The notes beneath the pieces were generated by a model. The model was not told the DNA's origin, searched no databases, and was given only the letters and a program-made list of their open reading frames with translations. 64,000 nucleotides of DNA, from the IMG/VR virus record IMGVR_UViG_3300035661_000047. One strand, written 5' to 3'. Positions within the stretch are counted from its first letter, which is position 1, and the number at the start of each line of letters is the position of its first letter. The translations under genes were made by a program, and so were the position numbers. Source of the DNA: a virus (lineage: Duplodnaviria > Heunggongvirae > Uroviricota > Caudoviricetes). Below are positions 1 through 64,000 of the stretch, one piece after another.

Positions 1-268
1 GCTGATTTGCTTTCGCAGCTTGATAGTCTTCAGACGCATGCCGCGTTTCGTGCCCCAATTAGTGAAGCGGTCTTCAAACGAGGCGTAACGCTCATCGTCT
101 GCGTTAAGGAACGAGTCAATCTCGAAGTACACGCACAGGTCGCCGACAGCGAACTGTCCCTTCTTACAGACGACAGTCCAGCCAAGGACATCGACTGCTT
201 CGATTAGGTCTGCACCAGGGATTGGGCGAACGTTGATGACACGTTGAATAGAAGCAAGCTTCCGCATA
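1..268 (-). CDS. OB-fold tRNA-binding / RNA-ligase-N-terminal-like protein, N-terminal part (gene runs off window start)
   Basis: Minus-strand ATG at 268 preceded by GGAGAA RBS; frame open to coordinate 1. N-terminus MRKLASIQRVINVRPIPGADLIEAVDVLGWTVVCKKGQFAVGDLCVYFEIDSFL resembles the Myf/Trbp111-type tRNA-binding OB domain. I recall similar N-terminal domains on phage RNA ligases, but that is from memory. Confidence 0.4.
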
Positions 269-377
269 TTTTCTCCTTCAGTTGTTTGCAGCAGTCTTAA
301 CGAAGACCGCATCTAGGTGCGGGACATACCCGCCTACGTCGTTTACAGGTAAGCACGGGATGCCTAACTTGCTCAGC

Positions 378-406
378 ATGATAGCCAACTGCATGTGCAG
401 TGTCAA
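378..406 (-). promoter_or_regulatory. sigma70-like promoter (TTGACA-17-TATCAT) for leftward gene starting at 268
   Basis: Minus-strand TTGACA at 401-406 and TATCAT at 378-383 with 17-nt spacer, followed by a ~100 nt leader and GGAGAA-ATG. Confidence 0.55.
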
Positions 407-413
407 CTCTTTT

Positions 414-689
414 TCATGCACTGTGCAGCGCCTCCCTGCAACGCTCGTAAAGGCTCTTTTCAAGGTCACGGCACTCGTTTTGGCAGTGCAAGACTATCTC
501 ACACCCGCCAAACGTCCTGAAAGTAACGGAGAACACCGTGTTAGACCTGAAATCGAACACAGGGTCCATGTACTTGACAGTCACAACACCTTTGCGAGTT
601 CTGCGCGAGAACGGGCTGTGGTCCTGAGCTACGTGATTTGCCAAGTCTGAAAACTCTTTGAACGTCATTGGCCTGCTCATTTCCGCCAT
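414..689 (-). CDS. hypothetical protein (91 aa)
   Basis: ORF with GGAG 7 nt upstream of ATG; start overlaps stop of upstream small gene (ATGGCGGAAATGA); followed by promoter for next gene. Confidence 0.5.
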   Translation of the reverse strand: MAEMSRPMTFKEFSDLANHVAQDHSPFSRRTRKGVVTVKYMDPVFDFRSNTVFSVTFRTFGGCEIVLHCQNECRDLEKSLYERCREALHSA

Positions 690-853
690 TCATTGCTCCA
701 GAAGTAGTCGCAGTGACGCTTACCATCAGTATTGATCTTGACAGGCGGAGCGCAGAAGTACGACTGCCTGTACGTGTTGACAGGCGCAGTGTGACGGTAG
801 CATTGCTCTTTCTTGTCACAACCAGCTCCGCTGCACATCGAAATGTCTGCCAT
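677..853 (-). CDS. small Cys-rich (putative zinc-binding) protein, 58 aa
   Basis: Strong RBS GGAGGT 5 nt before ATG at 853; CxxGC..C..C pattern MCSGAGCDKKEQCYRH...FCAPP...HCDYFW; too short for the supplied ORF track. Confidence 0.5.
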   Translation of the reverse strand: MADISMCSGAGCDKKEQCYRHTAPVNTYRQSYFCAPPVKINTDGKRHCDYFWSNEWRK

Positions 854-854
854 T

Positions 855-1073
855 CTATACCTCCACGTACTTGTATACCCAGAACTTTAGTGTTTTGCCA
901 CCAGATTTGCCTGATGAAATCGAGCCTTGACTTCCAAGATAGTTAGAAACTTCCCAGCCATCTTCAGAGTAGTTCTCTTTCAGCCACGCCTCGTAAACTT
1001 GAGAGTTGTACCCCCAAGCCTGGAGCGTCAATAGTGCGGTTTTCTCTGACGCACTTCTTACCAATTTTGTCAA
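855..1073 (-). CDS. hypothetical protein (72 aa, TTG start) - may be frameshifted continuation of 964..1224
   Basis: ORF begins with TTG, no internal Met; overlaps 964..1224 by 110 nt in another frame. Confidence 0.3.
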   Translation of the reverse strand: MTKLVRSASEKTALLTLQAWGYNSQVYEAWLKENYSEDGWEVSNYLGSQGSISSGKSGGKTLKFWVYKYVEV

Positions 1074-1224
1074 GACCCCTCAGAGAGCCTTTAGGTTTTA
1101 CACGCCCAGGGCCAGATACTAACGCCCCGAATTCGGCGAGGCTCATGTCAAAATCTAGGATGCAGATTCCAGATACAGGGGCTTTGACTTCAAAACTGAT
1201 GTAGTCGTCTTGAGAGTTGCACAT
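964..1224 (-). CDS. hypothetical protein (86 aa)
   Basis: ORF on leftward operon; overlapping frame with 855..1073 suggests a frameshift or one spurious call. Confidence 0.35.
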   Translation of the reverse strand: MCNSQDDYISFEVKAPVSGICILDFDMSLAEFGALVSGPGRVKPKGSLRGLDKIGKKCVRENRTIDAPGLGVQLSSLRGVAERELL

Positions 1225-1397
1225 AACCCTGGCACAACGTAACTATAGTTTGATGTCGTTGTGCCGTGTCTTCACAGAGCTTCTTTCACAGCGGTGAGGA
1301 ACGCAATAAGGTCTTCGATGTCATCTTCTTTCATCCACATACCTGGGATATCCAGGCGGACTGTGTTGTCTTTGTCAAAGCGGTAGTTGATGTCAGC

Positions 1398-1487
1398 CTA
1401 CATCACCGGGGTTGAAAAAGAGCCCTCATCAGGGTCGAGACTGATGACTTCATTGACTTGGGGCTTGAAAATAAATTCGCGGGGCAT
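1398..1487 (-). CDS. small ORF (29 aa) with excellent RBS
   Basis: AAGGAGAAACC then ATG at 1487; ends at TAG 1398-1400; frame stays open a further 41 codons to TGA at 1272. Confidence 0.3.
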   Translation of the reverse strand: MPREFIFKPQVNEVISLDPDEGSFSTPVM

Positions 1488-1556
1488 GGTTTCTCCTTTG
1501 TGAAAGCTCCCCGCACTGGCGGGGAGAATTTTTGCGCATTGAGGCGCCGTCAGACT

Positions 1557-2018
1557 TTAATTATAGCGCATCTTCAACTGAAGCGCAACTACTGCTGTAG
1601 GCTTGTCCCCGCTTGGATCAGGGACAGGAGGTACAACAAGAATGTTGGCTCCGTACTTGCCATTCTCGTACTGTAGCACACCAAGGCCGAGAAGTCCAAG
1701 GTTATATTTGTAACGAGGATAGCCGCTTACGAGGCCGTAGATCGCACCGGCAGACCAGTTCCCTTGTGACCACGGAAGCCAAGCCTTTCCTGCGTAGATC
1801 GAGAGTCGATTGTAACTGTTGTTGTAGGCTCCTGCAACAACTTTTTGATCCTCGTCTTTGGCCCTATACTCGAAACCTAACCCAGTGTTCTGCTCGTTGA
1901 AGTGTGCAGAACGGTCTGAGTGGTAAGACCGGATCATGGCAGTCGTCCAGATTTCTTGCGCGCTGACAGGCAGCGCCAAGGTCGAAAGCAGCGCCAGGGC
2001 CGCTAGTACCTTCTTCAT
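1557..2018 (-). CDS. secreted / outer-membrane beta-barrel-like protein with signal peptide
   Basis: RBS AAGGA before ATG at 2018; N-terminal MKKVLAALALLSTLALPVSAQE signal peptide; Tyr/Gly/Asn-rich mature part typical of small OM beta-barrels. Confidence 0.55.
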   Translation of the reverse strand: MKKVLAALALLSTLALPVSAQEIWTTAMIRSYHSDRSAHFNEQNTGLGFEYRAKDEDQKVVAGAYNNSYNRLSIYAGKAWLPWSQGNWSAGAIYGLVSGYPRYKYNLGLLGLGVLQYENGKYGANILVVPPVPDPSGDKPTAVVALQLKMRYN

Positions 2019-2105
2019 TGTAGTCCTTTCAAGGTGTGAAGGCAATAAAAAGCCCGCCACGCGGAATGCGCAGCGGGCCGCTGTAGAGAGGCTTCCGCCA
2101 GCTCG

Positions 2106-2726
2106 TTATTCGTCTTCAGCCGCTTCGATTGCAGCCTCGTAGGCAGCATTGCGCGCTTCCCAGCGGGCGACGAAGCTCTCTGCGTCTAGCCAGATGTCTT
2201 TGCCAGCAAGAAGATTGTCAAGCTCTTCCTCTGACAGAAACCATTCGTATGTCGAGCGCATCACCCGCTCCATGTAAGCGTCTGTGTGCTTTGTCTCTGC
2301 GCGCCAGTCTGAGAACTTTCCAGCAGGGCCAACTGAGCCGTTGTGGATCAAGCAGTTGAAATTCTCAGAGAGAGTGAATTCATCTGCGTTCAGCAAGATG
2401 ACACTACCAGCAGAGTGGACACCGCCGGATGCTTTTACGATGATTCGAGCACTACATTCTCGCATGCCGTGAATGAACGTATCCGTCGCATCAAGGGAAC
2501 CTCCGGGGGTTGATAGGTAAATCTGCACAACGTCGTTCTCAGACGCAACGCTCATTGCTTGAAGAGCATCTACAAACTGCGAGGCATCGTAGATTGGTCC
2601 GTACAGGAAGATGTTGTATACACCAGCACTTGCGGGTACATACGAAACACGGAACGCGCTTGCGTCTTCGTATTCAGAGTCATCAGCAGACTTCTGAGTG
2701 GTGGTAGTTACGCCAAACTTTCGCAT
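2106..2726 (-). CDS. ClpP-like serine peptidase (S14 family)
   Basis: Motifs GGVHSAGSVILL (Ser) and LIHNGSVG (His) match the ClpP catalytic-core pattern; RBS AAAGGAGCATAA before ATG at 2726, overlapping the stop of the phoH-like gene. Confidence 0.6.
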   Translation of the reverse strand: MRKFGVTTTTQKSADDSEYEDASAFRVSYVPASAGVYNIFLYGPIYDASQFVDALQAMSVASENDVVQIYLSTPGGSLDATDTFIHGMRECSARIIVKASGGVHSAGSVILLNADEFTLSENFNCLIHNGSVGPAGKFSDWRAETKHTDAYMERVMRSTYEWFLSEEELDNLLAGKDIWLDAESFVARWEARNAAYEAAIEAAEDE

Positions 2727-2737
2727 TTATGCTCCTT

Positions 2738-3556
2738 TCATGAATTGTGGTAGTAGAGTTTCACGAACGCACGGGTCAGTCCAGAACGAACGACATCTTC
2801 AGGCGTGAATCGTACCACTCCGATGCCATCATCGAGTTCGTCCATGTCGTCGTGCGTCATGTACTCGGGGTGGCCTTGAAGAATCTTGTCAAGAAGCTTA
2901 AGCGTAGTCTCAAGCCCGCTAGTTCCATTCAGGTCGTGCTGCTTCGTATCTCCAGTGAAGACGATTTGGCAATTGTATCCAAGCCGGGTAAGCATCATTT
3001 CCATTTCTTCGGAAGTGAAGTTCTGCACTTCCTCTGCAATGACAATGCAATCCTCGAATGACATGCCACGCAGGTACTCTACTGGCTTCATTTCGATTAC
3101 CTCTTTTTCGAGGCAATACTTTGCATATCCTGCACCGAGAAACTTCTCAAGATGGCTCATTGTCTGAGCAAAGTACGGGGCAAGCTTTTCTTTGATGTCT
3201 CCCGGCAGGAGTCCGACAGACTTTCCGACGCTAACTGCTGGGCGAACAAGGAACACCTTCTTTATTCGCTTGCTTCTGAGCTGCTGGGCAACGCGATACG
3301 CCGCCAGCATCGACTTTCCTGTCCCAGCACTCCCAGTCAGGAAGATGATTGGAACACCGTCTGTCAGAAGACCGATGGCCTTGCGTTGATTGTTGTTCTT
3401 CGGCTCCAGTTTTGGAACTGCTGTCGCAGTCGGTGCAGGAGCGTCGTTAGAGGCGTACTCGTGTGACCGGATGAATCGCGGATCGGGCGTGTTGTCGATC
3501 TTTTCGCGGCGAGTCTGGCGACGGGCCTTAAATTTGCTTCCCAATTTCACCTCCAA
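2738..3556 (-). CDS. phoH: PhoH-like P-loop ATPase
   Basis: Walker A LTGSAGTGKSMLA and overall PhoH-family similarity (272 aa). Confidence 0.8.
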   Translation of the reverse strand: MEVKLGSKFKARRQTRREKIDNTPDPRFIRSHEYASNDAPAPTATAVPKLEPKNNNQRKAIGLLTDGVPIIFLTGSAGTGKSMLAAYRVAQQLRSKRIKKVFLVRPAVSVGKSVGLLPGDIKEKLAPYFAQTMSHLEKFLGAGYAKYCLEKEVIEMKPVEYLRGMSFEDCIVIAEEVQNFTSEEMEMMLTRLGYNCQIVFTGDTKQHDLNGTSGLETTLKLLDKILQGHPEYMTHDDMDELDDGIGVVRFTPEDVVRSGLTRAFVKLYYHNS

Positions 3557-3622
3557 TACTTGTCAATTTCAAGCCGACATGGCTTTGACCTGAGCTGATT
3601 ATACACCACGTACATGGCATAG

Positions 3623-3823
3623 TCAATCAACTCGCAGCAAAGCTGGCTGCGATTTTTGCTCTTCAAGGCGCTTGCGCCCCCATTTTGCAATGATCAGATG
3701 ATCGAACGTTGCATTGTCAGGGATATCCCCAGTGAAGAACGTGTCTAGGAGGCTCTTGTAGTGCTCAGCCTGCTGCTCAGCGTCGATTACACGCTGCTTG
3801 AGCCTTGCAACTGATGCACTCAC
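3623..3823 (-). CDS. hypothetical protein (66 aa)
   Basis: ORF in leftward operon, stop/start overlap with 3820..4095. Confidence 0.4.
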   Translation of the reverse strand: MSASVARLKQRVIDAEQQAEHYKSLLDTFFTGDIPDNATFDHLIIAKWGRKRLEEQKSQPALLRVD

Positions 3824-4095
3824 GATTGCTCCCTCTTAGCTGCTTTTGCAGCCCTTGCGTTCGCCAGAATCTCTGCACGAGTAAGCTTGGCCTCGTCCTT
3901 GATGTCGCTGTCACGGAGCATGATGCACTCGAAGTTGTACCCAAGCATGGTAGGAGGATTAGATGGGTCTATTTCCCAGCCCTCGTCTGATGCCTCAAGG
4001 ATTTGCACAACAAACGATTCGAGGTTGCCAGTCAGAATAGCCTTACTGTTCTTCATTCTCATCCTCCAGTAGCGCTTCTTCCATGTAACTTCCAA
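3820..4095 (-). CDS. hypothetical protein (91 aa)
   Basis: First sizeable ORF downstream of leftward promoter at 4354-4382. Confidence 0.45.
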   Translation of the reverse strand: MEVTWKKRYWRMRMKNSKAILTGNLESFVVQILEASDEGWEIDPSNPPTMLGYNFECIMLRDSDIKDEAKLTRAEILANARAAKAAKREQS

Positions 4096-4214
4096 TGTCC
4101 AGTTGTTCGATTACGGTGAGAAGATCGACAAGAACGTCGTCTCCCCACTCAGGGGCTTCGTCATGATTTCGGGGCACAGATAATACCTCCAGTCAAAGTT
4201 AATGATTAAGAGGT

Positions 4215-4343
4215 ATATCTAAGTCATTGTCTAAGTTATTGTCTAAGTAAACACCTTACTACCTGACTAAATACCCTCTCAGTAAAATAACTAAGTATTG
4301 TCTAAGTAGTATACTTTAGTATTACTTAGAAGTTGTCTTAGTC
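4215..4343. repeat. Direct repeats of TTGTCTAAGT (and inverted ACTTAG copies) - operator/iteron-like array
   Basis: Exact 10-mers at 4227-4236, 4239-4248, 4298-4307; variant TTGTCTTAGT 4333-4342; partial CTAAGT at 4217-4224 and 4291-4296; inverted ACTTAG 4323-4328; AT-rich intergenic region between divergent promoters. Confidence 0.7.
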
Positions 4344-4353
4344 ATATAACTAT

Positions 4354-4382
4354 AGTGTACAGCACGAAGTCAGTCTTGTCAA
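4354..4382 (-). promoter_or_regulatory. leftward sigma70-like promoter (TTGACA-17-TACACT)
   Basis: Minus-strand TTGACA at 4377-4382, TACACT at 4354-4359, 17-nt spacer containing CGTGCTG like the other promoters in this genome; transcription would run through the repeat array into the early leftward operon. Confidence 0.55.
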
Positions 4383-4466
4383 GCCCTGGAGAGGGCCAGT
4401 TCTCATTGTTGAGAATTCCTGCCCGGCAGGGTCCGTCTTCCTGTGCAGGACTGGCCCCGTAGGGGC

Positions 4467-4494
4467 TTGACAATAAATTTTTTCGTGCTACAAT
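4467..4494 (+). promoter_or_regulatory. rightward sigma70-like promoter (TTGACA-16-TACAAT, TGn-extended)
   Basis: TTGACA 4467-4472, CGTGCTACAAT 4484-4494; followed by GGAGGT RBS and ATG at 4523. Confidence 0.6.
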
Positions 4495-4522
4495 TACGGC
4501 TTCTGACACGATGGAGGTAGCA

Positions 4523-4885
4523 ATGAGCAATCATGACAGCTCCACTGCCTCTGTTGTAGTGGTGATGCAAGAGGAAGCCCCAAGCTTCCTGACGAACAGT
4601 GTAGACCTGAAGAAGCTGCACACGGACATCAAACGACACTCCAAAGCCGCCATAGATGCTTTGGTGTCGATGCTAGAGAGTCCTGACCCAAAGATCAAGT
4701 TGACAGCGGCAACGAAGCTGCTAGAATTCCAGGTGTCGGTGGCAAAGGAACTTAGCTCTGACCAGATACAACGCCTCATTGCAGAGGTAAAGCTGGTTAA
4801 GAACCCTAAGAGCAACCTTGTCCCAGTCGAAGAACAGAAGTCTCGGCCTCTCGTGGACTTCACAACAATTCGCTCTGTCGAATAA
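4523..4885 (+). CDS. hypothetical protein (120 aa); terminase small-subunit role not excluded
   Basis: GGAGGT 5 nt before ATG at 4523 (the track start at 4511 lacks an RBS); first rightward gene. Confidence 0.55.
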   Translation: MSNHDSSTASVVVVMQEEAPSFLTNSVDLKKLHTDIKRHSKAAIDALVSMLESPDPKIKLTAATKLLEFQVSVAKELSSDQIQRLIAEVKLVKNPKSNLVPVEEQKSRPLVDFTTIRSVE

Positions 4886-4900
4886 ATTTCTCCATGGCTA

Positions 4901-4928
4901 TTGACATACGGCGGTTCTCGTGTAGAAT
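4901..4928 (+). promoter_or_regulatory. sigma70-like promoter for tRNA array (TTGACA-16-TAGAAT)
   Basis: TTGACA 4901-4906, CGTGTAGAAT 4919-4928, immediately upstream of structured RNA and tRNA genes. Confidence 0.6.
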
Positions 4929-4937
4929 AGCTGCAAG

Positions 4938-5031
4938 TAGAGGAGGGCGTCTCCCCGCAATGGTGCGGGAGCGGGCTGTAACACCGCCGCCCTACGGGCC
5001 ATGATAGGTTCGATACCTATGGCGCCAACCA
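4938..5031 (+). ncRNA. structured tRNA-like RNA (canonical T-arm + CCA 3' end, no canonical acceptor/anticodon fold)
   Basis: ATAGG-TTCGATA-CCTAT T-arm at 5004-5020 followed by GGCGCCA-A-CCA; upstream GC-rich hairpins (CTCCCCGC..GCGGGAG; GCCC-TAC-GGGC); I could not fold a complete cloverleaf by eye. Confidence 0.35.
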
Positions 5032-5080
5032 AACAATGACGTGCTTGACAAATTTTGATTGTCGAGTACAATGACGAAAT

Positions 5081-5156
5081 GGGCTGTGATTGAGCTGGGG
5101 TTCTTGGCTGCTTTGCAAGCAGTTATCGGTGGGTTCGATTCCCACACGGTCCACCA
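5081..5156 (+). tRNA. tRNA-Ala (TGC)
   Basis: 76 nt; G3:U70 pair (Ala identity element), anticodon stem GCTGC/GCAGT, loop TTTGCAA, T-arm GTGGG-TTCGATT-CCCAC, CCA encoded; weak D stem. Confidence 0.65.
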
Positions 5157-5162
5157 TAATTT

Positions 5163-5238
5163 GCCCCATTAGCTCAGTTGGTAGAGCAACTGCATTGTAA
5201 GCAGTAGGTCGTCCGTTCGAGTCGGACAGAGGGCACCA
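5163..5238 (+). tRNA. tRNA-Thr (TGT)
   Basis: 76 nt; D arm GCTC-AGTTGGTA-GAGC, anticodon stem ACTGC/GCAGT with loop ATTGTAA, T-arm GTCCG-TTCGAGT-CGGAC, CCA encoded; two acceptor mismatches. Confidence 0.8.
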
Positions 5239-5245
5239 AGTCTAT

Positions 5246-5330
5246 GCGGTTGTGGCGGAATTGGTAGACGCGCAGCGTTGAGGTCGCTGTGGAGAAATCC
5301 GTGGAGGTTCGAGTCCTCTCAACCGCACCA
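5246..5330 (+). tRNA. tRNA-Leu (GAG), type II with long variable arm
   Basis: 85 nt; perfect acceptor GCGGTTG/CAACCGC, anticodon stem CAGCG/CGCTG with loop TTGAGGT, variable arm GGAGAAATCC, T-arm GGAGG-TTCGAGT-CCTCT, CCA. Confidence 0.85.
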
Positions 5331-5589
5331 TAACGTGCTTGATAGCTCCAGCTAGTGCAGTAACAGCTAGAGACTGCATGATGAGAATCCATCGGTCGCC
5401 CGTTGGAAACAAAAATCTAGATAAACTCTCAGGTATGCGAGTTAAATAGTTGAGTTGCTGGAGGCTACGGCCAATGAAGGTGACGGAGAGAATACCACAT
5501 GCGGGTAAGGTGTTTATGGATACATGCTAGCCTTCCAAGCTTGAGTAGACCAGATCGTTACTGGCTACCCGCTCCACGAATTCTTTGGC

Positions 5590-5666
5590 GTGACGTTATC
5601 TTAATATGGTAAAGAACTAGACTGTGAATCTGGTAAATATGGGTTCGAGTCAAGCGGTGGGCACCA
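5590..5666 (+). pseudogene. degenerate tRNA-like element (5' two-thirds folds as tRNA-His GTG; T-arm/acceptor disrupted)
   Basis: D arm TCTT-AATATGGTA-AAGA and anticodon arm CTAGA-CTGTGAA-TCTGG fold well; GGGTTCGAGTC T-loop present but its 3' half and the acceptor 3' strand do not pair; ends GGGCACCA. Confidence 0.3.
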
Positions 5667-5673
5667 GAATTGA

Positions 5674-5748
5674 TGCGGAGTAGTTCAGTTCGGTAGAACA
5701 GCAGCCTCATAAGCTGACGGTCGTGGGTTCAAAGCCAACCTCACGCAA
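5674..5748 (+). tRNA. tRNA-Met (CAT), imperfect
   Basis: D arm GTTC-AGTTCGGTA-GAAC, anticodon arm GCAGC-CTCATAA-GCTGA, T-arm GTGGG-TTCAAAG-CCAAC; acceptor has 2 mismatches and no encoded CCA. Confidence 0.5.
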
Positions 5749-5755
5749 CAAGATA

Positions 5756-5830
5756 GGATTCTTAGCACAGCGGTAGTGCGGCGCCCTTACAAGGCGTAGG
5801 TCGTAGGTTCGATCCCTACAGAATCCACCA
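5756..5830 (+). tRNA. tRNA-Val (TAC)
   Basis: 75 nt; acceptor GGATTCT/AGAATCC, D arm GCAC-AGCGGTA-GTGC, anticodon stem GCGCC/GGCGT loop CTTACAA, T-arm GTAGG-TTCGATC-CCTAC, CCA. Confidence 0.85.
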
Positions 5831-5919
5831 GTATTGGCAAAAACACGCAAGTGTTGCTGGTTCGAGTCCAGCCCTGTCCATTCCGGGCGGGTAGACAAAT
5901 CGGTAAAGTCGCCAAGTAT

Positions 5920-5992
5920 GCACCTATCGTCTAAAGGTTAGGACAACTGACTTTCTATCAGTGAATGTAGGGTTCAAGTCCCTCTAGGTGCT
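5920..5992 (+). tRNA. tRNA-Glu (TTC)
   Basis: Acceptor GCACCTA/TAGGTGC, D arm GTCT-AAAGGTTA-GGAC, anticodon stem ACTGA/TCAGT loop CTTTCTA, T-loop TTCAAGT; U at position 37 is atypical; no CCA. Confidence 0.6.
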
Positions 5993-6002
5993 ACAGACAT
6001 AT

Positions 6003-6077
6003 TGGCATATAGCTCAGCGGTAGAGCATCCGGCTGTTAACCGGACGGTCAGTGGTTCGATCCCACTTTTGCCAGCCA
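6003..6077 (+). tRNA. tRNA-Asn (GTT)
   Basis: Acceptor TGGCATA/TTTGCCA (U1-A72), D arm GCTC-AGCGGTA-GAGC, anticodon stem TCCGG/CCGGA loop CTGTTAA, T-arm AGTGG-TTCGATC-CCACT, G73 + CCA. Confidence 0.8.
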
Positions 6078-6083
6078 AAATAT

Positions 6084-6159
6084 GGACAGGTAGCTCAGAT
6101 GGTAGAGCGCCGGCCTGAAGAGCCGGGCGTCGTAGGTTCGATCCCTACCCTGTCTACCA
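6084..6159 (+). tRNA. tRNA-Phe (GAA)
   Basis: 76 nt; acceptor GGACAGG/CCTGTCT, D arm GCTC-AGATGGTA-GAGC, anticodon stem CCGGC/GCCGG loop CTGAAGA, T-arm GTAGG-TTCGATC-CCTAC, CCA. Confidence 0.85.
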
Positions 6160-6160
6160 T

Positions 6161-6236
6161 ATATCTATAAGACAATCGGAAGTCGGCAGGACTCCAAATC
6201 CTTGCAGTTGTGGTTCGAGTCCACAGGGATATGCCA
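6161..6236 (+). tRNA. tRNA-Trp (CCA)
   Basis: 76 nt; acceptor ATATCTA/GGGATAT, D loop AATCGGAA, anticodon loop CTCCAAA (CCA), T-arm TGTGG-TTCGAGT-CCACA, G73 + CCA. Confidence 0.75.
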
Positions 6237-6242
6237 AACAAT

Positions 6243-6319
6243 CTGGGTGTATTGTCAGTTGGTAGACGGCGAGCTTTGGAAGCTTGAGGCCGGTGGTTCG
6301 AGTCCACCCATCCAGACCA
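6243..6319 (+). tRNA. tRNA-Pro (TGG)
   Basis: 77 nt; acceptor CTGGGTG/CATCCAG, D arm TGTC-AGTTGGTA-GACG, anticodon stem CGAGC/GCTTG loop TTTGGAA, T-arm GGTGG-TTCGAGT-CCACC, A73 + CCA. Confidence 0.8.
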
Positions 6320-6442
6320 CAATCATTTAGCTCTGCCTCTAGGCTGTTTCTCCTTCTCCTTGGGCTTAGAGGTAGAGCTAAATGATAACACGGCCCCGCT
6401 CAGAGGAAACTCTGCTGCGGGGTTTTCCACATTGGAGGTCGA

Positions 6443-7942
6443 ATGAAAAATACGGAATTCGCGGATGCTGTTGACCGGCTAATCTTCGCACCATGCAGTC
6501 TAAAGCAGCAGCAGATTCTTCTCGATGACGAAACAGATTTGCTGCTTTGCGGTGGTGGTGCTGGAGGTGGGAAGTCCCACACCTGTCTGACAAAGGCGTT
6601 GAAGTACATCAATGACCCCGCAGCGCGTGTAATGATCGTCCGGCGCAGCTACCCTATGCTGAAGCTGTCTGGCGGCCTTGTAGACGAATCTAAGGGCATC
6701 TACACGCACTTTGGCGGGGTGCTGAAGATTCAAGCACTGACCTGGGTATTCCCTAACGGTGCGACGATCCAGTTCGCAGCCATCCCGGATAACCTCGGGG
6801 AGTGGCAGGGCCTGCAAGCGACAAACATTCTTGTTGACGAAGCAGCAGAATTCACCCAAGAAGAAATCTTGTTCTTGCTGTCGCGTCTTCGTGGTGCAAA
6901 GTACAAGGGACACATGAATATCACGATGACGTGCAATCCGTCTCGTGACTCGTTCTTGTATGAGTGGGTTAAGTATTCACTCAATGAAGCTGACGGAATC
7001 CCGCGCAACGGAACAGAAGACATTCGTCGGTATTTCTTCAACGAATCCGGCAAGATGTACTGGGCTGACAGCATTGAAGAGCTTTGGGAAAAGCACGGAG
7101 AGCCGCTTGGCAAGAACCGCGACCCATCAAATGGAAAGATCACATTCCTTCCTAAGAGCTTCAGATTCATCCCTCTCACTGTTTATGACAACCCTATTCT
7201 GCTCAAGAATAACTCTGGGTATCTTGCAAACCTGCTGTCGCAGCCGCGTGTAAATCAACTTCGATACCTTCATGGGTCTTGGACTGCTCGTGCGGAAGGT
7301 TCAGGATTCTTCCGTAGAGAGTGGGTAGAGGTTGTTGACTTTCCCCCGGTAAACCCTGTATCAAAGGTTCGCTCATGGGATTTGGCAGCATCAGTACCGT
7401 CAGAGAGTAACCCAAATCCAGACTGGACTTCCGGTGTAAGGCTGTCTCGGGATAAGTGGGGGTACTACTATATCGAGCACGTAAACCGCTTCAGAAAGCT
7501 TTCTGATGGCGTTATTCAAGAGCTTGTGGAGACTGGACACGACGACGGCCCCCCACCTGAGTGCGCAGTGACAATTCCAAAAGACCCTGGAGCTGGAGGC
7601 GCTGCCGCTAATCGTTTCTTCATGGCGCAACTAGCTGAGAACGGAATTGCTGCAAAGTCTGTACCTATCTCCGGGCACTCTGGGAAGATTGCTAGATTCC
7701 TACCGTTCTGCGCGCTGGCCGAAGCTGGGATGGTGAGGATTGTGCGTGGAGATTGGAATGAAGAATATCTCGCAGAGCTTGAGCATTTTGAAGGTTCTCG
7801 GAATCAGAAAGATGACCAAGTTGATGCCACATCAGACGCATTCAATACCCTCTCACGTCAAGTGCAGCTTCCGACGTTTGCAGTGCCTGTACTTTCACAA
7901 GCAAGTCCTGTACCAACTGTGTATGGCTTGACAAATACGTAA
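6443..7942 (+). CDS. terL: terminase large subunit
   Basis: 499 aa; Walker A LLCGGGAGGGKSH and overall TerL ATPase/nuclease-like sequence; first gene of late operon. Confidence 0.85.
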   Translation: MKNTEFADAVDRLIFAPCSLKQQQILLDDETDLLLCGGGAGGGKSHTCLTKALKYINDPAARVMIVRRSYPMLKLSGGLVDESKGIYTHFGGVLKIQALTWVFPNGATIQFAAIPDNLGEWQGLQATNILVDEAAEFTQEEILFLLSRLRGAKYKGHMNITMTCNPSRDSFLYEWVKYSLNEADGIPRNGTEDIRRYFFNESGKMYWADSIEELWEKHGEPLGKNRDPSNGKITFLPKSFRFIPLTVYDNPILLKNNSGYLANLLSQPRVNQLRYLHGSWTARAEGSGFFRREWVEVVDFPPVNPVSKVRSWDLAASVPSESNPNPDWTSGVRLSRDKWGYYYIEHVNRFRKLSDGVIQELVETGHDDGPPPECAVTIPKDPGAGGAAANRFFMAQLAENGIAAKSVPISGHSGKIARFLPFCALAEAGMVRIVRGDWNEEYLAELEHFEGSRNQKDDQVDATSDAFNTLSRQVQLPTFAVPVLSQASPVPTVYGLTNT

Positions 7943-7956
7943 AACCGTGCTACAAT
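7928..7956 (+). promoter_or_regulatory. internal sigma70-like promoter (TTGACA-17-TACAAT, TGn)
   Basis: TTGACA 7928-7933, CCGTGCTACAATCACA 7945-7960, nearly identical to the promoter at 15845; overlaps the 3' end of terL and precedes the portal gene. Confidence 0.6.
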
Positions 7957-7981
7957 CACAGATAATCAAAGGAGCAATTAC

Positions 7982-9493
7982 ATGCCTGAAGCGAATACGC
8001 CAGATGGCGTAGACTCCGCTGCCCTGGCTCCAGACCCGCAAGCAGTCGTTCCTCGACTCAAGCTCGGCGAGCAAGGTGTCCTAGGTCTTAAGACCAGAAA
8101 CAAGCGAATTCTAGAAGAAGCTCAACAAGCATTCCGCTATCCGAATTTTATCTCAACTGTGAATGAAATGCGCAACAACCCTACAGTTGGTGCGGCTATG
8201 AACGTTTACAGAATGATGATTTCTCGCGTGCAATGGTGTGTAGAGCCAGCAGAGGATGCAACCGACCAAGACAAGGCTCGGACAGAGGCCATCCGAACGA
8301 TGATGCATGACATGGACGGCTCTTGGTCGTCTTTTATCGAAAGTGTCATCCCGTACCTTGAGTACGGCTTTGCTGTAAACGAGATTGTACTGCGTCGCAG
8401 ACTGAAGCGCAATGGGTCTAAGCACAATGACGGTCTTATTGGCCTCAAGAAGCTGGCACCACGTAGCCAAGACACAATCTGCGGCTGGGTGTTCTCAGAG
8501 GATGGTGCAGACCTTCTCAAAGTAGAGCAATCCCTCACAAACATCGAAAACGCCTATCGTTTCCAGAACCGCATAAACGTCAATGGACGGCTTGAGATTG
8601 ACAGAGAGAAGTTTCTCCTGTTCTCGGCAAGCGCGACAAAGGGGAACCCAGAAGGCAATTCGATCTACAAAAACATTTATCTTGCGTTCAAGCAGCTTTC
8701 CTTGCTCCAAAATCAAGAGCTAGTTGGCATTGCAAAGGACGTTCAAGGTATTCTCAAGATCGCAATTCCCCCGCGATATCTTGACCCGAATGCTTCGCCA
8801 GAAGATAAAGCTGCTGTAGCTGCATTCCAGACTATCATCGACAACTACAACGCTGGCACTCAGCGTGGCCTGCTTGTCCCGAACATGATCGACCCGGAAT
8901 CAAAGCTTCCGCTGTTTACCTACGACTTGATGGAGTCAAAGGGTGGCGCGAAGTACGACACTGAATCAGTTATCCGTCGCCTGCAAGGTGATATCCTATC
9001 TGCCCTTAGCGTAGACATTCTCAAGCTTGGAGCAGAAGGCTCGGGTTCATTCTCTCTCGCTGAGAGTAAGAGTTCTGTTCTTGCGCTTGCAATCGACTAC
9101 CGCCTCCGAGAAATCGCCGAGGTGCTTAACTCTCACCTCATGCGTACATTGTACGAAATGAACGGGTGGGACACAAGCAAAATGGCTAAGTTTGTCTACT
9201 CTGACATCGAAGAGGTAAGCCTCGAAGAGTTCAGCAAGGCTGTGCAACGGGTGTTCTCTACGAGTGCCATTGAAGTTGACCGTTCTGTTCTCAACCGCGT
9301 CCGCAAGGTTCTCGGCGTTCCTGAGAAGCCAGATGATGAGCCTGTTGACAAGGAAAACCTTCCATCAGCACTTGCCGGTAATTCTAGCAAGTCCGGTGCA
9401 GGCATGGAAGTCGGTACGACTGGAAATGGGACAGCTAAGAACCCGCAAGGCGGTAAGGACACTTCCACGGCTAACGCCGATAACGCCGCTTGA
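7982..9493 (+). CDS. portal protein
   Basis: 503 aa; position between terL and prohead protease; RBS AAAGGAG; acidic C-terminus. Confidence 0.8.
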   Translation: MPEANTPDGVDSAALAPDPQAVVPRLKLGEQGVLGLKTRNKRILEEAQQAFRYPNFISTVNEMRNNPTVGAAMNVYRMMISRVQWCVEPAEDATDQDKARTEAIRTMMHDMDGSWSSFIESVIPYLEYGFAVNEIVLRRRLKRNGSKHNDGLIGLKKLAPRSQDTICGWVFSEDGADLLKVEQSLTNIENAYRFQNRINVNGRLEIDREKFLLFSASATKGNPEGNSIYKNIYLAFKQLSLLQNQELVGIAKDVQGILKIAIPPRYLDPNASPEDKAAVAAFQTIIDNYNAGTQRGLLVPNMIDPESKLPLFTYDLMESKGGAKYDTESVIRRLQGDILSALSVDILKLGAEGSGSFSLAESKSSVLALAIDYRLREIAEVLNSHLMRTLYEMNGWDTSKMAKFVYSDIEEVSLEEFSKAVQRVFSTSAIEVDRSVLNRVRKVLGVPEKPDDEPVDKENLPSALAGNSSKSGAGMEVGTTGNGTAKNPQGGKDTSTANADNAA

Positions 9494-9507
9494 CAATAGG
9501 AGTTCAA

Positions 9508-10359
9508 ATGCACCCTCATAGCCTTCTAAGGCTTTCCTCGAAAATCTACAACACACCTCACCTCATCACACCAGAAGCTTTCAGCGTCGTGCTTGACTAT
9601 CTAGATTCCCGTAATTCGCGGGATTTTAGAATGGACTTCATTGACGGGCCTGACCCAGAAGACGATCAAGAAGCTCCAATGTATGCCAACGGCCTTGGCA
9701 TCCTTCGAGTAGATGGTAGCCTGACGTATAAGCCGGTTATGACGCTTTGCGGAGAGGCTGGTACAAGCTACCAGTCTCTTGTAAACCAAGTCGAAGACAT
9801 GGCAGAAGCTGGCGTAAAAACAATCGTCATGGAAGTGACATCTGGCGGCGGTGAAGCCTCACACGTATTCCAAGCTTGCGAAGATATTCGCGCAATCTGC
9901 GACGAAAACGAAATCACCCTGATTGGATACGCCGACACTATCGCAGCATCTGCGGCCTACGCCCTCATCTGCGTGTGCGATCAAGTTATTGCAAACCCAT
10001 CTGCTTCTCTTGGGTCTATCGGCTGCGTTGTTGCGCTGTTGGACACTTCTAAGGCGATGGATAACGCAGGACTGAAGAGAATCTTCGTAACGTCTGGCGA
10101 GTCCAAGGTTCCATTTGCTGAAGATGGGTCGTTTAAGAAGTCGTTCCTCGCAGAGACTCAATCTGATGTGGACAGGCTCAACTTAGAGTTTGCAACACAC
10201 GTCAGCAAGTACACAGGTCTTGATGTAAAGACTATCACTGGATTTGAAGCCAAAGTCTTTGATGCTGCAACAGCAGTTGAAAAGGGGCTTGCAAATGCTG
10301 TCATGACGAATAAGCAGTTCTCTGCATACGTCGCTCAAATTCAAAAGGAAATGCAATGA
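9508..10359 (+). CDS. prohead maturation protease (S49/ClpP-fold, lambda gpC-like)
   Basis: AGGAG RBS before ATG 9508; ClpP/SppA-like core (IVMEVTSGGGE..., AASAAYALICVCD...); position portal-protease-scaffold. Confidence 0.75.
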   Translation: MHPHSLLRLSSKIYNTPHLITPEAFSVVLDYLDSRNSRDFRMDFIDGPDPEDDQEAPMYANGLGILRVDGSLTYKPVMTLCGEAGTSYQSLVNQVEDMAEAGVKTIVMEVTSGGGEASHVFQACEDIRAICDENEITLIGYADTIAASAAYALICVCDQVIANPSASLGSIGCVVALLDTSKAMDNAGLKRIFVTSGESKVPFAEDGSFKKSFLAETQSDVDRLNLEFATHVSKYTGLDVKTITGFEAKVFDAATAVEKGLANAVMTNKQFSAYVAQIQKEMQ

Positions 10360-10892
10360 AGCAAAATACAATGCTTTCTCGCCTGATGGCGAAGCTCGGA
10401 GCTTCTGAGCCTGTTGTGTCCGCAAGCGTTGAAACCCTTCAGGCAGAGTTTGATGCCTTCAAGGCGTCTTCAGAGTCCGCGCTTGCAGATGCTGCTGCTC
10501 AACTCCAAGAAGTCTCTACCGACCTTGAAACAGCCGTAGCTGCTGTTGCAGAGGCATATGCCAAGGTGGCAGAACTCCAAGCACAACTCGAAGCTGTAAA
10601 TGCCGAGAAGGTTGCTGCCGAAGCTGAATCCGCTGCAAAGCGTCTCACAGCTCGCAAAGAAAAGATTGAAGCTGCTGTAGGAACGTCGAAGTCAGACGCG
10701 CTTATGGCCGCAACTGAATCGCTCGATGACGCAGCGTTTGACGCTGTTGTGTCGGCTCTGAGCCTGTCAGTTGATGCCGAAGGCAAGACTGGTATGTTCA
10801 AAGAAGTCGGCGTAGCTGCTGAAGCTGACGCTGCGAAGGTCGAAGAATCTGCTGAAATGAAGATTCTCCGTGAAAAGTACGGCGCAAAGTAA
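10356..10892 (+). CDS. scaffolding protein
   Basis: 178 aa, Ala/Glu-rich predicted coiled coil, located between protease and capsid genes. Confidence 0.65.
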   Translation: MKQNTMLSRLMAKLGASEPVVSASVETLQAEFDAFKASSESALADAAAQLQEVSTDLETAVAAVAEAYAKVAELQAQLEAVNAEKVAAEAESAAKRLTARKEKIEAAVGTSKSDALMAATESLDDAAFDAVVSALSLSVDAEGKTGMFKEVGVAAEADAAKVEESAEMKILREKYGAK

Positions 10893-10922
10893 GCGCATCC
10901 TCTTTAGCTAAAAGGAAAATCA

Positions 10923-11330
10923 ATGTCTGTTTTCGCAACTGACTCAACTCGCCTGTCTGGCGTCGTAAAGTACGAGTTTGATCCTGCCACTTCATACTGC
11001 CGTGAATCGGTTGTACTGAACGATACTGCTAACCTCAACCTGAAGGTTGGTGCTGTTCTCGGCAAGGTTACTGCCACCGGCAAGTACAAGCTCTCGCTCT
11101 CGGCTGCTGCTGACGGCTCGCAAACTCCCGCTGCGATTATCATCGCTGACGGTCTTGGTCTTTCGACCGACATCGCCCTTACAAGTGGCACTGACGCAAA
11201 GGCAATCGTCCTTGTGCGCGGTCCCGTGATTCTGGCTGATGCTGGTCTGCAACTCGGAACTGGTCATACTGTGGCCTCCGTGAAGACTGCTCTCGCTGGT
11301 GCCGGCCTTCTGGTCGAAACCGCAATCTAA
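10923..11330 (+). CDS. head decoration protein (lambda gpD-like)
   Basis: 135 aa, Gly/Ala/Thr-rich, immediately upstream of major capsid gene in lambda B-C-Nu3-D-E order. Confidence 0.6.
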   Translation: MSVFATDSTRLSGVVKYEFDPATSYCRESVVLNDTANLNLKVGAVLGKVTATGKYKLSLSAAADGSQTPAAIIIADGLGLSTDIALTSGTDAKAIVLVRGPVILADAGLQLGTGHTVASVKTALAGAGLLVETAI

Positions 11331-11349
11331 TTCTGGAAGGAATTTGTAA

Positions 11350-12366
11350 ATGGCTATCATTCGTAGCTTTGCTAACGGCTTTGAAGTTCAAGACTGGACA
11401 CAAGAAGTCAACGTAGTCCCGAATCAGTGGGGCACAATCGGCCAGCTCGGACTCTTCCAAGAAGAATCTGTTGCTGAGCATGTGGTGGTTTTTGAAGAAA
11501 TCACCAAGGACGGTGGACTGCTTGTTGACCGTGTTCGCGGCGACCGTGGCATTGTCGGTAGGGATGCAACGCGCAAGCTGCACACCTTCGCGGTTCCTCA
11601 CTTCCCGCATGACGACTACATCAGCCCGCAAGACCTCCAAGGCAAGCGCGCTTATGGCGCGGCTGCTGGTGTAGAAACCATCGAAAGCGTGCGCGCACGT
11701 AAGCTTGAGCGTATTCGCCAAAACCATGCTTGGACGCTGGAATTCGCCCGCGCACAGACTATCACGGCTGCTACCGTGTACTCGCCAAACGGCACTGTCT
11801 CGCAGAACTGGAACACTGAATTCGGTGTGACACGCACGTCTGTGGACTTCCTGCTCGGAACTAGTACGACTGAAGTGATTGCGAAGATTGAAGCTGGTAT
11901 CGCCCAGATTCAAGACAATGCCTTCGGCGCGTCGGTGACTGGAACTGTTGTTCTGACCTCGCCGGAATTCTTCGCTAAGCTGATTTCGCATGCTTCGATC
12001 AAGACTGCGTACCAGTATTACATGAGCACGCAAGAGCCTCTGCGTCAACGTCTGGGTGGTGCTTCGGCTCTCCACCGTCAGTTCGAGTTTGGCGGAACGA
12101 AGTTCGTTGAAATGCGTGACACGTATGCCGGCCAGCGTCTCATCCCTGTTGGCAAGGCTTACATGGTTCCGATGGGAACTGACGCATTCAAGACGTACTT
12201 CTCTCCTGCGAACCGTTTCGGACTGGTCAACACGCTCGGCGAACAAGTTTACGTGTTTGAGTCGGCTGACGCCAAGGGAACGAAGATCGAAATCGAAAGC
12301 GAATCGAACTTCGTGAACGCCCTCCTGCGCCCCGCGCTGGTTGTGGAATTCACATCGTCTAACTAA
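11350..12366 (+). CDS. major capsid protein (lambda gpE-like)
   Basis: 338 aa; followed by strong rho-independent terminator; position after decoration protein. Confidence 0.8.
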   Translation: MAIIRSFANGFEVQDWTQEVNVVPNQWGTIGQLGLFQEESVAEHVVVFEEITKDGGLLVDRVRGDRGIVGRDATRKLHTFAVPHFPHDDYISPQDLQGKRAYGAAAGVETIESVRARKLERIRQNHAWTLEFARAQTITAATVYSPNGTVSQNWNTEFGVTRTSVDFLLGTSTTEVIAKIEAGIAQIQDNAFGASVTGTVVLTSPEFFAKLISHASIKTAYQYYMSTQEPLRQRLGGASALHRQFEFGGTKFVEMRDTYAGQRLIPVGKAYMVPMGTDAFKTYFSPANRFGLVNTLGEQVYVFESADAKGTKIEIESESNFVNALLRPALVVEFTSSN

Positions 12367-12395
12367 TTAGACGCGCCCCTGACGGGGTTGTAGGG

Positions 12396-12426
12396 GCGGC
12401 CTCTCCGGTAGGGGGGTCGCTTTTTT
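12396..12426 (+). terminator. rho-independent terminator after capsid gene
   Basis: GCGGCC...GGTCGC stem followed by TTTTTT (12421-12426); additional upstream CCCC-TGAC-GGGG hairpin. Confidence 0.7.
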
Positions 12427-12444
12427 ACTGGCAAAGGATTTTAT

Positions 12445-12849
12445 ATGACCGTCATTGATCCCTCTACCCCAATCGGGAAGATTCGCCTCCGAATTGGAGA
12501 CTGGCGCGATCTTACCATTCTACCAGACAGCGTTATTCAAGCCACTCTCGATGACTGCCAAGGGAATGTCCCTCGCGCTGCAAGCCTTTGTGCGCAGTAC
12601 ATCCTCGCTACGCTGACTGCCAAGACGCACCGGAAGATTTCTCAACTTGAAACTTGGTCTGGCGAACAGTTCAAAAACTACGTCGAGTTTCTGAAGTTGA
12701 CTGTTTTGAACCCTAACATGATGTCAATGTCCCCAGTTCCGTACACAGGGAGTGTTACGGGGGACCATCCGCTGATTTCGTTTGTGAATCAGTGGAACGA
12801 CAGCTACGCACTAGATAGAGAGGCCCACGGTGTATTCTCAGGACTTTGA
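12445..12849 (+). CDS. putative head-tail connector / head completion protein
   Basis: 134 aa ORF first after capsid terminator; function from position only. Confidence 0.45.
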   Translation: MTVIDPSTPIGKIRLRIGDWRDLTILPDSVIQATLDDCQGNVPRAASLCAQYILATLTAKTHRKISQLETWSGEQFKNYVEFLKLTVLNPNMMSMSPVPYTGSVTGDHPLISFVNQWNDSYALDREAHGVFSGL

Positions 12850-13237
12850 TGAGGCTGTTGCAGAGCTGATTAACGAATTTGGATTCTCCGACATCGGAGA
12901 GAACAAGTACAGAAAGACGGCTGTTGCAGGATACTCGCCAGAACTAGGGCAGGCTTCAGTAAGTATTGTCGAGTATCCCATTCAGGCCGTAGTAACCGAT
13001 TTGACTATGCAAAGCAATGGCTACAGTGTGAAGTACGGAACGATGGTACAGGCAGGAGACAAGGAGGTATTTGTTCGCCCGCCACATAAGGTAGGTACGA
13101 CATCTACGCCAATCATAATCGACCCTGCTACAGATGTTATTGAGATTCGTGGGACAGTATACAAAATTGTCACTCAGAAGGAAATCAACCCTACTTGCAA
13201 CGATCCGATTCTGTACAGCTTCTATGTGAGGAAGTAA
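12830..13237 (+). CDS. hypothetical virion protein (GTG start)
   Basis: 135 aa ORF, overlaps neighbours by a few codons. Confidence 0.45.
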   Translation: MYSQDFDEAVAELINEFGFSDIGENKYRKTAVAGYSPELGQASVSIVEYPIQAVVTDLTMQSNGYSVKYGTMVQAGDKEVFVRPPHKVGTTSTPIIIDPATDVIEIRGTVYKIVTQKEINPTCNDPILYSFYVRK

Positions 13238-13593
13238 TGACTCCAGCAACATACACAATGCCGCGAATTCGCAGAGGCGACACGATTTCAGCTATGCGTA
13301 TCGTAGACAGTTTGAAATACTCTACGGGGGCTTTAATTGGAATTTCATCAGCAAGGCTGCAACTTCGTGACTCGACAGATAACCTCGTGTACGAGTGGAA
13401 CACGTCCAACGGCACTGCTGCTATCTCTGGTAGCTCTTCAGAGTCTGTTACGCTAAACAGCGTCCCTGCTGCAACCACTGCTACATGGTCTGCTGGAATG
13501 TACTCCTATGACCTTGAGATTACAACCCTCTCAGGGGATACTTGGACAGTTCTGGAAGGTGTTAGATACGTGGACCCGGACAAGACAAGATGA
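13237..13593 (+). CDS. hypothetical virion protein
   Basis: AGGAAG RBS and ATG at 13237 overlapping the previous stop (track start at 13195 lacks an RBS). Confidence 0.5.
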   Translation: MTPATYTMPRIRRGDTISAMRIVDSLKYSTGALIGISSARLQLRDSTDNLVYEWNTSNGTAAISGSSSESVTLNSVPAATTATWSAGMYSYDLEITTLSGDTWTVLEGVRYVDPDKTR

Positions 13594-13916
13594 GCGACGT
13601 AACTCTTACAGTATCAAACGACGCCCCGGTAGTAGAGTTCTCAGTAATGTCTGGAACTGAGAACGTCCAGTTTTCAGTGCAGCAAGCTCCAGATGTTGTG
13701 CAAGTCGTAGTAGGCCCTCAGATTGGACTACAAGGCCCGGTAGGTCCAGCCGGCGCACAGGGAATTCAAGGCCCCGCTGGGCCAGCAGGACCGCAGAATC
13801 TAGTTGTGGCTGCGACACAGCCAACTTTCGGCACAGGTCAGGCAGGTCTGTGGGTACAGACTGGGCTTGGCGTCGATGGCTCCGGGTTCACTCTTTGGAT
13901 TGAGGATGGACAATAA
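13590..13916 (+). CDS. small collagen-like (Gly-X-Y repeat) protein
   Basis: GLQGPVGPAGAQGIQGPAGPAGPQ = 8 uninterrupted GXY triplets in a 108-aa protein. Confidence 0.55.
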   Translation: MSDVTLTVSNDAPVVEFSVMSGTENVQFSVQQAPDVVQVVVGPQIGLQGPVGPAGAQGIQGPAGPAGPQNLVVAATQPTFGTGQAGLWVQTGLGVDGSGFTLWIEDGQ

Positions 13917-14353
13917 TGGCACTCAGAAACGCATTTGAGAATCTTGCTACAGACGCAACGCTTGTCCAGCTAAAGGACATCGCTCAAGCTATCAACACTG
14001 CGGCAGGGGGTATCCGCGTAGCCGCAGAAGCTCTTAACGCAAAAACAGCTAGCGTGAATACTGGAGCTGTGGCAGGAACTGTTACAGCAGTTATTGACCA
14101 AGACTCTGTGGATTCATTGACGTACATGCTCCAAGCTATTCTTGAGAAAATGCCGTCACTGACAAACAGGGACTTGGTTCGGGCGAGCATTGAAGACGGA
14201 AGCATGAACGCTATCTCCGGGCCGTACTTCGGTGTGAATAATATGAGCGTAGGCGAGGCAACCACAGGGCGACTTGTATACCGTATGCATGAGCCTTGGC
14301 ACTTTTCTAACGCCAGCAGTGCTGGACTTTACAACCAAATTCAGGTAACGTGA
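13916..14353 (+). CDS. hypothetical virion protein
   Basis: 145 aa ORF in connector region, ATGA-type overlap. Confidence 0.5.
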   Translation: MALRNAFENLATDATLVQLKDIAQAINTAAGGIRVAAEALNAKTASVNTGAVAGTVTAVIDQDSVDSLTYMLQAILEKMPSLTNRDLVRASIEDGSMNAISGPYFGVNNMSVGEATTGRLVYRMHEPWHFSNASSAGLYNQIQVT

Positions 14354-14354
14354 A

Positions 14355-15830
14355 ATGGCAACTACAGTTAAATTGAAGAAGCTTCTCCACCGTAAGGTAT
14401 GGGAGTTTTGCACGCCAGCTCCAACTGGAACTACTAACGGCAGCTTCGTAGCCGGGGACAACGATGGGCTTATGCCATCTAACGATTGCGTATATTTTGT
14501 TGCCAGTGCTAGTAGCATTTGGAACTACAACGCAGAGCAGGACGCTTGGCTCCAGCTTCCGAGCGCAGGCGTTGCGGGATCATTCGGCGCAGGGTCGTGC
14601 GGCGAGTTTAGAGCTATCGGGGCACTCGGCGGCAGTACAGTAAATACCGCCACGGCTGGCACTACTACGCAGCTTACTACGAACCGAACTATTGTACGCG
14701 ACATCCGTGGATGCAAGATTCGAGTTGTAGCTGGTACAGGGTCTGGATACGAAGGGGTTGTAGTCTCTACGACAGCCGGTTCCAACAGTATTCTAACTGT
14801 ATCTCCTGCCAGCTCAGTTGCTTTTGACGCCACAACGCAATACTCTGTGTGGTCAGGCTCGATGTGGTTTTTTAACGCAGGTACTACAGCCGTTGGCTTC
14901 GCTGTGTATGACAGAGCCACTAACGCATGGACTCAAAAGTCTGTCACAAACCTTCCTACATCGTGGGGAACAGACGGACAGTTGGTATCGACTGGAAGCT
15001 TGCAAGGCGTGTTTTCGACGGGTACAGCTATTGCCGGATCGACAACTACGACACTGAATACTTCTGTGACGTTCCCAGTAAACTGCTGGAGCAACTATCA
15101 GGTCCGTATCACGTCGGGCACAGGCGCTGGGCAGATTCGTGTCGTGGCTAGTAACACAGCCGGCCCTAACTCTGTGCTCACAGTGGCTGCGGCTTGGACA
15201 GTTACACCGGATGCTACTAGCGTGTTTGCAATCGAAGGCAATGATGACGCTATGTACTTGCTCGGAAACGCCGCCGCTGCAATCTACAAGTACAGTATCT
15301 CTGCGAACACTTGGACAGTACTTACCCCTGGCACTACCCGAGGCGGCGCTATGAGTTCTGGCGGAACTGCGGACTGGATCGGAGTAATCAATGACGCAGA
15401 GTGGCAAGGCATCCCGAGTAAAGCAATCAATACCTCATGGCCTACAGCTTTCAAGCAGGGAGGAAGGTACATCTACTCTTTCCGTGGAGCTGGAACAAAC
15501 ACGCTTGACGTGTATGACATTGCCCTCAACTGGTGGATGAACGGTGTACCGTATGGCAATCAAGCAGAGACGTTTAACTCCGGCTCGTGTTCTGTGGCGT
15601 CGTCGGATTATCTGTACATTCAGAAAGAGTCCACGGGCCGTGTGTTCAGGTTCGACATTATCAAGCTGGCTATCGAGCCGTGGGTCACTAACGTGTACCC
15701 ACAAAGCACGACGCTGGCTGGAGACAAGATGTTTTTCTCCACGTATAGGGACGGGGCCACAGTAGTCCGGTGGGCATACACACTGCACCACAACAGGGCT
15801 GACCTGCTTCGCATGATGGAGATTTATTGA
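14355..15830 (+). CDS. large structural protein with Kelch/beta-propeller-like repeats
   Basis: 491 aa; repeated motifs (YLLGNAAAAIYKYSISANTWTVL; YIYSFRGAGTNTLDVYDIALNWW) resemble propeller blades; in head-tail joining region. Confidence 0.55.
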   Translation: MATTVKLKKLLHRKVWEFCTPAPTGTTNGSFVAGDNDGLMPSNDCVYFVASASSIWNYNAEQDAWLQLPSAGVAGSFGAGSCGEFRAIGALGGSTVNTATAGTTTQLTTNRTIVRDIRGCKIRVVAGTGSGYEGVVVSTTAGSNSILTVSPASSVAFDATTQYSVWSGSMWFFNAGTTAVGFAVYDRATNAWTQKSVTNLPTSWGTDGQLVSTGSLQGVFSTGTAIAGSTTTTLNTSVTFPVNCWSNYQVRITSGTGAGQIRVVASNTAGPNSVLTVAAAWTVTPDATSVFAIEGNDDAMYLLGNAAAAIYKYSISANTWTVLTPGTTRGGAMSSGGTADWIGVINDAEWQGIPSKAINTSWPTAFKQGGRYIYSFRGAGTNTLDVYDIALNWWMNGVPYGNQAETFNSGSCSVASSDYLYIQKESTGRVFRFDIIKLAIEPWVTNVYPQSTTLAGDKMFFSTYRDGATVVRWAYTLHHNRADLLRMMEIY

Positions 15831-15844
15831 TGAACGGCACGGCA

Positions 15845-15873
15845 CTTGACAAAATCAATATGCCGTGCTACAA
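15845..15873 (+). promoter_or_regulatory. internal sigma70-like promoter (TTGACA-17-TACAAT, TGn)
   Basis: TTGACA 15845-15850, CCGTGCTACAATCACA 15862-15877, near-identical to 7928-7956; followed by AAAGGAAG RBS and ATG 15895. Confidence 0.6.
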
Positions 15874-15894
15874 TCACAAACACTAAAGGAAGCG

Positions 15895-16323
15895 ATGGGA
15901 AAATTCGCAGACTCTGTAAGGGCAAATAGTACGAAAGTATTGATGAAAGCCAATCGGCAGTGTTTTCAAATTGCCAAAGAGCTTTTCACATCTGTCGTAG
16001 AACTTACACCCTCTCCTTCAAATCCTGGACACTACGCCCACGGCTGGCTGTCTAATCAGTGGTATCCAGAGTCCGGCTCATTATCAGAAGAGCTTAGCGG
16101 CTCAAAAAGCCCGAGCGGTGCAGACAGCATCAACAGAATCAACGCTCTCCGTGGCCTGGACTTCTTCAGGAAAGACGGAAAGCTGACACTCACAAACAAC
16201 CTCTCATACGCATATAGAGCTGAAGTTCTAGGCTGGCCCCAAACAGATGGCTGGTCTGGTCAGGTAGGCCCGTACCGTATGGTGGCATTGTCAATCCAAG
16301 CAATCGCTAGTAAGTACAAATGA
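15895..16323 (+). CDS. hypothetical tail/connector protein
   Basis: RBS-supported ATG 15895 (track start 15865 lies inside the promoter). Confidence 0.5.
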   Translation: MGKFADSVRANSTKVLMKANRQCFQIAKELFTSVVELTPSPSNPGHYAHGWLSNQWYPESGSLSEELSGSKSPSGADSINRINALRGLDFFRKDGKLTLTNNLSYAYRAEVLGWPQTDGWSGQVGPYRMVALSIQAIASKYK

Positions 16324-16730
16324 GCAACGCCGCAATCCGTTCAGCTCTTGAGTCTCGGTTGAGCACTTGGGCTGACTCTCAAACTCCGACACCCATTCCA
16401 GTATCGTTTCAGAACGTAGCGTTTAACAAGCTTGCTGGAACTGTATTTTTGGAGTGCTTTCTTATCCCTAACCTGACAGCCAACAACGAACTATCTGGAA
16501 GTCGAAAGACTTTGAAGGGCCTGTTCCAAGTTAACTGCTGGGCGCCGAAAGGCTATGGGATGCGACAGGTAGAGCTACTCTCACAAAGCATTGTCGATCT
16601 TTACCCGATTGTGCCGAAGACTGGTGCAGTATCTGTCGAAGAGACTCCCTCAATCGGACGGGCAATTCCTGACGATTCTGGCTGGGTCATCGTTCCAGTT
16701 CTAATCAAGTACCGATACGAGTCGGTATAA
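16320..16730 (+). CDS. putative tail terminator / connector protein
   Basis: 136 aa, ATGA overlap with upstream gene; function from position. Confidence 0.45.
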   Translation: MSNAAIRSALESRLSTWADSQTPTPIPVSFQNVAFNKLAGTVFLECFLIPNLTANNELSGSRKTLKGLFQVNCWAPKGYGMRQVELLSQSIVDLYPIVPKTGAVSVEETPSIGRAIPDDSGWVIVPVLIKYRYESV

Positions 16731-16742
16731 CAAAGGAAACCA

Positions 16743-17099
16743 ATGGCTGTAATCACCCAAACAAACGGCGTAATAGATTCTGGGGCACCTATCAACGTGG
16801 CCCGTACTACTCTCACTGCCTCTGATACGCTCACGTTCGTCCGTGGAAGCGATCAGCGACTTTTTCTCTACAACACCACGGCTTCGGCTGTGACTGTTAC
16901 CCTCACAGGCACTGCCCCGGTATCCCTCACGCCTGCTGGGTATGGCGGAACTATCTCGACTGCCGGTGGCAAGGCAATCACTGTGCCTGCATCTGGTACA
17001 ACATTTGTTGAACTCGATGATATTTGGGCATTCATCGAGGGCAACGGAACTGTTACTGTTACCAACGGTACGGGTATTACTGCTCACCTGTACTTTTAA
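16743..17099 (+). CDS. hypothetical virion protein
   Basis: 118 aa, Thr/Gly-rich; RBS AAAGGAAACC. Confidence 0.45.
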   Translation: MAVITQTNGVIDSGAPINVARTTLTASDTLTFVRGSDQRLFLYNTTASAVTVTLTGTAPVSLTPAGYGGTISTAGGKAITVPASGTTFVELDDIWAFIEGNGTVTVTNGTGITAHLYF

Positions 17100-17121
17100 T
17101 CTTATCTGAAAAAGGAAAATC

Positions 17122-17559
17122 ATGTCTGTCATGACCTCCGCTGGTTCTACACTGGCACTCTCAGCTTCAGCGCCTGCAACGTTTGATGCTACTGGATACA
17201 ACGCTCTCACGTATACCCTGGTCGGTGAAGTTACTGACCTCGGCGAAGTCGGACGTGAATACAACCTCGTGAATCACACTCCGCTCGGCAGCCGTCGTGT
17301 GCAGAAGTTCAAGGGTTCGTACAACAACGGTTCACTGCAAGTGCAGATGGGCCGCGACACAACTGATGCCGGGCAAACCGCTCTGCAAACTGCCCTTGGT
17401 GTGGATACTGCGTACACGTTCCGCGTAACGCTTCAGAACGGCAAGAAGCTCTACTTCACTGGCGTAGTGATGAGCTACAAGACGAACGTCGGCTCTGTTG
17501 ACCAGATTACTGGTGCAACAACGACTATCGAAGTGACTACCGATATCATCGAAGTCTAA
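17122..17559 (+). CDS. major tail (tube) protein
   Basis: 145 aa; RBS AAAAGGAAAATC; directly followed by strong terminator; precedes G/GT chaperone and tape measure (lambda V-G-T-H order). Confidence 0.55.
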   Translation: MSVMTSAGSTLALSASAPATFDATGYNALTYTLVGEVTDLGEVGREYNLVNHTPLGSRRVQKFKGSYNNGSLQVQMGRDTTDAGQTALQTALGVDTAYTFRVTLQNGKKLYFTGVVMSYKTNVGSVDQITGATTTIEVTTDIIEV

Positions 17560-17565
17560 TCGAAT

Positions 17566-17588
17566 GAAGGCCCTTCGGGGCCTTTTCA
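17566..17588 (+). terminator. rho-independent terminator after major tail gene
   Basis: AAGGCCC-TTCG-GGGCCTT followed by TTTT. Confidence 0.7.
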
Positions 17589-17677
17589 ATGTGCTTCAAA
17601 TAGTACATTGCAAAGGCTCAACAAGATTCTCACCAATGAGAACAATTTCATCTTACCACAACTGAAAGGAAACGACA

Positions 17678-18085
17678 ATGTTTGATCTTACTACTCTTGC
17701 CCTCAAGGACACCTTCGACCTGCAACTGCGCCACCCGGTATCCGGCGAGCCGCTGTTCGCGGACGGCGAAGGCAAGCAAAAGCCTGTGATGATCACCCTC
17801 TACGGCACTAGCTCGAAGCAATACCGGAACGCTGTTACTGCCATGCAGAACCGCCAACTGAAGCGCACCGCGAAGAAGGAAAAGGTTTCGGCAGAGGTGA
17901 TGCGTGAAGAAGGCATCGAGCTTCTGGTTGCATGCGTTGCTGGCGCACAAAATCTTGGCATCGGCGGCAGTGCAGTGAAGGACGAGTCGGGATTCCGTAC
18001 CGTATTCTCTGACCCGAAGCTTTCGTGGATCAAGGACCAAGTTGACGAGGCCCTGGGCGACACGTCAAATTTTTTGGCGCAGTAA
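17678..18085 (+). CDS. tail assembly chaperone (gpG-like)
   Basis: 135 aa; contains slippery AAATTTT (18067-18073) 4 codons before its stop; immediately upstream of tape measure. Confidence 0.65.
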   Translation: MFDLTTLALKDTFDLQLRHPVSGEPLFADGEGKQKPVMITLYGTSSKQYRNAVTAMQNRQLKRTAKKEKVSAEVMREEGIELLVACVAGAQNLGIGGSAVKDESGFRTVFSDPKLSWIKDQVDEALGDTSNFLAQ

Positions 18086-18567
18086 GCAAGTCCCTCTCGT
18101 TGTATGTACGCCAGCTAGGCTGGCTGCACGCGACGCCTGAAGGTTCAAAGAAATCGCGCCTTGCCACGTTCAAGTCGGCGGATGAAAATCACCCGTCGCT
18201 TAGACTGCCTGAAATAGAACAAGAACACGCGGCTGGATACCTGATTGGTCTGCTGCATGAAGCTGGCCTCATGTCATCCAATGGCATGGGGCCAGTTCCA
18301 CTTTCATGGTCTGAAATTGAAAGTTGGATTCGATGTACGGAGCTTGACCTTTCCTTGTGGGAGAGGTTGACAATCAAGAACCTGAGCGAAGAGTATGTTG
18401 GAGAGCTGTCACAAGCTACTGCAAAGGATCGCCCAGCGCCATTCCGCCACGTCGAAGATGAAGAGGAAATCGACCGTACTGCGGTTGAAAACAAGATTCT
18501 GTCTGTGCTACGAGGGTTCAATCGTAAGCGGACAGAAGACGATAACGAGTCTAAGGAACTGACATGA
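17678..18567 (+). CDS. tail assembly chaperone G-T fusion produced by -1 programmed frameshift at 18067-18073
   Basis: The -1 frame after A-AAT-TTT reads KFFGAVSKSLSLYVRQLGWL... and is open through track ORF 18100..18567, ending with ATGA-type overlap onto the tape measure start. Confidence 0.55.
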
Positions 18568-21500
18568 CAATGGACGTATCCCGTCTTGGGATTGTCGTTG
18601 AATCGACGGGTATTACAGAGGCCACAACTGCCCTGGCTGGCCGCAACGGTCAGGGTGGTCTTGCTGGTGCTGCTGATAAGGCGGAAAAGAATGTAGGCAA
18701 GCTTACATCGTCTTTGTCTAACCTTCTCAACCTGCAAGCTTCAGCGACTACAGCCGCATGGACGCAAGCCCTCGGCGGTTTGAACTCGGTGCTTGCCAAC
18801 GTTAATTCAAATGCCCTGGCTACTGCTAATTCACTTCAGCAGGCTGTGGCATCACTTAACGCCCTTGCAGGGGCATCTGTAAACGCTCAGCGCGCCACTG
18901 AGCGGCATTCATCATCTAACACGGTGATGACCAGTACAATCAAGGCGATGACGACTGCATTCTCAGTCTACACAGCGCTCAACTTCGCTGGCAGTATTGT
19001 CAAGCAAGCTGATGAGTGGCAGATGATGACAGCCCGCCTAGAAAATGCCACTGGAAGCATGAACAATGCGAAGGTCGCTCAGGCGCAAATGTATGATCTT
19101 TCTCAGCGCCTGCGCGTTCCGCTCGAAGACTCTGTGAAGCTCTACACCCGTCTCGCGCCATCTATGCAGCGTATGGGTAAGGACTCTGAGTATGCGCGTA
19201 AGATGGTTGAAGGTATTGCCACGGCTCTTCAACTCGGCGGAGCAAACGGCGCAGAAGCATCTTCAGTGATGCTCCAGTTGTCGCAGTCGTTCAGCTCTGG
19301 CGTCCTTAACGGTGCGGAATTTAACGCTGTTGCCGAAAACGGCTCAGTGCTTATGCGTGCCCTCGAAAAGTACACGGGAAAGAGCACAGCAGAACTCAAG
19401 AAAATGGGTTCAACTGGTAAGCTCTCTATGGAGCTTGTCGGTAAGGCTATCGAAGAAAATCTCCCGCAGTGGCGCGAACAGTTTGACAAGATGCCTCTCA
19501 CCTTTGAAGGTGGTGTGCAACGAATCAAGAATGCGTGGACGAAGGCCATCGGCGAAATGGGGCAGGACACGGGGTTCAATAATGAACTCTCTAAGTCTCT
19601 CCGCGTAATCGAGGAAATGATTCCTGCTGTGGCGCGTGGCCTCGGCGATGCGTTCATCAGCGTTATGCGCTGGGTGCAAGAGAATAAGAATACCATCGGA
19701 GAAATCTGGGACCAAATCGTCGGTCTTGGAAAGGATGTCTGGAACATTGGTGGAATGCTCGGTAACTGGATCGGTGCCATTATTGGTGCCGGGGAAGGTT
19801 TCAGTTTGATTGGAGCTGCGCTGTTTACAGTTCGCATGCTCATCGCGGGTGCTATTGATCTTCTGAAGGTTGCCGGATGGGTTGTTGCAAAGATTGGTAT
19901 CAGCATTGTTGAGCTGGTTGTGGCGCCTTTCACATGGCTTCTCTCTGCAATCGGAATGGTCGGCGATGCCCTTAAATCGCTCTTCAGCGGCCTCGCATCA
20001 GGCGCCAAGGCCGTAGGTGCTGACAAGCTCGCAGGAGGCTTTGAAGCGGCTTCTAACGTCATTGGTGACATCACCACGGACGTGAAGGACTTCAACGGAA
20101 ACGTCATTGCCTCGTTTGGCAAGGCGCACGAAGTTGCAGATAGCTGGGTCAAGGACTTGAAGGCAGGTAACGGAGAACTCGACAAACTTATGAAGGGTAA
20201 CGACAAGCTCGCTACAGCGCCTGTCACTCCGACCCTAACAATGGACCCTGCGAAGTGGAATGCAAATCCTCACCCGAAGGTTGCAGAAGATGCTAAGGCA
20301 GCTAAGGCCGCTGAAACTGCGACGAAGAAGTTTAACGACGAACTCGACGCCCTGAATGCAAAGCTGAAGGAGCAGGACGAACTTCGTCAGCGCCTCGCAG
20401 CTCACGGCCTCGACTACGACAAGGTAGGCCCGGCCCAGAAGAAGGTAATTGAACTCGAAGAGCATCTGCAACGCCTGCAAAGCCAAAAGGTTGATGCCGC
20501 GACAACGCTGGCTATTTCGCGTCAAAATGAACTGATTGCAATCGCAAAGAAGACTTCTGCCATCGAAGTTGATAATGAACGTACCCTTGAAACTCTCAAG
20601 ATTGAGAAGGCACGCCAAGATCAACAAAACTCAAAGCTTAAGTCTCTCGAAGACGAGGCGAAGGCCCTGGAGTATAAGGTGCAAACGTATGGCATGGCTA
20701 AGGGAGCTATCGAAGAACTCGAAGCTGCTGAAACTCGCCAGCAGATTGCAGCAATGCTCAATGCAGGTCCGCTGTCTCAGGCTGAGCAAAAGATTGTAGA
20801 AACTCTTCAGGCCCAGCTTGCTGTGCGTGAACGAATTGCTGCGGCGTCTGGAAAGCTTGGGTCACTCCAAGTCGAGGAAGAGTTCAACAAGCTCATGGAC
20901 CCGAAGCGGGCAGAGAAGTTTGGTGATGCTCTCGCAAATGGAATGGGTAAGGGCCTCAAGGCTGTAGATGCCCTGGTTAACGCTTTCGACAAGTACGAAG
21001 CGCGAATGAGCACGGTTAAGAAGGCTTGGGAACTTGTCAACAAGGAAACTGACCCGGACAAGAAGGCCAAGATGATGAAGGAAGCTGCGGAGTTTGAAGC
21101 CGAAGCTCGAATCAAGTCGTATGGCGATATGGCCGGTGCGGCTAAGGGATACTTCGCTGAAGGCTCTCGCGGATACAAGGCGCTCGAAGCGGCGGAAAAG
21201 ACTTTCCGTGCTTTTGAGATTGCCATGTCTATCAAGTCGTTCGTTGAAAAGTCTGGGCTTCTCGAAGCATTCACATCCCTGTTTGTGACTTCTAAGGCAA
21301 CTGAGACTGCGGCTGAAGTTGCGTCTGTAGGCCCTCACGTCGCAGCAGAAGGCACGAAGCAGGGGGCTAACGCTATTACTGCGCTGACTAGCGCGTTGGC
21401 AGCACCGTTCCCTGCAAACATTCCTGCTTTCGCTATGGTTGCGGCAATGCTGGCAGCTATTGGTGTAGCAGTCGGCGGTGGTAGCGGTGGCTCGGTTGAC

Positions 21501-23762
21501 CAAGGTAACGCCGGAACTGGCACTGTACTCGGCGGCTCTGGAGCCGCTAGCAAGAGTATTGAAAACTCGATTTCTGCTCTCGAAGAGGTTGACACGACAA
21601 CTATGCGCTACTCCTCGCAGATGGCTGCAAGCCTGCGTTCTATTGACGCAAGCATGGGCGGTCTGGCGAACTTGGTGTCCCGTGGTGTGGGCGTAGACCC
21701 CGGCCAAGCCGGAATTGACGTAGGATTTGAGCGTAGCGGCCTTGGGAATGCGCTGGCGTCGGCCGGGCACTTCCTTGATAAGATTCAAGGGCTGGACAAG
21801 ATTACTGGGGGCCTGTCAAGCTGGGCTGTAAACAAGGTAGCAAATCTGTTTGGCACCAAGACCTCTGTACAGGGGCAAGGGCTTTACGGAAGTGCTCAAA
21901 GCCTTGACAGCATTATGACTCGCGGGTATAATGCCCAAGTATACGCGGACATCGAGAAGAAGAAGAAGACCCTCGGGATCACAACTTCAACTAGCAACGA
22001 GACGATCTACGGCCAAGCTGGCGCAGAAACTTCTGACCAATTCACGAAGATTTTCCGTGGATTCCACGACGCTGTTTCGTCTGCTGGTCAAGCACTTGGA
22101 ATGCCACTCGGGGACATCGAAAACCGCCTGCGCGGGTTCGTTGTTGACATCGGCAAGATCAAGCTTGATGGCCTTTCTGCTGAACAGATCAAGGAAAAGT
22201 TGAGCGCAGTGTTTAGTGCTGCTGGAGATAGAATTGCTAAGGCTGCTATCCCCGGCCTTGACGACTTCCAGAAGGTCGGTGAAGGTTATCTTGAGACTCT
22301 TGTACGGGTGGCATCGGGCGTAGAGACTGCGAAGTTTCAGCTTGAAAAGCTCGGCATCGCTGCTGTTGATTTTTCAACAATCATTAACAAGCAAGGCGAC
22401 GTAGCTACAGAAATTGTTCGTCAGAGCATTCTGAAGCAAGAGTCTGAGCTGAAAGACTTCATGACAGTCCGAATCCTCGGACACGTCTTCAAGTTCCAAA
22501 CGCAAGTGGCAAACGGTATCGGTGAAATAATCAACGACTTCTCTGGGTCTGTTGAAGATATGGTTGCACTGTACAAAGACCTCGTATCTGCACGCGACAA
22601 GCTAGACGCGGTTGGCCTTGGTACAGACCTAAATCGTGACCTTATCCGCGCTGCTGGTGGCCTGCAAGAGCTTATTGATGCGCTCGACGCCTATAGCGAA
22701 GGGTTCTTCAGTGAAGCTGAACGCAATGCCTCGAAGCTCTCTAAGCTCCGAATCGAGTTTGCAAAGCTTGGTGTTGAAATGCCGATCACGAAGGACGGGT
22801 TCCGTTCTCTGATTGACCAACTCAACGCTTCAGGTGCAGAAGGAGAAGCCCTTGCAATCAAGGTGCTGACACTCTCAGGCGCTTTTGCCGAGCTGGCCGA
22901 TTCTGCGGACGCTGCTGTATCTGCTGCACGCGACAAGCTTCGTACAGCGTATGACAACGAAGCCGGGTCTATCACTAACCTTCGTGACAAGTTCTTGGAC
23001 TTCTCGAAGTCTCTTGGAGATTTCAAGTCGTCGCTGATTACTGGGGATATGTCTCCGCTGTCTGGCACTGAAAAGTACCTGACAGAGCTGGAGCGATACG
23101 ACGACGTTTCAAAGCGTGCTCAGGCTGGCGATGAAACTGCAATCTCGAACTTTGAAAGCGTAGCGACAGAGTTCCTGAAGATGTCTCGTGATATGTTTGC
23201 CTCTGGTGAACAGTACACAGCAGATTTCAACCGTGTTCTTGCAGAAACTGCGGCACTCGAATCTAGCACTGCTGGTCAGGCAACTGTCCAGCAGCAGAGC
23301 CTCGATGCCCTGAACAAGCAAGTAGACGGACTTATCACGATCAACGAAAGCGTTCTCACAGTTACTCAAGCAATTGAAGAGCTGCGAGCTGTTATGAGTA
23401 TGGGTGTAGTGGCATCAACCATCAACGGCTCACACGCAAACGGTCTTTCATATGTCCCGTTTGACGGGTACGTTGCAGAGCTTCACCAAGGTGAAGCGGT
23501 GCTGACGGCCTCTGAAAACAAAGCATATCAGATGGACTACGCACAGTATGGTCTGAAGTCTGACGAAGCTCTTGTATCTGAAATCAAGGCCCTGCGCCAA
23601 GAAGTTCAGAACCTGCGCGAAGGACAACGTGAACAGACTGGTCAGCTTATTGCAGCTAACTACGACGCACAAGAGCGTAATGCTCAAGCTGTCGTGGAAG
23701 GTACGATGGATGCTGTTGGTGCAAACTCTTATGCTGAAAGGGCTAAGGTAACTCTCTCATGA
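18564..23762 (+). CDS. tail tape measure protein
   Basis: 1732 aa, Ala/Gly-rich with predicted coiled coil and hydrophobic segments; follows the G/GT chaperone. Confidence 0.85.
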   Translation: MTMDVSRLGIVVESTGITEATTALAGRNGQGGLAGAADKAEKNVGKLTSSLSNLLNLQASATTAAWTQALGGLNSVLANVNSNALATANSLQQAVASLNALAGASVNAQRATERHSSSNTVMTSTIKAMTTAFSVYTALNFAGSIVKQADEWQMMTARLENATGSMNNAKVAQAQMYDLSQRLRVPLEDSVKLYTRLAPSMQRMGKDSEYARKMVEGIATALQLGGANGAEASSVMLQLSQSFSSGVLNGAEFNAVAENGSVLMRALEKYTGKSTAELKKMGSTGKLSMELVGKAIEENLPQWREQFDKMPLTFEGGVQRIKNAWTKAIGEMGQDTGFNNELSKSLRVIEEMIPAVARGLGDAFISVMRWVQENKNTIGEIWDQIVGLGKDVWNIGGMLGNWIGAIIGAGEGFSLIGAALFTVRMLIAGAIDLLKVAGWVVAKIGISIVELVVAPFTWLLSAIGMVGDALKSLFSGLASGAKAVGADKLAGGFEAASNVIGDITTDVKDFNGNVIASFGKAHEVADSWVKDLKAGNGELDKLMKGNDKLATAPVTPTLTMDPAKWNANPHPKVAEDAKAAKAAETATKKFNDELDALNAKLKEQDELRQRLAAHGLDYDKVGPAQKKVIELEEHLQRLQSQKVDAATTLAISRQNELIAIAKKTSAIEVDNERTLETLKIEKARQDQQNSKLKSLEDEAKALEYKVQTYGMAKGAIEELEAAETRQQIAAMLNAGPLSQAEQKIVETLQAQLAVRERIAAASGKLGSLQVEEEFNKLMDPKRAEKFGDALANGMGKGLKAVDALVNAFDKYEARMSTVKKAWELVNKETDPDKKAKMMKEAAEFEAEARIKSYGDMAGAAKGYFAEGSRGYKALEAAEKTFRAFEIAMSIKSFVEKSGLLEAFTSLFVTSKATETAAEVASVGPHVAAEGTKQGANAITALTSALAAPFPANIPAFAMVAAMLAAIGVAVGGGSGGSVDQGNAGTGTVLGGSGAASKSIENSISALEEVDTTTMRYSSQMAASLRSIDASMGGLANLVSRGVGVDPGQAGIDVGFERSGLGNALASAGHFLDKIQGLDKITGGLSSWAVNKVANLFGTKTSVQGQGLYGSAQSLDSIMTRGYNAQVYADIEKKKKTLGITTSTSNETIYGQAGAETSDQFTKIFRGFHDAVSSAGQALGMPLGDIENRLRGFVVDIGKIKLDGLSAEQIKEKLSAVFSAAGDRIAKAAIPGLDDFQKVGEGYLETLVRVASGVETAKFQLEKLGIAAVDFSTIINKQGDVATEIVRQSILKQESELKDFMTVRILGHVFKFQTQVANGIGEIINDFSGSVEDMVALYKDLVSARDKLDAVGLGTDLNRDLIRAAGGLQELIDALDAYSEGFFSEAERNASKLSKLRIEFAKLGVEMPITKDGFRSLIDQLNASGAEGEALAIKVLTLSGAFAELADSADAAVSAARDKLRTAYDNEAGSITNLRDKFLDFSKSLGDFKSSLITGDMSPLSGTEKYLTELERYDDVSKRAQAGDETAISNFESVATEFLKMSRDMFASGEQYTADFNRVLAETAALESSTAGQATVQQQSLDALNKQVDGLITINESVLTVTQAIEELRAVMSMGVVASTINGSHANGLSYVPFDGYVAELHQGEAVLTASENKAYQMDYAQYGLKSDEALVSEIKALRQEVQNLREGQREQTGQLIAANYDAQERNAQAVVEGTMDAVGANSYAERAKVTLS

Positions 23763-25228
23763 CGGGTCAAGAATTCGCAGCGTGGCTGGATAATCCCGCT
23801 GCAATTCGCTGTATCCTTGTGGAAGTAGATGTGAAGGTGGGAGGTAGTGTGGTGACACGTTACCTCTCTAATCGGGGGTATGTGACGGGAGCGTCAGACA
23901 CCCCTGCCAACACGCTCTACAGTCCATTGGTAGTAGGCGGAATCAAATACACGCAATCCCTGGCTCTGGACGGCAATGTGTCGCTCAGCTTCGGGGATAT
24001 TGAGCTAAACAATATCGACGGCTCTCTTGATAGTTGGCTTGACGATTATTGGAGCAACAGGCAGCTTGAAATTTTCGTAGGCGACGTATCGTGGCCTCGG
24101 GCAGACTTCAGGCAAATTTTCAACGGCATCACTACTGGAATTGATACTCGGTCGCGCACCAGAATCAATATCAAGATCAGTGATAAACTTCAGAGACTAA
24201 ACACTCCAGTCTCAGAGACAAAGATTGGCGGGGCAACGTCTTTTGCTGACAATCTAATTCCTCTGTGTTTTGGCGAGTGCCACAACATTGGGCCTGTACT
24301 TGTTGACGCAGCACTGTATGAGTACCAAGTTCACAACGGACCCATCGAGAGCATTATCGAAGTTCGTGACAACGGTGTACCTGTAGCTATCACACCGTTT
24401 TTGACGACTGGCAAGTTCAGGCTGACAAAGCCGCCAGTAGGGACTGTCACATGCAGCGTACAGGGCGACAAGAACACGACTTACGTCAATGACGTGGTTG
24501 GCATCGTTCAGAGGCTTGTGACGGGTTTTGGTAGTGCAACTCAGCGGTTCACCACAGCCGACCTCGACACAACCAAACTAGCAACGTTTGCAGCAGCCCA
24601 CACGCAACCCATCGGGTTGTACATGAAGGACCGGACAAACGTTCTTGAGGCTTGCAACAAGGTGGCATCTAGTGTCGGCGCTAGACTTGTGATGTCTCAG
24701 GCTGGGCTTATGTCAATCGTAAAGCTGACGCTTCCGCAAGGTAGTGCTGGAACTACGGTTACTGCGGCTGACATGGTTGAGCGGTCCATTGAAGTTTCAC
24801 AATTGGTCCCTGTTGTTGCCAGTGTAAAACTCGGATACTGCAAGAACTGGACTGTTCAGAGTAATTTGGAAACTGGTATTCCTGCGGCGCATATTGCACT
24901 GTACGCAGAGGAATGGTTGACTGTTACGAGAACAGATACCGCAGCAGCGGCAAATTATAACCTGTACACCGACCCGACAATGGTTGAGACTTTGCTTCTC
25001 ACAGCGTCGGACGCTACCACAGAAGCACTGCGACGTTTGAATATGTTCAACGTCCAGCGCAGGGTGTACAAATACACAGGGTATTACTCGCTTGTTCAAG
25101 AAGAACTCGGTAATAGCCAGACAATCAAGCACAGCCGCTTCGGGCTATCAAGCGGTAAAACAGGGCAGATTATCTCAATCACGAAAGATTGGATCAGCCC
25201 TAAAGTAGACTTTGAGGTACTAATCTAA
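23759..25228 (+). CDS. distal tail / minor tail protein
   Basis: 489 aa directly after tape measure with overlapping stop/start. Confidence 0.55.
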   Translation: MTGQEFAAWLDNPAAIRCILVEVDVKVGGSVVTRYLSNRGYVTGASDTPANTLYSPLVVGGIKYTQSLALDGNVSLSFGDIELNNIDGSLDSWLDDYWSNRQLEIFVGDVSWPRADFRQIFNGITTGIDTRSRTRINIKISDKLQRLNTPVSETKIGGATSFADNLIPLCFGECHNIGPVLVDAALYEYQVHNGPIESIIEVRDNGVPVAITPFLTTGKFRLTKPPVGTVTCSVQGDKNTTYVNDVVGIVQRLVTGFGSATQRFTTADLDTTKLATFAAAHTQPIGLYMKDRTNVLEACNKVASSVGARLVMSQAGLMSIVKLTLPQGSAGTTVTAADMVERSIEVSQLVPVVASVKLGYCKNWTVQSNLETGIPAAHIALYAEEWLTVTRTDTAAAANYNLYTDPTMVETLLLTASDATTEALRRLNMFNVQRRVYKYTGYYSLVQEELGNSQTIKHSRFGLSSGKTGQIISITKDWISPKVDFEVLI

Positions 25229-28200
25229 TGGCAACAGTAGTCAATGCGCGTGACGTTCAGCTCCCGCTCACAAGCCCTCGTCTGAATCTTGTCACGATGG
25301 CGGATAACATCCAAGTAAGTCAGTCTAACGTGACTGGCCTTGGACTTATCGTTGAAGGAACAAAGCAAATCTGGCTGTCTTCGACTTCGCAGATTTTCCA
25401 AATCCCTAAGTCGGGTAGCACTACGCCTGCGTCAATCACAGTGACCGCGAACGTGCGCAATTTGACTGCTACACCTACACTGACAATCGTTTCCGGTAGC
25501 GGTACGATGTCGGTTGTGCCTGCACTTACGGCTGGAGTATTCACGTTCACGCCAGCACAACTCACGTCTGATGCAGTTACCCTGCGCCTCACGCTGACTG
25601 AAAACAGTGTGACGTATACTGATGACTTGACAGTTGTAAAGGTCCGCGAAGGTATTGATTCACTGACTGGATACCTGACAAACGAAGCTCACACGCTCCC
25701 CGGCGACAACGCAGGGAACGTTACTAGCTACACTGGTGCGTCTGGAAACTTCAAGGTATTCCAAGGCACTACGGATGTAACCTCAGTTTGCACGTTCTCT
25801 CTTGTAGCTGGCGGAAACCCAGATACGCTGACCTACACACTTACAGCTTCTGGCGCTAGCGCGGGGGCTTATGCAGTTACGGCTGCATATCCTACTGCGA
25901 AGAATGTCACCACTTTGACGCTTCGTGCCACGTTTGGCACTACGACAATCGACAAGGTTTTCACTCTGTCGAAGGCAAATGCTGGCTCTAGTGGAACGAA
26001 CGGAACTCGAACAGCGATTCTCGAAATGTATCAATGGGCTGTTGCAGCTCCTGCTACATTTCCGTCTGGAACGTCTACCTATACTTGGGCGACTGGTCAG
26101 TTCACTGCCCCTGCCACACTTAACGGATGGAGCTTGACGCCTCCTGCGGCTGTCAACGGTCAAACCCTCTACGTGGTGCGTCAGGTCTTTGCAGACTCTG
26201 GCACATCTACAACGTCCGCAGTTACGTGGACTGCTACCTCGTCTTCTCCGTCTGGCGCAGCCGGAACGAACGGAACCAATGGCCTCAACGGTCAGCGTGT
26301 TGGCGTGCTGGAAGTCTACCAGTGGGCCGCTGCTGCGCCTACTACCTACCCGTCTGGAACGTCTACCTACACATGGGCCACAGGCGCGTTTACAGCCCCT
26401 ACAACGCCTAACGGCTGGAACCTTACCCCCGGTGCTGCCGTGGCAGGACAAACGCTCTGGGCTATCTCTGTGAAGGTTTCCGATGCTCTCACGACTACCA
26501 CTAGCTCTGCTACGTGGAACAGCACGACTGTGTACGCCATCGGTGCTGCTGGAACGAACGGAACCAATGGTACAAACGGCACTAATGGGGTGAACGGTCA
26601 GCGTGGCTCGCAAACGTTTTACGTCGCGCTCTCTGGAGGCACTAACACTTACAGCGACACCTTGGCAACAACGACGGCCACGGCGAGTGGTGGACCGATC
26701 CTGAATGACGTAGTTGTCCAGTATAACAACTCTGTGAGCTTTTCACAGACGAAGTTTTGGAACGGAACGTCATGGTCGCTCGTCAATGCTGTTGTCGATG
26801 GAAACCTTCTTGTTTCAGGTACTGTCGGTACTGCTGCACTCGCAGCTAACGCCGTCACTGCTGGTAAGATTGGTGCAAACGAAATCACGACAGATAAGCT
26901 TAAGGTTACTGGGAAGGGCAGTGCCATGAACGATGACCCATCGTTCTCAGACCCAGCCGCTTGGACTATCACGACTGGAGCTGTAGCTTACAAGAGCAAC
27001 ACAACTGCAACTGGCGCCGCAGGTAATCTGTACATCGACTCGACTACCCTCGACTCGCGTGCGGAGAGCCGTAATATCCAGATCAATCCCGCGAAGACTT
27101 ACAAGCTTACAGCAAATCTGTTTTCAGGTACTGGATCAGACCGGAATATGTACCTCTACGTTCGCATGTTCACTGCGACTGGTACAGAGGTTACTTCGAC
27201 TGGTTGGGGCGGGATTTACGCTGGATACGTGTTTGGCGGGCTCGTGTCGCCTCAAAATCAATGGGTAGAGTGCGGCGGACAGTTCGGCGCTGGAATGCCA
27301 TCGCGGCTTATTCCGTCCAACGTGGCTTATATCCGTGTTGGCATCTGGATGCAGTACAGCACAATCGGGTCTAACCTGATTCAGCAAGCTTGCCAGAACC
27401 TTCGACTCGTTGATGCGGTTGACGCTTCAGTTGTTGTTGACGGTTCCCTGACTGCAACTAAGATTGATACTCGCGGGCTCAGCATCAAGGATGCGGCTGG
27501 TAATGTGATTCTTGCAGCAGGTTCACCTCTGTCGATTGCGAACATCGTTGACCAACAGGGATACGGATTCTCTCAGGAGTCGCTTCGCCGAAACATGGTT
27601 GACCCTTCTCGGTGGGCCATCGGTGTCGATGGCTGGACTGGGTACGGGTCTGTCGGAGTTCAAACTCAGCTCATGATGGCTGGGTCTGATAATACGCAGC
27701 AGCGTGTCTGGCAAGTCACTAGCACTGTCGGCCAGTTCAACTGGCAAGGTGGCCCTATTTCACGCGACGTGACGGTTTCAGACAGTAAGACATACCGATA
27801 CATCATCCCTGTGCGCAGGGTCGGGACAAACACAGATGGCGGAATCGTATACATCGGAGTGCAGCAAGGCGACTCGAACATTTGCGACCTTAACACATCA
27901 ACGCTACAGTTGGACGGCTATTTTGCAGGTGTCTCCGTATCAAGCCTCGTTCAAGACCGTTGGTATATCGTGGTAGGGTATATCTACCCAGCCGGTTCTA
28001 CGGGTATGACGAACTCTGATGCCGGAGTTTACGACTGCCTTACTGGTGCTAAGCTCACTGGCGGAACAAACTTCTGCTGGGCAGCTAACGCAAGTATCTT
28101 TGCAGTGCGGAACGGCCTGTACAAGTCTACTGCATTCACCCTGGCTGTTACTGCGCAATTTGGACAGCCGTCAATCCAGTGCATCGACGGAACAGAGTCT

Positions 28201-31200
28201 TCTCGTCAAGAGTTCTATGCAGCCTCTGCTGTGGAGAATACCTCTGTGACGATTGCGGCAGATGGAACACTGTCTGGCGCTGGAGGCGGTAAGGTAACTT
28301 CTGCCGGGCTCGGTATCCGTCAGTTTAGGGCTTTCTCACGAGGCTTGTCTTCGACAACACAGCCGACTGGTATTGCAGTCGGTCTGATGGACGTTGACAA
28401 CAACTCTCAGATCAGCGCAACCGGGCGGTCGTACCGCCTTAACGTGCTTGCGCGGGCTGACGGCTCTTCTGTGCTAAACGAACAGTACGACGTGTACGGT
28501 GGAGCTACAACAGCTAACCCGTACATCGCAAACGGCCTGTTGTGGTCAGAAGACTTCACAAATGCTGTGTGGTTGTCTGACGCCCCGGTAATCACAAAGA
28601 CTGTGACTGCTGGCGTAACTCTTGAAGACGGTTCGACTGGCTCAGTGATGAAGATCACTGAAAATGCTACTTCAAGTAACCAAAGTCTGTATCAGTCATA
28701 TGTACTGTCTGCTGTTGGAACTCGTAATGCATACTACGACGTTAAAGCTGCTGAGCGGTCATTCGTTAGAATGACACTCGGAAGCGGAAGCGTTGTAAAC
28801 GGTGTATCGGCTGTGTTCGATTTGTCGGCTGGCACTGTGTCAACAGCCGCTGTAGCAACTGGAACAGCAACAACACCGACAGCGACGATTACATCGCTTG
28901 GAAATGGCTGGTATCGCTGTAACGTTGGAGCGACGTTCAACACTGTTGAAACGCTGTACGCTGGCCTGTACATCCGCTCAACAAACAGCACAGCGTCATA
29001 CGCAGGTACAGTTGGCAGTGGTGTGTATGTTCGTCGGGCTCAGCTAGGGTTTGGAACTGTCTATCGGAAGTATCGCGTCACATCTAGCGCCGTGCGCTAC
29101 CTTGATGCAGCCGCGCTGGCAGAAGACCTGAACGCCACCGATGCCTCTCAACTTGTAGTTGTGACGACGTTCGATGAGCCAATGTCGAATCGCCTTACAG
29201 GTGGCCTCGATACTGCAATCTATAGATGCGGTGGCAGTCGCTCAATCTTCGGAAGTACAAACTTCAAGGGCCGTGCGTCTTACGTTCTTGTCGGCATCCC
29301 TGGGTGCGGCGAGGGCAACGGCTATGAGAGTTATGCTGGTGACGTGACTAACGATCCTAATGCGTGGAGTCTGGTGACATTCTCCCTGCAAAATGGCTTG
29401 TTGAACGTAAGCGGGACTGGAAGTAATCCTCGGGCACTGACTGACTACGGGTACACCGGAGATATGGAAGCTACGGCTGGTGTAACTCTGGCTAGAACCG
29501 GGGCGGTAACTGTGTCAGGAAGTTCAGTGACGAAAACCACTGGAACTCTTCTGTGGGATGCTGCTGTATATAGCGTTGAGCGATATGTTGGTGGTGCTTA
29601 CGTAACGTTCAGTCCTGCGCAGACAAACTCTGCGTTCATGCTTGGACTTAATACTGACCCGACAAGTGATGCAAACTTTGCCTCTATCGACTACGCCTTT
29701 TGCATTCAGAATGATGGAAAGGTGTCCGTTTACGAGAGCGGAACTGCTGTAGCTGTCGGCCTGCCGACGTATGCTGTCGGAGACGTATTCACAGTGACAT
29801 ATGACGGTTCAAACGTTCGCTACTACCAGAACACGACGCTTCTGCGGACTGTAGCTGCAAGCGCAAACCTTGCACTCTACCTTGACTCTTCTTTCCACGG
29901 CTTGAACGCCACGGCAACCAAAATCAAATTTGGGCATCTGTCGTCAAACAACTGGGCCAGTGTCGGAGGAAGCGGAAAGCCGGCAGACAACGCCACGGTA
30001 GGTGCCCAGCTTGGCGTGAACATGAAGGATTCTGGCGGGACTGTCCTTGCTGATGGTGCTGTGCTGAACAGCGCACTTGACATTGGCGGGTCAAACCTGT
30101 GGAAGAATTCTGAAGCAACGACTTTTGGCTCGCTTATTAGTGGCACTGCGGCACTCTCGCTTGTGTCGCAAACGCTTCCAAACGGGCTCACTGGTAACGT
30201 GATTCAGGTTGTCACGACAACTGCCTCTGTTATCCGTGTAGCAAACGTAATTCGTGGAAACGACATCTACGCTGTTTCGATGTATCACAAAGTTGCGACT
30301 GGCACTGCCAATACAACTCTGGACATCTGTGACGTTGCTCCGAGTCCTAACACGCTTGCATCGACTACCTCATGGCAGTATTACAAGCTTGAAGGGCATA
30401 CAGTATCGAACTACACTGCCGCGACATTCAACTTCATCGACATCAATATCCCGACTGGAATTACACTGCACATCTGGCACCCACAGTGCGAGTATGGCAA
30501 CAAGGTCACAGACTGGAAGCCTGCTGTCGAAGACGTTTCTGCCAGCATCACAACTGCTGGAACTACAGCAACGTGGACTGGAGTATCTGGCACGGGCAAA
30601 CCTGCTGACAACGCCAACAACACATCGGTCGATGCGTCTGGAAGTATCCAAGGTGTATCATCTGGGGCTGGGACTCAGGTCAGTAATGCTGTGCTTGCTT
30701 TTGCAGGTAATCTGTGCTACAATTCAGACTTCAGTCACGGATTGCAGGGATGGACTGTAAGTAACAACCCGTTTACTGCAACATACGACTACATCAACTC
30801 GTCCCACCTGGGTATGGCGGGTGTATCGTGGACTGTGAACGGTGGAGTTGGCGAAGGTACTACGACGCTGCAAGTATGGCAGAACAATACGACCGCGACT
30901 GGCTACTTTGAAATTCTGAGTGACCAGATTCCTGTCGTGATTGGAAAGCGGTATGTCGTAAGCGCATACTCTGGAGCCCACCGTTGCAACGTTGACGTGT
31001 TCGTATACACTTACAACTCGTCTGGGACTATGGTTGGTAGCTACGGAAACGACGCAGACTACAACGCTGCGTCTGCGGCAGGGGGACTTCTTCTGAGCGG
31101 GTATAAGCGCCATCAACAAGCCTTCACTGTCCCTGCCGGCGTGGCTTATGCCAGAGTGGCATTGCGGAAGTTTGGCACAATCTCCCCTAATACTGACTCT

Positions 31201-31965
31201 TGGATGTTTATTTCACGAGTTAAGCTTGAAGAGGTTGGATTGTCAGGTTCTACAGCGGGTCCGTGGAACCCACCAGGGTTCGGAGTAAGCTCTACCCGTC
31301 CAATCAACGCATCAAACGCAAGCACATACATCGCAAGTGCAGCTATCGGTGATGCTCAGATTGGAAGCTTGAATGCAGCAAAGATCACAGCCGGAACGAT
31401 TACAACTGACAAGTTGGAAGTCAATGCGGTTAACATCCTTGCACGCGCTGCGGCTAGCTCTGGATTCGTCAACGATTGGCTTGCTAACGTGAATTACGAG
31501 TCAAAGACTTTGAACGGACCGTCTATTGCAGCAGTTGCTAACAGAAAGCTGGAGACAACTGGGCATATCTCAATTGCAATCGAGTTTCCTGCTGAGGCAA
31601 CAAGTGTTGTATACGTTGGAGTTGTTGTCGATGCATACTTCTCGTACTCTGGTGCTCCTGCGGCTCCTGGCTTGTACCCGCCAGGACCAAATGCAAGAGA
31701 GTTTGGTATGAGCGATATCCGGCCAGTAATCGGGTTTTCTCCTGCATCTGGTGTAAACAACGTTAAAGGAGCATACCTTACTGTTCCATTTAAGGCATAT
31801 GTGACACCTACAGCAGACGTAACAGCGATTCCGGTTGTCAGATACACGGTGTACTACCTGAGCAGCACGTTGACACCAGTCACAACTCCGGTGTTTTCTG
31901 CCACGTTCTCAAACACTGAGTCATACTCTCGTGCAGAGTTCTCTACATGGGTAACAAAGGTATAA
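25228..31965 (+). CDS. giant central tail fibre / host-specificity protein with collagen-like repeats
   Basis: 2245 aa; repeated GTNGTNG(L/V)NGQRG GXY tracts and two tandem ~95-aa repeats (ILEMYQWAVAAPATFPSGTSTYTWATG... vs VLEVYQWAAAAPTTYPSGTSTYTWATG...). Confidence 0.8.
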   Translation: MATVVNARDVQLPLTSPRLNLVTMADNIQVSQSNVTGLGLIVEGTKQIWLSSTSQIFQIPKSGSTTPASITVTANVRNLTATPTLTIVSGSGTMSVVPALTAGVFTFTPAQLTSDAVTLRLTLTENSVTYTDDLTVVKVREGIDSLTGYLTNEAHTLPGDNAGNVTSYTGASGNFKVFQGTTDVTSVCTFSLVAGGNPDTLTYTLTASGASAGAYAVTAAYPTAKNVTTLTLRATFGTTTIDKVFTLSKANAGSSGTNGTRTAILEMYQWAVAAPATFPSGTSTYTWATGQFTAPATLNGWSLTPPAAVNGQTLYVVRQVFADSGTSTTSAVTWTATSSSPSGAAGTNGTNGLNGQRVGVLEVYQWAAAAPTTYPSGTSTYTWATGAFTAPTTPNGWNLTPGAAVAGQTLWAISVKVSDALTTTTSSATWNSTTVYAIGAAGTNGTNGTNGTNGVNGQRGSQTFYVALSGGTNTYSDTLATTTATASGGPILNDVVVQYNNSVSFSQTKFWNGTSWSLVNAVVDGNLLVSGTVGTAALAANAVTAGKIGANEITTDKLKVTGKGSAMNDDPSFSDPAAWTITTGAVAYKSNTTATGAAGNLYIDSTTLDSRAESRNIQINPAKTYKLTANLFSGTGSDRNMYLYVRMFTATGTEVTSTGWGGIYAGYVFGGLVSPQNQWVECGGQFGAGMPSRLIPSNVAYIRVGIWMQYSTIGSNLIQQACQNLRLVDAVDASVVVDGSLTATKIDTRGLSIKDAAGNVILAAGSPLSIANIVDQQGYGFSQESLRRNMVDPSRWAIGVDGWTGYGSVGVQTQLMMAGSDNTQQRVWQVTSTVGQFNWQGGPISRDVTVSDSKTYRYIIPVRRVGTNTDGGIVYIGVQQGDSNICDLNTSTLQLDGYFAGVSVSSLVQDRWYIVVGYIYPAGSTGMTNSDAGVYDCLTGAKLTGGTNFCWAANASIFAVRNGLYKSTAFTLAVTAQFGQPSIQCIDGTESSRQEFYAASAVENTSVTIAADGTLSGAGGGKVTSAGLGIRQFRAFSRGLSSTTQPTGIAVGLMDVDNNSQISATGRSYRLNVLARADGSSVLNEQYDVYGGATTANPYIANGLLWSEDFTNAVWLSDAPVITKTVTAGVTLEDGSTGSVMKITENATSSNQSLYQSYVLSAVGTRNAYYDVKAAERSFVRMTLGSGSVVNGVSAVFDLSAGTVSTAAVATGTATTPTATITSLGNGWYRCNVGATFNTVETLYAGLYIRSTNSTASYAGTVGSGVYVRRAQLGFGTVYRKYRVTSSAVRYLDAAALAEDLNATDASQLVVVTTFDEPMSNRLTGGLDTAIYRCGGSRSIFGSTNFKGRASYVLVGIPGCGEGNGYESYAGDVTNDPNAWSLVTFSLQNGLLNVSGTGSNPRALTDYGYTGDMEATAGVTLARTGAVTVSGSSVTKTTGTLLWDAAVYSVERYVGGAYVTFSPAQTNSAFMLGLNTDPTSDANFASIDYAFCIQNDGKVSVYESGTAVAVGLPTYAVGDVFTVTYDGSNVRYYQNTTLLRTVAASANLALYLDSSFHGLNATATKIKFGHLSSNNWASVGGSGKPADNATVGAQLGVNMKDSGGTVLADGAVLNSALDIGGSNLWKNSEATTFGSLISGTAALSLVSQTLPNGLTGNVIQVVTTTASVIRVANVIRGNDIYAVSMYHKVATGTANTTLDICDVAPSPNTLASTTSWQYYKLEGHTVSNYTAATFNFIDINIPTGITLHIWHPQCEYGNKVTDWKPAVEDVSASITTAGTTATWTGVSGTGKPADNANNTSVDASGSIQGVSSGAGTQVSNAVLAFAGNLCYNSDFSHGLQGWTVSNNPFTATYDYINSSHLGMAGVSWTVNGGVGEGTTTLQVWQNNTTATGYFEILSDQIPVVIGKRYVVSAYSGAHRCNVDVFVYTYNSSGTMVGSYGNDADYNAASAAGGLLLSGYKRHQQAFTVPAGVAYARVALRKFGTISPNTDSWMFISRVKLEEVGLSGSTAGPWNPPGFGVSSTRPINASNASTYIASAAIGDAQIGSLNAAKITAGTITTDKLEVNAVNILARAAASSGFVNDWLANVNYESKTLNGPSIAAVANRKLETTGHISIAIEFPAEATSVVYVGVVVDAYFSYSGAPAAPGLYPPGPNAREFGMSDIRPVIGFSPASGVNNVKGAYLTVPFKAYVTPTADVTAIPVVRYTVYYLSSTLTPVTTPVFSATFSNTESYSRAEFSTWVTKV

Positions 31966-31974
31966 GGAGAAAAA

Positions 31975-32556
31975 GTGAGAGCGACTATAGTTGATACTAC
32001 TGGTCGCCCAGTCATGTCAGTTGACGACGAATTTATCTCGTCGTTCATCCTGGCAGACGGCGAATCAGTAGTCGATGGCGAACCCCCTGGAGGTATGCCT
32101 TCTAGATGTAGATGGGTTGACGGAGAGTGGGTGTGCCCACTTCCTCGTCCGTCTCCGACGCACGTCCTCGGGCCTGACGGCCTTACATGGATGGACACTG
32201 AAACATTGGACGACGTTAAGAAGTCCAAATGGGAAGAGATAAAGGCTGCACGGACTGCGGCCATTGATGCACCACTAGAGACGCCTTACGGCGTCTTCGA
32301 CTCAGATTCAGAGTCACGGGGGAATATCAAGGATGCAGTCCTGATGGAGCAAACTCTGCTAAGCCTCGGAATGCCTGCTGATGTAGAGTTTACTTTGGCA
32401 GACAACACCAATGTCAGCCTGTCGGCTCCGGCTATGACACAGGTTGGCTTGATGCTCGGTGCTAAAGTCCAAGCAGCTCATGCAAGGGCTAGGGAGCTTC
32501 GTGCTATGATCGACGCCTGTTCGACAAAAGAAGAGGTGCTGTCAATCGTATGGTGA
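31975..32556 (+). CDS. putative tail fibre assembly/chaperone protein
   Basis: AGGAGA RBS + GTG start; 193 aa directly downstream of the fibre gene. Confidence 0.4.
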   Translation: MRATIVDTTGRPVMSVDDEFISSFILADGESVVDGEPPGGMPSRCRWVDGEWVCPLPRPSPTHVLGPDGLTWMDTETLDDVKKSKWEEIKAARTAAIDAPLETPYGVFDSDSESRGNIKDAVLMEQTLLSLGMPADVEFTLADNTNVSLSAPAMTQVGLMLGAKVQAAHARARELRAMIDACSTKEEVLSIVW

Positions 32557-32948
32557 AGACCGCTATAACAGCCATGCTGCTGGCTACCGCAATGGCATCT
32601 GGTGCGGGGCCACTACAACCGGCCTCAGAAGCCTTAAACCCGCTTGTAGAGTACCGTCAGTGCGGAGAGCCAGTTAGGACACAGGCAGGAGAAATAAAAC
32701 GCTCCAGCGCCGTTCTAGCGGCTTTTAAGCGGTATCACCCATGCCCGGCAACCGGACAGTCTTACGGGGCGTGTCCTGGGTGGGCAGTCGATCACGTAAT
32801 ATCGCTTGCCGCTGGCGGGTGCGACAGTGTTAGCAACATGGCGTGGATGCCGGTTCAAATTAAGTCGTGCTCTTCGCAGTATTGCAAGGACCGCTGGGAA
32901 CGGAAATACTACGGATCGCCTCACGGCATCGTGACGTTCTCAAACTGA
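32550..32948 (+). CDS. secreted Cys-rich HNH-like protein
   Basis: N-terminal signal-peptide-like MVKTAITAMLLATAMASGAGP; motif GWAVDHVISLAAGG...N...C..C resembling the HNH core; 6 Cys. Confidence 0.5.
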   Translation: MVKTAITAMLLATAMASGAGPLQPASEALNPLVEYRQCGEPVRTQAGEIKRSSAVLAAFKRYHPCPATGQSYGACPGWAVDHVISLAAGGCDSVSNMAWMPVQIKSCSSQYCKDRWERKYYGSPHGIVTFSN

Positions 32949-32958
32949 TAATGGCAAA

Positions 32959-32999
32959 TGGGAGGGACAGAAATGTCACCTCCCTACTTGCGTTTTTTT
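32959..32999 (+). terminator. rho-independent terminator
   Basis: GGGAGGGACA-GAAA-TGTCACCTCCC hairpin followed by T8 run (32992-32999). Confidence 0.6.
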
Positions 33000-33016
33000 T
33001 GAATGGATGGTGTATA

Positions 33017-33847
33017 ATGGCTAACTTGCGTATTGTGTACGACAATGCTGCAAACCGTGCAGCAACCCTCGTAGCATCGACTACGGCAGGAACTCTGGCA
33101 GCTAGCAACATGCTGACGGACATCAAATCAGAGGTATGGCGGAGCACTTCGACTTCTGCCACACTTACATTGACTTGGAATACAGCAGAGGTAGTCAGCG
33201 CAGTGGCATTGCCATTTTGCAGCTTGACCTCTGCTGCAACAATCCGCGTTAGGTGCTACACCAACACTGCGGATGCATCGCCAGTGACCGACTCTGGCAC
33301 AATCATTGCAGCGCCAAGCTCTCTTGGCAGTTCGACGTGGGGTACGATGCCTCTCGGTGTCAACGCCTACTCATACGGTGGATCGGCCTACGCAGACGTT
33401 TGGCTTACTCCGGCAGCAGTCAAGAAGGTCGTCATCGACCTCGTAGATACTTCCAACGCTCTGGGGTATGTAGAGGCTGCAAAGATCGTCGTAGGCCAGT
33501 ATTGGTCGCCGTCAGTAAACACTGGGTACGGTGCAAAAGTCGAAGTTGACGAGACTACTAGACACGAACGAAGCGATGCTGGCGATCTTCGCACAGACCG
33601 TGGTGCTTCGTACAAGACGCTCACGTTTGACCTTGGCCTTATGCCCGCGACTGACCGAAACCAGATGTGGAATATCATCCGTGGCAACGGTATGTATAAG
33701 CCTGTGTTTGTAAGTCTGTGCCCAGGGTCGAGCGATACGATGGAAGAGCAAATCTTCCAAATCTACGGGAAGATGACGCGAGCATCGGGACTTCAATACC
33801 AGTTCCTGAACCAGTTTGCGACATCGCTACAAATTGAGGAAATCTGA
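33017..33847 (+). CDS. hypothetical Thr/Ser/Ala-rich protein (possible fibre-associated)
   Basis: ATG at 33017 directly after terminator (track start 32867 would read through the terminator); 276 aa. Confidence 0.5.
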   Translation: MANLRIVYDNAANRAATLVASTTAGTLAASNMLTDIKSEVWRSTSTSATLTLTWNTAEVVSAVALPFCSLTSAATIRVRCYTNTADASPVTDSGTIIAAPSSLGSSTWGTMPLGVNAYSYGGSAYADVWLTPAAVKKVVIDLVDTSNALGYVEAAKIVVGQYWSPSVNTGYGAKVEVDETTRHERSDAGDLRTDRGASYKTLTFDLGLMPATDRNQMWNIIRGNGMYKPVFVSLCPGSSDTMEEQIFQIYGKMTRASGLQYQFLNQFATSLQIEEI

Positions 33848-34743
33848 TGCCGACATTCTATATCGGGCAGACAGACTACATCGAACAGCTCAACGCCTTG
33901 GCCGGGTCTTATGGGGGTGTAGCTAACTCCAGCACGTTCGGTATTGGAGACGCTACAGACTCCACGAAGGTTGCAGAGTTCGCAGTATCTGGCTTCCCTA
34001 CTGCAACAACGTACACGTTTACGCTTCCAGCTATTACCGGGCAACTTGCAACGCTTGGAAACCTAACCCAGACGTTTACAGGCCCTACAACGTACTCGAA
34101 TGCGACGTTCACAGTGACTGGTACGTCACTGACGTTTGGAAACTCTACGGCCGCTACAACGATCAACATCGGTACTGGAGCCACGCTGACGGCGACTACA
34201 AAGACTGTGAACATCGGAACTGGTGGCGTATCAGGGTCAACGACAACCATCAACATTGGAACCTCTGCTGGTGGAACATCGGTAATCACGTTCAATGCTG
34301 CACCAGTGTCCGCAGTAGGATACAAAGTAGGGACGACGCTTTCAAGCGACGTTAACACGCTTGACTACTACCAAGAGGGGACATTTACCCCGGTAATCGC
34401 AGGAACTACAACTGCTGGAGCCGGCACGTACACTCTTCAAACTGGCACGTACACGCGCATTGGAAACCGTGTGATGTTCTCTGCCAGGGTAACTTGGACA
34501 GCTCACACGGGCACCGGAAACTTCACGATTACGGGCCTTCCGTTTGCGTCGAGTGCATCCACTCCGACAAGTCCATTCAGCGTTATTGGCATCAGTGTAA
34601 CATACACTGGCACACTGGTTGCGTACGCAAGCACTGGCACCAGCGTAATCACTCTCGCTCAGCAAACGTCAGCAGCGACACTAACATCCCTGACCATTCT
34701 AGCGTCTGGCGATCTTCTAATCAACGGCAGTTACATGGTATAA
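33847..34743 (+). CDS. tail fibre protein (Gly/Thr-rich beta-helix-like repeats)
   Basis: 298 aa with repeated TINIGTGATLTATTKTVNIGTGGVSGSTTTINIGTSAGG-type motifs. Confidence 0.55.
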   Translation: MPTFYIGQTDYIEQLNALAGSYGGVANSSTFGIGDATDSTKVAEFAVSGFPTATTYTFTLPAITGQLATLGNLTQTFTGPTTYSNATFTVTGTSLTFGNSTAATTINIGTGATLTATTKTVNIGTGGVSGSTTTINIGTSAGGTSVITFNAAPVSAVGYKVGTTLSSDVNTLDYYQEGTFTPVIAGTTTAGAGTYTLQTGTYTRIGNRVMFSARVTWTAHTGTGNFTITGLPFASSASTPTSPFSVIGISVTYTGTLVAYASTGTSVITLAQQTSAATLTSLTILASGDLLINGSYMV

Positions 34744-34746
34744 GCG

Positions 34747-35073
34747 ATGGGCAATCTTGACCCAAAAACTGAATTCATTCATTCTGGTGTTCTGACGTAT
34801 CTCGGTGTTCTTGGTATCTCTCTTTGGGGCGGGATTGTATCCTACTTTGAGAAGAAGGAAAAGTTCTCTTGGTACAACCTGATTGCTCATCTTAGCTCAG
34901 CATCGTTTGCAGGCATGATGACGTTCTTCGGATGCGAGTATGCAGGCGTATCAGGTCCACTGGTCGGCGTGCTTTGTGGAGTCGCAGCTCACATGGGAAC
35001 TCCAGCACTTATTGCACTGGCTATGAAGCTGAAGATTGTCCGTAACGTAATTGACGACAAGGAAGAAAAGTGA
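34747..35073 (+). CDS. holin (3 predicted TM segments)
   Basis: 108 aa; hydrophobic segments LTYLGVLGISLWGGIVSYF, LIAHLSSASFAGMMTFFGC, LVGVLCGVAAHMGTPALIALAM; charged C-terminus; directly precedes endolysin. Confidence 0.6.
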   Translation: MGNLDPKTEFIHSGVLTYLGVLGISLWGGIVSYFEKKEKFSWYNLIAHLSSASFAGMMTFFGCEYAGVSGPLVGVLCGVAAHMGTPALIALAMKLKIVRNVIDDKEEK

Positions 35074-35645
35074 ATACAAGCCAGCTCACGCTGGCTCAGC
35101 TTCTCACAATCATGCCATACGCTAAGGCGCGTGGCGAGAAGTTTTTGCCAGCACTGAACGCTGCTATGGCAGAGTTCAAAATCGACTCAGAGGCCCGCCA
35201 AGCCGCTTTCTTGGCTCAGGTAGGGCACGAGTCAGGGCAGCTCCGTTACGTGGCTGAAATCGCCTCTGGAGCGGCCTACGAGGGACGCAAAGACCTTGGC
35301 AACACAGTCAAGGGCGATGGCATCAAGTACAAGGGCCGTGGCCTTATCCAAGTCACAGGCCGCACGAACTACGTCGCAGTGAGCAAGGCTCTTGGCATCG
35401 ACTGTGTGAACAAGCCAGAGCTTCTTGAATCAACTGAGAATGCATGTCGCTCGGCTGCATGGTGGTGGGCATCGAAGGGGCTGAACGAACTGGCTGATGC
35501 TGGAAACTTCCTTGCTATTACGAAGAAAATCAATGGCTGGACAAACGGACTAAAAGACCGTGAAGAACTGTACGCCAGAGCTAAAATTGCGCTGGTAAGG
35601 CAGGCGCCTGTAGTGGCACAAGAACCTGTACAAACTCCAAAGTAA
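35070..35645 (+). CDS. endolysin, glycoside hydrolase family 19 (chitinase-like lysozyme)
   Basis: Motifs QVGHESGQLRY and YKGRGLIQVTGRTNY consistent with the GH19 catalytic region. Confidence 0.75.
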   Translation: MNTSQLTLAQLLTIMPYAKARGEKFLPALNAAMAEFKIDSEARQAAFLAQVGHESGQLRYVAEIASGAAYEGRKDLGNTVKGDGIKYKGRGLIQVTGRTNYVAVSKALGIDCVNKPELLESTENACRSAAWWWASKGLNELADAGNFLAITKKINGWTNGLKDREELYARAKIALVRQAPVVAQEPVQTPK

Positions 35646-35651
35646 ACTCAA

Positions 35652-35939
35652 ATGAATCTGACCCAAGTAGTCGCAGTATCTGACCTCTTCCGTAAGGGCG
35701 AGGCGGTTGCAAACAAAGAAGCATGGAAGTCGGGCCAAGTCTCGGCAACCGTTGTCGGTGGTGTAGTTGTCGCGGCAGTTAACGTAGCCCAAGCCTATGG
35801 CTACCCTATCCCGGCTAACCTTGACGCTGACCTTATTACGACGGTCTGCGCAGGACTTGTAAGCGTAGTCAACGTCATACTGACGTGGGTAACGTCCGAA
35901 AGTGCAGGCATCCTGCCAGCAAAAGAACAAGCCAAGTAA
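35652..35939 (+). CDS. lysis-associated membrane protein (antiholin/second holin/spanin-like)
   Basis: 95 aa with two hydrophobic stretches (VSATVVGGVVVAAVNVAQAYG; TVCAGLVSVVNVILTWV), last gene of lysis cassette. Confidence 0.45.
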   Translation: MNLTQVVAVSDLFRKGEAVANKEAWKSGQVSATVVGGVVVAAVNVAQAYGYPIPANLDADLITTVCAGLVSVVNVILTWVTSESAGILPAKEQAK

Positions 35940-35999
35940 AGCAAAAGCCCACCACGATTTCTCATGATGGGCTAAATGATTATGCTGTGGTAAGCATTT

Positions 36000-36034
36000 A
36001 GAGCTAACTCGAAAGGGGTTAGCTCTTTTTTTTT
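36000..36034 (+). terminator. strong rho-independent terminator ending the late operon (convergent junction)
   Basis: AGAGCTAAC-TCGAAAGGG-GTTAGCTCT perfect 9-bp stem followed by T9. Confidence 0.8.
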
Positions 36035-36305
36035 ACTCGAAAGCTTCGTCTAGTTGAGCGAAAACTTGACCTTGTTGAGAAGCCTCCTTGGTGGCTTCCT
36101 TGAACCTAGCCTTGAAATACTTTGTCAAGGTCTTCTTGTCGATGTTCATCGCTTCTGCTTGCGCTTCGATGACTTCCTTGAATTGCTCTTTTGCGTCAGC
36201 TTCAGCCTGCAGCACTCCACTGGCTTCGGTGTAGTACGCACGCAGCAGTTCGGCGTTGACGTTGACGGTGCCTTCGGCGGTTTGGATTGCGATCAGTTCG
36301 GTCAT
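36033..36305 (-). CDS. hypothetical protein (90 aa)
   Basis: AAGGAGAAATAC RBS before ATG 36305; last gene of leftward replication operon. Confidence 0.5.
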   Translation of the reverse strand: MTELIAIQTAEGTVNVNAELLRAYYTEASGVLQAEADAKEQFKEVIEAQAEAMNIDKKTLTKYFKARFKEATKEASQQGQVFAQLDEAFE

Positions 36306-36819
36306 GTATTTCTCCTTATAGGTGGTTGTTAGGGCTAGAATTAAATTTCTTCGACTGACTGACGACTGTTGTCAGACACCAACCACTCGCCAGCCTGGGT
36401 GTCAACTACAAAGTAGTCGTCGCATCCTGCAAATTTATTTGCGACTTCTTCGCTGTCGTACCTCGAATGCAACCGTCAAACAGGTCAGTGATATAGAAGC
36501 GGAAGGTCATTATTGATTCTCCTTATTCTCAGGGTACAGGTGCTCTGGCAGTCGGCCATTATAGCAACCAAAGCGCAGGAAGGCTGCGATTTCTAGAAAC
36601 GCCCAGTATCCGCTGGGCATCGGGCCACGCTGGCTCAAGCCTTCTTGGCTCGCTTCTTTGCAGCGACCTTCTTCAGTCGCTCTGCCGACAGCTCCTTGTG
36701 GAGCTTGTCATGGGCGGCTTTGTAGCCGGACTTCGATTCGATGTCACGAAGTACATTGATTTCTCCTTTTCAGTTTCAACGGAATTGATTGTACTGGTTG
36801 TACAGCCCTACGTCAAGCG

Positions 36820-37023
36820 TCAGAACCAGCCAACGATTGCACCAGCAGCAGGGAAGAGCCCGATCAGTCGGACAATCGTCTCGATGTCGAACAGCGGAAG
36901 ATGCACAAACAGCTTACAAACGTTCATGATCCATCCGATGATAGCCAGAATCCAAATGACTACGAAAGCCAGGATTCCAAACGCGCCTAGGGAAGTGAGA
37001 AAAGCTGCAATCGACTTGAGCAT
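36820..37023 (-). CDS. small membrane protein (2 TM)
   Basis: AAAGGAGAACC RBS before ATG 37023 (internal to track ORF 36820..37137); hydrophobic FLTSLGAFGILAFVVIWILAIIGWI. Confidence 0.5.
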   Translation of the reverse strand: MLKSIAAFLTSLGAFGILAFVVIWILAIIGWIMNVCKLFVHLPLFDIETIVRLIGLFPAAGAIVGWF

Positions 37024-37033
37024 GGTTCTCCTT

Positions 37034-37258
37034 TCAGATGAATCGGGCAACGTCAACCATGCGTTGACCGATGTATTCGCCACCGCAATACGCAGAGTAT
37101 ACCTGCGGAACGCTGCGATGTCCTGCTTCTCGGACAAATTTCATTGCGTCTGCGTCTTGATCGACGCGGACCTCAGTGTACTCAGTGCCGTGAATCTTCA
37201 GACCGGCTTTCAGTTTGTCGCACTGAGGGCAGGCGCTTTTGCTGTAGACAAAAATCAT
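37034..37258 (-). CDS. glutaredoxin / NrdH-like redoxin
   Basis: 74 aa with CPQC active-site motif; adjacent to nrdB/nrdA. Confidence 0.7.
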   Translation of the reverse strand: MIFVYSKSACPQCDKLKAGLKIHGTEYTEVRVDQDADAMKFVREAGHRSVPQVYSAYCGGEYIGQRMVDVARFI

Positions 37259-37274
37259 TGTATCAGTTCCTTTC

Positions 37275-38381
37275 TCAGAAGTCTAGTTCTTCTTCGCCGA
37301 GGTCGTTCTTGACGACGTTAAGCGCGTAGTTGTTTCCGTCTGCCTCTTGCATAGCGTTTTGGGTCTTGTCAATGTCGATCCAGTTCTGCATCCACGGAAG
37401 CGGGTTGACAGTGATGCGATCCCAGTCCAAATCATAGCCCAAGGCGTCGAACACAGGCTGAGCATTGTAGCGTACCCAGTCTTTCAGCAGCGCAGGATTC
37501 AGTCCAACGATAGCTCGGCCTTCGCTGAACAGGTATTCTGACCACTGAAGCTCTTGGTCAACAACCTCTTGTAGCATCATGTGGATCAGTTTACCACACT
37601 CTTTTCGAGCGATCAAGCCACGTTCTGTAGAAAGTTCGACCTTCAGCACTTCAGCATCAAGTGCTGCATGCACTGCAATTTCGTCAAGCATGATCTTCTG
37701 TACAGCTTTGCCAATGCTCTGGAAGTAGCCTTGCTCGACAATAGCAAACGTTGCAGCAAATGACGCCATGAACTGAATTCGCTCAAGGCAGCACAAAGCG
37801 ACAACGGCCATGAACGCCGTATTGTACTGCGTCTGCTCTCCGACAGCAAACTGATTGACGCCATTTTCTTTCAGCGTGCGCAGCGCGCCCATAACAGCAA
37901 GGCCATCGAACACCTTGTTGACCGTGGAAGATCGGGCGATGGTCTTTTCGTTCTCCATTACCATCTTGAAAACTTCACTCGGATCGGCAACGCACTGCCG
38001 AACGATTTCACTGTACGTCAGAGCATGAACGACTTCCATGTTGGTATTTTCCAACAGTGCGGCCCACAGCTCAGAGTTGGTAACGAACGGAGCAAGCAGC
38101 GGCGCAATTGAGCGGGAAGCAACACTGTCAGCTTCCCACTGGTACGCCAGATTCATCAGCATGACTTTGTACACCGACTCTGGGCAGTTCAGAAGGTCTA
38201 GGCGAGATTGGTCGTGGTTGAACTCATCTTCGACCCATCGCTGGCTTACCTGTCGCTTGTAGATGTTTTGAATTGCCGGGTAGCGAACATTGACGCTATC
38301 GTGCATGGCAGGGCTTTGCCCCATGAAGAGCGAACCCTCTCCGCTCTTCCATTCAGTGTTTTGTGCGTTGAATACAGTCAT
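37275..38381 (-). CDS. nrdB: ribonucleotide reductase class Ia beta subunit
   Basis: 368 aa; di-iron ligand context (EEA..H, ...E..H) and position beside nrdA. Confidence 0.8.
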   Translation of the reverse strand: MTVFNAQNTEWKSGEGSLFMGQSPAMHDSVNVRYPAIQNIYKRQVSQRWVEDEFNHDQSRLDLLNCPESVYKVMLMNLAYQWEADSVASRSIAPLLAPFVTNSELWAALLENTNMEVVHALTYSEIVRQCVADPSEVFKMVMENEKTIARSSTVNKVFDGLAVMGALRTLKENGVNQFAVGEQTQYNTAFMAVVALCCLERIQFMASFAATFAIVEQGYFQSIGKAVQKIMLDEIAVHAALDAEVLKVELSTERGLIARKECGKLIHMMLQEVVDQELQWSEYLFSEGRAIVGLNPALLKDWVRYNAQPVFDALGYDLDWDRITVNPLPWMQNWIDIDKTQNAMQEADGNNYALNVVKNDLGEEELDF

Positions 38382-38611
38382 CAGCAGACAGTGATTTCGA
38401 GGTTGATAGGGATGAGTTTGGTACTGCTTACGGCGTCTTCAAACAGTATGACATTTCCACATATTCCGAATCCTACGATACCAGCGCTTAGGTACTTGTT
38501 GATGATGTAGATTTCACCATCATCGTCCATGTAAGAATCATCATCTTTAAGGTCGTCAATTTCGCAGGTCTTGCCACTGGTGGGTTCGTTTCGGATTATT
38601 TTAACGGGCAT
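38381..38611 (-). CDS. hypothetical protein between nrdA and nrdB (76 aa)
   Basis: AAAGGAGAAACA RBS before ATG 38611. Confidence 0.5.
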   Translation of the reverse strand: MPVKIIRNEPTSGKTCEIDDLKDDDSYMDDDGEIYIINKYLSAGIVGFGICGNVILFEDAVSSTKLIPINLEITVC

Positions 38612-38652
38612 TGTTTCTCCTTTAGTGAGCGGGGCTTTCGCCCCGCAGTGTA

Positions 38653-40914
38653 TCACAGTGAACAGCTATCGCAGACAGGTTCCGGCTCTTCGATCATAAG
38701 ATCGACGCCAGTAGAAGAGTTGATATAGTACCGACTCTTCATTCCCAGTTTAACACGTCTCAGCCACTCTTGCAAGAGCGTCTTCGCAGACAGCTCGCGC
38801 TTACCTTCCTTGTCGTACTTGATGTACAGGTCGGCAGAGATTGCCTGACCAGTGAAGCACTGGACAATGGCATACACGTCGATCATGTCGTTCGTAGGAA
38901 TCTCCCACGCAAGCTCATAGCTCGACGCCAGTGTATCGAGTTCTGGAGCAATGAACAAGTTCTTGTTTGTTCCAGAGGTCTTGACTACCTTGTAGGCTCG
39001 GATAGGGTACAAGCCATTCGTATGTCCGCCAGCAACGCTGCTAGACTCACATGGCATGTGCGCCTCATGCACTGAGAAGCGAAGACCGCCAAGAGCCTTC
39101 ATTTCAGCGCGAAGCGATTCCCAGTCGCACAGCAGAGGCTGTCCAGTCAATCGCTGGACTTCCTTGTTTGCTGTGTCGATAGGTAGCCACCCGTCAGCGT
39201 ATTTTGTCCGGTCTGCCCACTCACACACGCCTCGTTCTTTGGCAAGCCGCAGTGAAGCTTTGTGAAGGCAGTAGCTGTGACGCTCTGCCAGCCGGAAGAT
39301 GTACCGCTTGCCTTCGATAGTGCTGTACTTCAGACCTTCCTTAGCCATAGCAAAGGCGAGGTTTGTGATTCCGACACCAATGCTACGTCGGGCCTGCGCA
39401 GTAACCTTGAGCTGTGGGAACGGGTACTCCATGATGTCGATGACGTTATCAATCATCAACGAAGCGTAGTAGGCCACTTCTTCATACTCTTCGTCGCTGA
39501 CGAGTCCAGCAGCAATAGCTGCAAGCGAGCACAGGCCGATTTCACCCATATCCTCAAGGACTTGAAACACAGCCGTCACCGGGCGGTACAGGTCGTACAC
39601 CGAGTTGTACCCTAGTGTCGGAAGCCCAATTTCTTGGCACAAGTTAGATGAATAGATCGTATCCTTGAACGGGGTGTGACGATTCAGCTCGCTTGTGTTG
39701 TGTTCGTACAGTCTCCCAGTTTCAACAGCTTCTGTCAAGAACATGAGAGCTATTTCTCTGGCACTCACTACCTGCTTTGCAACGCTGTCATCGGCCTCAA
39801 CTTCCGCATACAGCTTAACAAACTTGTCAGAATCACCACTGTACATCGCTTCGTACAGTTCTGGAGCATCGCCGTAACTGACAAGCATCCAAGAAGAATT
39901 CGCAGCAACCCTGCGGGCGAACTCTTCATTATACCCGACAGAGTAGTCGATGTCTTTGATGCGCTTGTCGGAAATGGTCTGGACATTCTTCAGCTTCAGA
40001 AGATCAAAAATCTCAGGGTCCATCACGTTGAAGTGCATCGTGTTGGCACCACCACGGGAAGCCTGCAAATTGGCCGATACAGCCGCTTGCTGGACCTTGT
40101 AGTAGGGTAGCTTACCCATGTGCTGAATAGCGCCTTGGCGGACCTTATCACCCTTGCTACGGGTCTTGATATGCCCACCAATACCTGCCGATGCACAAGT
40201 CATCATGTAGGCGATGTGGTCAGCAGCAGCCAGACTAGCAGCAGAATCCTCAGTTGTGAAGACGCAACACGACGCATATTGCTTCTTTTCAGTACCGAGG
40301 TTGAGGCTGAATGGTGTAGGAGGGTTGATCTTCTTCTGAGACAGGAACGTGTACAGCTTTTTCACATCCTGCATCCGTCGATCTTTCGGCATCTTCTCCA
40401 TATTGCCAAGGGCCATCCGCATGTAGACAAACTGCGGAGTTTCATAGACCTTCTTGTCAACGCGGTCGGAGATAGCGTACTTGTCGATGATCTGCTTGGT
40501 TTCAGTCAGCGTAGCCTGCATGTCAAGTTCATGATTGATGAACTCGTTGCAGTAGTCCAACTCTTCCTCAGAGTAGTCCATCTTCGCCCACAGCCCTAGG
40601 CCGGTCATCCTTTCGTACATATCCTGCACGCTTGGGATTTCACGCCAATCTCCGAATGCTTGCTTGTAGACAGCACCGATGTACAGTCGTCCAGCCATTT
40701 TCAGGTGGGCGGCTGTCTCTCGGTCAACGCAGGCTGCAATCAGCGCCTTGTGGAGATCGTCAGTGGTACAACCGTCAAAGCATTTGCGTGTAGCTTCAAG
40801 GGCTACACCGCTCCAGTCAACACCGATACCAGCGGCCCATTCTCCCCACTTGTTCAGCTTGTCTGCATCAAACCAAACTACACTTCCATCTCGTTTACGA
40901 ATTGCTCGAATCAT
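38653..40914 (-). CDS. nrdA: ribonucleotide reductase class Ia alpha subunit
   Basis: 753 aa; ATP-cone-like N-terminus, catalytic NLCQEI and C-terminal CxxC (CDSCSL). Confidence 0.85.
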   Translation of the reverse strand: MIRAIRKRDGSVVWFDADKLNKWGEWAAGIGVDWSGVALEATRKCFDGCTTDDLHKALIAACVDRETAAHLKMAGRLYIGAVYKQAFGDWREIPSVQDMYERMTGLGLWAKMDYSEEELDYCNEFINHELDMQATLTETKQIIDKYAISDRVDKKVYETPQFVYMRMALGNMEKMPKDRRMQDVKKLYTFLSQKKINPPTPFSLNLGTEKKQYASCCVFTTEDSAASLAAADHIAYMMTCASAGIGGHIKTRSKGDKVRQGAIQHMGKLPYYKVQQAAVSANLQASRGGANTMHFNVMDPEIFDLLKLKNVQTISDKRIKDIDYSVGYNEEFARRVAANSSWMLVSYGDAPELYEAMYSGDSDKFVKLYAEVEADDSVAKQVVSAREIALMFLTEAVETGRLYEHNTSELNRHTPFKDTIYSSNLCQEIGLPTLGYNSVYDLYRPVTAVFQVLEDMGEIGLCSLAAIAAGLVSDEEYEEVAYYASLMIDNVIDIMEYPFPQLKVTAQARRSIGVGITNLAFAMAKEGLKYSTIEGKRYIFRLAERHSYCLHKASLRLAKERGVCEWADRTKYADGWLPIDTANKEVQRLTGQPLLCDWESLRAEMKALGGLRFSVHEAHMPCESSSVAGGHTNGLYPIRAYKVVKTSGTNKNLFIAPELDTLASSYELAWEIPTNDMIDVYAIVQCFTGQAISADLYIKYDKEGKRELSAKTLLQEWLRRVKLGMKSRYYINSSTGVDLMIEEPEPVCDSCSL

Positions 40915-41231
40915 CTGTTCCTTTCATTACATTTCATGCCATGACAGAAGGCGCTGGCGCTTGATTTCGACACGCGCCTTGATGTCCTCGATGTCTAGAT
41001 CGAAGTGTTCAATTGCAAGCTACGTAGTAGCGTACACGTCTGCAACCTCTTCCATGAACCACTCACGGTTAGGCTTCTTTGTCACAGGCTCTCGTCCGTC
41101 AATGCCTTGAATAATACACCGAGCCGTAGCAGAGCCGAGTTCATTCAGCTCTTCCAGTTGCTTGCCGAGAATCTTCAACGTCAGGCGGTCGCGCTCAGGT
41201 TACCACGGGGTCATTTGTTATTGATTCAGAG

Positions 41232-41765
41232 TCATTGTTGTCCTTCAAGCTGTTCTGCGTACTCTTCAGGCGTCTTCAACGCGCCTGCATCGTTGTACGG
41301 TGTTCCTCGGATACGGTCACGAATCTTCTCAAGCGTGAGAATTTCAAGCGTAACTTCCTTGTAGTCTGGCTCAATCAACTCCGTAGTTAAGTTTGAGTCT
41401 TCTTCATCGCCTACATCACTTCTAAGGTCAACGGAGTTTCCAAGTAGCTTCGCAATCTCCTTGGTCAGCGACATATCGTAATACGAAGCCGCAATAAGCC
41501 TTTCAGTAGCGGTGCATAGGGGGCTCGTAAGAAATCCTCGGTCACGACGGATTTCTCCTACGGCACGAAACCCTACGCCAACGTTTCCTTGCAAGTCTCG
41601 GTGCTTAGCCGGGACGTACAAAATTGCGCGAGTCACGTTGAACCCGAGTTGGCGGAGGTAAGAATTTACAAGGGCGTCATTCGAGATTTGAAGAAGCTCG
41701 ATTTCATTGAACTTCGACAGAGCAGGGATCAGTTGTAGATCACGGAAAGAGAATATACGACTCAT
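41232..41765 (-). CDS. hypothetical protein (177 aa)
   Basis: ORF with ATGA overlap to upstream zinc-ribbon gene. Confidence 0.5.
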   Translation of the reverse strand: MSRIFSFRDLQLIPALSKFNEIELLQISNDALVNSYLRQLGFNVTRAILYVPAKHRDLQGNVGVGFRAVGEIRRDRGFLTSPLCTATERLIAASYYDMSLTKEIAKLLGNSVDLRSDVGDEEDSNLTTELIEPDYKEVTLEILTLEKIRDRIRGTPYNDAGALKTPEEYAEQLEGQQ

Positions 41766-41920
41766 GCCACCTCCTTGTCTACAGTGACTTGGATAATCTG
41801 TGCGTTGATGTCGTCAATAATGCCTTGCTCACACACAGGGTTGCTGCAAAGCTGGATTGACGGGTTTCCTGCAAAATAAGTTGTCGCGTCAGCTCCGCAC
41901 ACAATGCATTTTTGTTCCAT
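41762..41920 (-). CDS. small zinc-ribbon protein (52 aa)
   Basis: AAAGGACAGAT RBS + ATG 41920; MEQKCIVCGADATTYFAGNPSIQLCSNPVCEQG... (CxxC...C...C); preferred over the overlapping track ORF 41779..41967. Confidence 0.5.
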   Translation of the reverse strand: MEQKCIVCGADATTYFAGNPSIQLCSNPVCEQGIIDDINAQIIQVTVDKEVA

Positions 41921-41930
41921 ATCTGTCCTT

Positions 41931-42209
41931 TCAGAAAGGGTTTTGAAGCTCTTGAGCTTTCAGCCACTTGAGCATTACGGGAATTTGCTTGTACTCGTAC
42001 ATAGTGTTGTACGAAAACTCGCCACTATCTTTGTCAGCGTACAGGATTAAGTCTTCTTCAAAGAAGTAGCCGTAGGGTGAACCATCAATCTTTGCAGCCT
42101 CAAGGATTGAAGTAAATGCTGCAACCCTTACAAAAACTACCATGCCATTGCTCAACAGAACAAGGTGTACAGGAAGGCCACGGATGGGGATTTGAATTTG
42201 TTGTAGCAT
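41931..42209 (-). CDS. hypothetical protein (92 aa)
   Basis: TAAGGAGAATAC RBS + ATG 42209. Confidence 0.55.
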   Translation of the reverse strand: MLQQIQIPIRGLPVHLVLLSNGMVVFVRVAAFTSILEAAKIDGSPYGYFFEEDLILYADKDSGEFSYNTMYEYKQIPVMLKWLKAQELQNPF

Positions 42210-42218
42210 GTATTCTCC

Positions 42219-43058
42219 TTAAAGTGGCATTACTTCCAGAACTGGAATGCCGTCGATGATGAGGCCCGTCCCGACAATAGGGCGCTTGAGGTTTGCGTTA
42301 TTGTACGCGAAAGCCAGGGACTTGTCATCAATGAGGCAACCAGCGTTCATGGCCCAGTACAGGCCGAGAGGGTTGGCCCAGTATTTGATGCCGAAGCTTT
42401 CGTGGTAGTGTCCGCAAACATGGGACATTCCCATTGCCTGACTGACCTTGATTGCGTCTGTTGACTTGCCGTGATGCACGTAGACTTTCTGACCATCGGG
42501 CAGCGTCAGCGTCATGTCAATGTGCCACTTCCAGCCCTCTCCTACGCCAAGCACCTCATTGTACGGTCGAATGTACCGACGCGGGATACCGTGGTGTTTT
42601 GCTTTCCGGTAGACCATTGAACCATGATTGCTATCAATCAGGTCCATCACAGGAAAGAGCTTTTCGACTTCAGCGATAATAGGTAGAGCTTTTTCAAGCT
42701 CAGGGCCTGCACTGTCAAGGTCAGGATCGCTGCCGTGGAAAGACATTGCGTGCTTGTCAAGCTCATCGCCAAGGCAAATAACTCGTGTAGGTTCATAGCG
42801 TTTCTTCAGTCCTTCTAGGAATGGTAGCACACCCTCGTGTTGGTAAGGAATGTGCATGTCGCTGATGAACAGGATTCGAGAGTTGTCGTGCGTAGGTGGC
42901 TCTTCTACTTCTGCCGGCTCTGTAGCTATTCCGGAGTTTTTACGAAGAAAGTCTGACACGGTACTCTTCGGCACTTGCAGCGCAGCGGCAATTTGCCGCC
43001 AAGACAGGACATTTGTGTCGGCCAGTGTAGCAGCTTTTTGCTGCCAATCGTTACTCAT
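42219..43058 (-). CDS. calcineurin-like metallophosphoesterase with N-terminal HTH
   Basis: AAAGGAG RBS + ATG 43058; HTH-like WRQIAAALQVPKSTVSDFLRK; phosphoesterase motifs ISDMHIPYQHEG, GDELDKHA, DSNHG, VHHGKS, VCGHYH. Confidence 0.7.
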   Translation of the reverse strand: MSNDWQQKAATLADTNVLSWRQIAAALQVPKSTVSDFLRKNSGIATEPAEVEEPPTHDNSRILFISDMHIPYQHEGVLPFLEGLKKRYEPTRVICLGDELDKHAMSFHGSDPDLDSAGPELEKALPIIAEVEKLFPVMDLIDSNHGSMVYRKAKHHGIPRRYIRPYNEVLGVGEGWKWHIDMTLTLPDGQKVYVHHGKSTDAIKVSQAMGMSHVCGHYHESFGIKYWANPLGLYWAMNAGCLIDDKSLAFAYNNANLKRPIVGTGLIIDGIPVLEVMPL

Positions 43059-43285
43059 AAGACTCCTTTCAGTGAGCGAGTTCAAGAACACTCGCAGGGA
43101 ACAGATACCCGTCAGGATCGAAAGCGATACCTTCAGGCTCGATTGATTCAATCACAAATGTCTTGCCAACAGCCTTGTCAATGTCTTTCATCCAAGCGTT
43201 GTCCCAGGGCTTGCCTTCTCCCATCCCGTTTGGGTCGAGGGTCGTGCCGACGGCGTGACGCGAACGATGTCGCCAACTTTGAAAG

Positions 43286-43837
43286 TCATTGAAGCTCCTT
43301 TGTGAAAATTTCCGTCAACGCCGCTTTGCGTTTTTCTGAGTTGGTGAGTTGGCCGGCATTATAGCCGTTTTTCTTACAGAAGTCAACAACAAAATCTTTG
43401 CTGTTCTTCATCATGGCGATCACTCGCTTCTGGATTGCGGCCTCTTCAAATGAGGCGCCAGTCTTTTCTGAGTGAGACTTTACTTTGTGACACGGCTTAC
43501 AAGCCAGCACCCAGTTGTCATTACAGTATAGCAGATTTTCCATGAAGTGCCCAGCAGTTTCCCACGAGTTGCACGAACCCGCCTGCTCTACGTGGTCAAC
43601 TTCGAGAGCAGACCCGGTGAACATGCACCCACAGTAGTGGCACTTCCCAAAGCTCTTGCCACGCCCAGTGTAACCCGGAGGTCGCTCAGGTGTCAACTGC
43701 TTTTTCTTCCATTCCAGCTTTGCAGGGTATCTTGACCAAATCATCCGCAGACCGCCGCGCAGGTACGAAAAGAACGCGGCCTTTGTCTTCCAAATGTTTG
43801 GAAAGACCTCCCAAGGTTGTTGAAATGTCTTGCTCAT
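43286..43837 (-). CDS. HNH endonuclease
   Basis: CHYCGC...HVEQAGSCNSWE...CKPCHKVKSH zinc-finger/HNH pattern. Confidence 0.65.
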   Translation of the reverse strand: MSKTFQQPWEVFPNIWKTKAAFFSYLRGGLRMIWSRYPAKLEWKKKQLTPERPPGYTGRGKSFGKCHYCGCMFTGSALEVDHVEQAGSCNSWETAGHFMENLLYCNDNWVLACKPCHKVKSHSEKTGASFEEAAIQKRVIAMMKNSKDFVVDFCKKNGYNAGQLTNSEKRKAALTEIFTKELQ

Positions 43838-44868
43838 CAGTCTTCAAACTCCACGCCAAGCTTTTTCATCGTAGCAACAACGTCTACCTTGTCTTCCTTG
43901 TGGCGCAGCATGTGCGCCAGCGTGAAGTTCTCTTGTAGCATCGTTAGCCACGTAATGTCGAGCGTATCGCCTCTCCAGCCCGTAATTGCCTTAGGTTGAG
44001 GGTAGAGGGTCTTGTAGCCCTTTACAAGCGCCTCGATGGCTTCCTTGTCGTTCTTGCAGTCCTTCAAGAGCGCATACGCAGACTTCTCTGCCCACTTCAT
44101 GTCGCACGCGGAGTTGGCGAAGTAGTTGTCAGCGTCGTCCCCGTTCAAAACCTGTTGATACAGCCACATGCGGCCACGGCCCTTCACTACCCCCTTCTCG
44201 TTCAAATACAACGAACCGAAGCCGTCGTAAGAGTCGATGTCTCCACCTTGTTCGATGTGATACAGGTGGGCAGCGCATTGCAGGTAATCCTTATCGACGT
44301 AGCCGAGAACAAGTTTATCCTTGCCGCTCTTAGTCTTCTTCCACTTCTGCCAAGAATTATAGCTGTCAATTGAGCATGCATCGTCAGCTTCAATATACTC
44401 GATTATCTTGCATGCGTGGTGCTTGACTAGATACTCTTTCAGGGCATCAAGATGCACAGGACGAAGGGTGCCGTCTCGATTGCCTTTGTACTTGATGACA
44501 GTCGATACGTCTTCCCGGAAGACCTTGCCACGGCCAGAATAGCCGTAGTATGTATCCGCACCTACAGCTTCTTTAATGCCAGTGATGATTTGCTTCATCG
44601 TGTGAAGGCAGTTGTGAAGCGGCTCAGGCGTCTGTACGTCGATGATGTCGAATTCGTCGGCGCTGCGGCGGTTTCCTTCGCTCTTGGCAGCGTTGTACTC
44701 GGCTAGCCACCCGCCAGCTTTCTTCTTCCAGTGTCCCCAGAATGCTGTCCGCGTAGCGAACTCGTATTCGTCGCCAGAGGTTCGATGAACGGCCTTGATT
44801 GTTCGCTCTTCGCCTACGCTCCCAGCTCGGTACAGAATCGGGTCATAGTCAAAACACAGAGTCGTCAT
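43837..44868 (-). CDS. 5'-3' exonuclease (T7 gp6-like)
   Basis: Motif series DYDPILYRA, KYKGNR, EADDACS, GYVDKDY, GGDIDSYDGFG parallels T7 gene 6 exonuclease motifs (DGDWLVFQA, YKANRK, EGDDVMG, SCDKDF, GDITDGYSGIAG) as I recall them. Confidence 0.7.
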   Translation of the reverse strand: MTTLCFDYDPILYRAGSVGEERTIKAVHRTSGDEYEFATRTAFWGHWKKKAGGWLAEYNAAKSEGNRRSADEFDIIDVQTPEPLHNCLHTMKQIITGIKEAVGADTYYGYSGRGKVFREDVSTVIKYKGNRDGTLRPVHLDALKEYLVKHHACKIIEYIEADDACSIDSYNSWQKWKKTKSGKDKLVLGYVDKDYLQCAAHLYHIEQGGDIDSYDGFGSLYLNEKGVVKGRGRMWLYQQVLNGDDADNYFANSACDMKWAEKSAYALLKDCKNDKEAIEALVKGYKTLYPQPKAITGWRGDTLDITWLTMLQENFTLAHMLRHKEDKVDVVATMKKLGVEFED

Positions 44869-44880
44869 TAGCTCACCTTT

Positions 44881-45171
44881 TCAGTCGTCAATTTCAACAG
44901 TGTAGTCAAGCAAAGCTTGGTACACACGCGGGTCGATTTGGGATTTGTACTCTTCAGCTACACGCTTGCACTCAGCTTCTTTTGCTTTCTTGTAGGCAAT
45001 GAAAGCTGCTTCTGGTGTAGAGAAGCGGTCAAGGCTGTGCGTCTTTCCTTTAATACTAATGGATGCCTTAAACTTCTCTCTTTCTTTGTCCCAGCTCACT
45101 CCAATAGTCAATTCTCCCCTAGCCGCGTTACTCTTTGTCAAGAGTGAGTTAACTGCTGCTGGAACAAACAC
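44881..45171 (-). CDS. AP2-domain DNA-binding protein
   Basis: RGELTIGVSWDKEREKFKASISIKGKTHSLDRFSTPEAAFIAYKKAKEA fits the AP2/HNH-associated domain pattern. Confidence 0.55.
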   Translation of the reverse strand: MFVPAAVNSLLTKSNAARGELTIGVSWDKEREKFKASISIKGKTHSLDRFSTPEAAFIAYKKAKEAECKRVAEEYKSQIDPRVYQALLDYTVEIDD

Positions 45172-45178
45172 ACAAAGC

Positions 45179-45463
45179 TCATGGCAGTAAACCTTGTTTC
45201 CTTTTCAGCAGTATGTCTTTGTCTAAGTCGCCTTCTCCGTAACCAATCTGAGTTCTAGCAAATTCAACAAAGGCGTGGCAGGATTTGAAAGTTGTTGTAC
45301 AGCCAATGTATGTCGGGTTGTTTTTCTGATATCGGCCGCCTACTCTACAACGCTTTGTCATTTCGTGGTAATACCCGCCACCGACAGTAAACACCTTCTT
45401 ACCATCCACTGTAGGCTGATAAGCCCACTCGCCATTCTCATTCTTGAAATCTTCAACAACCAA
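45179..45463 (-). CDS. hypothetical protein (TTG start)
   Basis: GAAAGGAGAAGAGA RBS then TTG; 94 aa. Confidence 0.45.
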   Translation of the reverse strand: MVVEDFKNENGEWAYQPTVDGKKVFTVGGGYYHEMTKRCRVGGRYQKNNPTYIGCTTTFKSCHAFVEFARTQIGYGEGDLDKDILLKRKQGLLP

Positions 45464-45519
45464 TCTCTTCTCCTTTCAAAAAGAAAGCCCGCTACCCGTG
45501 AAGGTAGCGGGCAGCAGCT

Positions 45520-45749
45520 TTACGCTGGCGTCGAATCGTAATTCTTATCGAAGAACGCTCGGGCAACGTACCACTGGTCGGCGTGATTCACAGGATTCCT
45601 GAAAACCATTCTAGCCTGAAGTGAATCGAATGCAATTGCGTATTCTGTCGTGACGCTGATACCTGCGTTTCGCAGCTCTTGCAAACCTTCACCGTCAGTA
45701 AGGCTGCGGGCTTCGGCAAAGCCCTTGCTGGCATACTGCTTGAACTCCA
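45520..45749 (-). CDS. hypothetical protein (76 aa)
   Basis: ATG 2 nt after the SSB stop; the N-terminal part of track ORF 45520..45897 overlaps the SSB gene and is rejected. Confidence 0.45.
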
Positions 45750-45751
45750 TA

Positions 45752-46648
45752 TCAGAACGGCACATCGTCGTCAGCGTCGTCTTGAGGCACCGGCTTCGGC
45801 TTTGCAGCCGTCTTCTTCGCAGGAGCCTTTGCAGCAGGCTTCTGGGCCGGCGCTTCGTCTTCGCCTTCATCTCCGCCTTGAGCATTTTCAGCTTCAAAAG
45901 CTTCGATGGCCTTCTTCATCGCCGAGCCAGCGTAGTTGTTCGCCAGCTTGATTTGCTTGATAAGGCTTGCACGAATCCACTTGATGTCTTCCTTGCGAGC
46001 GTTGTCAAACGTGATGCACAGAGCCGGGTTGTTAAGCTCAGCCACTGGCAGCGGGTTGCCGTCATCATCTTCAGGCACTTCAGCAGCACCCTTGAAGTTG
46101 ACGTTCTTGTAGACCAGAACGTTTCCTTCCTTGTCCTTCTTGCCGTTCTTGTCTTCAGTTTCCTTGACTTCGACTTGAGCCATGAAAGGCAGGCCCATCA
46201 GCTCTTCAGCGTCCATCGACTCGATGACATCCGGGCGACCGACAGCCTTCGCAATCTTGGTCAGGAGGTTTGCAGGGTGTAAGCCCCACGGCTTGCCTTG
46301 AATCAGGTTGCCCTTGGCATCCTTCGGCGGTGTAGCGACAAAGTTGATACCTTGCACATTGCCTTGGAAGCTCTTGTTCAGAAGCAGGCGGTAGTGTTGC
46401 TTGCCAATCGAGCCACCGTAGTCCACGGTGTCCGCAACTAGGTCGGCAAACACAGCAACCTGTTGGCAGGGCTTCTGTTCTTTCATTTCCTTGGTGTTCT
46501 GGTCTTCAAATGGCTCGCGGTTCTGGACGCCCATATCAACGATCAGCGAGACTCGGGCCTTACGACTACCAGCACGCGGAGTCGGGAAGTTGCTCGGCTC
46601 GAAGTTGCCGCCAGAGGTACGCGAAGCATTTGCAGGTTTGAAAGCCAT
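45752..46648 (-). CDS. single-stranded DNA-binding protein (T7 gp2.5-like)
   Basis: 298 aa; C-terminal acidic tail ending DDADDDVPF (aromatic terminal residue characteristic of gp2.5-type SSBs). Confidence 0.7.
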   Translation of the reverse strand: MAFKPANASRTSGGNFEPSNFPTPRAGSRKARVSLIVDMGVQNREPFEDQNTKEMKEQKPCQQVAVFADLVADTVDYGGSIGKQHYRLLLNKSFQGNVQGINFVATPPKDAKGNLIQGKPWGLHPANLLTKIAKAVGRPDVIESMDAEELMGLPFMAQVEVKETEDKNGKKDKEGNVLVYKNVNFKGAAEVPEDDDGNPLPVAELNNPALCITFDNARKEDIKWIRASLIKQIKLANNYAGSAMKKAIEAFEAENAQGGDEGEDEAPAQKPAAKAPAKKTAAKPKPVPQDDADDDVPF

Positions 46649-46713
46649 TGTGTTTCCTTTCTAAAGGTAGGTTAGTTGAGCGTTTTTGCTCTAGTTATTC
46701 GCCTTGCGGCAAA

Positions 46714-46935
46714 TTAGTTGCCCAGCAGGGCATTGATCTTGTCGGCAGCGGCGTTTGCGCGGGAGATTTGATCTTCGGCGGCGCGCTGACTAGCTTGAGC
46801 ATCCAGGATGACTTGTCGTTGCTTCGTCACTTCAGCTTCGTTTGCTGCTGCAACTTCTTGTAGGTCAGACAGAACCTTGTTGAAGGCGGACAGGACAGAG
46901 TCAACGGTCTTGGTGGGGAAGAGGGTGTTCAGCAT
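46714..46935 (-). CDS. hypothetical coiled-coil protein (73 aa)
   Basis: AAAGGAGAAACTA RBS + ATG 46935. Confidence 0.55.
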   Translation of the reverse strand: MLNTLFPTKTVDSVLSAFNKVLSDLQEVAAANEAEVTKQRQVILDAQASQRAAEDQISRANAAADKINALLGN

Positions 46936-47245
46936 TAGTTTCTCCTTTGATTGTTCTCAAGCTTGAGAATTTTGGTATTCGGCGATGCAGATGGTGAATT
47001 TCAGACTTGCTCAGAATGAAACCAGCTTGCATTGAAGCCAGGGCACAGAACTTGTTAAGTTCGCCAACAACTGTTTCGTTGTTGAGAGGTTTGTCGTTTG
47101 CGACAAGGTAGTCGATTACAAACGCTACAACGGTCTGCCCAAGAGCATTGAACACTTCAGAGATTGTGTTCTCGTCGGTCACTTGATGTGCCATTCGCAG
47201 CGACAGTTCAGTCACTCGCTGTGCTGCGATGTTTGAGTCCGCCAT
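46901..47245 (-). CDS. hypothetical protein (uncertain start)
   Basis: Track ORF 46901..47290; a promoter-like element overlaps the candidate ATG at 47245, so the true start is unclear. Confidence 0.3.
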   Translation of the reverse strand: MADSNIAAQRVTELSLRMAHQVTDENTISEVFNALGQTVVAFVIDYLVANDKPLNNETVVGELNKFCALASMQAGFILSKSEIHHLHRRIPKFSSLRTIKGETNAEHPLPHQDR

Positions 47246-47272
47246 TGTATTACGCTTTGCCTTTCTTGTCAA
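47244..47272 (-). promoter_or_regulatory. leftward sigma70-like promoter candidate (TTGACA-17-TACAAT)
   Basis: Minus-strand TTGACA at 47267-47272 and TACAAT at 47244-47249, spacer 17, preceded by CGTAA as in the promoter family. Confidence 0.45.
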
Positions 47273-47456
47273 GTGCCGCAGCCGGCACATAAACAGTGTT
47301 TTTCGTCTCGAAAATTCCAGTCGTTTCGTCGTAAGACTGCACGGCTGACGTTGTTGCGAGTTTGGTGTTTGTCACGCGCCCGTCGTGCCCAGGATGGTCC
47401 ACAGGAACGACTAATACTGAGTGGCCGATTGGATCAGAGAACCCAAAGAAGTACAT
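47250..47456 (-). CDS. hypothetical protein (68 aa)
   Basis: Track ORF; weak RBS. Confidence 0.35.
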   Translation of the reverse strand: MYFFGFSDPIGHSVLVVPVDHPGHDGRVTNTKLATTSAVQSYDETTGIFETKNTVYVPAAALDKKGKA

Positions 47457-47481
47457 GCTCTCGTACTGGACGATTGGTTTT

Positions 47482-48105
47482 TCATGCTACCTCTAAGAAG
47501 CTATCGCACACCGAGTCGAACAGGTCTTTGAGGGTGCCGTTGTTATGGATGATGACATCGCCGTCATGGAAAGCGATACCAGCCTCACTGGCGTGTGCGC
47601 TGACGGTAGGAATGCTGTCTCGGACGATGTGCCATACTCGGCCACCCATTGAGCGAATCATTTTAGCTTCGTTCTCAAACCGCACATCTGTGACGACTGC
47701 ATGGTTGGAGTCTTCAGTGATTTGTTCGATCTTTCGGGCTGCTAGGATTCGCCAGATATCGTTGTTGACGATGTTGCGGCCCCACTCTGTTCCGAGCGTC
47801 TGCATCAGTTGGCGCGGAGACTTTCCAATCCACGGCACGACAACTTCTTTCAAACTGCCATTGAAGTGCTCTTCATTGAAGTCGAATAGCACGCGCATAG
47901 CGTCTCGAATTGGGTCGGCGAACGCAACTGTTTTTGCGTTGAATGCAGTCTTCAGCATTCCAGCGGCTGTATCTTTCCCGCTGCGAGCCTTGCCAGACAA
48001 GCCGATGATCTTCGGCTTAGGTGGGTCGAAAAATGAGGTCTTGTAAAGTTCTCCAAAACCGAGTTGCGGCATAACCGACGGGGATTCAACAATCATTGCT
48101 CTCAT
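47482..48105 (-). CDS. deoxynucleoside monophosphate kinase (P-loop)
   Basis: GLSGKARSGKDT Walker A and size (~200 aa) consistent with phage dNMP kinase. Confidence 0.65.
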   Translation of the reverse strand: MRAMIVESPSVMPQLGFGELYKTSFFDPPKPKIIGLSGKARSGKDTAAGMLKTAFNAKTVAFADPIRDAMRVLFDFNEEHFNGSLKEVVVPWIGKSPRQLMQTLGTEWGRNIVNNDIWRILAARKIEQITEDSNHAVVTDVRFENEAKMIRSMGGRVWHIVRDSIPTVSAHASEAGIAFHDGDVIIHNNGTLKDLFDSVCDSFLEVA

Positions 48106-48120
48106 TTCTCCATTAACTTG

Positions 48121-48353
48121 CTATGCAACCATGTTGCAAGCATTGATCCAAGTCCCGCTCCGAAACCAATGACAAGGGCGATAACGCCCAGCCATTTTAG
48201 CCACCGTAGCAACTACGTAAACTTCACACAGCGCCATCGCCATACTTGTCGGCAGAATCCACCAGTATTTCTTGTGGACTACATTAAACTGTTGCCACGA
48301 CTTGAGCGCGAAAAACAGGAATGACGAAGTGAAAGCAAGTGCGGAGTTTACCA
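48121..48353 (-). CDS. small membrane protein
   Basis: AAGGAAACT RBS + ATG 48353; two hydrophobic segments. Confidence 0.45.
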
Positions 48354-48361
48354 TAGTTTCC

Positions 48362-49975
48362 TTAGTTGGTTGCGTCTTCTTCAAGCACGATGTCTTGAAC
48401 TCGTGCTCGAATGACTTCAAACGTTTCGTCGATCAGCAGAGCACCATCTTCAAAGGCAGTGCGAAGCTCGCCAGCGGCCTCTTGCTCTTCCGATTGGCGG
48501 TCGAACATAACGTACTCGCCGTCGATCAGTTCAACTCGCATCAGACCGCGAGCAGACTTCTTGGTGCCATCATCCGTTGCAGGGTCTTTGAAAAGCTCCT
48601 TGAGCTGTCCGTCAACCACTGCTGCTGTGGCTTTTACTGCCATGCCGAGTGTATCACGACTCGCCATCTGGTATGTGTAAGACCCCACACCGAATACGAC
48701 ATTGTTGCTTGCGAAGCCACGTTGTTGCAGTCGTCGGAAGATGTCATCAGCGCGTTCCAAGGTGATGCTGTCGCCGTAGATCAAGCCAATGCACGGAGCG
48801 AGTTCGCGGTAGCCAAACTTGTTGACCGTTCCGCCAAACGTCTCCCACAGAAGCTCAATACTACCCTTGACTTCGTTCTCTGTCAACTCTTTTCCGGTCA
48901 GCCGGCACGTGTAAACAGTCTTGTATTTTACCTCTCCGATAGCGTACTCCCCTGGAAACTTGATGTTTTCGACGTAATACTCATCAGGGCGGTAGCCCGC
49001 AATAACGTGGGCAGGGTCGCCACTGTCAGGCCGCACAACAACCTTTGCGAGTCCGAGTTCGTTTGGCTTTCGAGCTTCGATGTCATCCTTCATCGCCGGC
49101 AGGAACTCGGTAAGAACTCGCCAGTAGTCATAGGTGTCTGAAACGACAGAGACGATGCCAGTCGGGTACGCTTCAGTGACCCAGCTCTTGATTGTGTCAA
49201 ATTCACCAAGCACGCTGCTGCCCAGCGACGTAACGCTGTGTTCGCTTGCAGGCACAGACGCAGCAATGAAATACTTGCTTGCATCGACGTTGTAGTAATC
49301 TTCAACGAGGTCGATTGCTGCAACCGTGTCAGTACCGCTGAACGACATCAGGTGGCCCAGACCCGTCAGCGCGCCGCCATTGCGGCCGATAACGCCACGG
49401 GCAGAGAAGTCGTGACACTGGAACATGACGTGGTTGCGATTGCCAACAGTTTGGTCTGCAAAGCTGTTGCACAGCGTCAGGAACTGGTACGCAGTCGTTG
49501 CAGCCGTCGTGGTTGCCCACAGCTCAGTCGAAAGCACTGTCTCGATATACGTGACCAACCATGCAAAGTCTTCATCAGTGTTGACGATGGTCAGCAGCGG
49601 CACCTTGAACGGGACTTTCGAGCCTTCAGGCAGGGCCTTGATCTTCAGCGGCAGGTAGCCCAGGTCGTGCAGGGCCTCGAAGTGAGCCATGCTTACTGCG
49701 CCGACTCCTAGCGAGGTTTCAACACGGCGCTTGAACTTGGCGATGACTTCAGCCTTCGGTTTGTTGAAGAATTCGCGGTTCCATTCTTCGATCAAGAATT
49801 CCTTGATGAAGTGTTGCAGGCCGGCAAAGACAACGCGCTTCTTGTCGTCGGCCCACTTGGCGTACTTACCGCTGCGGGCAGTGAAGTTGGCGTAAATCTT
49901 TGTCGCGCCATCGACCATGAACTTCTTGTGCGACAGCTTGTAGAAATCGGCTTGGGTCAGGGGGAAGCTCTTCAA
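48362..49975 (-). CDS. nicotinamide phosphoribosyltransferase family protein (NAMPT/NadV-like; candidate nicotinamide ADPR transferase Namat)
   Basis: 537 aa with NAMPT-family hallmarks (FYKLSH N-terminus; GLIYGDSITL; VVFGVGSYTYQ). Confidence 0.8.
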   Translation of the reverse strand: MKSFPLTQADFYKLSHKKFMVDGATKIYANFTARSGKYAKWADDKKRVVFAGLQHFIKEFLIEEWNREFFNKPKAEVIAKFKRRVETSLGVGAVSMAHFEALHDLGYLPLKIKALPEGSKVPFKVPLLTIVNTDEDFAWLVTYIETVLSTELWATTTAATTAYQFLTLCNSFADQTVGNRNHVMFQCHDFSARGVIGRNGGALTGLGHLMSFSGTDTVAAIDLVEDYYNVDASKYFIAASVPASEHSVTSLGSSVLGEFDTIKSWVTEAYPTGIVSVVSDTYDYWRVLTEFLPAMKDDIEARKPNELGLAKVVVRPDSGDPAHVIAGYRPDEYYVENIKFPGEYAIGEVKYKTVYTCRLTGKELTENEVKGSIELLWETFGGTVNKFGYRELAPCIGLIYGDSITLERADDIFRRLQQRGFASNNVVFGVGSYTYQMASRDTLGMAVKATAAVVDGQLKELFKDPATDDGTKKSARGLMRVELIDGEYVMFDRQSEEQEAAGELRTAFEDGALLIDETFEVIRARVQDIVLEEDATN

Positions 49976-49976
49976 A

Positions 49977-50762
49977 TCAAATCTCCTTTACGTGCGGCTT
50001 CGCCGCGTTGCTCATCAGGTTCGAGACGTAGATTGTATCGTAAAACTGTGTTAGAACTTCAGCACCTTTCGTGAAAAATCCGTGTGTAACGTATAGTGCC
50101 ATCGTCTTTGGCTTGTGCTTCTTCAGCACTTTTGCAAGCTCAATAAACGTCACACCGCCATCGCACAGGTCATCGACAACACATACTGTCTTTCCAGTGA
50201 TTTCTTCGCCACCATACACAGTAGTGTCAACGATCTTCCCAGTATAGTCTCGCTTCTTGTCTGCGACAAGCACTTTCGATTCAGGCCGGTTTGAAGTCAG
50301 CTTGAAAATCTTCTTACTTGCACCAGCGTCAGGTGCAACAAAGATATCGAAACTTGGCAGGCTCCACGCACACTCAGCCTGTTCTGTCACAACAAGGTTG
50401 TTGACGACTGCTTCAAGAACGTAGCTGTGGGCGTCCATTGTGTAGACGCTTGAGAAGTTCAAGCTGTTGATGTAGGCTGCAACCATCTTAAGGGCATAGC
50501 CCTCTCCTTGGTTGCAACGGTGGTCTTGGCGCGAGTATGGAAAGTACGGAATGTTCAGCGCGATGTGTTGCACGTCGTTGTGTCGAAGCGCATCAACCAG
50601 TTGCCCAAGGGCTAGAAGGTCGTCATTTCCTTCCCACAGGAGTGTAATCTCAACTTCCCCGTGCGTAAAGCCAGTTTCGATCTTGACACCTACTTCTCCG
50701 CACGGGAACTTCCACACTTTAACAGGGGTTTCCAACCCCGTCACACTCTTTGCAGAAAGCAT
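49977..50762 (-). CDS. ribose-phosphate pyrophosphokinase family protein (Prs-like; candidate ADPR-PP synthetase Adps)
   Basis: NIPYFPYSRQDHR, TMDAHS, VAPDAGASKK, CVVDDLCDGGVTF match PRPP-synthetase motifs; 2 nt from the NAMPT-like gene. Confidence 0.75.
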   Translation of the reverse strand: MLSAKSVTGLETPVKVWKFPCGEVGVKIETGFTHGEVEITLLWEGNDDLLALGQLVDALRHNDVQHIALNIPYFPYSRQDHRCNQGEGYALKMVAAYINSLNFSSVYTMDAHSYVLEAVVNNLVVTEQAECAWSLPSFDIFVAPDAGASKKIFKLTSNRPESKVLVADKKRDYTGKIVDTTVYGGEEITGKTVCVVDDLCDGGVTFIELAKVLKKHKPKTMALYVTHGFFTKGAEVLTQFYDTIYVSNLMSNAAKPHVKEI

Positions 50763-50909
50763 GAGTTACACCTCGTAGAAGCTGACACCTTCACTGTGGT
50801 ACCCGTTGCTGCTGCCGTGCCAGCGGATATCGACGTAGCCGTGGCGGGTTGCCAACTTGTAGAACGTCCACGTACCGTACTCGATACTCGGAGCATCCTG
50901 CGACTCCTC

Positions 50910-51125
50910 TTAAGCCACAAGAATTGGCGAGTCGATCAGGCCAGCAAGATCGCCGACAATAGACTCAATGCAGACGTGCTCGCAGCAGTCTTGATCGTGG
51001 TACATTTCGTAGGTCTTACCATCTTCAGCGTAGAAGACGATCTTGTCATCGCCTTGAACTTCGATTTCCTTGATGACCTTACCACTAAGGTCGCTGAAGT
51101 CACGGCTCTTGTCCCAAAATCCCAT
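50910..51125 (-). CDS. hypothetical protein (71 aa)
   Basis: AAGGAGATTGTAA RBS + ATG 51125. Confidence 0.5.
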   Translation of the reverse strand: MGFWDKSRDFSDLSGKVIKEIEVQGDDKIVFYAEDGKTYEMYHDQDCCEHVCIESIVGDLAGLIDSPILVA

Positions 51126-51419
51126 TTACAATCTCCTTCTCAAACGTTGTGAACTGAATCTGTTGCACTCTAATATGCTCAGAAGTTATATCAGTGTAGC
51201 CTCTTTCTCTAAGCCACGCAAGCAGTTTCAGTGCTTTGATGCGACGGACTTGAATTGCTCCGTCGCTGCTACTCATGACCCCTTTTGGAAAGTCTCTTGG
51301 AAACCTCATCCAAGCAGAGAAAGCGATGTTAACATCTTTTTCACCAGATAGCAACGAGGTAAGGCAGGCAGCGACAAGCTTTTCGTAGTCCCTAGCACCT
51401 GCCTTGGCAAGCTTCTTGC

Positions 51420-51717
51420 TCAAGCCCGCTTCATCGGCTTCGTGACAAAGAAGCCTCGATAGATGGGGTAGTTCCGCATGAACTTTCGAGCATACAGCGC
51501 GATGAAGTCGTTGCTGATTTTGAAGTCGTCGCCAGTCGTCTTGATTGCAGTCTCCCAGCGGAGGCGGTTTGCAATCAGCCATGCGCTGCTCTTCTTCTTG
51601 CCAGTGGCAATCAGCTCGAAACTGAACTGTTTGAACAGGTCATAGACTTGAGGATTTTCAGAATCGAAAGCCTCGAAGCGGGCAGTCAGCTCGGTATGAA
51701 CGTTATTCACTCTTTCT
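51420..51717 (-). CDS. hypothetical protein (GTG start)
   Basis: AAAGGAGAAAGA RBS then GTG at 51717, just downstream of the minus-strand tRNA. Confidence 0.5.
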
Positions 51718-51737
51718 CCTTTTCTCATTGTTGAGAT

Positions 51738-51813
51738 TGGCGCGTCTGGTAGGACTCGAACCCACAACCCGTAGCCTAGAACACTCTTGCTCTATCCTTT
51801 GAGCTACAGACGC
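51738..51813 (-). tRNA. tRNA-Arg (TCT)-like, weak anticodon stem
   Basis: Reverse complement GCGTCTG-TA-GCTC-AAAGGATA-GAGC-A-AGAGT-GTTCTAG-GCTAC-GGGTT-GTGGG-TTCGAGT-CCTAC-CAGACGC-G-CCA: perfect acceptor, D and T arms, 76 nt with CCA; anticodon stem has two mismatches. Confidence 0.55.
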
Positions 51814-51819
51814 GCAGTT

Positions 51820-54222
51820 TTAGTGGCAGCTAGCCCAGTCGGTGCCTAGCATGTACCCAGCAGACAATTCTACGTTAAGTTTGTAGTATTGTCCAGCCTC
51901 TCGCACAGCGATTGTTGCAAGTTCGCCAGCTCTACAGTAGCCACGGAACCACCCCTTGTCATTGTGAACTGGGTCGCTCCAGACCTTACCGTCTTCGCTC
52001 TTAAATGCCTTGCACTCGGCCTCGCTGCCGAACTTCTTCCATGCCACCATGCTCCGACGAACCTCTAGCTGAGCTTCGTCGTGGTAGGCAATCAGTTGCT
52101 GGCAGAAGACCTTATTCTTCCAGTCATCACGGAAAAAGTCAACCCACAGGCCCTCATCTTTCAACATTTTTTCATGGATGACCATCGCACGCTTGGCACA
52201 GATGACGCCAGCCGACTGGAATGCCGTATTGATGACGTTCCCCTTTGTGCGGATCGGCAACTTTCGGTTGTCAATGCCCATAAGGAACTTCTTCTGGCCC
52301 GGACCTTCCCAGTATTTTTGCATCTTCTCTTTCAGCTCCTTCAGAGGGCTTGCCTGCTCCCAGAACGCATCGAAGATGATCTGACCTGTATCCAAATCGC
52401 AGCCCACCGTTTTAGCCACACGCGCTGGCTGAGCATTGTAACTGCACCCGTACTTGACGTTCTTCGCAGTTGATCGAGGAAACTCACGTCCGAGAATTCC
52501 CGTGATCTGGCGCGCGAGCACGCTATGGCAGTCATTCGGCTTCTCAGCCGTGAGTGAAACTCCGTACTCAGGCCCACCCGCGTAGCGGTATACGTAGTGG
52601 GCTTCGATCTTCGCTTCGAGCGAATCAAAGTCGTAACCAAGTTGAAGAAACCCGTCATCCTTGTCTACTCCGAAAAGCGCCCGCATATTCTTGCCATACA
52701 GGTTGGTCACACGCGGGATGTTAGCCACGAGACGGTGCTTAAAACGGCTTGTACCAGCCCCGCACGAGTCGGCAGGTGTCTGGATACGTCCGTCTTCTGC
52801 AATGCGTCCAGCGGCCATAAAACCCTTTCCAGCGAACTCATCGTCATCGTCCAAGTCGTCAGGATCAAAACCTCCGCCGAGAATACTGTTACGCCTGTGG
52901 GCATATGTCAGGTACTCAGAGACAAGCTTTGCGTGCGGAAACTGGTCTGCCAGCTCCAACAACGCCGGGTCAATTTCCTTCTCCATTCCAACGGTGATAG
53001 TCGGATTGGTGTACACCTTCAGCGGGCGCTTCAGGTCGTGCTTAAGCAGCTTATCCCGAAGCCGCGAAGCAGGAACGTCTAGCTCACTACAACGGTCACG
53101 TTTGAACGGGCTTGAAAGCGTCTGCTCAACGTACCGCTCAACAGTGTCAGCGAACTTCTCTGGCGTCAGCTTCTTCTTCTTACTATCACAGGTCAGGTCA
53201 CGTTCCTTGTATTGCGTCGGACGCCAGCCCAGCTCTACAAGCCACCCTTTGATGTGCGTGGTATCCTTGACAGTGGCAGGCTCATGCGTCATCACAGCTT
53301 CGTCGGCAGGCATCGGCATTTTGCCATGCTTGTCGTAGACCTTGTACCACCAGTGCCCAGATTCTTCCAAAATGGAGCCTTCGTGACGTTCAATCCATTT
53401 AAGAACGACGGCTGACGGTTCACCATTCTTCTTGAACTGAATCTTCGGTGGAATGTAACCTTTCAGTTTTGTCAGACCCATTGGCTTAGGCGGAAGCAGC
53501 GGCTCAACTAGCAGCCGTATTTCTTCCATCTTAGCATCAAGCTCTCGGACATTTGCTTCAGCAAGTTCAGCATTGAACCAGAAACCCCTGTGCGATTGCC
53601 GAGTGACGATATCCCGCGTCATCTGCTCAAGCACAAACGGACCTTGCCAGTTCCAGCTACCCATTTCATCGACAAGGTTGAAGTAGAGCTTAACGTTCAC
53701 TGCAACGTCGCGTTCATTGTACACCAGCATTTCTGGGTGATACTGTGCGAACTCAGCTCCCTTCGGCGAGTTGTATTGAATGAGGCCAAGCTCTACAGCT
53801 TTAGCTCGCCAATCAATCTTATCAAGCCCGAGTCGCTTACCCCACTCGTCAAGCGAGTGACCGCCATACCTATCAGGGTTCAACACCTTTGACAAAACAA
53901 GGGAGTCGATGATTTCAACAGGGTTGCCATTTATATAGCACTGCTCGCCTATTTCGTAATCAATGCCAAGCCACAACTTCAGCACCAAAAGGTCGTAGTC
54001 GATGATGTTGTGGCCGACGATCGTCGTCATCTTTGCTAGCAGGCGCGGAAACTCTGTACGAACTTCGTCCCCTACGAACCTGTAGACAGCGCCAGAGTCG
54101 ATGTCTTGTACAACTAGACACCACACCATGAACGTCGGCTTAAGCTTGAACGGGCTTGCCAAGTAGTCAATTGTCGTGTGGTCAAGAAGCCCATTGGCTT
54201 CGATGTCAAATACGCCTCTCAT
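51820..54222 (-). CDS. DNA polymerase, family A (T7 gp5-like) with 3'-5' exonuclease domain
   Basis: AAAGGAGAAGG RBS + ATG 54222; Exo I motif VFDIEANGL; conserved PolA palm/finger region; 800 aa. Confidence 0.85.
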   Translation of the reverse strand: MRGVFDIEANGLLDHTTIDYLASPFKLKPTFMVWCLVVQDIDSGAVYRFVGDEVRTEFPRLLAKMTTIVGHNIIDYDLLVLKLWLGIDYEIGEQCYINGNPVEIIDSLVLSKVLNPDRYGGHSLDEWGKRLGLDKIDWRAKAVELGLIQYNSPKGAEFAQYHPEMLVYNERDVAVNVKLYFNLVDEMGSWNWQGPFVLEQMTRDIVTRQSHRGFWFNAELAEANVRELDAKMEEIRLLVEPLLPPKPMGLTKLKGYIPPKIQFKKNGEPSAVVLKWIERHEGSILEESGHWWYKVYDKHGKMPMPADEAVMTHEPATVKDTTHIKGWLVELGWRPTQYKERDLTCDSKKKKLTPEKFADTVERYVEQTLSSPFKRDRCSELDVPASRLRDKLLKHDLKRPLKVYTNPTITVGMEKEIDPALLELADQFPHAKLVSEYLTYAHRRNSILGGGFDPDDLDDDDEFAGKGFMAAGRIAEDGRIQTPADSCGAGTSRFKHRLVANIPRVTNLYGKNMRALFGVDKDDGFLQLGYDFDSLEAKIEAHYVYRYAGGPEYGVSLTAEKPNDCHSVLARQITGILGREFPRSTAKNVKYGCSYNAQPARVAKTVGCDLDTGQIIFDAFWEQASPLKELKEKMQKYWEGPGQKKFLMGIDNRKLPIRTKGNVINTAFQSAGVICAKRAMVIHEKMLKDEGLWVDFFRDDWKNKVFCQQLIAYHDEAQLEVRRSMVAWKKFGSEAECKAFKSEDGKVWSDPVHNDKGWFRGYCRAGELATIAVREAGQYYKLNVELSAGYMLGTDWASCH

Positions 54223-54335
54223 CCTTCTCCTTTTCTTGAACGTAGAAAGTACACTGGACAATCTGTGCATCTGTATCTGGATTGTAGCCGATCTTCTTCA
54301 TTTTGTGGAACGGCAGCGATGAACAGTCGTCTTTC

Positions 54336-54348
54336 TTTTTTTTTTTTT
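54336..54348. repeat. T13/A13 homopolymer inside a small uORF upstream of the polymerase gene
   Basis: 13 consecutive T on plus strand (A13 on the coding minus strand) within the ORF MNCAKKKKRKTTVHRCRSTK starting at 54359. Confidence 0.8.
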
Positions 54349-54389
54349 GCGCAGTTCATGCACATTCCACCTTTAGGTTGCGCTCCCCC

Positions 54390-54803
54390 TCATTTTGCCA
54401 GCAACGCGATTTGTTCGGCGTACTTCTTTACGCGCTTCATGTCGCCTCGCAGGATGCTTTCTCGCATATTCATCATCAAGTCCACAAGCTTGACTTTCTT
54501 AGCCAGAGGATTCGCCTTCACTTCTGTGAGGTATTCCTCCCGTGACTGCCAACTCTTTTTGTGAGTAATGGCAAGAACAGCCTCAACGATGTTGTCTTCA
54601 AACAACGCTTCAAGAAGCTCAACCTTGCAGGCTGTGTCTTCTAGCATGTCGTGAAGCATTCCAATTATTGCAAGACGTTCATCACCGTCATCTTTCAGTG
54701 CCGAAGAAACCATTTCAAGATGGTACATATACGGATGGCGTCCGTACATCTGCCCAGCGTGGAATTTCTCTGCCAGACCCCTTGCCAGTTCTAAATCTTT
54801 CAT
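54390..54803 (-). CDS. HD-domain phosphohydrolase
   Basis: H..E..(spacer)..HDMLED metal-binding signature in a 137-aa protein. Confidence 0.65.
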   Translation of the reverse strand: MKDLELARGLAEKFHAGQMYGRHPYMYHLEMVSSALKDDGDERLAIIGMLHDMLEDTACKVELLEALFEDNIVEAVLAITHKKSWQSREEYLTEVKANPLAKKVKLVDLMMNMRESILRGDMKRVKKYAEQIALLAK

Positions 54804-54922
54804 TAAACGCTCCTTTGCTGAGTCTTACCACACTTTTCGCAAGTCCTGAACTGGAGGAAAGTTCTCCACGTCTTACACCAGTTTAACCCAGACCACTTGC
54901 CCATTTATGCCAACAAAACACG

Positions 54923-55294
54923 TCAGTACTTTCTCCACCCGTCTGGGAGGTCACAATTAGATGGCGCAAACTTGAACATAGGCGATATGTCTGCGTCTGT
55001 GTATCCGGCAAGGCCGCAGCCCACCCGCGTCACTAGGAATTTCTTATTCCAGTTCTGCCTTGCGTAGAGGATGAATTTTCTCACATGCTTCTCTACAGTG
55101 TCAAGCGGCAGCGTGCGAATGTTGTGGTCTTTTGTTGGAATGGCATAGGCCATCCCTGTTGGACCCTCGCCAACACCATATACAGCCCCGTAGAGCCGTT
55201 TTGCGTCTAAAGCTGCACCTCTACCATGCCTGCCTGCTAAATTCGATCCAAAGACGAATATGCGATCCATGTAGCTCCAATGAAAAGCCCGCAC
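54923..55294 (-). CDS. hypothetical Rossmann-like (SLOG/LOG-like) protein
   Basis: RIFVFGSNLAGRHGRGAA Gly-rich N-terminal motif; 123 aa. Confidence 0.45.
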   Translation of the reverse strand: MRAFHWSYMDRIFVFGSNLAGRHGRGAALDAKRLYGAVYGVGEGPTGMAYAIPTKDHNIRTLPLDTVEKHVRKFILYARQNWNKKFLVTRVGCGLAGYTDADISPMFKFAPSNCDLPDGWRKY

Positions 55295-55348
55295 TAGGCG
55301 GGCTTGTTACTCACTGACGAAGACAGTCGCCGCTTGCGATTGACAGTC

Positions 55349-55603
55349 CTATTTTGAAACTGTTCCGAAGTCCGGTGCCCAGCCTTCGATCATAGCACCT
55401 TTCATCCCGCCAGTTGCGAGAGCAAGAATGACAGCGTTGAAAACGTAGTCAGGAATTTCTTCGAGCGCAGGAACGTTTCCGTCCTGATTTGCCCCGGCCA
55501 GTGCTAGTTCGATGATGGATTCGGACAGGTCTTTGATTTCGTTAATTAGTTCTCTTTTGTTAGGCTGCGATATCCTCGTTAACATCACGCTTAAGCAGCG
55601 CAA
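55349..55603 (-). CDS. hypothetical protein
   Basis: 84 aa ORF whose start overlaps the end of the helicase gene. Confidence 0.4.
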   Translation of the reverse strand: MRCLSVMLTRISQPNKRELINEIKDLSESIIELALAGANQDGNVPALEEIPDYVFNAVILALATGGMKGAMIEGWAPDFGTVSK

Positions 55604-57149
55604 CTTGCGATTTCACATACGCGCCGAAACGCTCGTCGGTGCCTTGCTCTTCACTGTCTTCCCACACGCCGAGATATTCGGCGACAGTCAGATTGTATTC
55701 CAGCTTGTCGATTGCCCGCGTAGAAGCAACATACAGCAGATTTTGCTCTTCAGTTGACAGGCCAGTCCACTCGCCGTCTTCATTGTAGCACGATTTGAAG
55801 TCGCTTTCAATACGCACTTGACTCCACTCGCGGCCCTTCGACTTGTGCGCCGTCGTGAACGTCACATGGGGTTCACGGCTGTTGCAGTGGCATTTTAGGA
55901 TGGAAATCCAGTTCTCTGCAAGACCTTCCTTGACAACCTTGACAATCCGGCCAAGCTCGGCATCACCCTTAGATTCAGCAACCATTTCATACCATTCCGT
56001 GTACGGCAGCATCTTGTCGTGCTTGACGTTCTTCATATCACCACGGTAGAGAGCGACAGCCGATTGTAGCAGCTTAACGAAGTCCTTCACGTCGATTTCG
56101 ATAGAAACTTCAGTGCCTTTCCGAATCTCGCTGATTGCAGCGTACAACAGCGCGCTGTTTGTGCGGAACAGCCGGGTGTACGGCTGAGATTCATCGACGA
56201 TACCTGCGTTCTTGGCAACAGACGCGATCTTCTCGTTTCCGGTGATAGTCATTGCGCCTTCAAGCACCGCAGTGGCGATGTCTGCAACAGCCTGACCGTA
56301 GCGGAAGCTCTTGGTCAAGTGGCGCGAAGCACAATCTACCATCTGCATCGCATTGACAGCCCCGCGCCAGCCATAGATTGCTTGGCGGGCATCCCCCACC
56401 ATGACAATCTTCATGTGGCCTTGCTGGTTCAGGATTATGTCCAGAACGCATGGCGTGGTATCTTGGAACTCATCGACGTACACGACTTGAAAACCGTGGA
56501 ACACGGGCTTCGAGAGCTGGTACATCTTGAGATACGTGTCGTGAGTAGCAAGAACAGGGCTGTTGATCTTCGTGCGCTTGCTCCAGAGCTTCTGTGCAAC
56601 TCCGAACACGATGCCCTTGACGTAGTTCAGTGCTTGCATGTTCTCTGCGAGCTTGTCCTTGAGGTCCGCCATCGGAACGTGTTTCATAGCCAGTTTAGGA
56701 TCAGCCGACTGCTCGAATCGAGCAACAGCTTCACGGGCCAGCAGGCCGATGAAATTTGCGCTGATAGCAACGCCATCCGCCGTCTCAAAGGAGTTAACGT
56801 TGAAGTACCGTGCGATTTCCGAGCCAGTGCCTGCAACGTTGACGTAACGGCCCTTGGGACGGCTCAGCTTGTCGCGCAGCTTTGCGCCAAAAGCGGCGTA
56901 AGCCATGCTGTGAGTGGTCTTGCAAACCACATGCTTCGGAAATTTTTTGCTTGATTCGGTCGCAGTGACCTTGTTGAATGCCAAGTACAGGCTGGGAACT
57001 TCGTGAGACGCGGCCATCATGGTGAGCGTAGAAGTTTTTCCAGAGCCTGCGCATGCTTCTATCTTGAGCATGTCTTCGGTCTTGAGAGCGGTGATGCATT
57101 GCTGTTGTTGCTGTGTAGGAGTGCGGCTCATTTGTTTCTTTCCGTTCAA
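55560..57149 (-). CDS. UvrD/PcrA-like SF1 DNA helicase
   Basis: Motif I ACAGSGKTSTL and motif II VYVDEFQDTT (DExQD); 529 aa. Confidence 0.75.
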   Translation of the reverse strand: MNGKKQMSRTPTQQQQQCITALKTEDMLKIEACAGSGKTSTLTMMAASHEVPSLYLAFNKVTATESSKKFPKHVVCKTTHSMAYAAFGAKLRDKLSRPKGRYVNVAGTGSEIARYFNVNSFETADGVAISANFIGLLAREAVARFEQSADPKLAMKHVPMADLKDKLAENMQALNYVKGIVFGVAQKLWSKRTKINSPVLATHDTYLKMYQLSKPVFHGFQVVYVDEFQDTTPCVLDIILNQQGHMKIVMVGDARQAIYGWRGAVNAMQMVDCASRHLTKSFRYGQAVADIATAVLEGAMTITGNEKIASVAKNAGIVDESQPYTRLFRTNSALLYAAISEIRKGTEVSIEIDVKDFVKLLQSAVALYRGDMKNVKHDKMLPYTEWYEMVAESKGDAELGRIVKVVKEGLAENWISILKCHCNSREPHVTFTTAHKSKGREWSQVRIESDFKSCYNEDGEWTGLSTEEQNLLYVASTRAIDKLEYNLTVAEYLGVWEDSEEQGTDERFGAYVKSQVALLKRDVNEDIAA

Positions 57150-57239
57150 GACGTTGTGTGTCGATGGGGTGAATTATGAGCCGTTCCGCTCAACAATGCA
57201 AGCCCCTTTTGCTGTAGTGGCTATTCTCAGCTTTGAGAA

Positions 57240-57737
57240 TTATCGTCGGCCTACGCGGGTAACAGACCGGCCGCCGAAAGATCGACTGGGAGTTGTCGTG
57301 ATTCCGCGAGAGTTTGTCGTGCTATGTTGCTGAACATACGGGCGCGGCTGCGGGTTGTAGATCGGGCGACGATCATAGCTCGGAGCCACAGGCGCCCTGT
57401 AGGCGGGGGCTGGAGCGTGTTGCACAATTTGTTGCTGGTTGACAATCACAGTGCTCTGCTTCGGCGTTGAAGACTTGCCCATCATGTAGCCAAGCAAGCC
57501 GCCACCGATTACGCCAGCCGCAGCCGCCGTACCGGCTCCGACGCCTTCTTTGGCGTGCTGTTGAGGTTGTTGGTACTGCGGCTGATACTGTTGCGGCAGA
57601 GGAACGCCAGATGCGTCTACAGCAACAGGTAGCGGGGCTACTGGTTGAGGTGATGCTGCGTAAGACTCTCCGCCACCGCATGCGGTAAGCGACACGGCCA
57701 GAAGTGCAGCAATTGCGAAAGTAGAAAACTTCTTCAA
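57240..57737 (-). CDS. Gln/Pro-rich membrane lipoprotein
   Basis: Signal peptide + lipobox (LAVSLTAC), one TM-like Gly/Ala segment, QYQPQYQQPQQ low-complexity region. Confidence 0.65.
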   Translation of the reverse strand: MKKFSTFAIAALLAVSLTACGGGESYAASPQPVAPLPVAVDASGVPLPQQYQPQYQQPQQHAKEGVGAGTAAAAGVIGGGLLGYMMGKSSTPKQSTVIVNQQQIVQHAPAPAYRAPVAPSYDRRPIYNPQPRPYVQQHSTTNSRGITTTPSRSFGGRSVTRVGRR

Positions 57738-57804
57738 ATCAATTCCCCTTCAGTTTTACGGTTTGGTTTGCGACGCCAGCATTGAAGCGATCAATATAGG
57801 CGTC

Positions 57805-58116
57805 TTAGTACAAATCAAGAGCTGCATCGTAGTTTTCCAATGCAAACTCTCGCCAGCCTGACGTGATTGAGGTACAAACCTTCATCAAGGTCAGCGTGAA
57901 CGCTTCTTTTGGCGTTTTCTTTCCAGGGTAGGGTACGAGGCTTCTTTCCAGAGCCAGCACCATAGCTTCCTCTACAACTGAGTATAGCTGAATCTTCCTG
58001 TCACACGCAAGGAACATTTCCTTGCTGCACATCACCTCTTCGTCTTCAGGCTTGTCAAGGTGCGCCACTGCTACGTGGACAGTATCGTGGTCGTACTTTT
58101 GAACAACTCTAGTCAT
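57805..58116 (-). CDS. hypothetical protein (103 aa)
   Basis: Track ORF; ATG embedded in TACAATG with a TTGACA 18 nt upstream (leaderless or alternative start possible). Confidence 0.45.
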   Translation of the reverse strand: MTRVVQKYDHDTVHVAVAHLDKPEDEEVMCSKEMFLACDRKIQLYSVVEEAMVLALERSLVPYPGKKTPKEAFTLTLMKVCTSITSGWREFALENYDAALDLY

Positions 58117-58147
58117 TGTAGCATCGAAGAAAGCCCCTTGTCAACTT

Positions 58148-58342
58148 TCAGGTTAGGATGCTGTGCGTGTAAGTGTCGCGCATGCGATCCTGATAGAAGG
58201 ACTCCCACTCTGCCGGGATTACTGCCCCAAGCTTTCGCATTGCGTGGATGTCTTGCATGGTCTTTAAGAAGTGTGGGCTGTCTTTCAAGTACCTGTGCGA
58301 CATCTTCAGCATGTAGAGCACGTTCAGGCTCGGAACAGTCAC
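58148..58342 (-). CDS. hypothetical protein (64 aa)
   Basis: More protein-like of two overlapping track ORFs. Confidence 0.35.
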   Translation of the reverse strand: MTVPSLNVLYMLKMSHRYLKDSPHFLKTMQDIHAMRKLGAVIPAEWESFYQDRMRDTYTHSILT

Positions 58343-58429
58343 TGTGACGCCACCAGATAAAACAGTCCAAGTCTTTTCTGCGTCATGTTCTTCGACAAAA
58401 CGCAGAAGCTTTTCAGCTCGGCTACCTTC

Positions 58430-58633
58430 CTATGCAAGCTCTACCTCGCACATGCGGCCATCCCTCAACCGCATGCACATCGAATCTCCGCCGTTTATCG
58501 GGTAAAACGATGTAGGAAGAACTGATTCTCGAATCTCAAGCGAATCCTCATACGTGGCTACGAAGTCGAGGTCATTCGGTTCCCGGTCAGAGAGTCCACG
58601 AATTTTTAGCGCAAGTGATCCGATTACCAACAT
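58430..58633 (-). CDS. hypothetical protein (67 aa)
   Basis: AAAGGAAGAAAA RBS + ATG 58633. Confidence 0.5.
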   Translation of the reverse strand: MLVIGSLALKIRGLSDREPNDLDFVATYEDSLEIRESVLPTSFYPINGGDSMCMRLRDGRMCEVELA

Positions 58634-58649
58634 TTTTCTTCCTTTCGAG

Positions 58650-59012
58650 TTAAAGCTTAGCAGCGGGAGCTATACCAGTCACGGCACTGTACTTCCATTT
58701 CTTGAAGCGTGTCAAGCAGTTTCCCATGATTTTCGATCCATAAGCATCGACAGCCCCGCCCTCGTCTTCCGGGTCTTCAAGCCGATACGAGAACGGTCGC
58801 TCGTCGTAATACCCGTCGTCACTGCACGGAAGTTGGTATGAAACGCAAGAAACGTCTACAACGACTTTGACATTTTCGAGAATGTCATTGATACGGGCAG
58901 CAAGCGCCTCTGCTTCCGCTTCTTCTCCTTCTTCAAGCAGCATCAGCTCGTTAAACTGCTTCGTAGCTTCTTCGATGCCGTCAGAGATAAACTTGACAGC
59001 ATCTTTTCGCAT
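58650..59012 (-). CDS. hypothetical acidic protein (120 aa)
   Basis: Track ORF in leftward operon. Confidence 0.5.
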   Translation of the reverse strand: MRKDAVKFISDGIEEATKQFNELMLLEEGEEAEAEALAARINDILENVKVVVDVSCVSYQLPCSDDGYYDERPFSYRLEDPEDEGGAVDAYGSKIMGNCLTRFKKWKYSAVTGIAPAAKL

Positions 59013-59085
59013 GGCTGCGCGTTTAGCGCGAATTTAACTGATGTCAACCACGCCAAGAACGATATTACTCATGTGGCCCTCCATT

Positions 59086-59331
59086 TCAGCAGTAGGCAGA
59101 CGAAGAATTACAGTCGTTGACAGTATAAACGTCTTCCAGCGTCCACTTAAGGTCTTCAAGATCGACAGGGATGTCAGAGGCTTGCTGGATGTCCTTGATT
59201 TCTCCGAGAAGCTTCTTAATACCCTCGATTCGCTCTGCAACTGCTTTGACGGCTACCTGAGTAACAGCTTCCTTTTGCTTTTTGTACTCGTTCAGATCGA
59301 CACCACCGACAATGAATTCAGTCTTAGCCAT
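59086..59331 (-). CDS. hypothetical protein (81 aa)
   Basis: AAAGGAGAAATC RBS ~10 nt before ATG 59331. Confidence 0.5.
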   Translation of the reverse strand: MAKTEFIVGGVDLNEYKKQKEAVTQVAVKAVAERIEGIKKLLGEIKDIQQASDIPVDLEDLKWTLEDVYTVNDCNSSSAYC

Positions 59332-60004
59332 TTTCAGATTTCTCCTTTTCAATTTTGAAAGTGTTGTGCTTGTACACTGGTATCAGGTACGGAAAGAATA
59401 CAAGCATCTGGATTGAGAAGCAAAGTGCAGCGTAGTAGGGATTCACTTGACTCGCACCAACACCACACTAGCTTGAGTAATCTCTTGCTTGATGAATTCC
59501 GCAGCCTTCTCGTGAGATAGTTAGCCTACCTTGTATTGCTGAATTTCATTGCCGACGCGAACGCCTACAAGTAACTCAGGGATAGGCTAAAACAGTTCGA
59601 GCTGTTCCATACTGGTCAGCACGAATGGGACGACGCTTGCCACTCTTGGTCATGAGGGTCGTAGTAACCTCCCATACCATAGCCGCCAAGCTCCATGTAG
59701 AATCCAACGCCAGCTTCGTCAGCGATGAACTCGGCTTCAGAAATCTTGCTCTGGGCTTCAGCGCCCAGTTGTGCAATCTTGTTGATTGCCTCTTTTTGAC
59801 TTAGACTAATTACGTTCCTTTCTAGTGTAGGGCTTTTAACACGTCGTCAGCTATCTCGACAGCTATTGCCCCTACCGACTGATGTGGAGTTCCAGTCGAT
59901 ATAAGGCTCTACATTGCTTCAACTGCCAACTTCTCTCTTAGAGACATACCTAAGTAGTATTTAGTGTCAGTCTCTGATGGGTATATAGGAGGGTTGCTGT
60001 TCAA

Positions 60005-61786
60005 TCAATACTTCACATGGTTAGATTCAAGCCACTTCCGCTTGTTGTACAGCTTGTGCTGCTCGGCATCGTAGTAGAACTCACCGGCAGGGCCGGTTTG
60101 GGAGTTGTCACGATTCTTACTGATGAACGCCTTCGTGGTGTTGCGCTCAATCGGGTCAGGGTTCATCTTATCACGAACCAGAAGGATGTTCAAGGCTGCT
60201 GACTTGAAGATCGTAGAACTTCCTTGGAAGTCTTCTTCAGAAATCATAGCGCCGCTGGAATTCTGCTGGGATTGGCCGCCACCCGACTTACGAACGTGGT
60301 TGATGTTGATGAAGGTCATGCTGTGGCTCTTAATCAAGCCCTTCTGCCACTTCAAAAACACAGCCTGCTCTTCGTTCGTCATTCCGTCCAAGATGTCTTG
60401 CAACGGGTCCAGAATGATAACACGAACTCCACATGAAATCACCAACTGTTCTACAACAGCCTTGAGGTCTTCAACAGAACCGTCACGATCATCGACTAGG
60501 TAGAACCTGTGCGAACCATCTTCACGGTAGAACAGCTCCTTTTCCTTTGCCTTTACCCAGTCTTGGTCTAGGAACTTCGACTTTTCTGCATGGTCTTTGA
60601 TGTTGTTGATCTTGTACTTGATGTACCGACTCAACATCGAAATACCGTACTGACCGGCATTTAGCTCCATAGAGACGATGCCGACAAGGTGCGGGCAGTT
60701 GAAAGCCCAGTACATGACGCATTCGTCAACGTACACAGTCTTGCCAAGACCAGAGGCAGCGCCGATGTTGACGATTCGGCCAAGGCCGATGCCGTCAGCA
60801 GTCATTTCATTGACCTCTTCCATGAAGTCGGGGAAACGAATCTTCTCTACTAAAGCTTCCTCTCGCAGACGGCCAGACAGCTCCCCAGAGCCAAGAACGC
60901 CAGCAGGCATGTACTGCTTTGCATTCCAGAAGTCCTGAATGAAATCTCGCTCTTTTCCGGCTTTAACGTAGTCATCCGCATCCTTGAAGCGCATCGACAT
61001 GACGTACACGCGACCCTTTGGCAAGACTTTTGCGATCTTCTCCGCAGCCTCTTCCCCAGCCTTATCCGCATCCATGCAAACGATGATCTTTTCAAACTGT
61101 GCAAAGAACTCGTAGCGGCTCTGTACCTGCTTGTATGCCCCGCTCTCGCCGAGCGTTGAGCACACGACAGCAGGGGGTTCAAACTCCGACTTACCACGAC
61201 GTTCAAGATCGTCTTTGAGCATCTGGTAAGTGTTAAGCAGCTTCGTCTCTCCGCCAACGATAATAACCGTTCGCTTGGAGTTCTTGAATCGGAATTCACC
61301 AATCATGTCGCATTCTTTTCCGACCTGACCGATAGGGTTCGAGAAGTCCTTCGGGAATACGCGGGTTCGGTATCCAGCCAACTGGCTGTCAATAGTCGTC
61401 GGGAAATACTGCTTGCAAGGCTCGCCAGTCTCGGCGTCGTACTCGTAGCGAACTCCGAAATACTTGTTGGTTTCGTCCCGGATTCCACGGTAGCCGTGGC
61501 CCTTCGTCCCGGTGTAGCTCTTTATTTCAGCGTTCTGTTCGTCTGTGATTTTTTCTCTTGTCATTACTTCTTCATCCTCTTCCTCTTCGGCATCCCACCC
61601 CATCTTAGCCATGTGCTCATCTGAAGGGATAGTGAAATTGCAAGACCAGCAAAAGGCGCCGTTACCGGCGCCATATACATGCAGGTTGTTACCAGCGTTG
61701 TCGCGGCCGTTACGTCGGCAGCGCGGGCATGCTGTCTTGTACTCGTAACTGAGGTCGATTCCGTACTTTTCAGCCGGTGCCGTCAT
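60005..61786 (-). CDS. primase-helicase (T7 gp4-like)
   Basis: N-terminal zinc-binding CPRC...CWSC, TOPRIM-like middle (IVGGE...DAD), DnaB-like helicase with P-loop GAASGLGKT; 593 aa. Confidence 0.85.
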   Translation of the reverse strand: MTAPAEKYGIDLSYEYKTACPRCRRNGRDNAGNNLHVYGAGNGAFCWSCNFTIPSDEHMAKMGWDAEEEEDEEVMTREKITDEQNAEIKSYTGTKGHGYRGIRDETNKYFGVRYEYDAETGEPCKQYFPTTIDSQLAGYRTRVFPKDFSNPIGQVGKECDMIGEFRFKNSKRTVIIVGGETKLLNTYQMLKDDLERRGKSEFEPPAVVCSTLGESGAYKQVQSRYEFFAQFEKIIVCMDADKAGEEAAEKIAKVLPKGRVYVMSMRFKDADDYVKAGKERDFIQDFWNAKQYMPAGVLGSGELSGRLREEALVEKIRFPDFMEEVNEMTADGIGLGRIVNIGAASGLGKTVYVDECVMYWAFNCPHLVGIVSMELNAGQYGISMLSRYIKYKINNIKDHAEKSKFLDQDWVKAKEKELFYREDGSHRFYLVDDRDGSVEDLKAVVEQLVISCGVRVIILDPLQDILDGMTNEEQAVFLKWQKGLIKSHSMTFININHVRKSGGGQSQQNSSGAMISEEDFQGSSTIFKSAALNILLVRDKMNPDPIERNTTKAFISKNRDNSQTGPAGEFYYDAEQHKLYNKRKWLESNHVKY

Positions 61787-61790
61787 CGGG

Positions 61791-62042
61791 TCACGCCAGT
61801 GAAATCAAACGCTTCGTAGCTAGGCGTCGCTGGCGAGTCCAGCAAAGCTCTCGCAGAACGTCCTTGTCAAGTTTTTGATCTTTGCCCATCACCTTCAACT
61901 CTTCACGAATTGCTTTGGTCACTTGGTACTGGCTGAGAAACTTGAACAGTAGGTAGTCTTGCTCACGTACAGAGATGAAGTTTGCACGCTGAGCGATTCG
62001 AGATTGAACGCTGGAAATCAGTTTGTTGAGTGACATCGCCAT
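61791..62042 (-). CDS. hypothetical protein (83 aa)
   Basis: Track ORF directly upstream of primase-helicase. Confidence 0.5.
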   Translation of the reverse strand: MAMSLNKLISSVQSRIAQRANFISVREQDYLLFKFLSQYQVTKAIREELKVMGKDQKLDKDVLRELCWTRQRRLATKRLISLA

Positions 62043-62114
62043 CTTGTAAGTTCCTTTCTGGTTGGTTCTAAGCCGAAGCCGCTATTGTATGCAGCTTCGG
62101 CGAGTTGTCAAGCT

Positions 62115-62666
62115 TTACTTGGTGTTGATGATGCCCTTGAAGTCGTAGGGCACAACGATTGCTTGGACCTTGCCAGCAGCGATACCTTCCGCAATCTTCA
62201 TCTGTGCCGCTGCCTGCATGTATTGGATCGCGCCAGCATTGGCATTCAGGGCAGCGATTCGACGGCTCTCGGCCTCTGCCGTGCGAACTTCGACTTCCTT
62301 TTGCAGCAGGCCATTCTTTGCTCGCACAAGCTCGTTTGCGCTAGCAACCACAGAGTCTGCCGGGACAACTCCACGGATTTGAACACGCGAAATCGTGATC
62401 GAGTTGCCAAGTCCTTCAGCCTGAAGCGTTGCGTTGATGGCCTTGATTTGAGTCTCCATCGCCTCGCGGTTGTCGTTCATCGTCAGTGCTTCGTACTCTC
62501 GCGCAGCCTTGTACGCTGCGTTCCGTGCGGTCTGCGTCACATAGTTGCACATCAGGTAGATATCACCGTTAGCTTCCGCGTGGAAGCTGCGGCTATTCGA
62601 GCTGTACAGTCCTGCAACTTGACTTTGGTTGATGCTGTAGATGACTGACAGGTCAAAGTCCTTCAT
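62115..62666 (-). CDS. SPFH/band-7 domain protein, C-terminal part (frameshifted relative to 62663..62905)
   Basis: SPFH-like core with coiled-coil (AEAESRRIAALNA...); start ATG overlaps upstream stop as ATGA. Confidence 0.55.
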   Translation of the reverse strand: MKDFDLSVIYSINQSQVAGLYSSNSRSFHAEANGDIYLMCNYVTQTARNAAYKAAREYEALTMNDNREAMETQIKAINATLQAEGLGNSITISRVQIRGVVPADSVVASANELVRAKNGLLQKEVEVRTAEAESRRIAALNANAGAIQYMQAAAQMKIAEGIAAGKVQAIVVPYDFKGIINTK

Positions 62667-62905
62667 CGTGCTGTCGTCTTTGCAATCGGCGTCATGTTGT
62701 CAATGACTGCGGACACATCCTTAATAGGGAACGTTATGATTGACCCGACAAGAGTTTGATTGAAGCTTCCCGGAAGCAGCTCGCCCTGCTTCAATTGCTT
62801 GTCGTAACCGATTCGCACCCCGACCTCGCCGGTTTCGATTCGGGTGCAGCCAGTAGAGGCGATAGCCAGTGCTGCGATTGCTATGGTAGCAAAAAACTTC
62901 TTCAT
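62663..62905 (-). CDS. lipoprotein N-terminal part of SPFH protein
   Basis: MKKFFATIAIAALAIASTGC signal + lipobox, then GEVGVRIGYDK...PGSFNQTLVGSI, typical of the start of an SPFH domain. Confidence 0.5.
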   Translation of the reverse strand: MKKFFATIAIAALAIASTGCTRIETGEVGVRIGYDKQLKQGELLPGSFNQTLVGSIITFPIKDVSAVIDNMTPIAKTTAR

Positions 62906-62987
62906 GTACTTTCTCATTGTACTGGTTAGAAACAGATGATAATCGCTGCCAGTACAGCGGTTGCCACGGATGCTGTGAAAATGGCGA

Positions 62988-63098
62988 CTAGCGCCCCTTG
63001 GCAAAGATCAGCTTCTGTTTGAGAGTTGAACTCCGAAACGCAGTGTAGCAGAGAAACGAGAGTAGCCAAACAATTCCGAAAACAAAAACTAGCCTTGC
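62988..63098 (-). CDS. tiny membrane protein (GTG start, 36 aa)
   Basis: GGAG-N5-GTG right after thyX stop; LVFVFGIVWLLSFLCYTAF TM segment. Confidence 0.35.
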   Translation of the reverse strand, partial: ARLVFVFGIVWLLSFLCYTAFRSSTLKQKLIFAKGR

Positions 63099-63103
63099 CA
63101 CTG

Positions 63104-64000
63104 TTACTCCATGTTCTCGCCGGGAATCAACTTTCGGTGCTGAATCCACCCGTGAAGGTTGCCAGACCACAGACGGCCTTGACGATCCATGTGGCTAATC
63201 CCACGCTCCCACGTATGCGGCATTGTAGGGATGTTCCAATCATCTTGATCGTCCGAGTCTCCAAACGTCGTTGGCATCATCGGAGTTGCCTGATGCTCCA
63301 GCGCAGATGCGTGCTTACGCTTGTCACCGACAAGTCGGGCATAGACTTCTTCACTCTTTTCGAGGCCGTAGTCCGTGTTTCTGAAGCTCACCGCCGCCGA
63401 ACGTGCAGATGATACATGAATTGCTTCACGCTCGTCAAGCGGAATCCAGAAACCTTCTTTTTCAGCTTCGATGAAGTAGTTAAGAGTTCCTGTGAGATTT
63501 CTCACAGCTTTGACATACGGAAGATGCCATTCGCCGTCTTCCAGCTCCAGAGGGACGCTCCCAGCCATTGCCAGCTTCATGCAGCGCGACAGCTCTGCAA
63601 TCGTCGGGTCCGCTGCATCGTCGTCTCGCAGCCAGAAGAAGTTACCGAACTCCGTGCCAGAAACAACAGTTTTCATCATCTGGAAAGGCTCAACAAGTCG
63701 ATTGTACACTTGCTTGTGGTATCCAGCCTCGTACATGCCTTTTGCGAACTCTACAGCGTGTTCCCGAGCTTCGCTCCAGATGTGCTCAGGGCTACCTTCA
63801 GCTCGCCAGAAGTCAGATTCTACTTCAATGTTGGCGTCGAAGTCAACACCCTTGTCTTGCATTCCAGGGTTTGCTTGCCCGAAGCGCACAGGGCGTGCAG
63901 TAAGCTGCTCGACCATCTTTAGGAATGGGATTGCTCGGCTGCTTGCAGAGTTTCGGGACAACATTCGGTGCGTGTTGAACTCTGCGAGGATCAGCCGTGG
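63104..64000 (-). CDS. thyX: flavin-dependent thymidylate synthase ThyX-like (gene continues beyond window end)
   Basis: Frame open to 64000; THRMLSRNSASSR resembles the ThyX RHR...S..R signature, and AAVSF...HASALEH resembles a ThyX segment; confidence moderate. Confidence 0.5.
   Translation of the reverse strand, partial: PRLILAEFNTHRMLSRNSASSRAIPFLKMVEQLTARPVRFGQANPGMQDKGVDFDANIEVESDFWRAEGSPEHIWSEAREHAVEFAKGMYEAGYHKQVYNRLVEPFQMMKTVVSGTEFGNFFWLRDDDAADPTIAELSRCMKLAMAGSVPLELEDGEWHLPYVKAVRNLTGTLNYFIEAEKEGFWIPLDEREAIHVSSARSAAVSFRNTDYGLEKSEEVYARLVGDKRKHASALEHQATPMMPTTFGDSDDQDDWNIPTMPHTWERGISHMDRQGRLWSGNLHGWIQHRKLIPGENME

Follow-up and report, generated by a model that had tools for sequence, protein, structure and literature searches.

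Two adjacent genes of an uncultured tailed phage, encoding a Prs-like and a NAMPT-like protein, raise the question whether they serve classical nicotinamide salvage or the rebuilding of NAD+ degraded by host defense. [quoted passage not shown] This route would need neither an NMN intermediate nor an NMN adenylyltransferase (NMNAT).

We analyzed the window, that is, the whole stretch of 64,000 nucleotides, and the complete phage genome of 77,474 bp (~77.5 kb) rebuilt from it, the sequence outside the window being reached via the primase and ClpP-like genes. The gene pair probably constitutes a core NARP1 operon of this 77.5-kb phage (probability about 0.86). The enzymatic activities and the counter-defense role are predicted by homology to characterized enzymes. 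A NARP1-type module had been proposed in the sequence-only reading of the window, and the clades, the active-site signatures and the NMNAT-free genome described below support this proposal.

Organization of the gene pair

Both ORFs are intact (Table 1), and their coordinates and lengths in the sequence-only reading are the same as in the ORF list. The spacing of 2 nt given there needs correction: the stop codon TGA of adps occupies positions 49979–49977 and the start codon TTG of namat, positions 49975–49973, leaving an intergenic gap of 1 nt. The TTG start is supported by the strong Shine–Dalgarno sequence within the end of adps, as is translational coupling of the two genes, judged from the nucleotide sequence. 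Promoter and terminator scans yielded consensus-level matches only, with counts near those of shuffled sequence.

Table 1. Features of the predicted adps–namat operon (positions in the 64,000-nucleotide window).
Feature	Coordinates	Strand	Comment
adps	49977..50762	-	261-aa Prs-like protein, ATG start; predicted ADP-ribose pyrophosphokinase
namat	48362..49975	-	537-aa NAMPT-like protein, TTG start; predicted nicotinamide ADP-ribose transferase
Shine–Dalgarno AAAGGAG for namat	49983..49989	-	Inside adps 3' end, 7 nt before TTG; direct sequence reading
Shine–Dalgarno-like GAGGTG	50769..50774	-	6 nt before adps ATG; consensus match only, direct sequence reading

The DUF7448 gene directly upstream of the pair contains an in-frame stop codon, and in some ICP1 isolates the adps or namat ORFs are disrupted, which might suggest that the genes considered here are decaying or inactive remnants. 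However, both ORFs are full length, every catalytic residue checked is intact, and an identical Adps protein sequence is found on nine contigs from several samples, making such decay extremely unlikely.

Affiliation and active sites of the encoded proteins

The assignment of the proteins to the Prs and NAMPT families in the sequence-only reading agrees with Pfam and PHROGs matches far beyond chance. The 261-aa protein matches the Pfam domains Pribosyltran_N (8.9e-10) and Pribosyltran (7.9e-08), and phrog_619, “ribose-phosphate pyrophosphokinase” (2e-75); the 537-aa protein matches NAPRTase (1.9e-36), with NAMPT_N below its cut-off, and phrog_448, “nicotinamide phosphoribosyl transferase” (1e-181). 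Taken literally, the names from Pfam, PHROGs and NCBIfam all imply classical salvage, in which a true Prs would produce PRPP, Nampt would convert it to NMN, and host NadR/NadM/NadD or PncC would complete NAD+. Indeed, the NAMPT-like protein scores above the cut-off of the NCBIfam equivalog PRK09198 (508 vs. 405 bits). However, the Prs-like protein fails all NCBIfam Prs equivalog and subfamily models (54–98 bits vs. cut-offs of 296–536, e.g., 98 vs. 296); the broad TIGR01251 is the sole Prs model that it passes (120 vs. 113).

The phylogenetic placement, suggested as a check in the sequence-only reading, also speaks against classical salvage, as the two proteins are placed with Adps and Namat, respectively, at full bootstrap support, canonical Prs and NARP2-type Nampt remaining outside. 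The trees are small neighbor-joining ones (34 Prs/Adps and 12 Nampt/Namat sequences), not maximum-likelihood trees of the full families; the Bas63-type Adps is represented by the phage Bas62 protein, and ICP1 Adps, by GenBank records other than that of an isolate with a truncated adps ORF. The window Adps groups with those of ICP1, SPbetaL1 and Bas62 to the exclusion of five canonical Prs (E. coli, B. subtilis, Rhodococcus, Nostoc, and MaAM05) in 100 out of 100 bootstraps. The window Namat similarly groups with its SPbetaL1, ICP1 and Bas62 counterparts (100/100), and this clade excludes four NARP2-type Nampt, three of which are seen next to or near an NMNAT/Nudix gene (100/100).

Pairwise scores are less uniform. 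In BLASTP, the Prs-like protein yields 154 bits with Bas62 Adps (40% identity), 116 with ICP1 Adps, and 85 with E. coli Prs. SPbetaL1 Adps, at 80 bits, is by raw score no closer than E. coli Prs, and hence its kinship is judged from tree topology and motifs. A PDB sequence search with this protein retrieved canonical PRPS only, the PDB set searched being one without the ICP1 Adps structures. For the NAMPT-like protein, the best PDB matches are 9w5x/9w5w (423 bits), taken as SPbetaL1 Namat because their residue numbering agrees with PMC12774641, and Nampt structures yield less than half of that (175–186 bits for Xanthomonas and mammalian Nampt).

The motifs PYFPYSRQD and VVDDLCDGG, noted in the sequence-only reading, are present in the 261-aa protein as IPYFPYSRQD and VVDDLCDGG. 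That reading had also proposed to look for substitutions accommodating ADPR in the Prs-like active site, and the signatures of Adps are indeed found there. The catalytic Lys and the residues contacting ADPR have been defined in ICP1 Adps (PMC13586617); its F18, R87, H121, D161, K185, D212, and D213 correspond to F19, R78, H112, D145, K169, D197, and D198 of the window protein, respectively, and F92 is replaced by C83, Cys being present at this position in Bas62 as well. The PP loop DDLCDGGVTF resembles those of ICP1 (DDICDGAASF) and Bas62 (DDICDGGRTF), unlike DDMIDTGGTL of E. coli Prs; the counterpart of ICP1 C215–S220 is C200-D-G-G-V-T205, followed by Phe. A similar loop, DDLCDGGATF, occurs in 46 out of 120 relatives. 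The hairpin reads KKRDYTGKI. The protein is about 50 residues shorter at the C-terminus than E. coli Prs and lacks the canonical C-terminal helices alpha11–alpha12. The lack of both the DTGGT loop for ribose-5-phosphate and the regulatory helices at the C-terminus argues against a true Prs and thus against classical salvage.

In the NAMPT-like protein, the catalytic core is retained according to published Namat active-site signatures (PMC12774641): equivalents of SPbetaL1 D13, Y15, F189, R192, D215, the catalytic His (His246 in the window protein), R306, and D308 are all present. The SCL reads S-G-K-Y (H-G-K-Y in ICP1) and fits the published stacking rule (PMC12774641), which requires Arg, Lys or Tyr as the third residue and, in the case of Lys or Tyr, stacking by the residue after it. 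An insertion of about 40 aa after the RPDSGDP motif is common to the Namat proteins of the window, Bas62 (Bas63-type), and phiA8-29. A further protein, P0139 (806 aa), was considered as an Adps–Namat fusion and rejected, being a Namat with an intein-like insertion between RPD and SGDP and having no Adps part.

The SCH, or adenine clamp, of the window Namat is GSYTYQMASRD. Its length, GS, Tyr3, Thr4, Tyr5, Gln6, and RD fit the published pattern; the consensus Tyr/Phe at position 7 (Tyr396 of SPbetaL1) is replaced by Met, and Thr at position 9 (Thr398 of SPbetaL1), by Ser. In the structure of SPbetaL1 Namat, these two residues are in contact with adenine. Of the 120 closest relatives, 69 have Y at position 7, 33 M, nine H, five L, three F, and one A, and this residue co-varies with position 9: Y/T in 68 sequences, M/S in 29, L/S in five, M/T in four, and Y/S in one. 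The cultured phages Madison (Met) and Kat (Cys) deviate from the position 7 consensus too.

This one non-aromatic substitution in the clamp could be seen as favoring classical salvage, as could the PRPP-dependent synthesis of NMN by Namat enzymes in vitro (PMC12774641), due to which some classical activity is expected of the window Namat as well. However, SPbetaL1 Adps yields no product with the classical substrate, and the counter-defense of the homologous Bas63 operon is independent of host pncC/nadR (bioRxiv 10.1101/2024.02.11.579819). Moreover, PRPP-using phage Nampt form another clade, 94% of them Nmnat-linked (bioRxiv 10.1101/2024.02.11.579819), whereas the genome studied here has no Nmnat. 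Taking all this into account, we consider classical salvage unlikely.

Genomic context of the operon

The absence of an NMNAT/Nudix (NatV-like) gene, noted in the sequence-only reading for the module, was borne out, and it holds for the whole genome of 77,474 bp as well, where the search for nadM/natV recommended in that reading found none. In this genome, searches for NatV/NMNAT gave E-values of at least 0.2 with tblastn and at least 0.4 with phmmer --max, compared to 1.5e-29 for the positive control, and the Pfam domain NUDIX had zero matches. As Pfam failed to recognize the NMNAT domain in the NatV used as positive control, the absence of NMNAT is concluded from the NUDIX domain, tblastn and phmmer, not from CTP_transf_like. 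No phage is known to carry both NARP1 and the NARP2 Nmnat. As to linkage, a Namat homolog within ten genes is the published criterion, observed for 97% of Adps-clade genes, and here namat lies directly downstream of adps.

In its backbone, the phage has distant relatives in Aeromonas Plateaulakevirus and Pseudomonas Pakpunavirus; its DNA polymerase is at most 57% identical to that of any deposited phage. When the 3.8-kb module was compared by megablast with 50,697 phage records, there were zero matches, and hence no close cultured relative is apparent. For the last ORF of the window (63104–63964), a look-up gave no matching record.

The pair is located in a replication/nucleotide-metabolism module, with the DNA polymerase gene upstream, and genes for a dNMP kinase (separated from the operon by one small ORF), an SSB-like protein, and ribonucleotide reductase downstream; at the end of the window, there is a ThyX-like ORF. 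This location might suggest auxiliary genes of nucleotide metabolism unrelated to defense, where the Prs-like protein would raise the PRPP supply and the NAMPT-like protein would act as a general NAD+ booster. The sequence arguments against this possibility are identical to those against classical salvage. In addition, the pair is missing from the polymerase-to-SSB interval of vB_PseuGesM_254 and phiA047, which have a similar replication module, and thus adps–namat appears to be accessory cargo rather than a core metabolic gene set. Finally, namat directly follows adps in three diverse metagenomic phage contigs, as well as in cultured phages, and such strict linkage on unrelated backbones argues for a joint pathway. 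A purely metabolic role is therefore very unlikely.

Beyond the DNA polymerase gene, 4.2 kb upstream of the operon, a 115-aa protein (54923–55270) has a predicted macro-like fold, similar to DarG/TARG1. Among the ORFs neighboring the operon, no gene with a Macro (Adpp) or RyR domain was found by Pfam or PHROG matches.

A more elaborate reading combines these neighbors with the clamp: the window Namat might represent a subfamily with a remodelled adenine clamp and altered or relaxed donor specificity, which would, for instance, use both PRPP and ADPR-PP or accept a different pyrophosphate derived from ADPR. ADPR freed from ADP-ribosylated targets by the macro-like protein, which is not linked to the operon, might be fed to this Namat, and the dNMP kinase might trigger a Kongming-type NADase defense, subsequently neutralized by the operon. 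We regard this as improbable. The NARP1 instance itself is real but ordinary and reveals no new mechanism.

Comparison with known systems

NARP1 has been found in 859 phage genomes, or 4.3% of those analyzed, and the operons of Bas63/JohannRWettstein, SPbetaL1, ICP1, and Fado have the same two-gene order, adps followed by namat (bioRxiv 10.1101/2024.02.11.579819); structures of the enzymes are available (PMC12774641, PMC13586617). The window operon shares with characterized NARP1 the clades, the catalytic residues, most of the substrate-contact residues, and the lack of NMNAT in the genome. It differs by clamp residues Met7 and Ser9, Cys at the position of ICP1 F92 (as in Bas62), the short Adps (261 aa), and another phage backbone; its enzymes are only 33–44% identical to any characterized enzyme.

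Two extended variants have the same Adps and Namat core. NARP1-AP additionally encodes the Macro-domain phosphatase Adpp (bioRxiv 10.64898/2026.01.28.702374), whereas the window operon has no Macro gene; the predicted macro-like protein is 4.2 kb away and is placed near DarG/TARG1 by its fold, not by comparison with Poa1p/Adpp. The other variant carries the RyR-domain glycosidase RyDEP, also absent from the window operon; in that study, NARP1 enzymes are reported to have been identified with DefenseFinder (bioRxiv 10.64898/2026.05.28.727677).

NARP2 (NadV and NatV of KVP40) also employs a NAMPT-family enzyme to rebuild NAD+ against NAD+ depletion. However, Nampt proteins of this type form a clade of their own, in which the loop is of the GGGLLQ type, unlike the Namat-type SCH of the window protein, and the SCL is short; they are 26–29% identical to the window protein, and the pathway requires the bifunctional NMNAT/Nudix protein NatV, which the window genome lacks. 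Canonical class I Prs (E. coli, B. subtilis, human PRPS1) and Nampt (human, Xanthomonas) share with the window proteins the folds and the core chemistry, that is, ATP pyrophosphoryl transfer and nicotinamide attack on ribosyl-1-pyrophosphate, respectively; the identity to canonical Prs is 25–29%, and the KRRPRxN flexible loop is another element missing from the window protein.

Among annotated proteins, NadV of Acinetobacter is closest to the window Namat (50% identity) and has a Namat-type SCH, GSFTYNYLTRD; it is encoded in a prs-nadV operon whose Prs paralog falls inside the Adps clade. A prs-nadV-nadM cluster would have favored classical salvage, but the third gene was found to encode NrtR (Pfam NUDIX and NrtR_WHD), a regulator, and thus there is no NMNAT in this cluster. 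The record “Acinetobacter phage MD-2021a” was rejected as a phage, being a bacterial contig. Unlike the phage pair, the prs-nadV(-nrtR) operons found in Acinetobacter, Shewanella, and other bacteria are chromosomal, regulated by NrtR, and have historically been read as PRPP-dependent nicotinamide salvage; for the homologous prs-nadV operon of Shewanella, ADPR has been shown to detach the repressor NrtR from its operator (PMC2330246). NARP1 is also known in a bacterium, Paenibacillus foliorum (PMC12774641). The long-puzzling prs-nadV-nrtR operons group by sequence with Adps and Namat, which fits a NARP1-like reading.

The Met/Ser pair in place of Tyr/Thr provides natural variation at the selectivity clamp of Namat, useful for probing the published clamp model. 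If the NARP1 prediction is correct, this phage would have a general means of neutralizing defenses that deplete NAD+ (Thoeris I, DSR1/2, SIR2-HerA, SEFIR, Kongming, and others), and NARP1 would extend to a lineage of phages lacking close relatives in culture.

The gene pair and its genome

The ORF listing bears out the adjacent NAMPT-like and Prs-like genes of the sequence-only reading, together with the motifs PYFPYSRQD and VVDDLCDGG quoted there; the spacing, given as 2 nt, is in fact 1 nt (adps TGA at 49979-49977, namat TTG at 49975-49973). A Shine-Dalgarno sequence, AAAGGAG, lies within the 3' end of adps, 7 nt ahead of the namat TTG. The namat product matches Pfam NAPRTase (1.9e-36) and phrog_448 (1e-181), the adps product matches Pfam Pribosyltran_N and Pribosyltran and phrog_619 (2e-75), and, judged by sequence, both family assignments are unambiguous. 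A further PHROGs family, phrog_12872 (a 547-position profile), is matched at 14-222 by the window Adps and at 220-542 by the window Namat; this split suggests a chimeric or fused family that combines the N-terminal half of Adps with the C-terminal half of Namat, which could reflect either a true fusion or frameshifted genes that were wrongly annotated.

Features of the window discussed in the text
Feature	Coordinates	Strand	Description
adps	49977..50762	minus	ORF, 261 aa, ATG start
namat	48362..49975	minus	ORF, 537 aa, TTG start
DUF7448 gene	50766-51125	minus	directly upstream of adps; one in-frame TAA at 50907-50909
115-aa protein	54923-55270	minus	NCBIfam "A1S_2505 family phage non-structural protein"; phrog_2072
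HD_4 protein	54390-54803	minus	137 aa, stand-alone; phrog_990; TIGR00691 N-terminus
dNMP kinase	47482-48096	minus	Pfam DNMK, 2e-33
77-aa ORF	48121-48354	minus	between namat and dNMP kinase; hydrophobic stretches
tRNA-Arg(TCT)	51738-51813	minus	lone; between the DNA polymerase gene and the small ORFs preceding the pair
Ten-tRNA cluster	5081-6319	plus	near the terminase gene

Exact-protein matching finds the pair again on a Logan contig of 71,136 bp and among JGI contigs, including one of 77,601 bp. Joining the window to overlapping flanks yields a circularly consistent 77,474-bp genome (overlap 2,207 nt, 100% identity), of which the window is a circular permutation. No deposited phage has a DNA polymerase more than 57% identical to the one encoded here; the best matches are Aeromonas phages phiA047 and PAc, and Pakpunavirus-like Pseudomonas phages come next at about 50%. 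The NARP1 module has no megablast match among deposited phage records. Retrieved records L019 (5014-10564) and L022/L023 (2028-3555) show that the remaining 13.5 kb of the genome codes for an RNA ligase (the first window ORF is the 5' end of its gene), a 114-aa RtcB fragment, a SLOG-family YAcAr protein, a serine recombinase, a DNA ligase, and an HNH/AP2 endonuclease.

NAD+ reconstitution or classical salvage

Sequence comparison identifies the pair as a core NARP1 operon, a pathway already known and common, which 859 of the analysed phage genomes, 4.3%, carry (bioRxiv 10.1101/2024.02.11.579819). By homology, the predicted Adps would convert ADPR to ADPR-PP, from which the predicted Namat would form NAD+, and we assign this mechanism a probability of about 0.86. 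In the published definition, Adps form a well-supported clade separate from prokaryotic Prs, with Namat nearby for 97% of Adps genes; the Namat clade is distinct from the KVP40-type Nampt clade, 94% Nmnat-linked and constituting NARP2, and no known phage has both NARP1 and NARP2 (bioRxiv 10.1101/2024.02.11.579819).

Among all PDB sequences, the window Namat best matches 9w5x and 9w5w (423 bits), whose residue numbers agree with those given for SPbetaL1 Namat in PMC12774641, followed by the related phage-type entry 9ke8 (377 bits); scores for Nampt are 186 bits (Xanthomonas) and 171-178 bits (mammalian NAMPT). In the neighbor-joining (NJ) tree, the phylogenetic check proposed earlier, it groups with Namat of SPbetaL1, ICP1, and Bas62, with the NARP2-type Nampt of Aes508, Marchewka, Roth22, and D525 excluded in 100 out of 100 bootstraps. 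Aes508 and Marchewka have an NMNAT/Nudix gene next to that for Nampt or close by; in Roth22 and D525 none is annotated within 4 kb of the Nampt gene. All core residues are kept, the catalytic His being at position 246. The SCH clamp helix, GSYTYQMASRD, resembles those of SPbetaL1 (GSFTYQYNTRD) and ICP1 (GSYTYQYVTRD); the corresponding site of NARP2-type Nampt reads GGGLLQ... According to the SPbetaL1 structures, the variable clamp loop SCL gives an additional stacking residue; in the window Namat this loop is S-G-K-Y, the "Lys then aromatic" arrangement of Bas63-type enzymes (PMC12774641).

The Prs-like protein was compared with Adps of ICP1 and SPbetaL1 (both characterised) and Bas62 (closely related to Bas63 Adps, which has been tested), with the Prs-like proteins that accompany NAMPT homologs in phage phiA8-29, on an Acinetobacter contig, and on a B. 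thuringiensis plasmid, with canonical Prs of E. coli, B. subtilis, Rhodococcus, Nostoc, and Microcystis phage MaAM05, and with 21 metagenomic relatives. The NJ tree puts it inside the clade with all characterised Adps, canonical Prs being excluded in 100 out of 100 bootstraps. BLASTP scores are 176 bits to the phiA8-29 protein, 154 to Bas62 Adps, and 116 to ICP1 Adps; since SPbetaL1 Adps (80 bits) scores no higher than E. coli Prs (85 bits), placement relative to SPbetaL1 comes from the tree and motifs, not the score.

Structures of ICP1 Adps show ADPR contacts by F18, R87, F92, H121, D161, D212, and D213. They also place the catalytic Lys185 on a beta-hairpin and reveal that the PP loop (C215-S220), which binds the ATP donor, is remodelled and that the C-terminal alpha11-alpha12 helices are lost (PMC13586617). 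Residue mapping to ICP1, in line with the suggestion to inspect the substrate-binding residues, shows conservation of F19, R78, H112, D145, K169, D197, and D198 in the window Adps; Cys occupies the F92 site, as in Bas62. The PP loop, DDLCDGGVTF, is close to those of ICP1 (DDICDGAASF) and Bas62 (DDICDGGRTF) and differs from that of E. coli Prs (DDMIDTGGTL). The hairpin KKRDYTGKI fits the pattern K-x-R-[DN]-..-TG-x-I, which eight out of the nine Adps-clade references checked share and which is missing from all six bacterial Prs, canonical or divergent, in the comparison. The window Adps lacks the canonical C-terminal helices and fails all NCBIfam Prs equivalog and narrow subfamily models (54-98 bits vs. 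cut-offs of 296-536), passing only the broad TIGR01251.

No NMNAT gene, named in the sequence-only reading as the main evidence that would tell against NARP1, was found in the window or the full genome by tblastn, phmmer, or Pfam. With tblastn, neither NatV (the NMNAT/Nudix protein of NARP2) of Aes508 nor an Acinetobacter protein, actually the Nudix-type regulator NrtR and not an NMNAT, gave a match (E of at least 0.2). With phmmer --max, two phage NatV reached a best E of 0.4 against 1,072 six-frame ORFs of at least 40 aa, and matched each other at 1.5e-29 as positive control. Pfam scans of the window ORFs, concatenated into pseudo-proteins and covering all but the two largest structural ORFs, detected no NUDIX domain, and precomputed hits for off-window genes include none; as it misses the adenylyltransferase domain even in control NatV, this part of the test relies on the Nudix half.

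The closest annotated Namat relative, an Acinetobacter protein (50% identity), belongs to a cluster labelled prs, NAPRTase, and "bifunctional NMNAT/ADPR pyrophosphatase." Taken at its label, this cluster would have favoured the main rival, classical salvage by Prs and Nampt completed by host enzymes; however, its third gene is NrtR (NUDIX and NrtR_WHD by Pfam), not NMNAT, and we consider classical salvage improbable for the window pair. Rodionov et al. (PMC2330246) list "prs-nadV-nrtR" for Acinetobacter ADP1, report release of NrtR from the operator of the Shewanella prs-nadV operon by ADPR, and describe the role of a dedicated Prs paralog as unexplained. The Acinetobacter Prs paralog falls within the Adps clade and its NadV groups with Namat and carries a Namat-type clamp, consistent with bacterial NARP1, which is known to exist (PMC12774641). 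Thus, the apparent counter-example becomes mild support for NARP1, and suggests that classic gammaproteobacterial prs-nadV-nrtR operons are NARP1-like. This cluster lies on record CAKLQF020000015.1 (L003), filed among phage sequences as "Acinetobacter phage MD-2021a," which is a bacterial chromosomal contig with iron transport and efflux pump genes.

In three diverse metagenomic contigs (relatives of 48-59% identity) an Adps-like gene is directly followed by a NAPRTase gene, with no NMNAT, Macro, or RyR gene near the pair; one is syntenic with the window, downstream dNMP kinase included. The accessory genes of extended NARP1 operons, Macro-domain Adpp and RyR-domain RyDEP, are absent from the window operon.

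Among other homologs, the 806-aa metagenomic P0139, 68-72% identical to the window Namat, carries an intein-like insertion of about 327 aa, starting with Cys and ending in ...VCGN, exactly within the conserved RPDSGDP motif, between RPD and SGDP. In Vibrio phage ICP1 isolate 2019_Mat_D (L002) the adps frame stops before the PP loop (242 codons), and in 2019_Mat_D and 2017_Mat_K (L010) the namat frame lacks the N-terminal ~30 residues of the Yemeni isolate (L009); NARP1 thus appears disrupted in some ICP1 lineages.

Neighbourhood of the pair

The minus-strand order is primase/helicase, UvrD-like helicase, the 115-aa protein, the HD_4 protein, DNA polymerase, tRNA-Arg(TCT), two small ORFs, the DUF7448 gene, adps, namat, the 77-aa ORF, dNMP kinase, small ORFs, an SSB-like gene, and, further on, ribonucleotide reductase. 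The post-polymerase interval of vB_PseuGesM_254 and phiA047 lacks the pair, which therefore behaves as accessory cargo within the replication module.

The DUF7448 frame runs for 71 aa to the stop and continues beyond it for 46 aa, finishing 3 nt short of the adps ATG. A 119-aa read-through product would cover Pfam model positions 2-104 of 104 (93.8 bits vs. 46.6 for the fragment alone). The surrounding sequence is identical in seven retrieved loci from several samples, so the stop is not an assembly error, and the gene may have become a pseudogene or may be expressed by read-through; none of the phage tRNAs was recognised as a suppressor. The HD_4 protein resembles the RelA/SpoT hydrolase domain, and a pyrophosphohydrolase acting on (p)ppGpp or another nucleotide is a possible role.

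The 115-aa protein, 4.2 kb upstream of the pair, has no Pfam domain and belongs to a very large, highly conserved family (~8,000 matches, the best 120 being 63-73% identical). Its AlphaFold2 model (pLDDT 89.8) matches macrodomains only (TM 0.64-0.70, best E 6e-4), namely DarG, TARG1/C6orf130, and viral nsP3 macro domains; judging by this model, it could bind or remove ADP-ribose, e.g., as a DarG-like anti-DarT factor.

The dNMP kinase gene follows namat with one small ORF between, as in the syntenic relative L035. This ORF has no Pfam or PHROG match, and a different 244-aa gene without assigned function replaces it in the syntenic relative. The adjacency is of interest because Kongming, an NAD+-depleting defence, responds to deoxynucleotide kinases of phages as its trigger (PMC12774641); the neighbourhood might thus pair trigger with antidote, or simply be a shared nucleotide-metabolism module.

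A variant of the Namat clamp

The sole clamp departure in the window Namat is Met at position 7 of the helix (Tyr396 in SPbetaL1) with Ser at position 9 (Thr398). Among the closest 120 metagenomic relatives, position 7 is Tyr in 69, Met in 33, His in nine, Leu in five, Phe in three, and Ala in one; Ser at position 9 occurs in 34 out of 38 with Met/Leu at position 7 vs. two out of 72 with Tyr/Phe, these sequences not being phylogenetically independent. In cultured phages, position 7 is Met in Klebsiella phage Madison and Cys in Pakpunavirus Kat, each gene adjoining an Adps-type gene, and the substitution is thus a recurrent natural variant that need not tell against Namat membership, though it may affect selectivity. 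The residual interest of the module lies only in this Met/Ser variant, the upstream macro-like protein, and the adjacent dNMP kinase.
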